Of a DNA stretch of 64,000 nucleotides, positions 1-64,000 are shown in pieces (the stretch's first letter is position 1; each line of letters opens with the position of its first letter). Below the pieces are notes generated by a model. It was not told where the DNA came from, ran no database searches, and worked only from the letters and a program-made list of their open reading frames with translations. The DNA is taken from positions 4,629 through 68,628 of the forward strand of contig JAFWDV010000019.1 of assembly GCA_017515985.1 (NCBI GenBank), written 5' to 3'. This stretch comes from Clostridia bacterium (lineage in GTDB: Bacteria > Bacillota > Clostridia > TANB77 > CAG-508). Both the position numbers and the translations under genes were made by a program.

Positions 1-13
1 AGAAATTCCTGTA

Positions 14-835
14 ATGGGATTTATTGATATACAAGGGGTTACGGATAACGAAATATGCGATACGATATATCAGATAAGAAATATTGATATTAAACCAAAT
101 AATGTTGAAAATCATTCTATTGGTATTGAAGTCGAATTTTTAATCATTTGTAATGCGTATGAAAATAGAGAAATTAATGTGATTCAGGATTTATATAGTC
201 CAGAAGAAAATATAATAATGGAACAGGAAAATATAAATTTAATGCAAAATAAAAGAAATATTATAGATTCATGCGATGTACAAGAAAAAATTAATGTCTC
301 AAATGTGAAGGATAATAAGATTTACGATATTAATATAATACCTCAAATTGTTAAATATAACATTTTAAATAATTCGATTTCTTATGAGCTTGAGCTCAAT
401 ATTTTCATGCTTTTTGAGTCAAATATTACAAATAGAATTGAAGAAAATAGTCAAAAAATTAGTTTTACGCATGTAGTAAATATTGAGAATGTTAATAAGA
501 ATTCAGTGGTTGAAACTAATATTGAAATTGATTCTAAAGATTATGTGTGTACTTCGGAGGGGTCTATTGACTTAAACGTTGGTATGAAATTTATGATTAA
601 TACCTACTTTAAAAATCCTATTGATGTAGTTTGCGGTTTAAGATCGGAAAGCATTGATGATAGTACGAGAAATAATAGTTTAGTAATTTACTATGTTAAA
701 AATGGTGATACTTTGTGGAAAATTGCAAAAAAATTTAGAAGTACAATGGATGAGATTGCAAAAGTTAATGGCATAGAAAATGAAGACAAATTGAGTGTTG
801 GTGATCAGTTATTTATACCGAGATATGTAATATAA
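14..835 (+). CDS. LysM-domain protein (spore/cell-wall associated type); the ORF may begin upstream of the window
   Basis: C-terminal YYVKNGDTLWKIAKKF...VNGIENEDKLSVGDQLFIPR is a LysM signature. The rest is N/I-rich. Confidence 0.6.
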   Translation: MGFIDIQGVTDNEICDTIYQIRNIDIKPNNVENHSIGIEVEFLIICNAYENREINVIQDLYSPEENIIMEQENINLMQNKRNIIDSCDVQEKINVSNVKDNKIYDINIIPQIVKYNILNNSISYELELNIFMLFESNITNRIEENSQKISFTHVVNIENVNKNSVVETNIEIDSKDYVCTSEGSIDLNVGMKFMINTYFKNPIDVVCGLRSESIDDSTRNNSLVIYYVKNGDTLWKIAKKFRSTMDEIAKVNGIENEDKLSVGDQLFIPRYVI

Positions 836-919
836 AGATTTTATGTATATCTATTGAAAAAGTAGCAAATTTTGTATATAATATATAGGAATTTTTTGTA
901 ACGAAAGGAAGTTTTTTTT

Positions 920-2131
920 ATGATAGGAAAAATAGTACCAATTACGCTACTTACTGGATATTTAGGTGCTGGTAAAACAACACTTATGAATCATGTATTA
1001 AATAATCAAGAGGGATATAAAGTTGCAGTAATTGTAAATGATATAGGAGAAGTAAACATCGACGCAGATTTGATTGCTAAAGGTGGAATTGTTCAAGAAG
1101 AGGATTCTAGTTTAGTACCATTACAAAATGGTTGTATTTGCTGTACTTTAAAGGTTGACTTAATGCAACAGATTGTTGATTTAATTAAAACTGGAAAATT
1201 CGATTATATTTTAATTGAAGCAAGTGGTATTTGTGAACCAATGCCAATTGCACAAACTATTACTGCATTAGCTGAAGATGCTGAGCAATATGGTTTACCA
1301 AAAATATGCAGATTGGATAATCTTGTAACTGTAGTAGATGCTATGCGTTTAAGAGATGAGTTTAATTGTGGAGATAACCTTGTTAAAAAAGATATAGATG
1401 AAGAAGATATTGAAAACTTATTAATACAACAAATCGAATTTTGTAACAAAATAGTACTTAATAAGGTAGATGAATTAAGTGAAGAAGAGCTACATAAGGT
1501 TAGAGCAATTATAAGAAAATTACAACCAAAGGCTGAAATAATTGAAACAAATTATGGAAAAGTAGATGTTAATAAAATATTAGATACAAAATCTTTTAGT
1601 TTTGAGGAAGCTTCAATGTCAGCAGGATGGATAGAAGAGCTAAATAGTAGGGATAATGAGCATGAAGAAGAGCATGATCACGACCATGATGAGGATGATC
1701 ATCATCACGAAGAGCATGGACATCATCATCACCATGAGCATAATCATGAAGAAGGCGAAGCTGAAGAATATGGAATAGGGACTTTTGTATACTATAGAAG
1801 AACTCCTTTTGATAAAGAAAGGTTTGATAAATTTGCAATGAACTTACCAAGAAATATAATAAGATGTAAAGGTGTTTTATGGTTTGATGATGAACCAGAA
1901 TCATCATATGTTTTCGAGCAGGCAGGTAAGCAAGTTCAAGCTTTTTGTGCAGGACAATGGGTTGCATCATTTACAGAATCTGAGCAAAAACAAATTGTTG
2001 CGCAAAACCCAGATATTACAAAAGACTGGGATCCAAAATATGGAGATAGAGTTGTTAAATTAGTATTTATCGGTCAAAAAATGGATAAAGAAAAGATAAT
2101 ATCTGACTTAGATGGTTGCATGGCAAAATAA
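920..2131 (+). CDS. COG0523-family GTPase metallochaperone (CobW/YjiA/ZigA-like) with a His-rich insert
   Basis: P-loop GYLGAGKTTL, GCICCT metal motif, and the EHDHDHDEDDHHHEEHGHHHHHEHNHEE tract (about nt 1660-1760). A sigma-A-like promoter TTGAAA-17-TATAAT lies near 855-883. Confidence 0.85.
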   Translation: MIGKIVPITLLTGYLGAGKTTLMNHVLNNQEGYKVAVIVNDIGEVNIDADLIAKGGIVQEEDSSLVPLQNGCICCTLKVDLMQQIVDLIKTGKFDYILIEASGICEPMPIAQTITALAEDAEQYGLPKICRLDNLVTVVDAMRLRDEFNCGDNLVKKDIDEEDIENLLIQQIEFCNKIVLNKVDELSEEELHKVRAIIRKLQPKAEIIETNYGKVDVNKILDTKSFSFEEASMSAGWIEELNSRDNEHEEEHDHDHDEDDHHHEEHGHHHHHEHNHEEGEAEEYGIGTFVYYRRTPFDKERFDKFAMNLPRNIIRCKGVLWFDDEPESSYVFEQAGKQVQAFCAGQWVASFTESEQKQIVAQNPDITKDWDPKYGDRVVKLVFIGQKMDKEKIISDLDGCMAK

Positions 2132-2230
2132 ATATAATGAAAGCATTACAAAATTTAAATTTGTAATGCTTTTTTTTGAGAATATTTGTGGTATAATTAT
2201 ACAAATTGTAGAAATTTGAGGGATTGTATC

Positions 2231-2944
2231 ATGAAGAATAAAAAGAAAATTTTAAAGATTATTTTAAACGTATTATCGATTGCGTTATTTATAGGATTGA
2301 TTATATATCTATTACCTACAATGAAGGAAATATTAACACCAGAAGGTAGAATTGCTTTTAAAGAAAAACTAGATGGAATGGGTATGGGAAAATTCTGGAT
2401 AATGTTTGCATTGGAGGTTGCACAAATATTACTTGTCGTTTTGCCAGGTGAGCCTTTGGAAATATTAGCAGGTCTTTGTTTTGGTACGTTATGGGGAACC
2501 ATATTTATAATGGCTACAGTAGCATTAACTACAACACTGATATTTTTACTAGTTAGAAAATTCGGTAGGGGCTATGTAGAAGAATTCTTTAAAAAGGACA
2601 AGTTAGAAAAAATTGAAAATAGTAAGTTTTTTAAAGATGAAAAAAACATTGAAATTGTAATGACCATTCTTTTTATAATACCTGGAACACCTAAAGATTT
2701 ACTTGTATATATTGGTGGTTTACTTCCAATAAAACCACTTAGATTTATCTTGATTTCGACTTTTGCAAGATTTCCATCTGTAATAACTTCAACGTTGGTT
2801 GGCTCTAGCTTATTAAACGGAAATATTAAAATGAGCATTATAATATACATAGTAACATTTGTACTAACAATTGCGATGATATTTATTGTTAATAAATTTG
2901 ATAAGAATAAAATAACTAAAGATGCGATAAAATCAATGAAATAG
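2231..2944 (+). CDS. TVP38/TMEM64 (DedA-related) membrane protein
   Basis: Multi-TM protein with the LPGEPLEILAG motif typical of the SNARE-associated/TVP38 family. Start chosen at MKNKKK. Confidence 0.7.
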   Translation: MKNKKKILKIILNVLSIALFIGLIIYLLPTMKEILTPEGRIAFKEKLDGMGMGKFWIMFALEVAQILLVVLPGEPLEILAGLCFGTLWGTIFIMATVALTTTLIFLLVRKFGRGYVEEFFKKDKLEKIENSKFFKDEKNIEIVMTILFIIPGTPKDLLVYIGGLLPIKPLRFILISTFARFPSVITSTLVGSSLLNGNIKMSIIIYIVTFVLTIAMIFIVNKFDKNKITKDAIKSMK

Positions 2945-3055
2945 TAGAATAAATTTGATTATTTATAGTAAATAATTGAATTTGTTTTTTACTTATGATA
3001 TATAGAAAATAACTCGAGATGGAGTGGAAAAAAGTGCGGGAGGAAATTGTGAAGT

Positions 3056-4474
3056 ATGAAGATTGAGCTTATAGGTGGATATGAAAAAAATGATTTGGAA
3101 ACAAGAATCCAAAAAGTAGCAACAGCTGGAAAGTTATCTAGATTTCCAGGAAATGTTTTTGAGGTTTTAGAAAACTGTAATGATTACGAAAAAAATCTTA
3201 AACTAATAAAACGTATTATTGGAATGGGGCATAAATCAATAATAGAGCACGATTACTTAGTTTTTGCAATAAGTGATGTTACTCCTATAATTGAACAAAC
3301 TATAATTGGTAACAGATTAACTTCTTTTACAATAAAATCAAGAAGAGAGGTTGATTTTAGAACAGCGGGCTTCTACGTTCCTGAATTTAGAGATAAGAGC
3401 CTAAAATTACATCCTAAAAATGAAGAGCTAAAAGAAAAATATGTTAAACATATGAAATATCTTTTCAACACATATGGAGATTTAGTTGATAATGGAATAA
3501 ACGTTGAAGATTCAAGATTTGTTTTACCATATTCATTCCATAGTAATATTATAATGGGATTAAATGCAAGAGAACTTGAAAAAATTGTTATTTCATACTT
3601 ATATGGACCACTAAGCAAAATCTCAGAAATAAAAGAATTTGGAAATAAATTGTTTGATATTATTAAACAATATGTTCCATATTTGGAAGAAATTATAAGC
3701 AATCATGAGGAGCTAGATAAGAATCCATTTGAATATATGGAAAGCTTAGCAGATAGACCTGATATAAAGATTGCTGATAAACCGGTTTTACTAAGTTATA
3801 CTCCAAATCCGGATGAAGTAATATTGAAAAGCGGGATAATGTATCATTTCCAATGCACCGAAAAACAAGCTGAAGATATATTAGAAAAATCTAGACAAAA
3901 AGATTCTGAATATAATAACAAGAGCATGGATATAATCCTACATAAAGAGGATAGACGTGAACTAGAGCAGGTAAACTTTACATTCCAAATACCAATATCT
4001 CTTTCTATACTTACTCATTTGACACGTCATAGAATGCATTCATTGTTAGTTCCAGAGTTTTTACCAATGTGGGATATGAACAATTTTGTTGTTCCAGCAA
4101 CTATAAAGGCAAAACCTGAACTTGAAAAGCTATATATTGCTGCTCATGATACAAATATGAAGGTATTCGAAGAATTTAAAGAGCTTGGAATTGCTGAGGA
4201 AGATTTGATTTATTTCTACTTAGGTTGTCAGATGTTAAATGTTGTAACGACGATGAATGGACGAACATTACAGTGGGTACTTCGTATGCGTTGTTGTAAT
4301 AAAGCACAATGGCAAATTAGAGCTATAGCAAAAGAGCTTGCAAAACAAGCCGCTGAAGTTGCACCTCTTTTAGGTAAAGGTCTTGGTTCAACTTGTATGA
4401 CGGATTATGTATGTTATGAAGGTAAAGAATGTTGTGGCCTAGTAGATAAAATACTAGAGCAAAAAAATAAATAA
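3056..4474 (+). CDS. thyX: FAD-dependent thymidylate synthase ThyX, tandem (double-length) form
   Basis: 472 aa, about twice a normal ThyX. The C-terminal half has the ThyX motif LTRHRMHS. The N-terminal half has GHKSIIEH but GNRLTS in place of RHR. Confidence 0.75.
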   Translation: MKIELIGGYEKNDLETRIQKVATAGKLSRFPGNVFEVLENCNDYEKNLKLIKRIIGMGHKSIIEHDYLVFAISDVTPIIEQTIIGNRLTSFTIKSRREVDFRTAGFYVPEFRDKSLKLHPKNEELKEKYVKHMKYLFNTYGDLVDNGINVEDSRFVLPYSFHSNIIMGLNARELEKIVISYLYGPLSKISEIKEFGNKLFDIIKQYVPYLEEIISNHEELDKNPFEYMESLADRPDIKIADKPVLLSYTPNPDEVILKSGIMYHFQCTEKQAEDILEKSRQKDSEYNNKSMDIILHKEDRRELEQVNFTFQIPISLSILTHLTRHRMHSLLVPEFLPMWDMNNFVVPATIKAKPELEKLYIAAHDTNMKVFEEFKELGIAEEDLIYFYLGCQMLNVVTTMNGRTLQWVLRMRCCNKAQWQIRAIAKELAKQAAEVAPLLGKGLGSTCMTDYVCYEGKECCGLVDKILEQKNK

Positions 4475-4489
4475 GGAAAAGGTGATTTT

Positions 4490-4870
4490 ATGAGAGAATT
4501 AGTAATTAAGAAATGTTTAGGCTGTGGAGCAATGGTTGAAGTTATGCAAGATTGTACTTGCGAGAACTGCGGAATTAAGTGTTGTGGTAAAGAGATGGAA
4601 GTTCTTAAACCTAATACTGTTGATGCAGCAGTAGAGAAGCATGTTCCTGTATATGAAGTGGTAGAAGATTCTTCAATAGTTGTAAAGGTTAATCATGTTA
4701 TGGAAGATGATCACTATATTGAATGGATTGCAATGGCAAGCGATGAGAAAATAGGAAAGAAATTTTTAAAACCTGGAGATGAGCCAATGGTTACATTCCC
4801 ATATATTCCTGGAAGTAAGATATATGCGTATTGCAATAAACATTCTTTATGGAGTGCAGATGTTAAATAA
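4490..4870 (+). CDS. dfx: Desulfoferrodoxin (superoxide reductase)
   Basis: N-terminal CxxC...CC desulforedoxin-like cluster (KCLGCG...CCGKEM). The neelaredoxin domain has TVDAAVEKHVPV and a CNKHSLW end. Confidence 0.85.
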   Translation: MRELVIKKCLGCGAMVEVMQDCTCENCGIKCCGKEMEVLKPNTVDAAVEKHVPVYEVVEDSSIVVKVNHVMEDDHYIEWIAMASDEKIGKKFLKPGDEPMVTFPYIPGSKIYAYCNKHSLWSADVK

Positions 4871-4882
4871 AGAGGGTCGTGT

Positions 4883-6775
4883 ATGGATAGCATTCTAGAT
4901 AAAATCAATAATACAGAAGATTTAAGAAATTTAACACACAAAGAGCAAGTAAAATTAGCAGAAGAAATACGTGAATATATTGTGGATATTGTTTCAAAAA
5001 ATGGTGGTCATTTAGCTTCTAATTTAGGAGTTGTAGAACTTACTATTGCTCTTCATAGTGTTTTTAACACGCCAAAAGATAAAATAGTTTGGGACGTAGG
5101 ACATCAAACTTACGTACACAAAATTTTAACTGGCAGAAAAGATGATATGAAGAGCTTGAGACAATTGAACGGTATTTCTGGATTTCCTAAAACATGTGAA
5201 TCGGAGTACGATTGCTTTAACACAGGGCATAGTAGTACTTCTATTTCTGTTGCTTTGGGAATGGCTAGAGCAAGAGATATTTTAAAGGATGATAGTAAAA
5301 TAATTGCGGTTATTGGTGATGGTGCACTTACTGGAGGAATGGCTGAAGAAGCCCTTAATGATGCCGGTGCAAGTGGTTCAAATATTATAGTAATTCTTAA
5401 TGATAATGAAATGAGTATATCTAAAAATGTAGGCGGAGTTTCGCTATTATTAAGCAAAATGAGAACCAAAAAATTATATACTTCTACGAATGCTAGATTA
5501 AAGAAAACAGCCCAAAAAATTCCTAAGTTAGGAAATAAAATTATAAAATTAGTTACAGGTGTAAAAAATAGTATTAAGCAGATTTTTATACCAAAGATGT
5601 ATTTTGAAGATATTGGTTATACATATTTAGGTCCTGTAGATGGTAACAATTTAGAAGCAGTTGAAACCGTTTTAAAACAGTCTAAAAAGTGCGAAGGACC
5701 AGTGCTTGTACATATTATAACTAAAAAAGGTAAAGGTTATGAACCTGCTGAAAAAGATCCAGCAAGATTTCATGGCACAGCACCTTTTGATAAAAAAAGT
5801 GGAGAGCTATTAAAGCAAAAGAGCAAAGATTATTCAAAGGCTTTTGGAGAAAAGTTGGTTAGTATTGCAAAAGAAAATGAACGAATCGTTGCGATAACAG
5901 CTGCAATGGCTGGTGGAACAGGTTTAAAAGATTTTAAAAAAGAATTTCCAGATAGATTTTTTGATGTTGGTATTGCGGAGCAACATGCAATTGGTATGGC
6001 TGCAGGTATAGCAAAGAGCGGGTTAATACCTGTTGTTCCAATATATTCATCATTCTATCAAAGAGCATATGATCAAGTAATACATGATGTATGTATGCAA
6101 AATTTGCATGTTATCATGTGTGCGGATAGAGCGGGAATTGTTGGAAATGATGGCGAAACTCACCAGGGATTAACTGATATGTCGGCTTTTTCAGTGGTCC
6201 CAAATCTAACTATAATGGCGCCAAAAGACTATAGAGAGCTTGAGCAAATGATGGATTTTGCTGTTTCATATAGGTTTCCAATTTTTATAAGATATCCTCG
6301 AGGTGGAGAGGGAAAAGTAAAATTTGAGAAACATGATGCTATTAGATTAGGTGAGTCGGAGTTATTGAAATCTGGTACAGATATCACAATTATTGCTATA
6401 GGAAAAATGGTTGAAAGAGCAGTTGAGGTTGCTGAAGAGCTTAATAAAATTGGAATAAAGGCAGAGGTAATAAATGCTAGATTTCTTAAACCTTTTGATG
6501 AAAGAAACGTAATAAAATCGATACAAAAAACGAAGAATGTTATTACAATTGAGGATGGTTTGTTAAGAAGCGGATTGGCTACAACTGTGAATGAGTTGAT
6601 TGTAAAGAATCAATTAAATAATGTTTTTGTTAAAAATTTCGGATACGATGATAAATATGTAAAACAAGGAACAGTAGACGAGATAGAAAAAATAAATAGA
6701 TTGGATACACAAAGCATTGTAGAGGAGTTAGTTAGTACCAAAAAATATGAAGTAAATGAGGCAGTAAATGGATAA
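4883..6775 (+). CDS. dxs: 1-deoxy-D-xylulose-5-phosphate synthase
   Basis: 630 aa with GGHLASNLGVVELT, GHSSTSIS, GDGALTGGMA and the transketolase C-terminal domain. Confidence 0.95.
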   Translation: MDSILDKINNTEDLRNLTHKEQVKLAEEIREYIVDIVSKNGGHLASNLGVVELTIALHSVFNTPKDKIVWDVGHQTYVHKILTGRKDDMKSLRQLNGISGFPKTCESEYDCFNTGHSSTSISVALGMARARDILKDDSKIIAVIGDGALTGGMAEEALNDAGASGSNIIVILNDNEMSISKNVGGVSLLLSKMRTKKLYTSTNARLKKTAQKIPKLGNKIIKLVTGVKNSIKQIFIPKMYFEDIGYTYLGPVDGNNLEAVETVLKQSKKCEGPVLVHIITKKGKGYEPAEKDPARFHGTAPFDKKSGELLKQKSKDYSKAFGEKLVSIAKENERIVAITAAMAGGTGLKDFKKEFPDRFFDVGIAEQHAIGMAAGIAKSGLIPVVPIYSSFYQRAYDQVIHDVCMQNLHVIMCADRAGIVGNDGETHQGLTDMSAFSVVPNLTIMAPKDYRELEQMMDFAVSYRFPIFIRYPRGGEGKVKFEKHDAIRLGESELLKSGTDITIIAIGKMVERAVEVAEELNKIGIKAEVINARFLKPFDERNVIKSIQKTKNVITIEDGLLRSGLATTVNELIVKNQLNNVFVKNFGYDDKYVKQGTVDEIEKINRLDTQSIVEELVSTKKYEVNEAVNG

Positions 6776-7577
6776 ACAAATAGTTTTAGAAAAGTATAAA
6801 AGCCCTGAAGAAAAACTAATAATTTCCAAACTTTTTGATAAAATTGATATTGTTGATAAAACAAATAAAGTAGAAACTACGGATTTTTTGAATGAAGTTG
6901 AGCTAAATCTAGTAAAGAAAGTACTAAACTATATTAAATTTGAGAATTATGTATTATTTGGTGGCTACGATAATTCAAATAGAAAAGCGGTTGTTATTTA
7001 TCCTGAAAAAATGAAGGAAGTATTTGAAGATGATGGATTTAAATACGATTCACTATTTTCAGTTATTAGAGTTACTAATATTGATGAAAAGAATACAAAC
7101 TACAATCATAGTGTATATTTAGGTGGCATCATTAAATTAGGGATAAAACGTGAAAAAATTGGTGACATTATAGTTGGCGATACAGGTGCCGATATAATAA
7201 TTAAGAAAGAAACTGAAAAATTTTTATATGCAAATCTAAAATCATTAACTAGATTTAAATCGGCTGATGTAAGTGTTGTTAGCGTAAATAATATAGAAAA
7301 TTTTGAGCAAGTTTTTGAGAATATAAAAATTATAACTTCTTCGTTAAGGCTTGATAATATTGTTTCTGAGCTTGCAAAAACTTCCAGAAGTAAAGCAGTA
7401 GATATATTGAATGAAGAGCGAGTTTTTGTAAATTACGTAAATGAAATGAAAGGAACAAAACAAGTAAAAGAGAAAGATGTAATAACTATTCGAGGCAAAG
7501 GAAAATTCATTCTTGATGAAATTGCTGGAAATACTAAAAAAGGAAATTATATCATAATGGTAAAAAAATATGCATAA
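6768..7577 (+). CDS. YlmH-like S4-domain RNA-binding protein
   Basis: C-terminal S4 motif (LRLDNIVSELAKTSRSKAVDIL...VFVN). The size and the position after dxs are typical. Confidence 0.6.
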   Translation: MDKQIVLEKYKSPEEKLIISKLFDKIDIVDKTNKVETTDFLNEVELNLVKKVLNYIKFENYVLFGGYDNSNRKAVVIYPEKMKEVFEDDGFKYDSLFSVIRVTNIDEKNTNYNHSVYLGGIIKLGIKREKIGDIIVGDTGADIIIKKETEKFLYANLKSLTRFKSADVSVVSVNNIENFEQVFENIKIITSSLRLDNIVSELAKTSRSKAVDILNEERVFVNYVNEMKGTKQVKEKDVITIRGKGKFILDEIAGNTKKGNYIIMVKKYA

Positions 7578-7657
7578 AATGTTGAAATATGTAATAATTT
7601 CTTGTATAAATTTTATTGAAAAAGTATATGAAATACTATAAAATAGGAGGACAAAAG

Positions 7658-8500
7658 ATGGCTGAAATAATTGATGGTAAAGAATTAGCTAGAAAAATTA
7701 GAATGGAATTGAAGGAAGATGTATCGCAGCTTAATTCAAAAGGCATTCATCCAAAATTAGCTGTAATAATGGTTGGAGACGATAAAGCTTCTAAAGTATA
7801 TGTTAAAAATAAAAGTAAGGCTTGCGAAGAAATAGGCATCGAGTATGAAGAGTTTTTGCTTGATGAGAATACTAAGCAAGAAGAGCTATTAGGTTTAATT
7901 GATGAGCTAAATGAAAGAGCTGATATACATGGTATACTTTTACAGAGCCCAATTCCAAAGCATTTGGATATATACCAAGCATTCAACAGAATAGATTATA
8001 GAAAAGATGTTGATGGATTTAATCCATTAAATGTTGGTAAATTGGTTATTGGAGAAGATTGTTTTGTTTCTTGTACTCCTTTTGGTGTTATCAAAATGCT
8101 TGAAGAATATGGCATAGAAATAGAAGGTAAAAATGCTGTGGTTATTGGTAGAAGTAATATTGTTGGAAAGCCTTTGGTTCAATGTTTATTAGCTAAAAAT
8201 GCTACAGTTACTGTATGTCATTCTAGAACAAAAAATATAGGGGAAATTACAAAAAATGCTGATATTTTAGTTGCAGCACTTGGCAAGCCAAAGTTTGTTA
8301 AGGAAGATATGGTTAAAGATGGTGCTGTGGTTATAGATGTTGGAATAAATAGAACTGATGATGGAAAACTTGTTGGTGATGTTGATTTTGAAAATATTAG
8401 CAAAAAGGCATCTTTCATAACTCCGGTTCCTGGTGGGGTTGGACCAATGACAATTGCGATGCTTATGAATAATGTTGTGAAAGCAGCTAAGAATAAATAA
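7658..8500 (+). CDS. folD: Bifunctional methylenetetrahydrofolate dehydrogenase/cyclohydrolase
   Basis: MAEIIDGK start after an AGGAGG RBS. Motifs VGDDKASKVYV, GRSNIVGKP and PVPGGVGPMT are present. Confidence 0.95.
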   Translation: MAEIIDGKELARKIRMELKEDVSQLNSKGIHPKLAVIMVGDDKASKVYVKNKSKACEEIGIEYEEFLLDENTKQEELLGLIDELNERADIHGILLQSPIPKHLDIYQAFNRIDYRKDVDGFNPLNVGKLVIGEDCFVSCTPFGVIKMLEEYGIEIEGKNAVVIGRSNIVGKPLVQCLLAKNATVTVCHSRTKNIGEITKNADILVAALGKPKFVKEDMVKDGAVVIDVGINRTDDGKLVGDVDFENISKKASFITPVPGGVGPMTIAMLMNNVVKAAKNK

Positions 8501-8559
8501 TTTTGAGGGGGGATATTTGATATCCCTCTTTTTTTATAGAAAGGATGTGATAAATTAAT

Positions 8560-9420
8560 ATGGAAAATAATCTTTACTGGATTTGGATTTCAAGGTTAAA
8601 AAGTTTATATTATGAGGTATTTGAATTGTTGATAAAAAGATATAAAACAGTAGATAAACTGTGGAATATAAAGAAAGATGAGCTGTCAAAATGTGATTTC
8701 TTAAATCAAACAATTATAAATGAGCTAACAGATATGAAGTATAGATCCAATCTTGATAAATATGCAGAATATATGGAAAAAAATGAAATATTTATGATTA
8801 ATTGCTATAACATTAAGTATCCTATAAAACTTAAATTCATAAAAAACAGACCTATTGTTTTATTCTATAAAGGTGATTTATCTCGAATAAATGAAGAAAC
8901 TGTAGCTATAGTTGGTTCGAGAAATTGCACCGAATATGGAAGAAAATGTGCTAGTTTATTTACTACGGAGCTTTCTAAAAGAGGTCTAAATATTGTTAGT
9001 GGATTGGCGCTAGGTATTGATACAATTGCGCACAACTCTACTATAAATGAAAGAGGGAAAACTTATGCTGTTATCGGAAATGGTTTGGATACAATTTATC
9101 CAATGGAAAATGAAATCTTAGCCCAAAAAATAATAGAATCCGGAGGTGCGATTATTTCAGAATTTATAGTGGGTACAAAACCAGAAAAATCTAACTTTCC
9201 AAGACGAAATAGAATTATTAGTGGCTTAGCAAATGGTGTCATTGTCGTTGAAGCAAGCAACAAAAGTGGATCTCTTATTACTGCAAATTATGCTATAAAT
9301 CAAGGCAAAGAGGTATGGGTTGTGCCGGGAAGTATTTTTAGCAAAAATTCAGAAGGAACCAATGCATTGATAAAGGATGGAGCAAGTGTTTTAACAGATA
9401 TCAATGATATAGTGTATTAA
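8560..9420 (+). CDS. dprA: DNA-processing protein DprA/Smf
   Basis: IVGSRNCTEYG, SGLALGIDTIAH and FPRRNRIISGL motifs. Confidence 0.85.
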   Translation: MENNLYWIWISRLKSLYYEVFELLIKRYKTVDKLWNIKKDELSKCDFLNQTIINELTDMKYRSNLDKYAEYMEKNEIFMINCYNIKYPIKLKFIKNRPIVLFYKGDLSRINEETVAIVGSRNCTEYGRKCASLFTTELSKRGLNIVSGLALGIDTIAHNSTINERGKTYAVIGNGLDTIYPMENEILAQKIIESGGAIISEFIVGTKPEKSNFPRRNRIISGLANGVIVVEASNKSGSLITANYAINQGKEVWVVPGSIFSKNSEGTNALIKDGASVLTDINDIVY

Positions 9421-9594
9421 TCAAAGAGATAGATAGCGGAAGATGTAAAGTCGAATATTGAAACAATTTGTCGATGAAAAGTATTTGACTTTTGGGCTTG
9501 ATGAGTTTATCATATAAAATATAAATTTTTTCAAAAAATTTTTTTCTTAAAAATTTCCATAATTAAAAGTTTTAATCGAATAGGAGGTGATGGG

Positions 9595-10218
9595 TTGAAA
9601 AAAAAGACATTGAAACGTGTTTTCAGTGTTTGTATATGTATTTTATTTGTATTTTTTATTATTCTATATACGTATATCCAATTTTATAATCAAAGAAATC
9701 ATAAAAATTTATTAAATATTGCAAATAATATTGTAAGTCAAAATATTGTTAATTCAGATCATGAAAGCCATTCTGGCTCAAATAATCCCAATAATGAATT
9801 TATAGATGAAAGAAGTGAAAATCAGAATAACGTAATAGGTAAAATTATAATTAAAGATATTAATGTTGAGGCTCCTATTGTAGATGGAACAAGTCAAGAA
9901 TCATTAAAAGTGGCAGTGGGTCATATTGAAAATACAGATTATTGGAATGGTAATGTATGCCTTGCATCGCATAATAGAGGCAGTTTTGCGCATTACTTTG
10001 AAAATATAGACAAGCTGAAAATAGGAGATGAAATAGTTTATCAAACAAAGCTTGGAGCAAAAGTTTATAGTGTTAGTTCCATTGAGCAAATAGAAGAGCA
10101 TAATGTTTCAGTTTTAGAAAGTACAGAAAGAAATACTTTGACACTAATTACATGTATAAGAGATAAATCAGATTATAGATTATGCGTAAAAGCAGTTGAA
10201 AAGATGATACAAAATTAA
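9595..10218 (+). CDS. Sortase (transpeptidase)
   Basis: N-terminal TM anchor, catalytic TLITC motif (LTLITCIRD), and the conserved His region LASHN. Confidence 0.8.
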   Translation: MKKKTLKRVFSVCICILFVFFIILYTYIQFYNQRNHKNLLNIANNIVSQNIVNSDHESHSGSNNPNNEFIDERSENQNNVIGKIIIKDINVEAPIVDGTSQESLKVAVGHIENTDYWNGNVCLASHNRGSFAHYFENIDKLKIGDEIVYQTKLGAKVYSVSSIEQIEEHNVSVLESTERNTLTLITCIRDKSDYRLCVKAVEKMIQN

Positions 10219-10239
10219 GACATAGAAAGGAATTGATAT

Positions 10240-19680: not shown

Positions 19681-20241
19681 ATGGAAAGATTAAATGGATG
19701 GGAAAATGCAAGCTCTTTTGGAGATTTTAAATCATTAAAAGCAGGAGTATATAAATGTGAAATTAAAGGCGCTGAAGAATTAACAAGCCCTAATGGAAAG
19801 AAATTTATAAAAGTAAGTATTGATATTGCAGAAGGAGAATTTAAAAATTATTTCGCTGAAAAATATGAAAAAGATACTAGACCGGATAAAAAATGGAGTG
19901 GAATTTGGAACATATTTGAAGAAGGATATGAGCCTGGCTCTGTTAACACAAAATTAAAAGGATTAATTACAAGTGTCGAAAGGTCAAACCAAGGATTTTT
20001 TTGGGATTGGAATGAACAAAAATTAACAAATAAAGTCTTAGGAATTGTATTCAGAGATGAGGAATTTAAAGCTTCAGACGGAAGCATAAAATCATCTGCA
20101 AAACCATTTTATGCAATACCACTTGATGACCTAGGAACAACAAAAGTTCCTGAACCTAAATTATTAGCAGATGAATTAGGAAGTGCAGCTTATAACGATA
20201 ATGAGCTTGCAACATATTCAGGAGATGACCTTCCTTTTTAA
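19681..20241 (+). CDS. DUF669-like phage protein (ssDNA-binding-type partner of Sak4)
   Basis: Position and size, a G.Y.C.I...E motif near the N-terminus, and an acidic DDLPF tail typical of SSB-like proteins. Confidence 0.5.
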   Translation: MERLNGWENASSFGDFKSLKAGVYKCEIKGAEELTSPNGKKFIKVSIDIAEGEFKNYFAEKYEKDTRPDKKWSGIWNIFEEGYEPGSVNTKLKGLITSVERSNQGFFWDWNEQKLTNKVLGIVFRDEEFKASDGSIKSSAKPFYAIPLDDLGTTKVPEPKLLADELGSAAYNDNELATYSGDDLPF

Positions 20242-20330
20242 AGTACACAAAATATATTTAAAGAAAAACGACAACTAGGGTAAGCACATAAAACTTACCC
20301 TTTTGTTGTAGAAAGGAGCAAAAGAAGAAT

Positions 20331-20865
20331 GTGGAAGGATGGATTAGCTTACACAGAAAAATCGTAGATTGGGAATGGTATTCAGACACAATTACATTTA
20401 GAGTATTCTTTCATTTATTAATAACAGCGAATCATAAGGATATGTATTGGAAAGGGATAACAATAAAAAGAGGACAAACTTTCACATCGTATCAACATAT
20501 TATTGATGAAATGAAAGATAAAAAAATTACAATAAAAAATGTAAGAACAGCAATATCACATTTAAAAAAGACTGGAGAAGTGGCAACCAAAGTGGCAGGC
20601 AACGGATTGCTTGTAACCATTGTAAATTATGACTTATATCAAGCAACACAAAAAGAAACGGCAGACCATCGGGCAATCAAGTGGCAGGCAAGTGGCAACA
20701 AACAATAATGATAATAATATTTATTTATATATATTAAATAAATATAAGCGAGAAAATCAGAGCAACTTTAACGAATATATAAAGACAGTTTCAAAAATGA
20801 AACAAGACCCAGATTGGGACAAGCTAAATTTTGAAGAGCAACAAAAATTGATAAGCGAAATTTAA
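20331..20865 (+). CDS. Replisome-organizer-like protein, 177 aa if a +1 shift is made at CGG 20670-20672
   Basis: GWISLHRKIVDWEWY...ITIKRGQ...TIVNYDLYQ N-terminal domain in frame 0. The only long continuation (GQSSGRQVATNNNDNN...EEQQKLISEI) is in frame +1 and has no start codon of its own downstream of the break. Confidence 0.6.
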
Positions 20866-20877
20866 AATTTAAGGAGA

Positions 20878-21171
20878 GTGATACTAATGACAGATACAAT
20901 TACAATGCACACAAGAAGGGAAAGTAATGAAAAAATAAATAAACATATTAGGGAGCAACAGGTAATGGAAATACTTAGTGACGGAATAGAAAGAACTGCA
21001 AGAGAAGTAGCGTTTGAAATGTGTGAAAGAGGCTTTACAAATACACCTGAAAGGAACAATGCTAGTCCAAGACTTACAAGTTTATTGGAACAAAGAAAAG
21101 TAATAATTGTTGGTAAGACAATGGATCATATAACTGGTAAGAATGTAGCAGTGTATAAGGTGGCTAAATGA
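20878..21171 (+). CDS. Hypothetical protein (winged-helix-like)
   Basis: ORF with coding bias and no confident family. Confidence 0.35.
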   Translation: MILMTDTITMHTRRESNEKINKHIREQQVMEILSDGIERTAREVAFEMCERGFTNTPERNNASPRLTSLLEQRKVIIVGKTMDHITGKNVAVYKVAK

Positions 21172-21371
21172 ACGATGAAGAAATTGAAAGATTATGGAGA
21201 ATTGGACATTCATTAACATGGATTATTAAAGAATACGAAAAGAAAGAGAATATTCGTAGAAAACAAAGAGGCTTAGATAAGGTATCTAAGCAAGAATCAA
21301 AGAAATATGTTACCGAAATAATTTTTAGATATCAAACTGCAATAATGCGAGGTGAAAGAAGTTGGACATAG
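21168..21371 (+). CDS. Hypothetical protein
   Basis: Overlapping start and stop with its neighbours. Confidence 0.35.
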   Translation: MNDEEIERLWRIGHSLTWIIKEYEKKENIRRKQRGLDKVSKQESKKYVTEIIFRYQTAIMRGERSWT

Positions 21372-21790
21372 CTATTGAAGATTTGTTAAAATGCATGCTT
21401 AACTTTTACCAAAACGTGGATAAACAGTTGAAAGCAAAGCAGGATGAAGAAAAGCTACTGAACGATCAACAACAAGATATTTTACATTACATTGAGGCTA
21501 CAACTCTAAATGCAAGTGGATATGCTAAAGTAGGCAAAAGGTTAAAACAGCTAAGATTAGAAAGAAGAGTTGTTAAGAATGAAATTGAGAAATTAACACT
21601 TATACAGGGGTTAACGCAAAAACATAATAATCGAATGATTCAAGGAGACATTATACAGCTACTGAAAGGGTTACAGACCATAGAAAAAAGACAGGCCGAG
21701 CCCAAATATGTATGTAGAACCAATATTTTAGAGAAACTGGAGGAAAAACAAAATGATAGTAGAAATACCAATGAAGTTACCATCACTTAA
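21362..21790 (+). CDS. Coiled-coil hypothetical protein
   Basis: ORF only. Confidence 0.35.
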   Translation: MDIAIEDLLKCMLNFYQNVDKQLKAKQDEEKLLNDQQQDILHYIEATTLNASGYAKVGKRLKQLRLERRVVKNEIEKLTLIQGLTQKHNNRMIQGDIIQLLKGLQTIEKRQAEPKYVCRTNILEKLEEKQNDSRNTNEVTIT

Positions 21791-22103
21791 TCAATATATT
21801 AATGAATGCAGAAAAAATAGATATGCAGGAGCTAATATGAAGAAAAATGTTGAATCAGATATAGCTATTTACTTACAAAAATTACCTACATATCAAAATC
21901 CAATAAAGATTAATTTTACATGGATAGAAGAAAACAAAAAAAGAGATTTGGACAATGTAGCTTTTGCAAAGAAATTTATATTAGATTCAATGGTTAAGTG
22001 TGGAAAACTAAAAGATGATAACAGAAATAACGTTACAGGATTTACAGATACTTTTGAATATGGCGATAAAGCAAAAGTAATTTTAACTATAGAAGAAAGC
22101 TAA
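21753..22103 (+). CDS. rusA: RusA-like Holliday-junction resolvase
   Basis: LPSLNQYINECRKNRYAGANMKK...KRDLDNVAFAKKFILDSMVKCGKLKDDN matches the Firmicute-phage RusA pattern. Confidence 0.6.
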   Translation: MIVEIPMKLPSLNQYINECRKNRYAGANMKKNVESDIAIYLQKLPTYQNPIKINFTWIEENKKRDLDNVAFAKKFILDSMVKCGKLKDDNRNNVTGFTDTFEYGDKAKVILTIEES

Positions 22104-22118
22104 AAAGGAGGACAACTA

Positions 22119-22286
22119 ATGAAAATATATGGAATATACGATTTAAAGAATAGTGAACAATGTGTCAGAGTTGGCACATTGGGGGAAATAATAAATTTCC
22201 TAAGCATAACTACCAGAGAGACTACAAGGATGTTTAAAGATAAATTAAGAGGCAGATATAAAGTAATATATCTGTTTACGGAATAG
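22119..22286 (+). CDS. Small hypothetical protein (55 aa)
   Basis: AAGGAGG RBS. Confidence 0.35.
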   Translation: MKIYGIYDLKNSEQCVRVGTLGEIINFLSITTRETTRMFKDKLRGRYKVIYLFTE

Positions 22287-22295
22287 GAGGTACAT

Positions 22296-22463
22296 ATGAA
22301 AGATTTTATAATTGATATTCTATTTAGCTGGTTATTTACACCAGTTTTGCATCTAAATTTAGCTCAGATATTTATTGCTTCAATGGAGTTTATAGTCATA
22401 TTTTTTATTATCAAAAAAACAATTCAAATTTACACTAAAACAAAAGAATATTTTGACAAATAG
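22296..22463 (+). CDS. Small membrane protein (55 aa)
   Basis: AGGAGG RBS and two hydrophobic segments. Confidence 0.35.
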   Translation: MKDFIIDILFSWLFTPVLHLNLAQIFIASMEFIVIFFIIKKTIQIYTKTKEYFDK

Positions 22464-22472
22464 ATACAGATT

Positions 22473-22790
22473 GTGAGGGAAATGTATATGAAAGATAAAA
22501 AGAAAGAAATTAACCCGTCAACTATGACTGATCCATTCATACAATTCGTACATGAAAATGGTGGTTTTATAGAAAATGAAAACGGAAAATATTTTGTACA
22601 CATTTTTGATAAAAAAAGTGTGGAAAAAGAGTGGGAAAATTTAAATAAAAGACTAAAAAAGAAAAATAGACAAGATTTTTGTTGCAAAATCAGACTATTT
22701 TTAAAACTATTATTTATTGGCATATCAGCATCAGGAATTGGGTGGTTTCTGGGTCAAATAGTAAAAATGAAGATGGAAGTAGGTGGGTAA
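22473..22790 (+). CDS. Hypothetical protein with a C-terminal TM segment
   Basis: ORF only. Confidence 0.35.
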   Translation: MREMYMKDKKKEINPSTMTDPFIQFVHENGGFIENENGKYFVHIFDKKSVEKEWENLNKRLKKKNRQDFCCKIRLFLKLLFIGISASGIGWFLGQIVKMKMEVGG

Positions 22791-23070
22791 AATGAAAACA
22801 AAAAAACAACAAATTGAAATAATACTAAATGCTTTAAAGAAATTTTACAGTTTAGATGATAAAATAAATAAATTATTTGGAGGAGACTTAGAGCAATATG
22901 GTGATGTGTACGATATAGGTTATAAAGTAATTCCTGCAATCTTAGGAATTGATATTAATAAGAACGAACATCTAGATGATGCGTTAGGGGATTTATTTTG
23001 GGGATATATTTGTGGAGTCATTACAAAAAAAGAGTATTTTAACAAAATAGATAAGTATTTGGAGGATTAA
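22783..23070 (+). CDS. Hypothetical protein
   Basis: ORF only. Confidence 0.35.
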   Translation: MGKMKTKKQQIEIILNALKKFYSLDDKINKLFGGDLEQYGDVYDIGYKVIPAILGIDINKNEHLDDALGDLFWGYICGVITKKEYFNKIDKYLED

Positions 23071-23446
23071 ATGAGAGATATAAAGTTTAGAGGAAAAGAT
23101 TATGGTAATGATTGGCAATATGGTTATTTAGTCCAAGAAGTTTGGGGACAAGATAAAATTCTAATGATAAAGAAAAATAAAAGAGAATGGAGCGTATTAG
23201 AAGATACCATAGGTCAATACACAGGACTAAAAGATAAAAATGGTACTGAAATATATGAGGGAGATATAGTAAAAATAGATTGCCCGACAATGAAAATGGA
23301 ACGGAGTAGTTAAATACAGCGAAAATTCAGCAACGTTTTTTATATATGATGAAGCGGAAGATATCGAAGAAACCTTATGGTATCTACAAGAAGAATATGA
23401 AGTAATAGGTAATATCTACGATAATCCTGAATTATTAGGAGAGTGA
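23071..23446 (+). CDS. YopX-family protein, 124 aa if a +1 shift is made at CGG 23302-23304
   Basis: N-terminal IKFRGKD...DKNGTEIYEGDIV in frame 0. The C-terminal YopX signature EVIGNIYDNPELL is in frame +1. Stops in the two frames confine the shift to a 6-codon window that contains the CGG. Confidence 0.75.
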
Positions 23447-23451
23447 TTAAT

Positions 23452-23646
23452 ATGTTAAAAATTAAAGATAATGTAGATCTAAATGAATTAGAAAAGAAAG
23501 ATAAAATAATTGATGCTATGGTAGAAGTTATTGAAGAATGTAGACAAAATGATTGTATAGAATCAGAAGACATAGATTTATCACAAATAGCAGGAGTTGA
23601 AGCAATAAAACAATATTTTGAAAGGAGGGTAATAGATGGCATATAA
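23452..23646 (+). CDS. Hypothetical acidic protein
   Basis: ORF only. Confidence 0.35.
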   Translation: MLKIKDNVDLNELEKKDKIIDAMVEVIEECRQNDCIESEDIDLSQIAGVEAIKQYFERRVIDGI

Positions 23647-24175
23647 AAACGAAAAAAATTACTTGACAAAAAATTTAAAAAGTGATGAATGGTATACACC
23701 AATTGAGGTCGTAAATTACATAAAAACAATAGTAGATAGAAATAAAAAAATAATATGCCCCTATGATACAGAAAAAAGCGAATTTGTAAAAGCTTTTCCT
23801 AATAGTATCCATAATATACGAGACTTTTTAGAAAAGGATTATAAATATGATATTTGCATTACGAATCCGCCTTTTAGTTTGGGAGAGCAAGTAACAAGAA
23901 AGATTTTAAGCCAAGGCAAGGATTGTATAAGAATAATTCCTGCAACTGCAATTTTTAGCGTTAATTTCTATAAATTCATTGAAGAATATAAATTTAATTA
24001 TAAAATCTATAGCCCTGATAAAAGAATTTATTTCATTGATGAAAACGGGAATCAAAATAGACCGAATTTTCACAGCATAATACTGCATATTTCTAAAGAT
24101 TTCACAAAAAACGAAATTATACATTTTAAATTGAAAGATTATGAGGAGGTAAAAGATGAAAAAATGGGAATATGA
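23636..24175 (+). CDS. Putative orphan DNA N6-adenine methyltransferase
   Basis: DEWYTP motif and catalytic NPPF (ITNPPFSL). No partner nuclease gene is nearby. Confidence 0.55.
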   Translation: MAYKNEKNYLTKNLKSDEWYTPIEVVNYIKTIVDRNKKIICPYDTEKSEFVKAFPNSIHNIRDFLEKDYKYDICITNPPFSLGEQVTRKILSQGKDCIRIIPATAIFSVNFYKFIEEYKFNYKIYSPDKRIYFIDENGNQNRPNFHSIILHISKDFTKNEIIHFKLKDYEEVKDEKMGI

Positions 24176-24398
24176 AGCTAGAAATATAATAGATAATGCA
24201 AAATGGTACGCTCATCAAGAAATCGTACATATAGAAGAATCAATAAAGGACTACATAGATGACGACCCTATAGGAAATGAAAGCATTATAGGAGACTTAA
24301 AAGAAGAAAAAGCACATTGGCAAGACATAGAAAAATTATTAAATGGGCAAGATAAAGATGAATTATATATGGACTGGAGGGGATTTGAATATGAGTGA
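24156..24398 (+). CDS. Hypothetical protein
   Basis: ORF only. Confidence 0.3.
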   Translation: MKKWEYEARNIIDNAKWYAHQEIVHIEESIKDYIDDDPIGNESIIGDLKEEKAHWQDIEKLLNGQDKDELYMDWRGFEYE

Positions 24399-24798
24399 AG
24401 ATGAAATAATCCAATATATTGAAGAACATTTTGATGAAGTATATAAAGATTGCATGAAAGACTGTGATGGTGACGAAGATATTTTTGTTTTTCAATATAT
24501 GATTAAAAAATTCAAAAAAGAAATGGAGCAAGAAAAAGAAAAGAATAAAAAATTAATAGAAGGTAATTTTAGAGAAGTAGCTGATAAAAATTCATATATT
24601 AAAGATATGTATATCAGTAAAGATAAAATAAAACCCTTTGTAAAAGCAATTGAAAGTTACGCTAACTATATACTGGAAGATGAAGGAACATATTATAAAG
24701 ACCTGGCAGAACTATCACATATATTGGAAAGAACATTAAATGGTGAAATAAGTCCAAAAGAGGAAGAATTATGTATAACATATGATCCTTTAGGATAG
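24391..24798 (+). CDS. Hypothetical protein
   Basis: ORF. Start chosen at MSEDEII. Confidence 0.35.
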   Translation: MSEDEIIQYIEEHFDEVYKDCMKDCDGDEDIFVFQYMIKKFKKEMEQEKEKNKKLIEGNFREVADKNSYIKDMYISKDKIKPFVKAIESYANYILEDEGTYYKDLAELSHILERTLNGEISPKEEELCITYDPLG

Positions 24799-25144
24799 GA
24801 GGATAAATAATGTATGGAAACTTAGATATTACATATTGCAGCAATACCAAATGTAAAAATAAAAACTGTGAAAGAAATCAAGCAAATTTACCATCAGTAG
24901 ATATAAGAGGCAATCATCCAATAAGTATTGCTGATATGTATAAAAATTGTAAAGAAAGAGAGAAGTAAATGAATAAAGAAATAATCAAAAGATTAATTGA
25001 AAATGCACTAAAAGAATTAGAGACAGTAGACTGTGAAAGTAATACTAAACAGATACATACAACAAACAGTAAAAAAGTACATAAAGCATATGACATTCTA
25101 TTTAATTTAAATCAAAAATTATAAATTAAAGGAGGTACATAAGA

Positions 25145-25597
25145 TTGGCAAAAGAAAGAAGAATATTAACACATGAAGAAAAAAATAAAATCGAAGAATG
25201 CAAAAAGGAACTTAATAAATACAAAGAAGATATAAAATACATAGAAGAAAAACTAAATGATACTGAAGAAATTCGAGGAAAAGTAGAAAAAGTAACAACT
25301 ACATTATCATTAACAAAAACAAATAGCTCTAATGAAAGCCCTGATAAGTTTGCAGATGCAATAAGTAGATTAGATGAATTAAAAGTTATTTGTAGTGAAA
25401 GATTACAAGAATTATTACTAAAAAAATTTGAAATCGATAAAAAAATAGAATCTGTAGGTCAGCCTTATACGAATGTTTTATTCTTTAGATATACTAGAGG
25501 TAAAAGCTGGGAAGATGTTGCAAAAGAATTAGGTTACACAAGAGAATATGTGTGTGATTTACATGGCGAAGCCTTATATTTGTATTCAAAAATTTAA
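25145..25597 (+). CDS. Putative late-gene transcriptional activator (sigma region-4-like, RinA/ArpU-type position)
   Basis: C-terminal HTH-like SWEDVAKELGYTREYVCDLHGEAL. It is the last gene before the packaging module. Confidence 0.45.
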   Translation: MAKERRILTHEEKNKIEECKKELNKYKEDIKYIEEKLNDTEEIRGKVEKVTTTLSLTKTNSSNESPDKFADAISRLDELKVICSERLQELLLKKFEIDKKIESVGQPYTNVLFFRYTRGKSWEDVAKELGYTREYVCDLHGEALYLYSKI

Positions 25598-25599
25598 AC

Positions 25600-25626
25600 A
25601 TCTTACAAAATCTTACTGAATCTTAC
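25600..25626 (+). repeat. Three ATCTTAC direct repeats with exact 10-bp spacing
   Basis: ATCTTAC at 25600, 25610 and 25620, immediately after the regulator stop codon. Confidence 0.6.
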
Positions 25627-25709
25627 ATAAAAAATATGATATAAATATAATTGAAATATTAGATAAGTTGATAAGCATATCAAAACTATCTAAGGATGTT
25701 GAGCATTAA

Positions 25710-25745
25710 GGACTAACTGTAAACTTTGCGGTTAGTTCTTTTTTG
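25710..25745 (+). terminator. Rho-independent terminator
   Basis: GGACTAAC...GTTAGTTC stem followed by a T-run. Confidence 0.6.
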
Positions 25746-25762
25746 TACTGGAGGGAATATTT

Positions 25763-26050
25763 ATGAAAATAATGATAAGTCAGCCAATGAGAGGCAAAAC
25801 AGAAAAAGAAATAAAAGATGAAAGAGAACAATTAATAAACAAATTACAGGAAGAAGGACACGAAGTATTAGAAACAGTTTTTAATGACTTTGATTGTTAT
25901 GCAAGCCCAATAGCTTATTTAGCTAGAAGCATAGAATACCTAGATAAAGCAGATGCTGTAATATTTATGCCCGGTTGGAATGAAGCAAGAGGTTGCAGAA
26001 TTGAATATCAAATCGCTTGTGAATATGGTAAATTCATAAAAATATTATAA
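25763..26050 (+). CDS. DUF4406-like (nucleoside deoxyribosyltransferase-fold) protein
   Basis: MISQPMRGKT...ADAVIFMPGWNEARGCRIEYQIA pattern. Confidence 0.5.
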   Translation: MKIMISQPMRGKTEKEIKDEREQLINKLQEEGHEVLETVFNDFDCYASPIAYLARSIEYLDKADAVIFMPGWNEARGCRIEYQIACEYGKFIKIL

Positions 26051-26255
26051 AACAAAAACGTAATCAACGATACTAGATAGGTTGATATAGATCCATATTA
26101 TAACTCCAAATAATTATATATACTTTTGCATTAATGAGAAGACAATTCTAGTTAAGTCTTACTAAAAAGTTTGCATAATTTACATAATTATGTTATAATA
26201 AAGTATGACACATAAATGTAACACACATGTAATATAATTGTAACAATGTCGATGC

Positions 26256-26422
26256 TTGACATTTTTATTGTACTCTAGTATAATACAAACACGGATTAAG
26301 AGAGAAAATGAATATCGGTAAAAAAATTCAAGTTCTTATTCCTCCTTAATTCTAAGCAAGTTTTATGAATTGCTCCAATATGGAGACAAAAAATACTAGA
26401 GCCGGCATGCTCTAGTATTTTT
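26256..26422 (+). ncRNA. Candidate sRNA (about 130 nt) with its own consensus promoter and terminator
   Basis: TTGACA (26256-26261), a 17-nt spacer and TATAAT (26279-26284). The terminator stem 26394-26417 is followed by a T-run. There is no credible ORF. Confidence 0.45.
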
Positions 26423-26432
26423 ATGTACTGAA

Positions 26433-26495
26433 TTAAAATAACTTAAGGATAAGATATATTAAAACAAGTACAGCAAGTTTAATGAAATTGTCCAA
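26433..26495 (-). CDS. Candidate 20-aa hydrophobic peptide (type I toxin-like): MDNFIKLAVLVLIYLILKLF
   Basis: AGGAGGTG RBS 9 nt upstream of a TTG start. It ends at the bidirectional terminator shared with the sRNA. Confidence 0.35.
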   Translation of the reverse strand: MDNFIKLAVLVLIYLILKLF

Positions 26496-26662
26496 TATTT
26501 TTCACCTCCTTTAGCTGGAAATTCTAAAGTGGAATAGAAGACAAAAACATTATACTATAATAAAAATGAAAAATACAATAGGAATGTCAAAATTTGCAAA
26601 GAGATTATCTGTGAAAAGATAGTCTCTTTTTTCATGGAATTTTATAAAAAAGAGGTGTTCGT

Positions 26663-26887
26663 ATGACCAGATATAATCAAGCTAGAGAAATCAGAATTGG
26701 ACAAATAATGAAAGAATATAACACTAAAAAGAAATTGGAAAAGAAGAGTCATACACCACAAGAATTATTTAACGATTACAAAGAAGAAATGTGCTCTAAT
26801 TGTGCTAACAAAAATTCAAAAGATTGTGAAATACTTATCAAAAATGGTATTACTGTGGTTTGTGAGAATTATAAAAAGGAAAATTAA
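26663..26887 (+). CDS. Small Cys-containing hypothetical protein
   Basis: AGAGGTG RBS and a CSNC...C...C pattern. Confidence 0.4.
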   Translation: MTRYNQAREIRIGQIMKEYNTKKKLEKKSHTPQELFNDYKEEMCSNCANKNSKDCEILIKNGITVVCENYKKEN

Positions 26888-26924
26888 TTAAGAATGCAAA
26901 AAAAAGAAAGGTAGGTGATTTTGT

Positions 26925-27476
26925 ATGACAGATGCACAAAAAAGATTTTGTGACGAATATTTAATAGATTTAAATGCAACTAGGGCGTACAAGATTGCTT
27001 ATCCTAATTGCAAAAAAGAGGAAACAGCAGCACAAGCAGGAAGTAGATTGTTGAGAAATGTCAAGGTTAAAGAATACATAGAAAGTGAACAGAAAAAAAT
27101 TGAAGAAAGAACACAAATAACACAAGATATGGTAGTACAAGAACTTGCCAAGATAGGTTTTTTTAATATAAAAGAAATATATAATACAAATGGAACCTTA
27201 AAATCAATTAAGGATATGAATGATGATGTTGCAAGAGCAATAGCAAGCGTAAAAACGCTACAAAAAGCAGGAGCAATGAAGATTGAGGTAGATCCAAATG
27301 GAAAAGATAATGTAATTCCAATAGAACATATTCCAGAGCAAACAATAGAATATAAAACAAACGATAAAGTAAAAGCACTGGAACTATTAGGAAAACACTT
27401 AGGAATGTTTAATGATGTAAATGTTAATATGAAAAATACAGTTGTTGTTGAGTTAGTGGATGATGTTAATGAATAA
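26925..27476 (+). CDS. Terminase small subunit
   Basis: The N-terminus QKRFCDEYLIDLNATRAYKIAYPN...AAQAGSRLLRNVKV is the Terminase_2 (P27-family) signature. Confidence 0.85.
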   Translation: MTDAQKRFCDEYLIDLNATRAYKIAYPNCKKEETAAQAGSRLLRNVKVKEYIESEQKKIEERTQITQDMVVQELAKIGFFNIKEIYNTNGTLKSIKDMNDDVARAIASVKTLQKAGAMKIEVDPNGKDNVIPIEHIPEQTIEYKTNDKVKALELLGKHLGMFNDVNVNMKNTVVVELVDDVNE

Positions 27477-28788
27477 AGAAAGAATTAGTTTACAGGAAAC
27501 TGTAGGAAAAGGATATGCAGCTTTTTGGAGTTTTAAAGGTGACGAAGTAATAATAATGGGGTCTAAAGGTAGTAAGAAATCCAAGACAATTGCTTTAAGA
27601 TGGATGTTTTTATTAAAGAAATATCCTAGAGCTTGTTTATTAGCTTCAAGAGATATAGGACTTACAATGAAGGATAGTGTTTATTCAGATTTAATATGGG
27701 CTGCAAAGAAACTAAAGTTATATGATGAATGGAAGTTCACAGTTAATCCAATGTCTGCGGTTAATAAGATTACAGGCCAGAGAATATTTTTTAGAGGTTT
27801 AAAAGATTGGGAAAGATTAGCATCAATAACTATAGATGATCCGAATTTAGTTTTATGTTGGGGATGGTTTGAAGAGGCGTTCGAAATAGATAAAAGAAAT
27901 ACATACGATAAGGTTAAGATGTCTATAAGAGGTCAATTACCTAAAGGATATTTTCATCAGACGGTGGCAAGTTTCAATCCATGGAGTGACCAACACTTTA
28001 TTGTTAAGGAACTTACGAGTAAATTAACACCAGATGAAAAAATATTATCTGAAAACGGTAAGCAAGAATTAATAGTTGAAGATGAACAAGAATTTGAATA
28101 TCAAGGCAAGATGGTAAAAGAAAAAGTCAGCCAATTATTAATGATTACAAATTACAAAATAAACGAATTTCTTGATGTAAAAGATTATGCAAGATATGAA
28201 AAGAAAAAGAAAGAGGACTATGAAGATTATAAAACAACAGGTTTAGGTATGCCAGGTGTTAGTAAGGGGCTTATATTTAGGAATTGGCATATTGAAGATA
28301 CTGAAAAATATAAAAATACATTTGAATTAGTCAGAAGGGGTTTGGACTTTGGATATAGTTCAGACCCTTCTGCTTTTGTACAGTTCAATGTTGATTTTAA
28401 AAATAAGCGTATAATTATTTTCGATGAATTTGGAGCTACGGAGCTAACAAATGATATGTTAGCAAAAGAGCTAAATAAAAGAATTGAACCGTACGCATTA
28501 ATCAAAGCAGATGCTGCAGAGCCTAAATCAATAGCAGAATTAAATGTATTAGGAATAAATGCAATTCCTGCAATAAAAGGACCAGATAGTATTCTGCATG
28601 GTATCAAGTGGTTAAAAGGTTTTGAAATTATCATAGATCTTAAATGCAAAGGGATTATAAGTGAATTTAGTACATATAGATGGAAAACGGACAAGTTTGA
28701 CAATCCTTTAGATATACCTGAAGACAAAAACAATCACTACATAGATGCATTAAGATATGGTAGTGATGATTTATATTTAAGAAATTAG
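27460..28788 (+). CDS. Terminase large subunit
   Basis: Walker A-like GSKGSKKSK, a WFEEAFE Walker B region, and a C-terminal nuclease domain ending HYIDALRY. Confidence 0.85.
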   Translation: MMLMNKERISLQETVGKGYAAFWSFKGDEVIIMGSKGSKKSKTIALRWMFLLKKYPRACLLASRDIGLTMKDSVYSDLIWAAKKLKLYDEWKFTVNPMSAVNKITGQRIFFRGLKDWERLASITIDDPNLVLCWGWFEEAFEIDKRNTYDKVKMSIRGQLPKGYFHQTVASFNPWSDQHFIVKELTSKLTPDEKILSENGKQELIVEDEQEFEYQGKMVKEKVSQLLMITNYKINEFLDVKDYARYEKKKKEDYEDYKTTGLGMPGVSKGLIFRNWHIEDTEKYKNTFELVRRGLDFGYSSDPSAFVQFNVDFKNKRIIIFDEFGATELTNDMLAKELNKRIEPYALIKADAAEPKSIAELNVLGINAIPAIKGPDSILHGIKWLKGFEIIIDLKCKGIISEFSTYRWKTDKFDNPLDIPEDKNNHYIDALRYGSDDLYLRN

Positions 28789-28800
28789 GAGGAATATAAA

Positions 28801-30318
28801 ATGCATAGTAAAATAATTAAACAATTGATTACTGAATTTAATGCATCCACGACAAAAAAGAAAATGCTTGATGGAGAGCGATATTCCAAAGGTCAGAACG
28901 ATATACTAAAAAAGAGCTTGAACAAATATAAAGTATATGACCCTAAAACCAACAATGTTATTACAAAGACTAATGAAAACAAATCAGATGAACATTTACC
29001 ACACTGTTTTTATCCTAAACAAGTCAATCAAAAGAAGGCATATGTATGTGGCAAACCTATAACAATAAGTTACAGCATACCAGTAGATAATGAAGATAAT
29101 GAAAATACTAAAGCTACTGAAAATACCGCAAAAAAAATTACAAATATGGTATGGAATACTCTAGGCCCTAATTTTGAAAAGCTAATAAAGAACAGATTAA
29201 AAGAAGCAAGTAACAAAGGTAGAGCTTGGTTACATCCAAATTATCGTGATGGAAAATTAGTCTTTGATAAAGTGGCATCTGAAGAATGCATACCCGTATA
29301 TGATACAGAGAATCAATCTTATTTAATAAATATGTTACATTTTTATACGATACAAGATTTAAATGGAGAAGAGCCGGTAGATAGAATATATGTTGAGGTG
29401 TGGGATGATAAAGAAGTTAAATATTACATAGAAACCAAAGTAAATAATGAAGTTGTTTTTCTGGAAGATACGACAAGAATTAGTGGATGTCATTGGTATA
29501 GAGAAATATATGATGAAGCCTTAGACAATTTAAAATCCACAGAAAAACATAGTTGGGGTAGAGTTCCATTTATAGAAATCGAAAACAATGAAGAAAAAAC
29601 AACGGACCTTGAACCAATTAAACCATTAATTGATGCTTATGATCTAATTAATAGTGGTTTTGTAAATACAATAGAGGACTTAAAAGAAATAGTATGGTTA
29701 ATTAATGGGTATGGTGCTGAAGATTTATTGCAGTTAATCGAAAACTTGAAAGTTAATGGCGTGGCTAGAACCAATGATACAAATGGTCATATTGATGCCA
29801 AACTTTTACAAATACCATATGAGGCAAGACAAGCATTACTTAAAGGGTTAAAAGAATTAATATATGAATTTGGACGTGCGGTCGATACAAGTAACAAAGA
29901 TTTAATTGGACAAGCCCCTAGTGGAGTATCGTTAGAATTTCTTTATACTGATTTGGACATGAAGGCTGACGATGCTATTGGAGGTTTAACTACAGCTTTA
30001 TACGAAACATTATGGTATGTATTACAAGACTTAAAAATGAGAAACAAGATACCTGAAAACATCAATGAATTTGATTTTAAAATAGAATTTAACAAATCAA
30101 GAATATTTAATGAAGTAGAAAAAGTAAATACCATTAACAATGATACTACATTAAGTTTAAGACGCAAACTCGAAATACATCCATATGTTGACGATGTAGA
30201 GACAGAGCTAAAGAGAATACAGGAAGAAAAGGCTGAAAATATGAAGCTACAAAGTAAAATATTCAATAATAGTGGAGATTTTGGCACACATAACCACGAT
30301 GATGATGACACCGAATAG
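28801..30318 (+). CDS. Portal protein (SPP1 gp6-like)
   Basis: Size, position after the large terminase, and an acidic C-terminus. Confidence 0.75.
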   Translation: MHSKIIKQLITEFNASTTKKKMLDGERYSKGQNDILKKSLNKYKVYDPKTNNVITKTNENKSDEHLPHCFYPKQVNQKKAYVCGKPITISYSIPVDNEDNENTKATENTAKKITNMVWNTLGPNFEKLIKNRLKEASNKGRAWLHPNYRDGKLVFDKVASEECIPVYDTENQSYLINMLHFYTIQDLNGEEPVDRIYVEVWDDKEVKYYIETKVNNEVVFLEDTTRISGCHWYREIYDEALDNLKSTEKHSWGRVPFIEIENNEEKTTDLEPIKPLIDAYDLINSGFVNTIEDLKEIVWLINGYGAEDLLQLIENLKVNGVARTNDTNGHIDAKLLQIPYEARQALLKGLKELIYEFGRAVDTSNKDLIGQAPSGVSLEFLYTDLDMKADDAIGGLTTALYETLWYVLQDLKMRNKIPENINEFDFKIEFNKSRIFNEVEKVNTINNDTTLSLRRKLEIHPYVDDVETELKRIQEEKAENMKLQSKIFNNSGDFGTHNHDDDDTE

Positions 30319-30333
30319 GAGGTGTTATTTTTT

Positions 30334-32172
30334 ATGGCTAGAAAACCAGTAGGTTATTGGGAAAAACGAAGCACCGAATTAATGTTATTACAAGAAAAAA
30401 ATACCGAAAATAGCATAAGGCAATTAATTCAAATATACAACAAAGCAACAAAGAATATTAATCAAGAGATTTCCAATATATTTAGGAATTATTCTAAAGG
30501 TACAGAATTAGATAGAGATACACTTTTAAAATTACTTAATACTAGAGAAACCGAAACACATTATAATAACTTATTAAAAGTAATTAATAACAATATAACA
30601 GATGATGGTATAAAAAAGAAATTACTGGCAAAATATAATGCTCCTGCATATGCATACAGAATAAGCAGATACCAAGCTTTACAGGATAATATTGATATAG
30701 AATTATCAAAAATGGCAAATTTTGAGCAAAATATAGACAAACAAAGATATGTTGATACAATCAAAGATGTATATTATCATAATATATATGATGTTCAAAA
30801 GAAACTAGGATACTCATTCAGCTTTTCTCATGTTGATACAAAGACAATAGGACTAATGTTAAAAGATAAATGGATAGATAATGCTAATTTTTCTGAAAGG
30901 ATATGGAATAATAAAGAAAGATTAAATAATTACTTAAAAATTAATTTTACAGCAGATACATTGACAGGAAAATCAATACAAAGAATTGCAAGTGAATTGT
31001 CCGAAGCATTAGATGTTGGATTATTTAATGCAACAAGACTAATTAGAACAGAAGTTAATCATTTTGCAAATGAAAGTGAAATGTTATCATACGAAGAATT
31101 AGGAATAGAAAAATACCAATTTATAGCGACATTAGATAAAAGAACTTGTGTACATTGTGGGAGAATGGATGGAAGAATATTCAATTTAAAGGACAAAAAA
31201 GCTGGAGTAAATTATCCGCCATTGCATCCAAATGATCGCTGTACAACTGTTGCAGTATTTGATGATGATATAAAAGACGATTTAAAAAGAAGGGCAAGAG
31301 ATGAAAACGGGAAACCTATATTGATATCACAAAACATAAATTATGAGAAATGGAAAGAAAAGTACATAGAAAATGAACCAGTGTTGCAAAATGAGTTAAA
31401 AGAGGATAAAATAAATAAAAAAATATTAAAAAGTTGGAAAAAATTCAAAAATATTGATGAAGCAAAAGAATATGTATATAACAATTACAAAGATTCAGAT
31501 ATTGATAAAATTAAAAACGTTGAGTCATTGAATGTAACATTTGAGACACTTGATAAGTTACAAAAACAATATCCTTTGAATCAAGAGATATTTGTTAGAA
31601 ATAAAACATTAACGAAAGCAGCAGCAAACGGAAATTACCAAGGTATAAATATAAATACTGCTCATTTCAACAAGGCAAATAGTAAAGCATTATATGAAGA
31701 TAACTATATTAATAATGTAAATCAAGAAATTAAAGAGCTAGAAAAATACTTAGGAGACAACAGATATAAACAGAGACCAATTGAAAACGGAATAAAACAA
31801 CTAGAAGAGCAGAAAAAATATAGATGTTATACAGTTTCAAGTTCATATGCTGATTTAGAATCGTTAAAAGCAACTATTACACATGAATATGGACATGTTG
31901 TTGCTGATCAGTATTTCGGACAGATTAATAAAGTAAAAGCAAATTCGAATTTTGAGTACTTTGAATCAAATGAATGTTATCAAAAATGCATGAATGTTTC
32001 AAAAGTATACTACCAAGCATTGAGAAATGCTGATATATATAATATATCATATTATGCTTCTACAAACGAGCAAGAATTTTTTGCAGAATGTTTTGCTAAA
32101 AAGCAAATGAATGAAAAATTACCAGATTACATAGATGAAATGATAGAGAGGGTATTAAAAATTGGAAAGTAA
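30334..32172 (+). CDS. MuF/SPP1-gp7-like minor head protein fused to an anthrax-lethal-factor-like zinc metalloprotease domain
   Basis: The MuF core carries CVHCGRMDG...PPLHPNDRC. The C-terminus carries HEYGH (31882-31896) and NEQEFFAECFA, matching the lethal-factor motifs HEFGHAV and NEAEFFAEAF. Confidence 0.75.
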   Translation: MARKPVGYWEKRSTELMLLQEKNTENSIRQLIQIYNKATKNINQEISNIFRNYSKGTELDRDTLLKLLNTRETETHYNNLLKVINNNITDDGIKKKLLAKYNAPAYAYRISRYQALQDNIDIELSKMANFEQNIDKQRYVDTIKDVYYHNIYDVQKKLGYSFSFSHVDTKTIGLMLKDKWIDNANFSERIWNNKERLNNYLKINFTADTLTGKSIQRIASELSEALDVGLFNATRLIRTEVNHFANESEMLSYEELGIEKYQFIATLDKRTCVHCGRMDGRIFNLKDKKAGVNYPPLHPNDRCTTVAVFDDDIKDDLKRRARDENGKPILISQNINYEKWKEKYIENEPVLQNELKEDKINKKILKSWKKFKNIDEAKEYVYNNYKDSDIDKIKNVESLNVTFETLDKLQKQYPLNQEIFVRNKTLTKAAANGNYQGININTAHFNKANSKALYEDNYINNVNQEIKELEKYLGDNRYKQRPIENGIKQLEEQKKYRCYTVSSSYADLESLKATITHEYGHVVADQYFGQINKVKANSNFEYFESNECYQKCMNVSKVYYQALRNADIYNISYYASTNEQEFFAECFAKKQMNEKLPDYIDEMIERVLKIGK

Positions 32173-32338
32173 ATGTCAAAAATGTTTTTATTATAATTTA
32201 TGTGTACAACATGATTATATTATTGTAGATGAACAAGAAATTACCAATAATTATTGTGGAATATATGAAAAGGGGATTCCATCAAAATATTGGAATGAAA
32301 AAGAACAATGTAAAGAATTTGTTGAAGACCCAAGGTAA
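32162..32338 (+). CDS. Candidate 58-aa Cys-rich ORF coupled to the MuF-toxin gene (possible immunity or inhibitor)
   Basis: The TTG start overlaps the upstream stop, with AGAGGG 8 nt upstream. The ORF is open to 32338 and is followed by a strong terminator. No ATG is in frame. Confidence 0.3.
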   Translation: MESKCQKCFYYNLCVQHDYIIVDEQEITNNYCGIYEKGIPSKYWNEKEQCKEFVEDPR

Positions 32339-32366
32339 TGATTACTACAATTTATTATTAGAAATC

Positions 32367-32392
32367 AAAGACGTAGAAATACGTCTTTTTTT
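32367..32392 (+). terminator. Rho-independent terminator inside the head module
   Basis: AAAGACGT-AGAAAT-ACGTCTTT followed by T7. Confidence 0.7.
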
Positions 32393-32518
32393 GATGCCGT
32401 TTTTTATTGTAGTTAGGCTTACAGAACAAACAAAATACTCATTATTCATGAGAATAACTTGAATAACTTTCGTACCGGTAGCACCGGAATATAAATGGCT
32501 AGAAAGGTGGTTTTAACT

Positions 32519-33112
32519 ATGGAATGGTTAAAAGAATTATTAAAAAATGCAGGAGTAGAAAAGGCTGATGAATTAGAAAGTAAAATTTCTAAAGAGCTTC
32601 CTAAATACTTTAAACCTGCAAAGGAATTTAATGACTTAAAAGAAGAGCTAAATGTTGTTAAAGGTGAAAAAAAGACACTAGAGGACGACAAAAAGAAAAT
32701 TGAAGATGAATATGACAACTTCAAAAAAGGTTCAATTAGTCAAGCTGATTATGAAGCTAAGAAAAAGGAAATTGAAGAAAATTCAAAATCCGAAATAGCT
32801 AAAGTAAGATTAGAAAGCAAGATTGATTTAGCAATAAACAATGCTAAAGCAAAGAATGTCAAATCAGTAAGAGCAAATCTAGATATGGATAAAATCAAAC
32901 TAGATGGCGATAAATTACTTGGATTTGATGACCAAATTGAAGCATTAAAGAAAAGTGATTCTTATTTATTTGAAATTGATAAAGTAGTAAATAAGGGCGT
33001 AGATGGTGCTTCAAATCAAAGAAAAAATGACGATGCAAATATCACAGACAATGATTTAGACAATTTATCTGATGAAGAATATTTTGCGTTGCAAGAAAAA
33101 AATAACAAATAG
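32519..33112 (+). CDS. Scaffolding protein
   Basis: Coiled-coil K/E-rich protein directly upstream of the capsid gene. AAGGTGG RBS before MEWLKELL. Confidence 0.65.
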   Translation: MEWLKELLKNAGVEKADELESKISKELPKYFKPAKEFNDLKEELNVVKGEKKTLEDDKKKIEDEYDNFKKGSISQADYEAKKKEIEENSKSEIAKVRLESKIDLAINNAKAKNVKSVRANLDMDKIKLDGDKLLGFDDQIEALKKSDSYLFEIDKVVNKGVDGASNQRKNDDANITDNDLDNLSDEEYFALQEKNNK

Positions 33113-33129
33113 GAAAGAAGGAATTAATT

Positions 33130-34248
33130 ATGCCAAATAATTTATTAAGTTGTAAAAGAATAGCAAGAGAAGCATTACCAATTTTAAAGAATAATTTAGT
33201 TGTTCCAGCTTTGTTTAGAACAGATTACTCAAAAGAATATGTTAAACAAGGTGACACAATTCAAGTAAAGAAACCAGCTGTATTTGAAGCTAAGGACTTC
33301 ACAGATGAGGTAACAATTCAAGAAATTAATCAAGATAAAGTTTTAGTTAAAATGGATAAAATTGCAGACGTTTCTGTAGAAATTACATCTAAAGAATTAG
33401 CTTTAGATCCAGTTTCATTCAGGGAAGATGTTCTTGAACCAGCTATGATTGCAATTGCTGAAAAGATTAACAAGGAAGGTCTTGAAATGTATAAATATGC
33501 GTACAAATCTATAGGTACTGCAGGAACAACACCTTCAACAATAGAAACATTTGCAAATGCAAGAAAAGAATTAAATAAAGCAAAAGCACCTCTTAAAGAT
33601 AGATTTGGTGTATGGGATCCAGATGCAGATGCTAAATTTAGTATTATAGATGCAATAATTAATGCAGAAAAATCTGGTTCAACAGAAGCTTTAAGAGAAG
33701 GTGCAATTGGTAGAGTTCAAGGTTTAGATAACTATATGGCTCAACAAGTTGCAGTACATACAGCAGGAACATTTACAGCTGTTTCTACTCCATTAGTTAA
33801 TGGAGCTGTAACAAAAGGTGCAACTCAAATCGCTATGGATGGTGGAGCTGGAACAGAAACATTAAAAGCTGGTGATTTAATGACAATTGGTGGAAAACCA
33901 TATGTTGTTACAGAAGATGCAACAGCTACTTCTGGAGGAATTACAGCTAAAGTTTATCCTGCAGTTGTAGAAAACATTGCTGATAATGCAGCAGTAACAT
34001 TCCCAGACAAAACTGCAGGTGGTCACGTTGCAAATTTAGTATTCAATAAAAATGCATTTGGATTTGTAACAAGACCATTAGAACCAGCAGCAGGTGGACA
34101 AGATTGTCACGTTGTTTCATGGAACGGATTAAATATAAGAGTAACATACGGATATGACATGAAAACAAAGAAGAATATGTTATCACTAGATACAATATAT
34201 GGATTTGCTCCATTATATCCATCATTAGCAACTGTTGTTATGGGATAA
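33130..34248 (+). CDS. Major capsid protein (P22-coat-like family)
   Basis: The N-terminus ...IAREALPILKNNLVVPALFRTDYSKEYVKQGDTIQVKKP matches the P22 coat family pattern. 372 aa. Confidence 0.75.
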   Translation: MPNNLLSCKRIAREALPILKNNLVVPALFRTDYSKEYVKQGDTIQVKKPAVFEAKDFTDEVTIQEINQDKVLVKMDKIADVSVEITSKELALDPVSFREDVLEPAMIAIAEKINKEGLEMYKYAYKSIGTAGTTPSTIETFANARKELNKAKAPLKDRFGVWDPDADAKFSIIDAIINAEKSGSTEALREGAIGRVQGLDNYMAQQVAVHTAGTFTAVSTPLVNGAVTKGATQIAMDGGAGTETLKAGDLMTIGGKPYVVTEDATATSGGITAKVYPAVVENIADNAAVTFPDKTAGGHVANLVFNKNAFGFVTRPLEPAAGGQDCHVVSWNGLNIRVTYGYDMKTKKNMLSLDTIYGFAPLYPSLATVVMG

Positions 34249-34297
34249 TCAAAGGCAGAGCAATCTGCCTTAACTTATATTTAGGAGGTGTACATGC

Positions 34298-34549
34298 ATG
34301 AAATGTCCAATATGCGGGAAAGAATTTTCAGATCCTATATTACCGTTACATGTAGCTAGGTGTTCAGACAATCAAAAAGATTCTTCAGATGAGAAATCTT
34401 TGGAAAAAATGAACAAAAAAGAATTGCTTGAAAAAGCAAAAGAGCTTGAAATTGTGATAGAGGATGAAAACAAAATAAATAAAGCTCAAATTATAGAGCT
34501 TATCAATCAAAAAGATTCTTCAGATGAATCTGAGAATCCACAAGAGTAG
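34298..34549 (+). CDS. Small zinc-ribbon / SAP-like phage protein
   Basis: CPIC...C motif and a KKELLEKAKELEI segment. Confidence 0.35.
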   Translation: MKCPICGKEFSDPILPLHVARCSDNQKDSSDEKSLEKMNKKELLEKAKELEIVIEDENKINKAQIIELINQKDSSDESENPQE

Positions 34550-34559
34550 GTGGTAAAAA

Positions 34560-34922
34560 ATGAGTACAGCTCTACTAGTAGAAAAAGTAAAAAAAGTATT
34601 AGAAATACAAAATAACGATTCAAATGCAAAAATACAAAGTTATTTAGATTCGTTTTGTAGTAAAATCAAATCAGTTTGTAACAGAGCAGATTTTCCAAAT
34701 GATCTTGACTATATGGCAGTTGAATATGCCAGAAGATGTTTTATTTACTATAAAAATAAAACTACTGATAATGAACAATTACAAGTTACAAGTGCGACAG
34801 ATAATGGACAAACTGTTCATTTCAGCACATCAGAAACAGTAACTAAAAGTGATGTTGATATAAACAATTATATAAGACAAAATGCAGACGAAATATCAAT
34901 GTATGCTTATATGAGGTGGTAA
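34560..34922 (+). CDS. Head-tail connector (gp6-like)
   Basis: Position and size. Weak family pattern. Confidence 0.5.
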   Translation: MSTALLVEKVKKVLEIQNNDSNAKIQSYLDSFCSKIKSVCNRADFPNDLDYMAVEYARRCFIYYKNKTTDNEQLQVTSATDNGQTVHFSTSETVTKSDVDINNYIRQNADEISMYAYMRW

Positions 34923-34923
34923 T

Positions 34924-35268
34924 ATGCAGGTACCAAATATATTTAAACAGACAATATCAGATATCTTTTATGATAAGAGCATGGAAATATGGACCGTAGG
35001 CGAGGAAACGGACAATGAAGGTTCAGTAATAAAAAATGGAAAATTAGAAAACATAGATGAGTTTCAAGGTAATTTTCAACTTAGTACACGAGAATACATT
35101 CAACAAGAATATGGTCAAGAAATAGAAGCAAATGCAATTGTTACATGTAATGATAATGTATCAGCATCAATTAATGATATTCTAACATATAATCAAAAAG
35201 ATTATGTTATTAAATCAGTGATAAAGTCAGATAGTCATCTTACTTTATTAGTTAAAGGGGATAATTAG
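34924..35268 (+). CDS. Head closure / head-tail adaptor protein
   Basis: Position and size. Confidence 0.45.
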   Translation: MQVPNIFKQTISDIFYDKSMEIWTVGEETDNEGSVIKNGKLENIDEFQGNFQLSTREYIQQEYGQEIEANAIVTCNDNVSASINDILTYNQKDYVIKSVIKSDSHLTLLVKGDN

Positions 35269-35706
35269 ATGTCTAAAATAGAAGGAATGGATGAGTTATT
35301 AATTGTTCTATCTAGTTTGGGTGTTGATATTAAAGAGCCTTGTAGAAATGCATTAGAACGTAGCGCAAAAAAAATACAAAAAAATGCCAAGATGATGGCA
35401 CCTGTTGATAAAGGACAATTAAGAAATAGTATTAAAACAGATTCAAAAATAAATCAAGATAGCATAGAGGCTGAAGTATATACAAATGTAGAACATGCAG
35501 CTTATGTTGAATTTGGTACAGGACAAAGAGGTAGAGAGAGCAACATTGATAGACCTGAAGGTATTAACTATAAAGCAGACTGGAAAGGTCAATCTGCTCA
35601 ACCATATATGACACCAGCATATTTATATGCAAAAAACAATGGTGATGTGGAACAAGAAATTACCAAATCACTACAAGAAGAAATCAGAAAGTATGGTGGT
35701 AAATGA
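35269..35706 (+). CDS. HK97 gp10-family tail-completion protein
   Basis: AKMMAPVDKGQLRNSI motif. Confidence 0.7.
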   Translation: MSKIEGMDELLIVLSSLGVDIKEPCRNALERSAKKIQKNAKMMAPVDKGQLRNSIKTDSKINQDSIEAEVYTNVEHAAYVEFGTGQRGRESNIDRPEGINYKADWKGQSAQPYMTPAYLYAKNNGDVEQEITKSLQEEIRKYGGK

Positions 35707-36065
35707 TGAATAATTTAAAGCCACAGATATATAACAAACTCAAAGAAATCTCAAATGTAGAGGTTTCTTTTTTTTATCCACAAAAGTGGACCAATTTAGA
35801 TACAAAACCTGCTATTTCTTACTATGAAATAAACAATTCTAAAGCTAGCAAAGCAGATGATGGTGAATATAGCAGTTATATAGCGATTCAAGTAGATGTA
35901 TGGACTAAGAGCTCTTCAAAATGTTCAGAGCTAACAATATTAGTAAACGAAAAAATGGAAGAGCTAGGGTTTGAAAGAACATTAGCAACCGATTTATTTG
36001 AACAAGAAACTAAAATCTTCCACAAAACAATGCGTTTTGAGAAAGAAGAAATATTAGAAGATTAA
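35703..36065 (+). CDS. Tail terminator-like protein
   Basis: Position before the major tail gene. Confidence 0.4.
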   Translation: MMNNLKPQIYNKLKEISNVEVSFFYPQKWTNLDTKPAISYYEINNSKASKADDGEYSSYIAIQVDVWTKSSSKCSELTILVNEKMEELGFERTLATDLFEQETKIFHKTMRFEKEEILED

Positions 36066-36082
36066 AAAAGGAGGAATTTATT

Positions 36083-36670
36083 ATGCCTAAGAAAGCATTA
36101 AGAGGTTTATCAGGAATTAAAGTATTTGAAATACTTACTAACACAGAAAGTGCATACGAAGTTGGAGAGGGTGTTTCAATACCATATGCGCAAAAATTAA
36201 CAAGAGATATTCAAACTTCTGGAGACAAGATATATGCTGATGACGATGTATATGATGATGAGGAAGTATTCGATGGAGAAGATTTTGAATTAACAGTACC
36301 AGAAGCAGATTTGGATTTAATGCCAGTACTCGAAGGTGGTAACTACGATTCAACAAGTAAAGAATATTCTTGGGGTCCAGATGACAAGGGAAAAGAATAT
36401 GCAATGACATTTAAAGCTAAAAGAAAAGATGGAAAATACAGAATGTTCAGATATTACAGACTTAGATTTAAAAAAGTAAAACAAGATTTACAAACTCAAG
36501 ATAATGGAACACAGGTATCTGTTTTAAATATTACAGGTACTTTTTACAAGAGAGCGTTGTTATCTGATGCAAAAGTTAGAGTTTACAAAGATACTACAAC
36601 TTCAAGTGATCTAACTTGGTTAGATACAATTCCTACAGTTCCAACTCCAAACAATCAAAATAATAGTTAA
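36083..36670 (+). CDS. Major tail protein
   Basis: Position, size, and a hairpin terminator/attenuator at 36681-36708. Confidence 0.6.
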   Translation: MPKKALRGLSGIKVFEILTNTESAYEVGEGVSIPYAQKLTRDIQTSGDKIYADDDVYDDEEVFDGEDFELTVPEADLDLMPVLEGGNYDSTSKEYSWGPDDKGKEYAMTFKAKRKDGKYRMFRYYRLRFKKVKQDLQTQDNGTQVSVLNITGTFYKRALLSDAKVRVYKDTTTSSDLTWLDTIPTVPTPNNQNNS

Positions 36671-36723
36671 AATATAAAATTCAGGACTGCTTTATGCGGT
36701 CCTGAATAATATAGGAGGAAATA

Positions 36724-37143
36724 ATGTCAAAAAGTAATGAAAGTAAAAGTTTAAATAACAATGTAATAATGCATGGTGTAGAGCTCAAAAAGATGCCTTG
36801 TGGCAAGTATTTTGAAGCACTACAAACTTTAAAAAATTTGCCAGAGGACTTCATTAAGGAGCTATCTGACAATGAGCAAGATTTTAAATTATCAAGTATG
36901 TTGACGATAGATAATATAGCAAATTTAATTACAAAATTAATGATTATTGCACCTAAATTTTTATTCAGTTTTCTATCAAAAATTTTAGATGTAGATGAAG
37001 ACATATTAGAAAATAAATTAACCCCACTTGAATTATTAGAAATTGTTAAAAAATTCATAGAAATAAACGAATTAGAAAGTTTTTTCGCCCAAATGAAGCC
37101 AATTACGAAGAAAATCATGAATCTAATTGGCTTCAAAGGATAA
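36724..37143 (+). CDS. Tail assembly chaperone (gpG-like)
   Basis: Immediately upstream of the tape measure region. An in-phase slippery T TTT TTC lies at 37080-37086. Confidence 0.6.
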   Translation: MSKSNESKSLNNNVIMHGVELKKMPCGKYFEALQTLKNLPEDFIKELSDNEQDFKLSSMLTIDNIANLITKLMIIAPKFLFSFLSKILDVDEDILENKLTPLELLEIVKKFIEINELESFFAQMKPITKKIMNLIGFKG

Positions 37144-37292
37144 TAGCGATTTGTTTAAAAATAAATATAAGCAAAAAGGAGCTTATGGAAGATTATTACC
37201 CAAATGAAATCCCTATAATAATGCAGGAATATGCGAAATTAAATAAGGAAGCAGAAAGCAACGAAGATGTTGTTGATGCTGAGGATTTTTAA
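37086..37292 (+). CDS. -1 frameshift extension of the tail assembly chaperone (gpGT-like)
   Basis: The -1 frame is open from the slippery heptamer to TAA at 37290-37292 (…ELMEDYYPNEIPIIMQEY…). Confidence 0.55.
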   Translation, partial: RPNEANYEENHESNWLQRIIAICLKINISKKELMEDYYPNEIPIIMQEYAKLNKEAESNEDVVDAEDF

Positions 37293-37368
37293 CTATTGTC
37301 GTTTTTTGTCGAATAAAAAAACTTGAAATAAATGTGTATTTAAGATACATTTAATTAGGGGTGTACTT

Positions 37369-37827
37369 ATGAAAAATAATATAAAACCAATTATAATATT
37401 TGTAGTTACATTAGTGATAGTACTTGCTTTATTAATACCATCTATGGTTAAACAAAAACAAGAATTAAAACAAATTGATGTAGAAAGACAATTAATTGAG
37501 GATGGAAAATACACATCAGCACATGATGTCATGTTGAATTTTATTGATGCTTTGCATGCAGAAGATATTAAGAAAGCAAAAGGGTATTTATCTAAAGATT
37601 GTAAAATCTATAATAAGGATCATAAACCATGTACTTTCGATAAATATTTAACGAATATAGATACAACTACATCTTATAAATATGAGGAAAGAGGAAATTC
37701 TGTAGGCGATGAGGAAACTTATGTTGTAAGATGGAACAATGAAACCGAAGTACAGACTATTATGCTAAGGAAAACTAGCAATTCTGAGCGAGTATACTAT
37801 GAAATAATAACTTTAATGATATCATAA
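37369..37827 (+). CDS. Membrane-anchored NTF2/DUF4878-like moron protein
   Basis: N-terminal TM/signal anchor. It has its own promoter-like TTGAAA-17-TACATT (37323-37351) and terminator (37855-37887). Confidence 0.5.
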   Translation: MKNNIKPIIIFVVTLVIVLALLIPSMVKQKQELKQIDVERQLIEDGKYTSAHDVMLNFIDALHAEDIKKAKGYLSKDCKIYNKDHKPCTFDKYLTNIDTTTSYKYEERGNSVGDEETYVVRWNNETEVQTIMLRKTSNSERVYYEIITLMIS

Positions 37828-37854
37828 GTAATAGTATCATTAAACATAAAAATA

Positions 37855-37887
37855 TAAAAAAACACTTGTTTATACAAGTGTTTTTTT
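37855..37887 (+). terminator. Rho-independent terminator of the moron
   Basis: AAAAAACACTTGT-TTATA-CAAGTGTTTTTTT. Confidence 0.75.
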
Positions 37888-37912
37888 GATTTTCAAGGAA
37901 AGGAGGAGATAA

Positions 37913-42153
<4,241 letters not shown>

Positions 42154-42155
42154 TA

Positions 42156-43250
42156 ATGGCAAATAAATGTATAGAAATCATCAATACTAATTTTGAACTA
42201 CTTGGAATAATAACTAATTTTGAAAGTCTTATATGTATATGGAATTATTATGAATGTGGAACATTTGAACTAACAATCAATAAAAATAAAGCTAACACTG
42301 ATTGCCTAAAAAAGGACAACTTAATAATAGTAAACAAAAAAGATGATAAAATACTTATCATAGATAAAGTGGTTATAAGTACTACCAAAAATAACAAAAC
42401 AATGAAAATAACAGGTACGTGTATAAAAGGTATTACAAAGAGAAGGATTATAGCCACAAATGGATATGATAGAGTATCTCAAACAGAAGCGGAAAACATA
42501 CAAAAACATTACCTAGAAAAACATATTGTAAATTCATATTACGATAATATAAGAACACCTGAAAGAGATATTAGCTGGTTAAGAATTGCTCCTACACAAA
42601 ACAGAGGAATAAGTACTGTATGGCAAGCAAGACTTACTAATTTACATGACGAATTAAAGCATATATCTGAAGATACAGGTATGGGGTGGAAAGGAATTAT
42701 AGACAGAACAAATAAATATATAACTTTTGATTCTTACGAAGGTAAAAATAGAGGAATAAATCAAAATGTGAATCCATACATAATCTTCTCTGAAAAGAAG
42801 AAAAACCTACTTGAAGGAAAAGTAACAGATGATAATACAAATTACAAAAATGTAGCATATGTTGCAGGTAAAGGGGAAGACGAAGATAGACTTATAATAG
42901 TAATAGGTAACAGTACAGGATTAGCAAGAAGAGAAGTTTTAGTTGATTTAAATAATATTGATGATCCAGCAGAATTAAGAACAGAGGGGCAAAAAAAATT
43001 AGATACATATAAAACAATTCAATCCCTTGAAGGAAAAGTATTTCAGATACCTAATATCGAATATGAAAAAGATTTTTTTCTTGGAGATATTGTTACACTT
43101 GAAAGCGACGGAATATACGAAGATAAACGTATAATACAAGCAAAAGAAGTATATGAAAAAAATAATATAACAGTTGAACTTGGCTTCGGAGACAAGATAC
43201 CTACATTAGCCGACCAAATTCAAAAATTGACGGAAAGACCTATCAATTAA
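42156..43250 (+). CDS. Tail-associated protein (Tal / Gp37-like N-terminal domain)
   Basis: Position after Dit and size. Confidence 0.5.
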   Translation: MANKCIEIINTNFELLGIITNFESLICIWNYYECGTFELTINKNKANTDCLKKDNLIIVNKKDDKILIIDKVVISTTKNNKTMKITGTCIKGITKRRIIATNGYDRVSQTEAENIQKHYLEKHIVNSYYDNIRTPERDISWLRIAPTQNRGISTVWQARLTNLHDELKHISEDTGMGWKGIIDRTNKYITFDSYEGKNRGINQNVNPYIIFSEKKKNLLEGKVTDDNTNYKNVAYVAGKGEDEDRLIIVIGNSTGLARREVLVDLNNIDDPAELRTEGQKKLDTYKTIQSLEGKVFQIPNIEYEKDFFLGDIVTLESDGIYEDKRIIQAKEVYEKNNITVELGFGDKIPTLADQIQKLTERPIN

Positions 43251-43279
43251 GATAGGTCTTTCTTTTGAAAGGAGATAAC

Positions 43280-44329
43280 ATGGAAGATATAGTATTAGAT
43301 AGCTTTCCATTTGATAGTATGCAAGTTTTAAACGAAGATACCGGACAAATGGAAGACGATAGATTATATGAAGCACAAATTTTTAGGAATTATTTTAAAA
43401 AATTCCTGTCTAATGGTGTTTATTACGGTAGTTATAAAAATTACGGTGAAAATGGTATGAAAGTAACTTCAGAAGGTGGAATGCTCATCAACGTAGCACC
43501 TGGTGCAGGTATAATTGAAGGAGCTGACTTCGAAAATACAAGTAACAGAGAAATAACATTAGTAAGACCAGATTCTGGAAGACGATTAGATAGAATAGTT
43601 GTTCAATTTAATGCTTCTCTAAACAAGAGAAATACATTTTTAATTGTTAAAGAAGGAAACGGTACAACTCCAGCAACTTTAACAAGAAATGATAATATCT
43701 ATGAAATATGTATTGCTGAAGTTATGGTTAAAAGTACAGCTAATATAACTCAATCAGATATAACAGATACCAGACCAAACAGTAATTTATGCGGAATAGT
43801 AGATAGTCTAATTAGTGTTGACGGAGAAGAACTTTATCAGAGCTTTCAAAATTATATAGATACACTTACAGATAATATTATGATAAAAAATCAGGATATT
43901 ATACAAACTTTAGATGGCTGCGATAACCAAAATGCTAAGGTTGCGTCTGCAAAATTATTTTTCGATACATTAAATAATGTAAATACTTTAATTACAAACA
44001 TAAATAATACAATTAATGAAATTCAGAACAATATTCCTAAAATAGTTGTTTTAACAGGATATTTCGGCTCTAATCAAAGCATTAAAAACATAAACTTACC
44101 GTCTGGATGGAGCATAGACAATACTGTTGTTTTATCGAGTCTTATATATCTAAAATACTCTACTGGTTATGATACATATGATGGAAACGACATACCATCG
44201 AGTATACCTAAGCATGAAGTACACATGGAGAACTATGCATATCCAAATCGATTAACAATAGAAGTTAGCAGGACTGCATCTAATTACGAAACTATACGTT
44301 ATAGAATTGTAATAATGAAATTTGCATAG
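43280..44329 (+). CDS. Baseplate/tail structural protein
   Basis: Position. No family recognised. Confidence 0.4.
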   Translation: MEDIVLDSFPFDSMQVLNEDTGQMEDDRLYEAQIFRNYFKKFLSNGVYYGSYKNYGENGMKVTSEGGMLINVAPGAGIIEGADFENTSNREITLVRPDSGRRLDRIVVQFNASLNKRNTFLIVKEGNGTTPATLTRNDNIYEICIAEVMVKSTANITQSDITDTRPNSNLCGIVDSLISVDGEELYQSFQNYIDTLTDNIMIKNQDIIQTLDGCDNQNAKVASAKLFFDTLNNVNTLITNINNTINEIQNNIPKIVVLTGYFGSNQSIKNINLPSGWSIDNTVVLSSLIYLKYSTGYDTYDGNDIPSSIPKHEVHMENYAYPNRLTIEVSRTASNYETIRYRIVIMKFA

Positions 44330-44340
44330 GAGGAACCAAT

Positions 44341-45159
44341 ATGAATACAAAAAAATACAAAATATATAAAGATAGAACAGCAAAGCCTCTAGATAATGAA
44401 GTTATGGGTACCAAAAATGAAAACAAAGTAACAGCACTAAAGTTTGAAATACCAGATGAGTATAATAATTGGAACAAACGTATAGTGTTTATAACTCCAG
44501 AAGGAAAACCATGGTATTACCTCGAAAATGACGCAGTTTCTCTTATTAATGAAATAACCCAATATGGAGAAGTAGATGCATATATATGGCTAACAGAGCA
44601 TGCTAATAACCAAGAAGAAAGTCCTGGAGATTTCAGAAGCAAAATTTTTACACTTACTTTTAACGATAATGAAAATACAGATAATTATGAGCCATCACCT
44701 GAACAGGTTGATGGCTTTAATAGACTTATAACTGTATTAAATGAAGAACTTGAAGAAATAAGAGCATTAGAAAGCACCATTGAACAAGCAGAGCAATCTA
44801 GGGAGCAAAGAACAAATGAGGCAATAAACAATATTGTTGACATGACAGAATCTTACAACCAAAATGCAGAAGAAAAGAACAATGCTTTCAATACAAACGC
44901 ATCACAAAAAACGAACGACTTTGATTCACATGTTGAAGATAAGATAGATGATTTCAATGACAATGCATCCGAAAAGACTGAAACATTAAATCAAATTGCA
45001 GAAGGTATAGAAGATATGACAACAGCGATACAATTTGCATCATTCGAGGTGGATAATGATATGCACCTTAATATAATACAGGCTGAAAGAATGCCAAACA
45101 CAAATTTCATATTTAACCCAGAAACTGGGAGATTGGGGGTAAGAATATACAATGGCTAA
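44341..45159 (+). CDS. Tail fibre-associated protein with FNxNASxKT repeats
   Basis: It shares the repeat motif with the downstream fibre gene. Confidence 0.45.
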   Translation: MNTKKYKIYKDRTAKPLDNEVMGTKNENKVTALKFEIPDEYNNWNKRIVFITPEGKPWYYLENDAVSLINEITQYGEVDAYIWLTEHANNQEESPGDFRSKIFTLTFNDNENTDNYEPSPEQVDGFNRLITVLNEELEEIRALESTIEQAEQSREQRTNEAINNIVDMTESYNQNAEEKNNAFNTNASQKTNDFDSHVEDKIDDFNDNASEKTETLNQIAEGIEDMTTAIQFASFEVDNDMHLNIIQAERMPNTNFIFNPETGRLGVRIYNG

Positions 45160-47644
45160 TAATGTAACAGATTTAGGTAAAGTAGGAATTACACTAAAAG
45201 GCGAATGGAATGCATCTACAAGCTACGAAAGACTTGATGCAGTAACATATCAAGGAAGCCTATATATTGCCATAAAAAACAATGTAAATGCTAATCCAAG
45301 TACAAGTACTGCTAACTGGATGCTAAGTGCTAAGCATGGTGAATTTACTGAACAACAGCTAGAGGATTTCAAGGCTGAAGTAGTCGCAGAGTCTAAAGAA
45401 GAAATGGACGACTACACAAACGATAAAAAAGATGAACTTAATACATATACTGACACAAAAGAAACTGAGTTAAATGAGTACGCTACTGAACTTAAAAACA
45501 CATTCGATACTAACGCTAGTACAAAAACAAGTGATTTTAATGACAATGCTACTGCAGAGACTACAGCTTTCAATACTAATGCAAGTGATAAGACAGATGC
45601 TTTTGACACTAATGCTAGTACAAAGACAACAGCGTTTGATAATAACGCCACATCAAAAACAACTGCATTCAACACTAACGCTACAAACAAAACTACAGAT
45701 TTTAACGATAATGCAACAGCAAAAACAGAAGCTTTCGATGAGCATACAGAAGAAATACAAGCTGACATAGAAGATTTGCAAAATGAAGTTGAAGAATTAT
45801 CTGCAAATATGCCTTGGAATACTACAGAACAAGCTACAGAAATAAGTGTAGATGATGCAGCAAAATATAGTAAAAATAAATTAGAATTGTTTGGTAATAC
45901 AAGTCAATTTAGTACAACAGGAGTCCAATTATTTGATAAAAATCTATTAAGTCAAGAAAGTAATTATAACACTTATAATTCTACAACTAAATTATGGACA
46001 ACTAATAATGGTGGAAGTTATGGGCGTTCAATATTATATAATGCAACAGGCTATGCAAGTAGAGATATTAATAAATTAGTTCCATTAACAAGTGCAGGAA
46101 CATATACACTAAAACTATATGATTTTGTAAACGACACAGGTTATGCATCTGCGATAGAGTTAGCATTGTTTGATAATGACGGTTTGAAAATCTCACAGAC
46201 AACTCAAAATAGTAATTTTATTAAATTTACTATAGACAATTCTTGCTACATGGATTTATGTAGAAGAAGCAATAGTGGAACGATGTCATTTAGCAAAATT
46301 ATGATGGTTAAAGGCGATTACACCGAAGATACTTTCCCAGACTACGAGCCATACACAGGTGGTCAACCATCTCCTAACCCAGATTATCCTCAAGATATTC
46401 ATGTAGTTACTGGGAAAAACATGATTAAAGTAAATATAAACGATGATATAGTTTTACCAACAGGATATAAGAGATTAGATTACATCGAAAATACAGGCTC
46501 AGAATATATAGATACTAATTTTACACCAACTGACAAAACAAAAATAGAATTAGATTTTGAATTTGATAGCTTTGAAGTTGAAGGAAGTGACAATTACTCA
46601 TACCTGTATGGAGCAAGAAAAGCATCAGAAAATGATGCAAGAATAGGACTTTTTTTAAGTAGTACTAGAAAAAATATACGATATGATTTCTACACTCATA
46701 CATACTCGACAGTTGGTCGTGCAATTCCAAAAAAGACTAGATACAAATGTACTTTTGACAAAACAGGAGTATATTTAGACGATGTGTTATACGGAGCTGT
46801 CACATCAACATACTATAATGACGAAGAATTTGACACTGTTAATCCACTTTATATTTTCTATATGAGTGGAACCGCTAACGTTCCAAGTTCAATATATAAA
46901 TTATATTCATTTAAAATATATGAATCTAATGTATTAATAAGACATATGATTCCATGTATTAATCCTAATAATGAAATAGGATTATACGATATTGTTAACA
47001 ATGTCTTTTATGGTAATCAAGGTACAGGTTCATTTATTGCAGGAAATAAAATAAATGAATATCATATAGATTTAGGTAACATTGAACTATGTATAATAGG
47101 AGAATATAAGGATTATATATATCCAGAAAATGGAAATTGGTATGCATTTAACATAATAAAGAAATATAGTTACGACGGAAGTAAAGCTTTTGATTTATTG
47201 AATAATTGTTTTCAAATACGTAACCTGTATCCCACAGATATAGGAAATATTGATGGAGCACTAATAACCCAGTATAAATTCAATCCTGCACATAGTGGAA
47301 TTACATCTAACTTAGCGAATAATGAATTTGGATTTAACACCGAAAAGAAATTCACTATTAAAGATGACAGATTTATGACAGCTAACGAGTTTATGAGCCA
47401 CATAACCGAAAATCCTATAGAACTATGGTACGTATCAAATTCACCAACAATAACTCAAATAACAGATACAACCTTAATAGCACAATTAGATGCAATATAT
47501 GAACATCTACAATTAGTTAAAGGTACAAATAATATCATAGTTACAGCAGAAGATTTAGCACCAAATATGCAACTAAGCTATATGCAAGATTTACCTGCAA
47601 AATTAAATAACTTAGCAAGTAGAATTGAACTACTTGAAGAATAG
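45152..47644 (+). CDS. Tail fibre / receptor-binding protein
   Basis: 830 aa with an N-terminal repeat array and a large C-terminal beta-rich domain. Confidence 0.65.
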   Translation: MANNVTDLGKVGITLKGEWNASTSYERLDAVTYQGSLYIAIKNNVNANPSTSTANWMLSAKHGEFTEQQLEDFKAEVVAESKEEMDDYTNDKKDELNTYTDTKETELNEYATELKNTFDTNASTKTSDFNDNATAETTAFNTNASDKTDAFDTNASTKTTAFDNNATSKTTAFNTNATNKTTDFNDNATAKTEAFDEHTEEIQADIEDLQNEVEELSANMPWNTTEQATEISVDDAAKYSKNKLELFGNTSQFSTTGVQLFDKNLLSQESNYNTYNSTTKLWTTNNGGSYGRSILYNATGYASRDINKLVPLTSAGTYTLKLYDFVNDTGYASAIELALFDNDGLKISQTTQNSNFIKFTIDNSCYMDLCRRSNSGTMSFSKIMMVKGDYTEDTFPDYEPYTGGQPSPNPDYPQDIHVVTGKNMIKVNINDDIVLPTGYKRLDYIENTGSEYIDTNFTPTDKTKIELDFEFDSFEVEGSDNYSYLYGARKASENDARIGLFLSSTRKNIRYDFYTHTYSTVGRAIPKKTRYKCTFDKTGVYLDDVLYGAVTSTYYNDEEFDTVNPLYIFYMSGTANVPSSIYKLYSFKIYESNVLIRHMIPCINPNNEIGLYDIVNNVFYGNQGTGSFIAGNKINEYHIDLGNIELCIIGEYKDYIYPENGNWYAFNIIKKYSYDGSKAFDLLNNCFQIRNLYPTDIGNIDGALITQYKFNPAHSGITSNLANNEFGFNTEKKFTIKDDRFMTANEFMSHITENPIELWYVSNSPTITQITDTTLIAQLDAIYEHLQLVKGTNNIIVTAEDLAPNMQLSYMQDLPAKLNNLASRIELLEE
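45497..45745 (+). repeat. About 7.5 tandem 33-nt (11-aa) coding repeats F(D/N)xNA(S/T)xKTxx
   Basis: Read directly from the translation: NTFDTNASTKTSDFNDNATAETTAFNTNASDKTDAFDTNASTKTTAFDNNATSKTTAFNTNATNKTTDFNDNATAKTEAF. Confidence 0.85.
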
Positions 47645-47655
47645 GAGGAATTATT

Positions 47656-47904
47656 ATGACAATAATCGAGAAAAAAAGTGAAAGAAAAAAGAAAGCAATA
47701 ATGATGCTTGTTGAAGATGGAGAGTATTCAATTCCATACGCAATGATGTTAGCAGAGGAACTTAACGACCAAGGAAAATTACTAGATAACGACTACGAAG
47801 AATTAATGGAATGGCTTGAAAATAGACTTAATCCACCAACACCTGAGCCAGAAGATGAACAATCAGAATCTACAGATGATAATGTAGAAGAGGTGGTTGA
47901 ATAA
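47656..47904 (+). CDS. Hypothetical acidic protein
   Basis: ORF between the fibre gene and the lysis genes. Confidence 0.35.
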   Translation: MTIIEKKSERKKKAIMMLVEDGEYSIPYAMMLAEELNDQGKLLDNDYEELMEWLENRLNPPTPEPEDEQSESTDDNVEEVVE

Positions 47905-48188
47905 TGCCTCTTATTAATTATATAAAAGATTATTGGGTGCAGATAAGTTTTGTCTGCACCTTACTTTTTGGTGCTTATAAGTTTGCAATGGCGATGATTG
48001 AAGCAACAAAATGTAGTTTGAGAAATGATATTCTTGAGATTTACGACCAATGCAAGAACGAGAAAAAAATCACAAAATGGCAATTATCAGCTATTAAGAT
48101 GAGCTATGAGCAATATAAGAAACTAAAAGGAAATAGTTTTGTAGATGAACTTGTCAAGAAAGTAGACACATTCGAGATTATTGATTAA
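47904..48188 (+). CDS. Membrane protein at the holin position
   Basis: Single N-terminal TM segment, immediately upstream of the lysin. Confidence 0.4.
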   Translation: MPLINYIKDYWVQISFVCTLLFGAYKFAMAMIEATKCSLRNDILEIYDQCKNEKKITKWQLSAIKMSYEQYKKLKGNSFVDELVKKVDTFEIID

Positions 48189-48202
48189 AGGAGGGATGAA
48201 TT

Positions 48203-49546
48203 ATGAAGAAGAAAATATTGATAGTAATAGCATGTGTATTAGCATCATTAGCAGTATTGTGTCACATCTATATACCAGAGCATGAAATAAACAATACTAT
48301 TGCAGAAGTACAGAATATTGTAGAAAATGAGATTAAGAAAGATGATAATCTATCTACAACGGAAATACCTGAACGTACTATTGAAGATGAAGAAAATCTT
48401 GAAAGTCAAGAGGTAGAAAATGAGGCATTTGAGTTACAAGGCGAAATAGCATACAACGGAGATGCTAAGACATGGAGTATATCTACAGGAAACACGCCAC
48501 AATTAACATATATTTCTCAGATAGATAGTAGATGGAGATATCATTCATATACTAGTATAGGGGATTCTAGCCAAACAATAGGCTCGAGTGGATGTGGTGT
48601 TGCAAGTGCTGCAATGATAATTGATAGTATTGTAGGAAATGTAAGTGTAACAGAACTAGCTGATATATTTGTTGCTAATGGATATCGTTCGGCCAATAGT
48701 GGTACTTATTGGAGTGCATACAGGGCAGTAGCAGACCAGTTCGACATTGAATATACCGAAACTGATAATTTTAACACAATGATAAATCTATTAAAGAACA
48801 ACAACTATATAATAGCAAGTTGTGGAAATGGATTATTCACATCAGGTGGTCATTACATAGTATTGTATGGAATAGATGGAGATACAATAAAGATATATGA
48901 TCCATATCTATATTCAGGTAAATTTGAAACATCTACACGAAGAAACAAAGTAACAGTAAGTGGAAATACTGTGTATTGTTCTACAAACAATTTCAGAAAA
49001 TACGCTAACTATAAGCAATTCTTCTGTTATGGTTATAATGCAGATACAACAATAACTACTAACTCAACAGATAAACAGGTAACAACTGAAACATATACAA
49101 GATATGTAGCTACAAAATCAAGTAACTTAAATGTAAGAAATAGACCAGAAGGAAATATAGTTGGCTCGCTATCTAAAGGTAGCAAGGTAATAGTATATGA
49201 AACATCTGGCAACTGGTCACGAATTGGAATAGATAAGTGGGTTAGTACACAGTTTCTATCAGAGACTACTAGTCAAACTGTTCAAAAATTGAACAGTTCA
49301 AAATATACAACAGGAAAATACAATGTAACAACTAATATTCACGTCAGAACAGGTGCAGGAATAAATTATAAAGCTAAATCATATAAACAGTTGACCACTA
49401 ATGCTAGATGCCAAAATAAGCAATGTGGCAACGCATATTACAATGGATATATGAAAGGCGTAGTATGTTCTGTAACCGAAGTAAATGGCGAGTGGGGTAA
49501 GACTGCATCAGGTTGGATATGTTTGTCCTATTGTAAAAAAATATAA
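48203..49546 (+). CDS. Endolysin-like cysteine peptidase (C39-like) with two SH3b domains and an N-terminal signal anchor
   Basis: GSSGCGVASAAMII catalytic Cys region, GGHYIVLYG His region, and two SH3_3-like repeats (LNVRNRPEG..., HVRTGAGINY...). Confidence 0.65.
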   Translation: MKKKILIVIACVLASLAVLCHIYIPEHEINNTIAEVQNIVENEIKKDDNLSTTEIPERTIEDEENLESQEVENEAFELQGEIAYNGDAKTWSISTGNTPQLTYISQIDSRWRYHSYTSIGDSSQTIGSSGCGVASAAMIIDSIVGNVSVTELADIFVANGYRSANSGTYWSAYRAVADQFDIEYTETDNFNTMINLLKNNNYIIASCGNGLFTSGGHYIVLYGIDGDTIKIYDPYLYSGKFETSTRRNKVTVSGNTVYCSTNNFRKYANYKQFFCYGYNADTTITTNSTDKQVTTETYTRYVATKSSNLNVRNRPEGNIVGSLSKGSKVIVYETSGNWSRIGIDKWVSTQFLSETTSQTVQKLNSSKYTTGKYNVTTNIHVRTGAGINYKAKSYKQLTTNARCQNKQCGNAYYNGYMKGVVCSVTEVNGEWGKTASGWICLSYCKKI

Positions 49547-49613
49547 AAAATTTTTATTTACTATCCTTCTTTTGTGTGTTAGAATAGCTCAATAAAGTCG
49601 TATATGTGATGAG

Positions 49614-50651
49614 GTGATTGACATACGAAAGAAGGACCCAAGGTATAAAAGAACTATACAAAGAAGAAATATAAAAAATTTAAAACAAAGAACAAAAAGA
49701 AAAAGAAGAAAGTATTCAATTGGAAGACATTTAAGAAGGATGAAGAAACCATATGCTACATTCATTGCTCCAAGAATATTCAGTTTTTTAGAAAATCCAG
49801 ATGAAACAATTTTTTTCTTTAATGAGCTAATAAAAAAAATTGAAGATTTATATATTGGTGGAACTTTATACCTGTTTGTTATAGACATGAAAGACGTTGA
49901 AAAAATCACGGGAGATGCATTGATGTATCTATTGACCGTAATGAGAAATACTAGATTGAATGGTCGAAAAGGAATATATTGGAGGGGAAATTTCCCAAAG
50001 AATGAAAAGATATCATATTTTCTAAAGTCATCAGGATTTTTGCAGTATATGAATACCGCGAAATGTAATCTAGTACATACGGACGAAAATATACAAATTC
50101 AATCAGGTTCATTGATAGAAGCTAATGTAAAAAAATCTATCTGTGATTTTACAAATAAAAAATTAGGTACAGATTTAAAGTATAGTAGATTTTTATCTAA
50201 TATTTTAACTGAGCTTATGACAAATACCAGGGATCATGCATACAATGAAAATAACAAATTTGATTTCTGTTGGTATGTATTTGTGGAAAACACTAATAAT
50301 AAAATTAAATATACGTTTATGGATAACGGTCTAGGAATACCAACAACTGTTAATAAAAAACTAACAGAAAAGCTAAAAGAAAACTTTAAAAAAGAAAAAG
50401 AGCATTCATATATTGAGTCTTGCTTAGACGGAAAATTTTTAAGAACAGAAACAAAACAAAATCACAGAGGAAAAGGATTACCAGAGATTAATACATACTA
50501 TATTGATGGTAAAATATCAGAACTTACCATTATTTCAAATCACGCATATTATAAAAAAAATAATTCAAGTGATTTAAAAAATTATCTATATGGAACTATA
50601 GTTTATTGGGAAATAGATAAGAACAATTTAAAGGAGGAACAACAAAGATGA
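49614..50651 (+). CDS. GHKL-type ATPase (SpoIIAB/RsbW-like HATPase_c) with an N-terminal STAS-like region
   Basis: N-box ELMTNTRDHA, G1 box MDNGLGIP and G2 box HRGKGLPEI. The upstream segment DMKDVEKITGDALMYLL is STAS-like. The true start may be the internal MKKPY (about 49740). Confidence 0.6.
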   Translation: MIDIRKKDPRYKRTIQRRNIKNLKQRTKRKRRKYSIGRHLRRMKKPYATFIAPRIFSFLENPDETIFFFNELIKKIEDLYIGGTLYLFVIDMKDVEKITGDALMYLLTVMRNTRLNGRKGIYWRGNFPKNEKISYFLKSSGFLQYMNTAKCNLVHTDENIQIQSGSLIEANVKKSICDFTNKKLGTDLKYSRFLSNILTELMTNTRDHAYNENNKFDFCWYVFVENTNNKIKYTFMDNGLGIPTTVNKKLTEKLKENFKKEKEHSYIESCLDGKFLRTETKQNHRGKGLPEINTYYIDGKISELTIISNHAYYKKNNSSDLKNYLYGTIVYWEIDKNNLKEEQQR

Positions 50652-50980
50652 AAATTAATATTTGTGATGAATATACAGATGCTCCAGGAGGAAGATATGA
50701 GAGTCAAGGTTCTTTTTCAGGAGAAGATTTCAGAAAAAAAATACTAAAACCTAAGTATATAGAAGCAGCCAATAAAAACGAAACATTATTTATAGATTTT
50801 GATGGTGGGTATGGATATGGTTCTTCTTTTTTAGAAGAGGCATTTGGTGGATTAATACGAGAATTAAAAGCGGAAAATAATTTAATATACAAGAAAGCTT
50901 TAGAAATAATAGTTATGAAATCAGATGATGAACCAAGTTTAATAGAAAGAGTAGAAGAGTATATGAAAAATCAAATCTAA
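50648..50980 (+). CDS. DUF4325-type STAS-like domain protein
   Basis: FIDFDGGYGYGSSFLEEAFGGLI pattern. Start overlaps the upstream stop (ATGA). Confidence 0.55.
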   Translation: MKINICDEYTDAPGGRYESQGSFSGEDFRKKILKPKYIEAANKNETLFIDFDGGYGYGSSFLEEAFGGLIRELKAENNLIYKKALEIIVMKSDDEPSLIERVEEYMKNQI

Positions 50981-50996
50981 ATTAGAGGAGAAAAAA

Positions 50997-51551
50997 ATGA
51001 AGATACAATTTGAATTAAAGAAGAAACATGCATATATATTAGTTGGAGTAATTTTATTTATTATAATTTCCTTTATCAACACAAAATTTCTATATGATGA
51101 CTGGAAGGAATACTGGAGAATGTCATTATATGAATTATTGACAATAATTGTAGGAAGTATTGTTATTTATGGATTAAATAAAAAAGATAACAAAGAGGCA
51201 AAATTATATGATAAGATTGAAAATAAATGCGAGGATTTGAAAAGGTATATTAAGCATAATTTAAATTCAATTCCCATAATGGAAAAAGAAGAAAGACTCA
51301 CAAAAATAAGGTATATTTCTAATCAGATTAACAATCTGGAACGATACTTAAAAAGTATGGACAAGTTATCTGATAAATTTGAAAAACTACAACAAGCATT
51401 TAAAAACTTAAATGATTTTGTATCTGACAATATAGATCAAAAGAAAGAATATTTTGATGAAGACAATAGAAAGGTAAAATTAGAGCAGCTAATTAATAAC
51501 ATTGAGCTTCGATTAGAAGATATAATAATTTTTACATATACGTATGAATAA
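50997..51551 (+). CDS. Two-TM protein with a cytoplasmic coiled coil
   Basis: Hydrophobic segments at residues about 12-30 and 42-60, then heptad-rich sequence. Confidence 0.45.
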   Translation: MKIQFELKKKHAYILVGVILFIIISFINTKFLYDDWKEYWRMSLYELLTIIVGSIVIYGLNKKDNKEAKLYDKIENKCEDLKRYIKHNLNSIPIMEKEERLTKIRYISNQINNLERYLKSMDKLSDKFEKLQQAFKNLNDFVSDNIDQKKEYFDEDNRKVKLEQLINNIELRLEDIIIFTYTYE

Positions 51552-51656
51552 AAAGAGACTAGCCCAAAAGCTAGTCTTTAAAACTTTATGCATTCGACAA
51601 GTTTCGACACATCAATTTACATAAATATGCTATAATCATCAAAAGAGGGTGGTTGT

Positions 51657-51797
51657 ATGGAAATTGATTTATTAATAATTCGCAACCGTGCACGACTTGA
51701 AAAAATGATTACAGAAGAAAAAGATTATAAAAAAATTTTAAGACAAAGTCAAAAACTAGACAGATTACTTAATAAAAAGATGAAAGAGCTTGTATAA
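51657..51797 (+). CDS. Spo0E-family aspartyl-phosphate phosphatase-like protein (46 aa)
   Basis: MEIDLLIIRNRARLEKMITEEKDYKKILRQSQKLDRLLNKKMKELV. The SQxLDxLl motif and the size match the Spo0E family. RBS GAGGGTGG; terminator 51785-51816. Confidence 0.6.
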   Translation: MEIDLLIIRNRARLEKMITEEKDYKKILRQSQKLDRLLNKKMKELV

Positions 51798-51846
51798 GAA
51801 ACAGGCTCTTTTTTTGGTGAAAAATATATATTTTAGATTAGTACCA

Positions 51847-51866
51847 AGTAGACAATTAGTAGACAA
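51847..51866 (+). promoter_or_regulatory. Two AGTAGACAA direct repeats (candidate integrase arm-type sites, right arm)
   Basis: Copies at 51847-51855 and 51858-51866, identical to the pair at 15232-15252. Confidence 0.55.
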
Positions 51867-51926
51867 TTATAAAAATAAAATCAACTGTTAAAGTCTTAAA
51901 CAATTGATTTTACTATACTTTGATAC

Positions 51927-51960
51927 TTTGGTGACCCCTACGGGAATCGAACCCATGATT
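51927..51960. repeat. attR core (phage-supplied 3-prime end of the functional tRNA-Glu)
   Basis: Identical to 15096-15129. Confidence 0.95.
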
Positions 51961-52003
51961 CGGCCTTGAGAGGGCCGCGTCTTAACCGCTTGACCAAGGG
52001 GCC
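51929..52003 (-). tRNA. tRNA-Glu (anticodon CUC), CCA encoded
   Basis: GGCCCCTTGGTCAAGCGGTTAAGACGCGGCCCTCTCAAGGCCGAATCATGGGTTCGATTCCCGTAGGGGTCACCA. The 7-bp acceptor stem pairs and the anticodon loop is CTCTCAA. Confidence 0.9.
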
Positions 52004-52098
52004 AAAAATTTGATACCCTATATTTATAACATAATTGTAGTGTTTCGTCAATAGGTAAAAAGAAATTTTGGAAACGAGAAAAAATGGGACGTGAAAAA

Positions 52099-52150
52099 GG
52101 GGACGGACTCATTTTTAAAGTACTAAAAAATGAGTCCGTCTCCTTTTTTT
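52099..52150. terminator. Bidirectional terminator (glmS 3-prime end)
   Basis: 15-bp perfect arms GACGGACTCATTTTT / AAAAATGAGTCCGTC with T-runs on both strands. Confidence 0.8.
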
Positions 52151-52183
52151 TCGTCCGCCTTTGTAGCTTCTTGTTTTTATTTT

Positions 52184-54019
52184 TTATTCAACAGTTACAG
52201 ATTTTGCTAAGTTTCTTGGTTTATCAACATCTAATCCTTTTTCTTTAGATATATAGTAAGATAACAATTGTAATGGTATTACAGATAGAATAGGAGATAG
52301 AAGTGGATTAGTTTTTTCTATATGTATTACATTTTCAAAATGAGCATTTGATAAATCTAGATTTGTTATAATAAATGTTTTAGCTCCACGAGTTATTACT
52401 TCTTGAATATTGCTTATTGATTTTTCTACTAAGTTTTCATCAGTTAAAATACTAATTACAGTTATATCTTTTTCAATCAAAGCAATAGGTCCATGTTTTA
52501 ATTCACCAGATGCATACGCTTCTGAATGTATGTATGATATTTCTTTTAGTTTTAAAGATCCTTCTAACGCAACATTGTAGTCTGATCCTCTTCCGATAAA
52601 GAACATATCTTTTTCACCATAAATTTGTTTTGCAAATGCTTTAACTTCATCAGCAGATTTTAATGAAGTTTCAACTTTTTGTGGTAATTCTAATATATCT
52701 TTTTTGATATTTTCAATTGCTTCTTGGCTTTGACTTCCCAAAATTTCAGCAAAGTATACAGCAAGAATTCCTAATAAAACAACCTGTGAAGTATAAGCTT
52801 TTGTTGAAGCAACGGCTATTTCAGGTCCTGCATGTGTGTAAATTGTGTAATCAGCTTCTCTTGTAATAGAACTGCCGATAACGTTTGAAACTGCTAATGT
52901 TTTAGCTCCGTTTTCTCTACAAAGTTTTAAAGCAGCAATTGTATCTGCAGTTTCTCCTGATTGGCTTATGAAAATGCATAATGTTTTGCTATCAACAATA
53001 GGATTTCTGTATCTAAATTCTGAAGCAATATCAACTTCTACAGGAATTTTACATAGATTTTCTATAAATTTTTTACCTGTTAATCCTGCATGCATTGCTG
53101 TTCCGCAAGCTACGATATATATTTTATTAATTGTAGATAGATAGTCCTTTGATATTTCTATATCGCTAAAGTCACATGGCTCACCTAATTTTAATCTTGA
53201 TCCAATAGTTTCTCTTATAGCTGTTGGTTGCTCATATATTTCTTTTAGCATATAGTCGTCATATCCATTTTTTTCAGCGGCTGTTGCTGCCCATTCAATA
53301 TTTTTAATTTCTTTAGAGTGTTCATTCAAGTTTTTGTCATAGAATGATATTGAATTATTTTCTATAACAGTGTACTCATAATCATCTAATAAATAAAAGT
53401 CTCTAGTATACTCAAGTAGGGCAGGAATATCAGATGCAATGTGATATCCTTCTTTGCCTTTTCCAATAACTAATGGACTGTCTTTTCTTACAACAATCAT
53501 TTGGTTAGGATATAAACTTGATAAAACTTCAATAGCAAAGCTTCCTTTTAAATCGGCAGTTGCTTTTTGAACGGCACTTAAAAATTTATTATCGCCTGAT
53601 TCTTTTGAAAAATAATAATGTATTAAGTTAGGTATAACTTCTGTATCAGTTTGAGATAAAAATTTATATCCATTATCAGTTAAAAATTTTCTTAAATCAT
53701 TATAATTCTCTATAATTCCATTATGAACTACAGCGAAGGTCTCGCTATTATCCATATGTGGATGAGAATTTTCTTTTGAAGGTTTTCCATGAGTTGCCCA
53801 TCTTGTATGAGCAATACCAATTGTTCCTGTTAGGTCTGTTAGACCAGGGATACTGTTTAAATTGCTAACTCTTCCTTTATCCTTCATTACACATATTTTG
53901 TTTTCTTCCATAGAAGCTATTCCTGCCGAGTCATAACCTCTATATTCTAGGGCTGTTAGCCCATTGATTAAAATTGGGTATGCTTTTTTTGTTCCAACAT
54001 ATCCTACGATTCCACACAT
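52184..54019 (-). CDS. glmS: Glutamine--fructose-6-phosphate aminotransferase
   Basis: MCGIVGY N-terminus, two SIS domains and a ...AKSVTVE end. Confidence 0.95.
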   Translation of the reverse strand: MCGIVGYVGTKKAYPILINGLTALEYRGYDSAGIASMEENKICVMKDKGRVSNLNSIPGLTDLTGTIGIAHTRWATHGKPSKENSHPHMDNSETFAVVHNGIIENYNDLRKFLTDNGYKFLSQTDTEVIPNLIHYYFSKESGDNKFLSAVQKATADLKGSFAIEVLSSLYPNQMIVVRKDSPLVIGKGKEGYHIASDIPALLEYTRDFYLLDDYEYTVIENNSISFYDKNLNEHSKEIKNIEWAATAAEKNGYDDYMLKEIYEQPTAIRETIGSRLKLGEPCDFSDIEISKDYLSTINKIYIVACGTAMHAGLTGKKFIENLCKIPVEVDIASEFRYRNPIVDSKTLCIFISQSGETADTIAALKLCRENGAKTLAVSNVIGSSITREADYTIYTHAGPEIAVASTKAYTSQVVLLGILAVYFAEILGSQSQEAIENIKKDILELPQKVETSLKSADEVKAFAKQIYGEKDMFFIGRGSDYNVALEGSLKLKEISYIHSEAYASGELKHGPIALIEKDITVISILTDENLVEKSISNIQEVITRGAKTFIITNLDLSNAHFENVIHIEKTNPLLSPILSVIPLQLLSYYISKEKGLDVDKPRNLAKSVTVE

Positions 54020-54049
54020 TAAAATCACAATCCTTTCTTGTTTGTTTTA

Positions 54050-54228
54050 TATTTGAGATATACGGATCTATGGTGCTGTGAATATTATTCTGTAACTGAC
54101 ATTGCTATCAGTTTTTGTAAATATTCTAATGACCAGCACATGGCCATAGAGCATCCGCCGAAAATTCGATAAACTCTAACCTCGTCAGCAATAGAGCATA
54201 TTTGATATATTCTATTGCTCTGGCGCTT
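54050..54228 (-). ncRNA. glmS ribozyme
   Basis: The minus strand reads A-GCGCCAGAG...CTGACGAGGTTAGAGTTTATCGAATTTTCGGCGGATGC, matching the conserved core upstream of glmS. Confidence 0.85.
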
Positions 54229-54375
54229 GAAAATTAACCTCCTTCATTTAAACTTTTGTATATCTTCAATATGCGCTAATAATATAATAAAAATAAAATA
54301 AATGCAACAAAAATATAATTGACACTAGATAGATATATGGTTATAATTTATGTAGATTAATTAGGAGGTAGAAAA

Positions 54376-54873
54376 ATGGAATTAAATATAGATATAGCGT
54401 ATGCTTATTTTTCTGTTATAATGATGATTGTAGGAATTTTTATAGGTGTTATATATACGATTCTATTCATAGGAAAAAGAGCTGGTTTATGGGGAATCTT
54501 TTCAAAGGCTGGCGAAAAAGAGTGGAAATCAATTGTTCCAGTATATAATCAAATAACATTGCTTAAAATATGTAAACTAAATCCATGGTTTATAGTATTA
54601 TATTTAGATTTTATAATTCCATTTATAGGATATATTGCAGGAAGAGATGTTAAGTGGATTACGATAATAATGCTAGTTGGATTACTAATATACAGATTTT
54701 TAATTGCAATTAGATTAGGTCAGGCGTTTAAAAAAGGTGATGTTTTCTCGTTCTTTACTGCATTCTTCCAATCAATACTATTTCCAGTATTAGGTTGCTC
54801 AAAGAATGAAAAATTCGGAGATATAGTAGTTAGAGATAAAAAGAAAATTAAAAGTGCGACAACTACAAAATAA
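54376..54873 (+). CDS. DUF5684-like membrane protein
   Basis: GLWGIFSKAGEKEWKSIVPVYN motif and multiple TM segments. Confidence 0.55.
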   Translation: MELNIDIAYAYFSVIMMIVGIFIGVIYTILFIGKRAGLWGIFSKAGEKEWKSIVPVYNQITLLKICKLNPWFIVLYLDFIIPFIGYIAGRDVKWITIIMLVGLLIYRFLIAIRLGQAFKKGDVFSFFTAFFQSILFPVLGCSKNEKFGDIVVRDKKKIKSATTTK

Positions 54874-54940
54874 AAAATAAACGAAAGAGACAGATGACTT
54901 AAAGTCAAATGTCTCGTTTTTAATAGTGAAAGGAATTTAT

Positions 54941-56734
54941 ATGTTTGATATCGAAAAAGAGCTAAAGAAACTGCCAGACAAGCCTGGCGTATATATTATG
55001 CATGATAAAAATGATAAGATTATTTACGTGGGAAAAGCTATTAATTTAAAAAGAAGAGTAACATCATATTTTAGAAAAACAAATAAAACTCAAAGAATTA
55101 AAAATATGGTTTCTTTAATTGACCATTTTGAATATATAGTGGTAGAAAATGAGGCGGAAGCTCTAATTTTAGAATGTAATTTAATCAAAAAGAATATGCC
55201 TAAGTTTAACGTGCTTTTGAAGGATGATAAAACTTATCCATACATAAAGGTTAGTGTTCAAACAGATTATCCGGATGTATATTTAACAAGACGAGTACTA
55301 AATGATGGAGCAAAATATTTTGGCCCATATGCTAATCCTGGAAGTGCAAAAGAAATGGTTGAGCTTATCAAGAATAAGTTTAAGATTAGACAGTGTAGAA
55401 ATTTTAAATATAAGGATAGACCATGCCTTAATTATCACATAAAGAAATGTATGGCACCATGTATGGGTTATGTTTCAAAAGAAGAATATAAAAAGCAAAT
55501 TGATGAAATTATAGATTTACTGGAAGGCAAGACAGATAAAATTATAAAAGAGCTGAAAGCACAAATGGATGAGGCATCAAAAAAGATGAACTATGAGCAA
55601 GCAGCATATTTAAGAGATAAAATTGTTGCAATACAAAATGTATCTGAACGTCAGAAAGTATCAAATATGGGCGAAAATGATATTGATGTAATTGGACTTG
55701 CAAGAAATGATATGGAAGTATGTATCGAAATTTTCTTTGTTAGAAAAAGTAAAATGATAGGAAGAGAGCATTATTTCTTTAGAGGATTACAAGATGAGGA
55801 AAAGTCAGAAATTTTATCAAGTTTCATAAAACAGTTTTATATTGGTAAAACAGAGTTACCTAACAAAATTATGATAAAAGAAGAAATTGAAGATAAAGAT
55901 GCTCTTGAATTATTGCTAACTAGCCAAGCTGAAAGAAAGGTTGAAATTAAGACACCACAAAAAGGTGAAAAACTAAGACTTGTAGAAATGGCTGAAAACA
56001 ATGCTTATGTAGCTTTAAGTAATAAGGAGCAGGAAAAACAAAATGTACTTACAGAGCTAAAGGATGTTTTGAAATTAGATAAATATCCAAGAAAGATTGA
56101 ATGCTATGATATATCAAATATTTCAGGAAATTATATAGTGGCTGGTATGTGCGTAATGGAAAATGGCGTAATAAAGAAAAACTTAGCTAGAAGATTTAAA
56201 ATAAAAACAGTTGCTTTTAATCAAGATGATCCTAAATGTATGAATGAAGTTATTTATAGAAGGCTAAAACATTCTATAGATAAGGAAGATGACGGTTTTG
56301 GGGCTTTACCAGATGTTATTTTTGTAGATGGAGGAATTACTCAAATTAGAGCTGCAAAGCAGGCTATGTTAGATTTAAATCTAAATATACCAATTTTTGG
56401 TATGGTTAAAAATGATAAGCATCAAACAAGAGCTTTAATGAATGAAAATAGGGAAGAGCTTAAAATTTCTGAAATATTGTTTAACACTATAACCATGTTC
56501 CAGGATGCAGTTCATGATACTGCTATTGGATATCATAGAAAACTTAGAGACGAGGCTATGACTAAGTCGAAATTGGATGAAATTCCAGGTATTGGTACTG
56601 CAAAAAAGGCTATGCTCTTGAAAAAATTTGGAAGTACTGATAAAATAGCAAAAGCTTCAATTGAAGAGCTAAAAGAAATAAAAGGAATAAATGAAAGTTT
56701 AGCTGAGATGATACTTAAATATTTAGCTGAATAG
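54941..56734 (+). CDS. uvrC: Excinuclease ABC subunit C
   Basis: GIY-YIG (PGVYIMHD...IIYVGKA), UVR domain, and a C-terminal (HhH)2. Confidence 0.95.
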   Translation: MFDIEKELKKLPDKPGVYIMHDKNDKIIYVGKAINLKRRVTSYFRKTNKTQRIKNMVSLIDHFEYIVVENEAEALILECNLIKKNMPKFNVLLKDDKTYPYIKVSVQTDYPDVYLTRRVLNDGAKYFGPYANPGSAKEMVELIKNKFKIRQCRNFKYKDRPCLNYHIKKCMAPCMGYVSKEEYKKQIDEIIDLLEGKTDKIIKELKAQMDEASKKMNYEQAAYLRDKIVAIQNVSERQKVSNMGENDIDVIGLARNDMEVCIEIFFVRKSKMIGREHYFFRGLQDEEKSEILSSFIKQFYIGKTELPNKIMIKEEIEDKDALELLLTSQAERKVEIKTPQKGEKLRLVEMAENNAYVALSNKEQEKQNVLTELKDVLKLDKYPRKIECYDISNISGNYIVAGMCVMENGVIKKNLARRFKIKTVAFNQDDPKCMNEVIYRRLKHSIDKEDDGFGALPDVIFVDGGITQIRAAKQAMLDLNLNIPIFGMVKNDKHQTRALMNENREELKISEILFNTITMFQDAVHDTAIGYHRKLRDEAMTKSKLDEIPGIGTAKKAMLLKKFGSTDKIAKASIEELKEIKGINESLAEMILKYLAE

Positions 56735-56747
56735 GGTAGGAGAGAAA

Positions 56748-57458
56748 ATGATTGTAAAACGTGAATTTTTTATAGGATTTAGAGATGTAGATGTAAATTC
56801 AAAAATGAAGAATAGCTCTATACTAAATCTTTTTCAAAACATAGCATGTATCCATTCTATAGAAATAGGAAGAAAGTTTAAAGGAATGGCATCTACATGG
56901 ATTTTAACTGGGTATAAAGTTGATATAAAGAAAAGACCTGTGTATGGTCAAATAGTTACTGCAAGTACATGGGTTAAAGAAATGAAAAATATTTTGGCTG
57001 TAAGAGAATTCGAAATAAGAGATGAAGAAGGCAACGTAATGGTAACCGCAATTTCTAACTGGGCTCATATGTCTAATAATAAATTGTCAAAAATTCCAGA
57101 GGGAAGCGAAGAATCATATGGATTAGAGCCAGATGTAACCAATTATGATGTATCTAAATTAACTAAAATTCAAGAGCCAGAAAATTTTGAGCTTGAAAAA
57201 TCATATAACATTGATTGGAACTGGATTGATGTTAATCATCATTTGAATAATATTTATTATATGGATATTGTTGATATGGTAATTCCAGATGATAAAAAGA
57301 CTGAAATGTGTAAGAGCTTCGAGATTTCATATAAAAAAGAGGTAAAATATAACGAGAAAATTAAGGTCTTTTATGTCGAAGAAAATAATAATTGCTGGAT
57401 TGTTGTAAAAAGCGAAGACTTATCGGTAGTTCATACTGTTATAAAATTGGTTTATTAA
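56748..57458 (+). CDS. Acyl-ACP thioesterase
   Basis: Double hot-dog pattern with DVN..MKN and DVNHHLNN. Confidence 0.7.
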   Translation: MIVKREFFIGFRDVDVNSKMKNSSILNLFQNIACIHSIEIGRKFKGMASTWILTGYKVDIKKRPVYGQIVTASTWVKEMKNILAVREFEIRDEEGNVMVTAISNWAHMSNNKLSKIPEGSEESYGLEPDVTNYDVSKLTKIQEPENFELEKSYNIDWNWIDVNHHLNNIYYMDIVDMVIPDDKKTEMCKSFEISYKKEVKYNEKIKVFYVEENNNCWIVVKSEDLSVVHTVIKLVY

Positions 57459-57537
57459 AGAAATAATTTTTTATAAAATGATATATAATGAAATGAGACC
57501 CATCGTCTTTTTACAGAAATGGGTCTCACTTTAGGCT

Positions 57538-58368
57538 TTATTGCTTTATTTCTTCTTTTGGAATCAAATTGTAATCAAACATAACTTGTGAGTGGTTATC
57601 CCAAATAAGTTCCTTATTCAAAAGATTCTCTGTTTCCTTATCAATAGTATTTCTATATATTTTCGATATTCTATAGTATTTATCATCATTTTTTTCGAAA
57701 TGATGATCTTCTTCAATTAATTCATAACGAAGAGGAAAGTCTCGTTCACTTCTCAATTCTCCATACAATTTTGTGTCATCACACCATAATAAAATTTGTA
57801 TATTTTGGTCAGTATTGTTTTTAAATCTATAATCAATATAATTATAATTGACTGATGTTCCGTTTGCCATAGGTACTCTATGTCCAATATCACAGGCTAA
57901 TGCATCAGAATGTTTGTGAAATTCCACAATTTGTAGGGGAGTATGTAAAACTAAATTATTAACTGCATTTGCTAAATTACATAATCCGCCACCTGTACCA
58001 GTGACTAATTTATTTGATTTAAGTACACGACCATCTTTATAGCCTTTTCTTTTATTTACAGAGCCAACTGTTTTCCAGAAAGAAAAAGTTTCTCCAGGAC
58101 GTATTATAATTCCATTAATTTTACTTGATGCAACCTTTATATTTACAGCTTTATTTTCTTGAGTTCTAGGATCTATTTCTTTGCCTTTTTTTATCATAAC
58201 TGTGCTATACTCGTATACTAAATTTGATAGCTTTTGAGTTTGCTTTGTTTTTGAGAAATTTTCTTTACTAAATAAGTCTCTTGCTTTTCTTACTAATATA
58301 CATTTATATGTAGATATGGTCCAAAAAAATGGATTAATGTCACAAAAATTTTTATTTTTAAATAGCAT
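57538..58368 (-). CDS. VanW-family protein
   Basis: GTGGGLCNLANAV and the conserved VanW domain core. Confidence 0.75.
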   Translation of the reverse strand: MLFKNKNFCDINPFFWTISTYKCILVRKARDLFSKENFSKTKQTQKLSNLVYEYSTVMIKKGKEIDPRTQENKAVNIKVASSKINGIIIRPGETFSFWKTVGSVNKRKGYKDGRVLKSNKLVTGTGGGLCNLANAVNNLVLHTPLQIVEFHKHSDALACDIGHRVPMANGTSVNYNYIDYRFKNNTDQNIQILLWCDDTKLYGELRSERDFPLRYELIEEDHHFEKNDDKYYRISKIYRNTIDKETENLLNKELIWDNHSQVMFDYNLIPKEEIKQ

Positions 58369-58370
58369 TT

Positions 58371-58910
58371 TTAATTTCCTCCCATTGTATCAATATTTCC
58401 AAGTCTGTTTTGAAATTTTTTATTTTTCCTATACATTTTTAAAATTAAATTTTCTAATTGTCTTCGTTTTCCAATTTTAGTTTCATTATTAGATCTAATA
58501 AACTTAACTAATATATTTGCTATTCCACTTTTATTCGCACCTAAAATATCTGTGAAAAGCTGATCTCCTACAAATACAGTTTCTTCTTTTGTTAGGCCCA
58601 TCATTTCTACAGCTTTCAAATAATTAGTTGTTTTTGGTTTTTCTGCTTCACATATATATAAGGAATCAATATTTTTAAGAAATCTTTTTACTCTTTCTTC
58701 ATTATTGTTTGATAATAAAAGAGTTTTAAATCTCATATTTTGAATCGTCTTAAACAATTCATCTATTTCTTTTGTTGAGTCATCTCCATGATGAACCAAT
58801 GTGTTATCTATGTCGAAAATTATCCCTCTGTATCCTTTTTTAAACAATTTATTATAATCAATACAAAACACGCTATCAACGTATTCGTAAGGATATAAAA
58901 GCTTAAACAT
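58371..58910 (-). CDS. YqeG-family HAD phosphatase
   Basis: IIFDIDNTLV and VGDQLFTDILGAN motifs. Confidence 0.75.
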   Translation of the reverse strand: MFKLLYPYEYVDSVFCIDYNKLFKKGYRGIIFDIDNTLVHHGDDSTKEIDELFKTIQNMRFKTLLLSNNNEERVKRFLKNIDSLYICEAEKPKTTNYLKAVEMMGLTKEETVFVGDQLFTDILGANKSGIANILVKFIRSNNETKIGKRRQLENLILKMYRKNKKFQNRLGNIDTMGGN

Positions 58911-58990
58911 TTCGTCCTCCTTTTTTCAATTGTCTATATTTTTTGACATTTTCTATTATAATATTAATAAAAAAAAATACAACTATAAAT

Positions 58991-59040
58991 TACAAAAAAG
59001 ACTAACTAAAGTTAGTCTTTCTCTGGTGCGGATGAAGGGA
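58991..59040. repeat. Duplicate of the tRNA-Leu 3-prime end (17-18 nt) plus terminator hairpin
   Basis: An imperfect direct repeat of about 50 bp matching 59162-59211. Differences in the hairpin are compensatory (GACTAAC/GTTAGTC against GACTAGC/GCTAGTC). Confidence 0.7.
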
Positions 59041-59194
59041 GTCCTGCGGACCAAAGGCGCGTCGGTAAAAAGGTCTACAAGACCTTTTTAGCTTTCGCTG
59101 TGGCTGGCTCCAGACCAGCTCACAGCTTAGCAACCTCCTTTTCAAGTCCCTTAGTTTAGGGTACAAAAAAAGACTAGCTTTGCTAGTCTTTCTC

Positions 59195-59278
59195 TGGTGC
59201 GGATGAAGGGACTTGAACCCCCACGTCGTTGACACTGGTTCCTAAGACCAGCGCGTCTGCCAATTCCGCCACATCCGC
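59195..59278 (-). tRNA. tRNA-Leu (anticodon UAG), CCA encoded
   Basis: GCGGATGTGGCGGAATTGGCAGACGCGCTGGTCTTAGGAACCAG...GGGGGTTCAAGTCCCTTCATCCGCACCA with a long variable arm. Confidence 0.9.
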
Positions 59279-59385
59279 ATATTTCATATAAAGCAATGAT
59301 ATTGCTCATCTGAAACTTATAATATATTAGCACAACTATTTCAGACTTGTCAATACTTTTTCAAAAATTAAATGTTTAAAGCATA

Positions 59386-59414
59386 TTTGACAATAAAAAG
59401 AATATTACATATAA
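59386..59414 (+). promoter_or_regulatory. Consensus sigma-A promoter TTGACA-17-TATAAT followed by a structured leader of about 95 nt
   Basis: Read directly. The leader contains hairpins CACAC/GTGTG and CCGGCAGGTA/TACCTTGCCGG. Confidence 0.6.
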
Positions 59415-59511
59415 TAGGTTCATACATTGTTCGCATAAGCCAACACACTTTAGTGTGGCCGGCAGGTACCGTATACCTTGCCGGTTTCCGCCATCTTGTG
59501 GAGGTGATACG

Positions 59512-59730
59512 ATGGCAAAGTTTTTACATCTGTTTACGTTTGAGGTATGGTTTGATGATGGACAGCAGCAAAATATTGATTTAAAATTTCCATCTGACAA
59601 TCCAATACTGACGACAAAGGAATTTTTCAATGCGAAGCGGATTTTAACCAAGCGTATTGAAGAGGCAAGTCACAAAAGCGTAGATTCGATGGTACTCATT
59701 AACTCGGTTTTCTTCAGAAATGAGGAGTAG
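59512..59730 (+). CDS. Hypothetical 72-aa protein in a GC-richer patch
   Basis: GGAGGTG RBS and a terminator at about 59735-59790. It contains an in-frame CGG (59638-59640) that reads through. Confidence 0.45.
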   Translation: MAKFLHLFTFEVWFDDGQQQNIDLKFPSDNPILTTKEFFNAKRILTKRIEEASHKSVDSMVLINSVFFRNEE

Positions 59731-59929
59731 AGCCAGACAAAAAGCATATTGTACCCTGAGCGGTATGATATGCTTTTTGCATTCTGTGTGGCGCAATTTA
59801 TAAGCGTTTACGAATGTTATATTTAAAAAATAAATAATACATATAACAATCTATTGTTTTTTATTTTTCATTAAGTTATAATTTAGAAGGAGATAATAAC
59901 AAGATTTGAAAACAAATGGGGGGAAAAAA

Positions 59930-60100
59930 ATGGAGAAGTTTTTAAATAAGAAAGTCGGCATAACAACATGTATGGGTGGTGCATACGGTGCGGCAGAGTA
60001 TTTTAAAGGAGTGCTTACATCTTTTGACGATGACTTTATTTGTTTGAATGGAAAGACATTCATTTGTAGAAAATACATTTTAGCTATAGATGTAAGATAA
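59930..60100 (+). CDS. Hypothetical 56-aa protein
   Basis: ORF with a GGGGGG-type RBS. No family recognised. Confidence 0.35.
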   Translation: MEKFLNKKVGITTCMGGAYGAAEYFKGVLTSFDDDFICLNGKTFICRKYILAIDVR

Positions 60101-60163
60101 TATTTTATAAAAAAAGAAAGATGGGTGGCATTTTTATGTGCCAACCCATTTTTTGATGAAAAT

Positions 60164-60829
60164 TCAATACATACTTAATTCTTCTGGATATGGAATTTTG
60201 CTTGTGCTATACCACAAATCTACGCCTTGATCATAGTTTGGATAATATAGTAATTGTCCAAAGGAATAAATCGATAAATTGTATAGCTGAATTACAAGCG
60301 AATCATCTCCAAAGATTGCCTTTTTGACCTCTCCCAGTTCGTACCAGTTAGGCCAACCGTTTTGAGAAGTAACTCGTACACGTGTCCATTCATCACTTTT
60401 TTCGTATTCATACACTATTAAAACTTTTCCTGATACTAATACAAGATTGTATGTGTAAGCAGGTGTTTTATTGAAATTTGGAAGTTTGAATTTGTCATCC
60501 TTATATTGCCACAAATGTAGACAATAGGGTGCAACATTAGCATATTTCTCTTTTGGAGGATGGTATTGAATGACAATTTCATCATCTTCAAAGAGCAATT
60601 TGCGTACTTCTTTCATTTCTCTAAATGTAGGATAACGATAAGTGAGTGAGCAGGATACATGTTCCCAAAGCTTACTGTTGAAAGGTTTTTCCACGGTGAC
60701 AGTAGCGGTTTCTCTGGAGCATTCCAGTGGAATGTTAAAGATACCAGTCTGCATTTTTTGTGTTCTATCTATATATGCAGATGCAGGCTCTCTAACCCGG
60801 AAACGGTTTAAAGTTTTTAGAACTTTCAT
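60164..60829 (-). CDS. Protein with two tandem copies of a phage-associated W-x-H/R-V-S...LW domain
   Basis: Repeat 1 is WEHVSCSLTYRYPTFREMKEVRKLLFEDDEIVIQYHPP...LHLWQ. Repeat 2 is WTRVRVTSQNGWPNWYELGEVKKAIFGDDSLVIQLYN...DLWY. GC-richer than the flanks. Confidence 0.5.
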   Translation of the reverse strand: MKVLKTLNRFRVREPASAYIDRTQKMQTGIFNIPLECSRETATVTVEKPFNSKLWEHVSCSLTYRYPTFREMKEVRKLLFEDDEIVIQYHPPKEKYANVAPYCLHLWQYKDDKFKLPNFNKTPAYTYNLVLVSGKVLIVYEYEKSDEWTRVRVTSQNGWPNWYELGEVKKAIFGDDSLVIQLYNLSIYSFGQLLYYPNYDQGVDLWYSTSKIPYPEELSMY

Positions 60830-61011
60830 GCTTTGTTGCAACTCCTTTCAAGGTGTAGTTCACATATGATATCACGAAAAAAATGAAGAGTCAAGCGGTA
60901 AGATATGCATTATTAATATTAACTGCATAGTTATATTACAAAATAATCTTGACAATGAAAATAATATAGATATACTCAATGTATAAAATAATAAATTGAA
61001 AGGAATTTTTT

Positions 61012-61866
61012 ATGGTTGATTTATTAATTATTGGTGCAGGACCCGCAGGTGTAAGTGCTGCAATTTATGCTAAAAGATTAGGTATTAGTGTTAAAATTTT
61101 ATATAGTGGTGAATCAAATTTAGAAAAGGCTAGTCAAATAGATAATTATTATGGGTTTGAAAATGGAATATCTGGAAAAGAATTATACGATAAGGGTGTT
61201 ATTCAAGCGAAAAATCTTGGAATTGATGTTGACAACGAAGAGGTATTTAATATTGGTAAAGAAAATGATTTATTTTTTGCTGAAACCGAGAAGGAAAGAT
61301 ATATTTCAAAAGCTGTAATTATTGCAACTGGTAATAAAAAAATAAGGCCAGATATAGAGGGATTAGTAGACTACGAAGGAAAAGGAATCAGTTATTGTGC
61401 AATATGTGATGGATTTTTTTATAAGAATAAAAATGTTGTTGTAATTGGTGATGGAAAATATGCCATTAATGAGGCAAATAATTTAAAAAATGTTGCAGAA
61501 TCCGTTACTATTTTAACAAATGACGAAAACACTATTGAAAATTCAGAATTTGAAGTTGTTGCCAAAAAGATAAATAAGATATTTGGTGAAAATAAAGTTC
61601 AAGGTATAGAATTTCAAGATGGTGAGAAAATGTATGTTGATGGAGTTTTTATTGCAGTAGGCGAGGCTGGTGGAACAGATTTTGCACGAAATCTAGGGAT
61701 AGCTTTAGAGAAAGATTCAATTGTTGTTAATGAAGATATGCAAACAAATATTGAAGGTTTATTTGCATGTGGAAATGCTGTGGGCGGTTTGCTTCAGGTA
61801 TGCAAATCAACATATGAAGGGGCTAAAGCTGGTTTATCAGCCGCTAATTATGTAATGAATAAATAA
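61012..61866 (+). CDS. trxB: Thioredoxin-disulfide reductase-like flavoprotein
   Basis: GAGPAG FAD motif and redox CAICDG. Confidence 0.8.
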   Translation: MVDLLIIGAGPAGVSAAIYAKRLGISVKILYSGESNLEKASQIDNYYGFENGISGKELYDKGVIQAKNLGIDVDNEEVFNIGKENDLFFAETEKERYISKAVIIATGNKKIRPDIEGLVDYEGKGISYCAICDGFFYKNKNVVVIGDGKYAINEANNLKNVAESVTILTNDENTIENSEFEVVAKKINKIFGENKVQGIEFQDGEKMYVDGVFIAVGEAGGTDFARNLGIALEKDSIVVNEDMQTNIEGLFACGNAVGGLLQVCKSTYEGAKAGLSAANYVMNK

Positions 61867-61884
61867 TAAAATTGGAGGTAAATT

Positions 61885-62196
61885 ATGAGTGTTTTAAAAT
61901 TAACAAGTGAAAATTTTGAAAGTGAAGTGAAAAAATCAAATGGAACAGTAATTGTGGATTTTTATGCTGATTGGTGCGGTCCATGTAAGATGATGTCGCC
62001 AGTAATTGATAATATTGCAGAGGAACTTGGTGATAGCGTTAAAGTTGGAAAAGTTAATACAGATGAAAATATGGATTTAGCAGAAGAATTTGGAATAATG
62101 AGTATACCAACAATAATGATATTCAAGGATGGACAAGTGGAAAAAGTTTTTCATGGTGTTACTTCTAAAAGTGAATTATTGGATGCATTAAAGTAA
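61885..62196 (+). CDS. trxA: Thioredoxin
   Basis: WCGPC active site, 103 aa. Confidence 0.9.
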   Translation: MSVLKLTSENFESEVKKSNGTVIVDFYADWCGPCKMMSPVIDNIAEELGDSVKVGKVNTDENMDLAEEFGIMSIPTIMIFKDGQVEKVFHGVTSKSELLDALK

Positions 62197-62223
62197 TAAA
62201 ATACGTAAATGGAGGATTTATCA

Positions 62224-64000: not shown

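Follow-up and report, generated by a model that had tools for sequence, protein, structure and literature searches.

The 64,000-nucleotide stretch of a Clostridia bacterium contig (JAFWDV010000019.1) analysed here, called the window below, carries a prophage of about 37 kb which is inserted in tRNA-Glu. Three co-oriented genes of this prophage, A, B and C, are flanked by the endolysin gene and attR (Table 1). The original prediction described them as a tightly packed cassette, and the three open reading frames are indeed found at these places: the junction of A and B is an ATGA overlap, and B and C are separated by 16 nt carrying a GAGGAG Shine-Dalgarno sequence, both of which can be read directly from the sequence. 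Its placing of the cassette at a lysin-attR moron site also holds, as the lysin lies directly upstream and the attL/attR repeat and the integrase are present. In addition, a circularised copy of the same phage (L048) has the order lysin, A, B, C, Spo0E-like and integrase, so the cassette is phage-borne. The Spo0E-like gene, which had been named as a neighbour, is present next door as an open reading frame, but its Pfam match is below threshold (21.5 bits against a cutoff of 23) and it is absent from all other trio loci compared, that is, it lies outside the conserved unit. An Rfam scan of 49000-55000 gave only the tRNA and a glmS ribozyme, none of them within the cassette.

Table 1. Features of the cassette and of the prophage that carries it (window positions).
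Feature	Position	Strand	Description
attL core	15096-15129		34-bp direct repeat with attR core
Integrase	15256-16371		
Lysin	48203-49546		Pfam domains Peptidase_C39_2 and SH3; directly upstream of A
Candidate promoter	49557-49585	+	TTTACT, 17-nt spacer, TG-extended -10 TAGAAT (TGtTAGAAT); consensus scan
Gene A	49614-50651	+	ORF, 345 aa, GTG start
A residues 1-45	49614-49748	+	very basic N-terminal helix, conserved; W14 and K21 near-invariant
A residues 46-186	49749-50171	+	(beta-alpha)4 STAS-like domain; AF2 secondary structure
A residues 187-345	50172-50648	+	GHKL (Bergerat-fold) kinase domain; N-box Asn204 codon 50223-50225
Gene B	50648-50980	+	ORF, 110 aa
B Ser60, predicted phospho-acceptor	50825-50827 (codon)		within D52-G-G-Y-G-Y-G-S-S60-F-L-E-E-A-F-G-G-L
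Gene C	50997-51551	+	ORF, 184 aa
Hairpin	51556-51577		9-bp, GC-containing, directly 3' of C; T-tail rule satisfied on - strand only
attR core	51927-51960		34-bp direct repeat with attL core
tRNA-Glu(CTC)	51929-52003	-	3' end overlaps attR core

The start codon of A is GTG 49614 or a nearby non-canonical codon. Shine-Dalgarno sequences are strong for B and C and the start of A is poor, which would suit an enzyme made in small amounts and two partners made in stoichiometric amounts. A TTGACA-containing region had been proposed as the upstream signal of the cassette, but this hexamer sits at 49618-49623, within the first codons of A. Judged from its sequence, the TTTACT-17-TGtTAGAAT element appears to be the better promoter candidate, and in L001 and L002, the loci of nearest homology, the extended -10 has the corresponding position; promoter-like matches in the cassette region as a whole are in no excess over the shuffled expectation. 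The hairpin expected downstream at 51556-51580 exists, although its span is slightly different (Table 1) and the terminator rule is satisfied on one strand only; it is possibly a bidirectional terminator.

The product of A was expected to have a basic N-terminus, a STAS-like segment and a SpoIIAB/RsbW-type domain, and each of the three has been recovered. The N-terminal helix (residues 11-42 in the AF2 model, pLDDT 85-95) is also found in the Leptospira, Vibrio, Acinetobacter and Marinobacter-phage homologues. The (beta-alpha)4 domain following it has conserved T99-x-D101-A102-L-M104-Y105 and S140-G141-F motifs; a comparison of the A and B profiles by hhalign gave no similarity, and this N-terminal domain has no profile match to B or DUF4325, while a BFVD search with A gave a weak match to a DUF4325 protein (E 0.77). 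In the C-terminal domain the N, G1, G2 and G3 boxes are all invariant, and the GHKL motifs E200/N204/H208, D237xG239xG241, G288 and G327T328 are unchanged across 70 homologues. When the AF2 model of A (pLDDT 88, pTM 0.85) was searched against the PDB by Foldseek, the best six matches were all SpoIIAB (E 5e-6 to 4e-4), including 1th8, 1til, 1l0o and 1tid at E 5e-6 to 2e-4 with target-normalised TM-scores of 0.71-0.75, and they were followed by UsfX, RsbW and histidine kinases. At the level of sequence the kinship is weaker: SpoIIAB is again the best match in the PDB sequence/profile search, at E 0.8, and Pfam HATPase_c on A itself remains below threshold (18 bits against a cutoff of 26.4). PF02518 is, however, recorded for 8 among the 120 homologues listed, out of 268 found by word search, and with its invariant boxes and its match to SpoIIAB in fold A has the GHKL serine-kinase fold. 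From the sequence motifs and the model, A is predicted to be a SpoIIAB-type serine kinase resembling CapK and VapK, which are described below.

The assignment of B to the DUF4325 STAS-like proteins agrees with its Pfam match (PF14213, E 5e-12). It is a single-domain protein devoid of an HTH, with 929 homologues, in the alignment of which Ser60, within an 'SSF' motif, is near-invariant. In the AF2 model (pLDDT 96.7) S60 stands at the N-terminus of the helix 59-75; a serine at the N-terminus of a STAS helix is likewise the kinase substrate in the SpoIIAB-SpoIIAA and RsbW-RsbV pairs. Compared with SpoIIAA and RsbV, however, B is only distantly STAS-like. A Foldseek search of the PDB gave nothing significant (best E 0.13), the STAS matches being all weak (RsfB, E 0.83; SLC26 STAS, 1.4; RsbS, 2.1), and PDB sequence and profile searches with B gave no match.

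The third gene had been described as encoding a small two-TM protein with a long coiled coil, and C has exactly this composition: two N-terminal hydrophobic helices at about residues 12-29 and 41-59 (nt 51030-51173) precede about 120 aa of coiled-coil-like sequence with heptad-like helices. It is the fastest-evolving member of the trio, the median identity being 28% for C, 40.5% for A and 53% for B. Since a word search for homologues of C gave 3 proteins only, an iterative search on the fetched loci was used instead. C has no similarity to a known toxin, holin or pore in Pfam, NCBIfam, PHROG, PADLOC or the PDB, where the search gave coiled-coil noise only, and no PIN match in Pfam, NCBIfam, PHROG or PADLOC; the single PADLOC match is a weak one to CARF_TM (E 5.5e-4). 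A V-SNARE match in Pfam (26.5 bits) was rejected as a coiled-coil chance match because only 1 of 41 family members has it. The idea that the tail of C is the charge partner of the basic helix of A was also dropped, because the tail is near neutral (median net charge -2). C is predicted to be the effector of the cassette.

Two systems are close enough to the trio to be compared with it in order. CapK is an ssDNA-activated kinase and CapS is a STAS-wHTH repressor, and together they control CBASS, Bub and Thoeris operons (PMC13373217). VapKSC consists of the kinase VapK, the STAS antitoxin VapS and the PIN toxin VapC; VapK phosphorylates VapS at Ser48, by which the toxin VapC is released, and cells gain protection against phage Bas42 from the vapKSC operon (Chambers et al., EMBO J 2026, PMC13373217). 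The A profile aligns by hhalign with VapK over 221 columns and both domains (E 3e-5), reaching the STAS-like domain from A96, and with CapK over 166 columns (probability 91%, E 1.3e-6), reaching it from A126, while the alignment with SpoIIAB extends over 56 columns only. VapS matches Pfam DUF4325 at E 2.7e-17, so that PF14213 is common to B and VapS; Ser60 of B pairs by hhalign with the acceptor Ser48, and the acceptor motif 'DSS54F' of CapS matches 'GSS60F' of B, while a profile search of B against the VapS structure 9Z7O gave no match. These profile comparisons establish that A is homologous to CapK and VapK, the similarity being remote (hhalign probability 73-91%), and that B is homologous to VapS and CapS including the acceptor serine.

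The arrangement of the trio is also that of VapKSC, namely a three-gene operon in the same order of kinase, small STAS protein and effector, and mobility and a partial link to defence islands are common to the two. In the trio, however, the third gene encodes a two-TM coiled-coil membrane protein instead of a PIN nuclease, and a PIN gene occupies the third position in 0 of 44 loci. B has a near-invariant GGYGYGSSFLEEAFGGL motif of its own, and unlike CapS it is no repressor and lacks a DNA-binding wHTH domain. The A-B pair is predicted to be, like CapK-CapS, a kinase and its STAS substrate, but CapK and CapS precede the immune operon that they regulate, whereas the trio has no downstream immune operon and C is the sole partner. 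The N-terminal 45 aa or so of A make up a conserved basic helix, where CapK has an HTH and VapK has no such helix. Furthermore, the ssDNA-stacking aromatic residue (W68 in CapK, where it is conserved and lies between the STAS and GHKL domains; F54 in VapK) is aligned by hhalign with the variable K97 of A, the supplement-derived numbering being uncertain, and the ssDNA-contact residue F54 of VapK is not evidently conserved in A; together with the basic helix, this hints at a different trigger for A. The trio looks like an apparently undescribed membrane-effector version of the kinase-controlled VapKSC.

The original prediction did not recognise the combination as a named defence system, and this is right in one part only: the kinase-STAS logic is already known and named, as CapK/CapS and VapKSC (PMC13373217), and what is new in the trio is the membrane protein gene in third position together with the basic helix at the N-terminus of A. 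PADLOC-DB v2.0.0 gave no match for A or B, and scans of PADLOC, NCBIfam and PHROG gave no functional name, phrog_3364 and phrog_5816 being families of unassigned function.

The trio is decisively conserved as a unit. B lies directly 3' of A in 44 of 46 genome loci from at least 6 phyla, a homologous or analogous membrane/coiled-coil ORF lies directly 3' of B in all 44, and the order A-B-C is kept wherever downstream sequence exists. The genes further downstream are variable, there being no fourth conserved gene among the trio loci. Hosts include Clostridia, Bacilli, Erysipelotrichaceae, Endomicrobiaceae, Bacteroidales, Deltaproteobacteria, Bacteriovoracaceae and Hydrogenedentes. Of 16 viral contigs, 8 have a near relative of A at full length and extend far enough downstream, and each of these 8 contains the whole trio; even in the five distant loci, in which A is only 22-25% identical, the third gene encodes a membrane protein. 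Four plasmid or phage records carry the trio besides: on Leptospira, Vibrio and Acinetobacter plasmids it adjoins MNT/HepT, MazEF and RelE toxin-antitoxin pairs, and in Marinobacter phage AS1 it adjoins Cro/CI. A comparable order is described for Francisella phage KIRK, where the CI repressor is followed by a 293-aa protein, a DUF4325 protein and a TM protein (PMC7924643). The neighbours are integrases, recombinases and lysis genes, and defence-type matches in the surroundings comprise R-M, AbiH, Abi_alpha, SIR2, PDC-S02, PDC-S01, mad2 and HEC-06. This prophage- and plasmid-borne setting is defence-island-like, and with such conservation in genomes, phages and plasmids the proposal of a partner-switching type of defence keeps its place as a candidate. 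In at least one host lineage the trio is found among ordinary small metabolic genes.

The same distribution bears on the suggestion, made along with the defence proposal, that A and B are an anti-sigma/anti-anti-sigma pair by which the phage rewires a sigma factor or sporulation of the host. The resemblance of A to SpoIIAB, UsfX and RsbW in structure and the weak Spo0E-like ORF next door are what speaks for it, but the trio also occurs on plasmids and in Leptospira, Vibrio, Acinetobacter, Marinobacter, Bacteroidales and Deltaproteobacteria, none of which is known to form spores. Neither a sigma factor nor a PP2C phosphatase gene is among the neighbour families listed (the 25 commonest per scan; 284 neighbour ORFs), both of which are partners in SpoIIAB/RsbW modules, and the Spo0E-like ORF is not conserved. 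Moreover, the trio always has its own membrane protein, and A, while sharing with SpoIIAB and RsbW the kinase fold (Foldseek E 5e-6) and the GHKL N, G1 and G2 boxes, has the two-domain CapK/VapK architecture with a STAS-like domain and a basic helix in cis, not the single-domain dimeric form of SpoIIAB. This suggestion has consequently become very improbable.

The toxin-antitoxin pairs adjoining the plasmid trios (MazEF, RelE, MNT/HepT), the toxin-antitoxin-like architecture and the fast evolution of the third gene would also suit a three-component addiction module, which stabilises prophages and plasmids by post-segregational killing and has no anti-phage role. Simple addiction, however, needs no dedicated signal-sensing kinase, R-M and Abi genes are in the neighbourhood, and the homologous VapKSC protects against a phage; pure addiction is therefore considered unlikely. 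Addiction and anti-phage roles are not mutually exclusive.

A further reading, also unlikely but slightly less so, is that the kinase-STAS switch serves the life cycle of the element itself, C being a protein of the holin, antiholin or lysis-timing type, or else an anchor or sensor in the membrane, which A and B couple to DNA damage or prophage induction. The trio adjoins holin and endolysin genes in the window and in several viral contigs, C is a small two-TM protein in the size class of holins, and DNA damage, to which CapK and VapK respond, is the induction signal as well. On the other hand, it is found equally on plasmids and chromosomal islands without lysis genes, the AS1 and KIRK trios are in the immunity region beside the repressor and not in the lysis cassette, and the prophage of the window already has its own holin-like gene and lysin, both upstream of the trio.

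The reading we prefer, with a probability of roughly 55%, is that the cassette is a self-contained mobile module for exclusion by abortive infection, toxin-antitoxin-like and gated by a kinase of the CapK/VapK-STAS class, with a membrane effector. In a resting lysogen B would bind the cytoplasmic coiled coil of C and keep C inactive. A, which has a STAS-like regulatory domain and the basic helix, would become active on a signal of infection or damage; going by CapK and VapK, this signal is probably a nucleic acid, for example ssDNA. Active A would then phosphorylate B on Ser60, and phosphorylated B would release C, so that the membrane may be damaged or depolarised and the cell and the superinfecting phage stopped. 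We hold more tentatively, at somewhat less than even odds, the wider proposal that the trio is a widespread uncatalogued anti-phage or superinfection-exclusion system in which a nucleic acid-sensing serine kinase with a family-specific basic helix phosphorylates a STAS 'antitoxin' to set free a coiled-coil effector that disrupts the membrane; as its full-length relatives make up more than 1000 representative clusters, it might be the commonest CapK/VapK-STAS form, typically a moron of temperate phages of gut Firmicutes.

A prophage-encoded exclusion system that has a sensor and a membrane effector is RexAB of phage lambda, the genes of which adjoin cI. The trio is RexAB-like in that it is prophage-expressed, that a predicted cytoplasmic sensor is combined with a small membrane protein and that its place in AS1 and KIRK, immediately next to the repressor gene, corresponds to that of rexAB next to cI. 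Rex, however, is not known to have a kinase or STAS component, or any relationship to the trio in sequence or fold.

Kinase-STAS switching has been in the immunity literature only since 2026, with one effector type, the PIN nuclease, and one regulatory type, the repressor. A conserved membrane-effector version, if the preferred reading is true, would mean that the module works in general as an exchangeable trigger, as the cyclases of CBASS do. It would also make the control of a membrane toxin by phosphorylation accessible in a tractable system of three genes, and would add a gene set that likely protects lysogens to the prophages of gut Firmicutes. As for abundance, 289 operons have been reported for VapKSC, whereas the kinase profile of A finds 4196 representative clusters at E<=1e-3, 1055 of them at E<=1e-30.

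The three genes between the endolysin and attR probably constitute a CapK/VapK-STAS switch coupled to a putative membrane effector; the switch is known and the widespread variant is new. They encode a SpoIIAB-like kinase (A), a STAS-like protein (B) and a membrane protein (C) in plus-strand ORFs spanning 49614-51551, in which ATGA forms the A/B overlap and the 16-nt spacer between B and C contains GAGGAG. The original prediction of this cassette is borne out apart from small points: the TTGACA taken for an upstream element sits within the first codons of A, and the downstream hairpin is present but satisfies the terminator rule on the minus strand only. The lysin, a tail-fibre gene and two small ORFs lie upstream, and ordinary host context follows just past attR. 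The 34-bp direct repeat and the adjoining integrase bound a prophage of about 37 kb (36.9 kb), and a metagenomic contig, L048, is a circularly permuted copy of the same phage (lysin-A-B-C-Spo0E-like-integrase-S24 repressor). This makes the cassette cargo of the phage, carried where lysin and att site meet, as had been proposed.

Features of the cassette and its prophage setting (window positions)
Feature	Position	Strand	Remarks
attL	15096-15129		34-bp direct repeat
Tyrosine integrase	15256-16371	-	adjoins 34-bp repeat; S24 repressor nearby
Lysin	48203-49546	+	Peptidase_C39_2 + SH3, N-terminally anchored
Gene A	49614-50651	+	ORF, 345 aa
Gene B	50648-50980	+	ORF, 110 aa
Gene C	50997-51551	+	ORF, 184 aa
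Hairpin	51556-51577		9 bp, downstream of C
Weakly Spo0E-like ORF	51657-51797	+	46 aa; PF09388 E 2.3e-4, 21.5 bits (cutoff 23)
attR	51927-51960		34-bp direct repeat; overlaps tRNA-Glu(CTC) 3' end
tRNA-Glu(CTC)	51929-52003	-	downstream of cassette
Host glmS	52184-54028	-	
glmS ribozyme	54070-54238	-	Rfam RF00234, 116 bits; upstream of host glmS

A matches phrog_3364 (function not known) with E 2e-34, and a profile search with A gave 4196 representative clusters at E<=1e-3, 1055 of which pass E<=1e-30. Its identification as a GHKL protein holds on the motifs, which are invariant in 70 homologues (E200/N204/H208-A-Y, D237xGxG-I-P, G288-L-P and G327-T328), and on structure, although Pfam HATPase_c stays below threshold for A itself. 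In the confident AF2 model (pLDDT 88, pTM 0.85), residues 11-42 form a long basic helix, 48-185 a (beta-alpha)4 domain and 190-345 a domain with the Bergerat fold. All top six Foldseek PDB matches are SpoIIAB (E 5e-6 to 4e-4, target-normalised TM-score 0.71-0.75), followed by UsfX, a histidine kinase and RsbW. The gene caller starts A at Met43 (P0001, 303 aa). The basic N-terminus is genuine coding sequence; it is conserved across the family, where W14 and K21 are near-invariant, and also in distant homologues from proteobacteria and spirochaetes. At the annotated start of many homologues there is a GRGGTG motif (window region 49605-49625; loci L001, L006, L012, L014, L016 and L028) that resembles a Shine-Dalgarno sequence; 8-9 nt further on comes a conserved ATT/ATA codon, which encodes the Ile of 'xxIRKN'. 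A may use a non-canonical AUU/AUA start codon, or GTG with no Shine-Dalgarno sequence, which would imply low translation.

B belongs to Pfam DUF4325 ('STAS-like', E 5e-12), and its AF2 model (pLDDT 96.7) found no significant match among solved structures. The near-invariant core motif, D52-G-G-Y-G-Y-G-S-S60-F-L-E-E-A-F-G-G-L, places S60 at the N-terminus of a helix in the model. B aligns to positions 340-438 of phrog_5816 (441 profile positions), which indicates that some phages encode a far longer protein ending in DUF4325, possibly a fusion.

CapS, a STAS-wHTH repressor, is phosphorylated on Ser54 by CapK (HTH-STAS-GHKL), a kinase activated by ssDNA (Chambers et al., EMBO J 2026, PMC13373217). 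In the three-gene operon vapKSC, which protects against phage Bas42, phosphorylation of the STAS antitoxin VapS on Ser48 by VapK (STAS-GHKL) frees the PIN toxin VapC (PMC13373217). Compared with the sequences of VapK, VapS, CapK and CapS in the appendix of that paper, the A profile shares 221 alignment columns with VapK (E 3e-5) and 166 with CapK (E 1.3e-6, probability 91%), in both cases reaching the STAS-like domain, whereas the alignment with SpoIIAB spans 56 columns only. VapS belongs to the same Pfam family as B (DUF4325, E 2.7e-17), hhalign aligns S60 of B with S48 of VapS, and the 'DSS54F' motif of CapS corresponds to 'GSS60F' of B. The original interpretation, a candidate partner-switching module, finds partial support; its logic is not new, the CapK/VapK-STAS switch having already been described (PMC13373217). 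There are also differences: A shows no evident conservation of the ssDNA-stacking aromatic residue of CapK and VapK, its family having instead gained the conserved basic helix, which could bind nucleic acid, and the third position is occupied by a putative membrane effector instead of a PIN toxin. In the text of PMC13373217 a membrane third gene is absent ('transmembrane' occurs 0 times and 'membrane' 4 times, all for blotting or stress reagents). Among the papers searched in full text no other mentions VapKSC, and neither A nor B has a model in PADLOC v2. An older survey described DUF4325 genes in transcriptional coupling with a VapC PIN clade, presumably the vapKSC clade.

C has two hydrophobic N-terminal helices and a heptad-rich stretch of about 120 aa; its 41 family members gave no recurrent family, PADLOC model or PDB relative. 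It is the least conserved of the trio in 43/44 loci (28% median identity to the window, against 53% for B and 40.5% for A). In a distant subfamily from IMG/VR (L072-L076, kinase 22-25% identical), the third gene still encodes a membrane protein, but its helical region is flanked by one N-terminal and one C-terminal TM, where the other members have both TMs at the N-terminus; the putative effector has thus been remodelled within the family. From homology and gene order, A would be a sensor kinase, B a phospho-switchable inhibitor and C an effector acting on the membrane, predicted to be released when B is phosphorylated at S60. B and C have strong Shine-Dalgarno sequences and the start of A is poor, which fits a stoichiometric pair and a scarce enzyme.

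A pattern scan with one genome per species gave 46 loci. A is directly followed by B in 44 of them (the exceptions are L018 and a locus at a contig edge), and a membrane/coiled-coil ORF (about 175-200 aa) follows B in 44/44. The hosts include Clostridia, Bacilli, Erysipelotrichaceae, Endomicrobiaceae, Bacteroidales, Deltaproteobacteria, Bacteriovoracaceae and Hydrogenedentes. Rewiring of sigma-factor or sporulation signalling, the alternative offered originally, is disfavoured, because these lineages include some not known as spore formers, no sigma gene is among the commonest families listed for the 284 neighbour ORFs scanned, and the Spo0E-like ORF does not recur in any other trio locus. The kinase is also found on 16 IMG/VR contigs, with a complete trio in all 8 that have a close full-length A relative and sufficient downstream sequence. 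In annotated records the trio lies beside Cro/CI in Marinobacter phage AS1, and on plasmids of Leptospira (beside MNT/HepT), Vibrio (MazEF) and Acinetobacter (RelE). In Francisella phage KIRK the CI repressor is followed by a protein of 293 aa, a DUF4325 protein and a TM protein (PMC7924643). A role in the life cycle or lysis timing is possible, but fits poorly with a trio on plasmids and in immunity regions; the data are also compatible with pure addiction, which does not exclude defence.

Integrases, recombinases, Mob, holins and lysins are present in the flanks, as are R-M genes, YhcG-type nucleases, AbiH, Abi_alpha, SIR2, Fic, PDC-S01, PDC-S02, mad2 and HEC-06 hits; no fourth gene has been conserved alongside the trio. 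In one lineage the trio sits amid small genes of ordinary metabolism, and a variant in that lineage has a truncated B and lacks C. Two decayed cassettes, in L052 (8001-10279; kinase, 59-aa B remnant and Fic gene, without C) and L018 (1680-2693; intact kinase, B and C lost), indicate that the kinase is able to outlast the loss of its partners.

The endolysin is unusual in having a hydrophobic N-terminal anchor (MKKKILIVIACVLASLAVL...) before its Peptidase_C39_2-type cysteine peptidase and SH3 domains, and may be a lysin of the signal-anchor-release type. The Spo0E-like ORF lies within the prophage, some 130 bp short of attR. It has a promoter-like sequence of its own, and a GC hairpin with a T run comes after it; its product could be a phage-borne phosphatase modulating host sporulation independently of the cassette.
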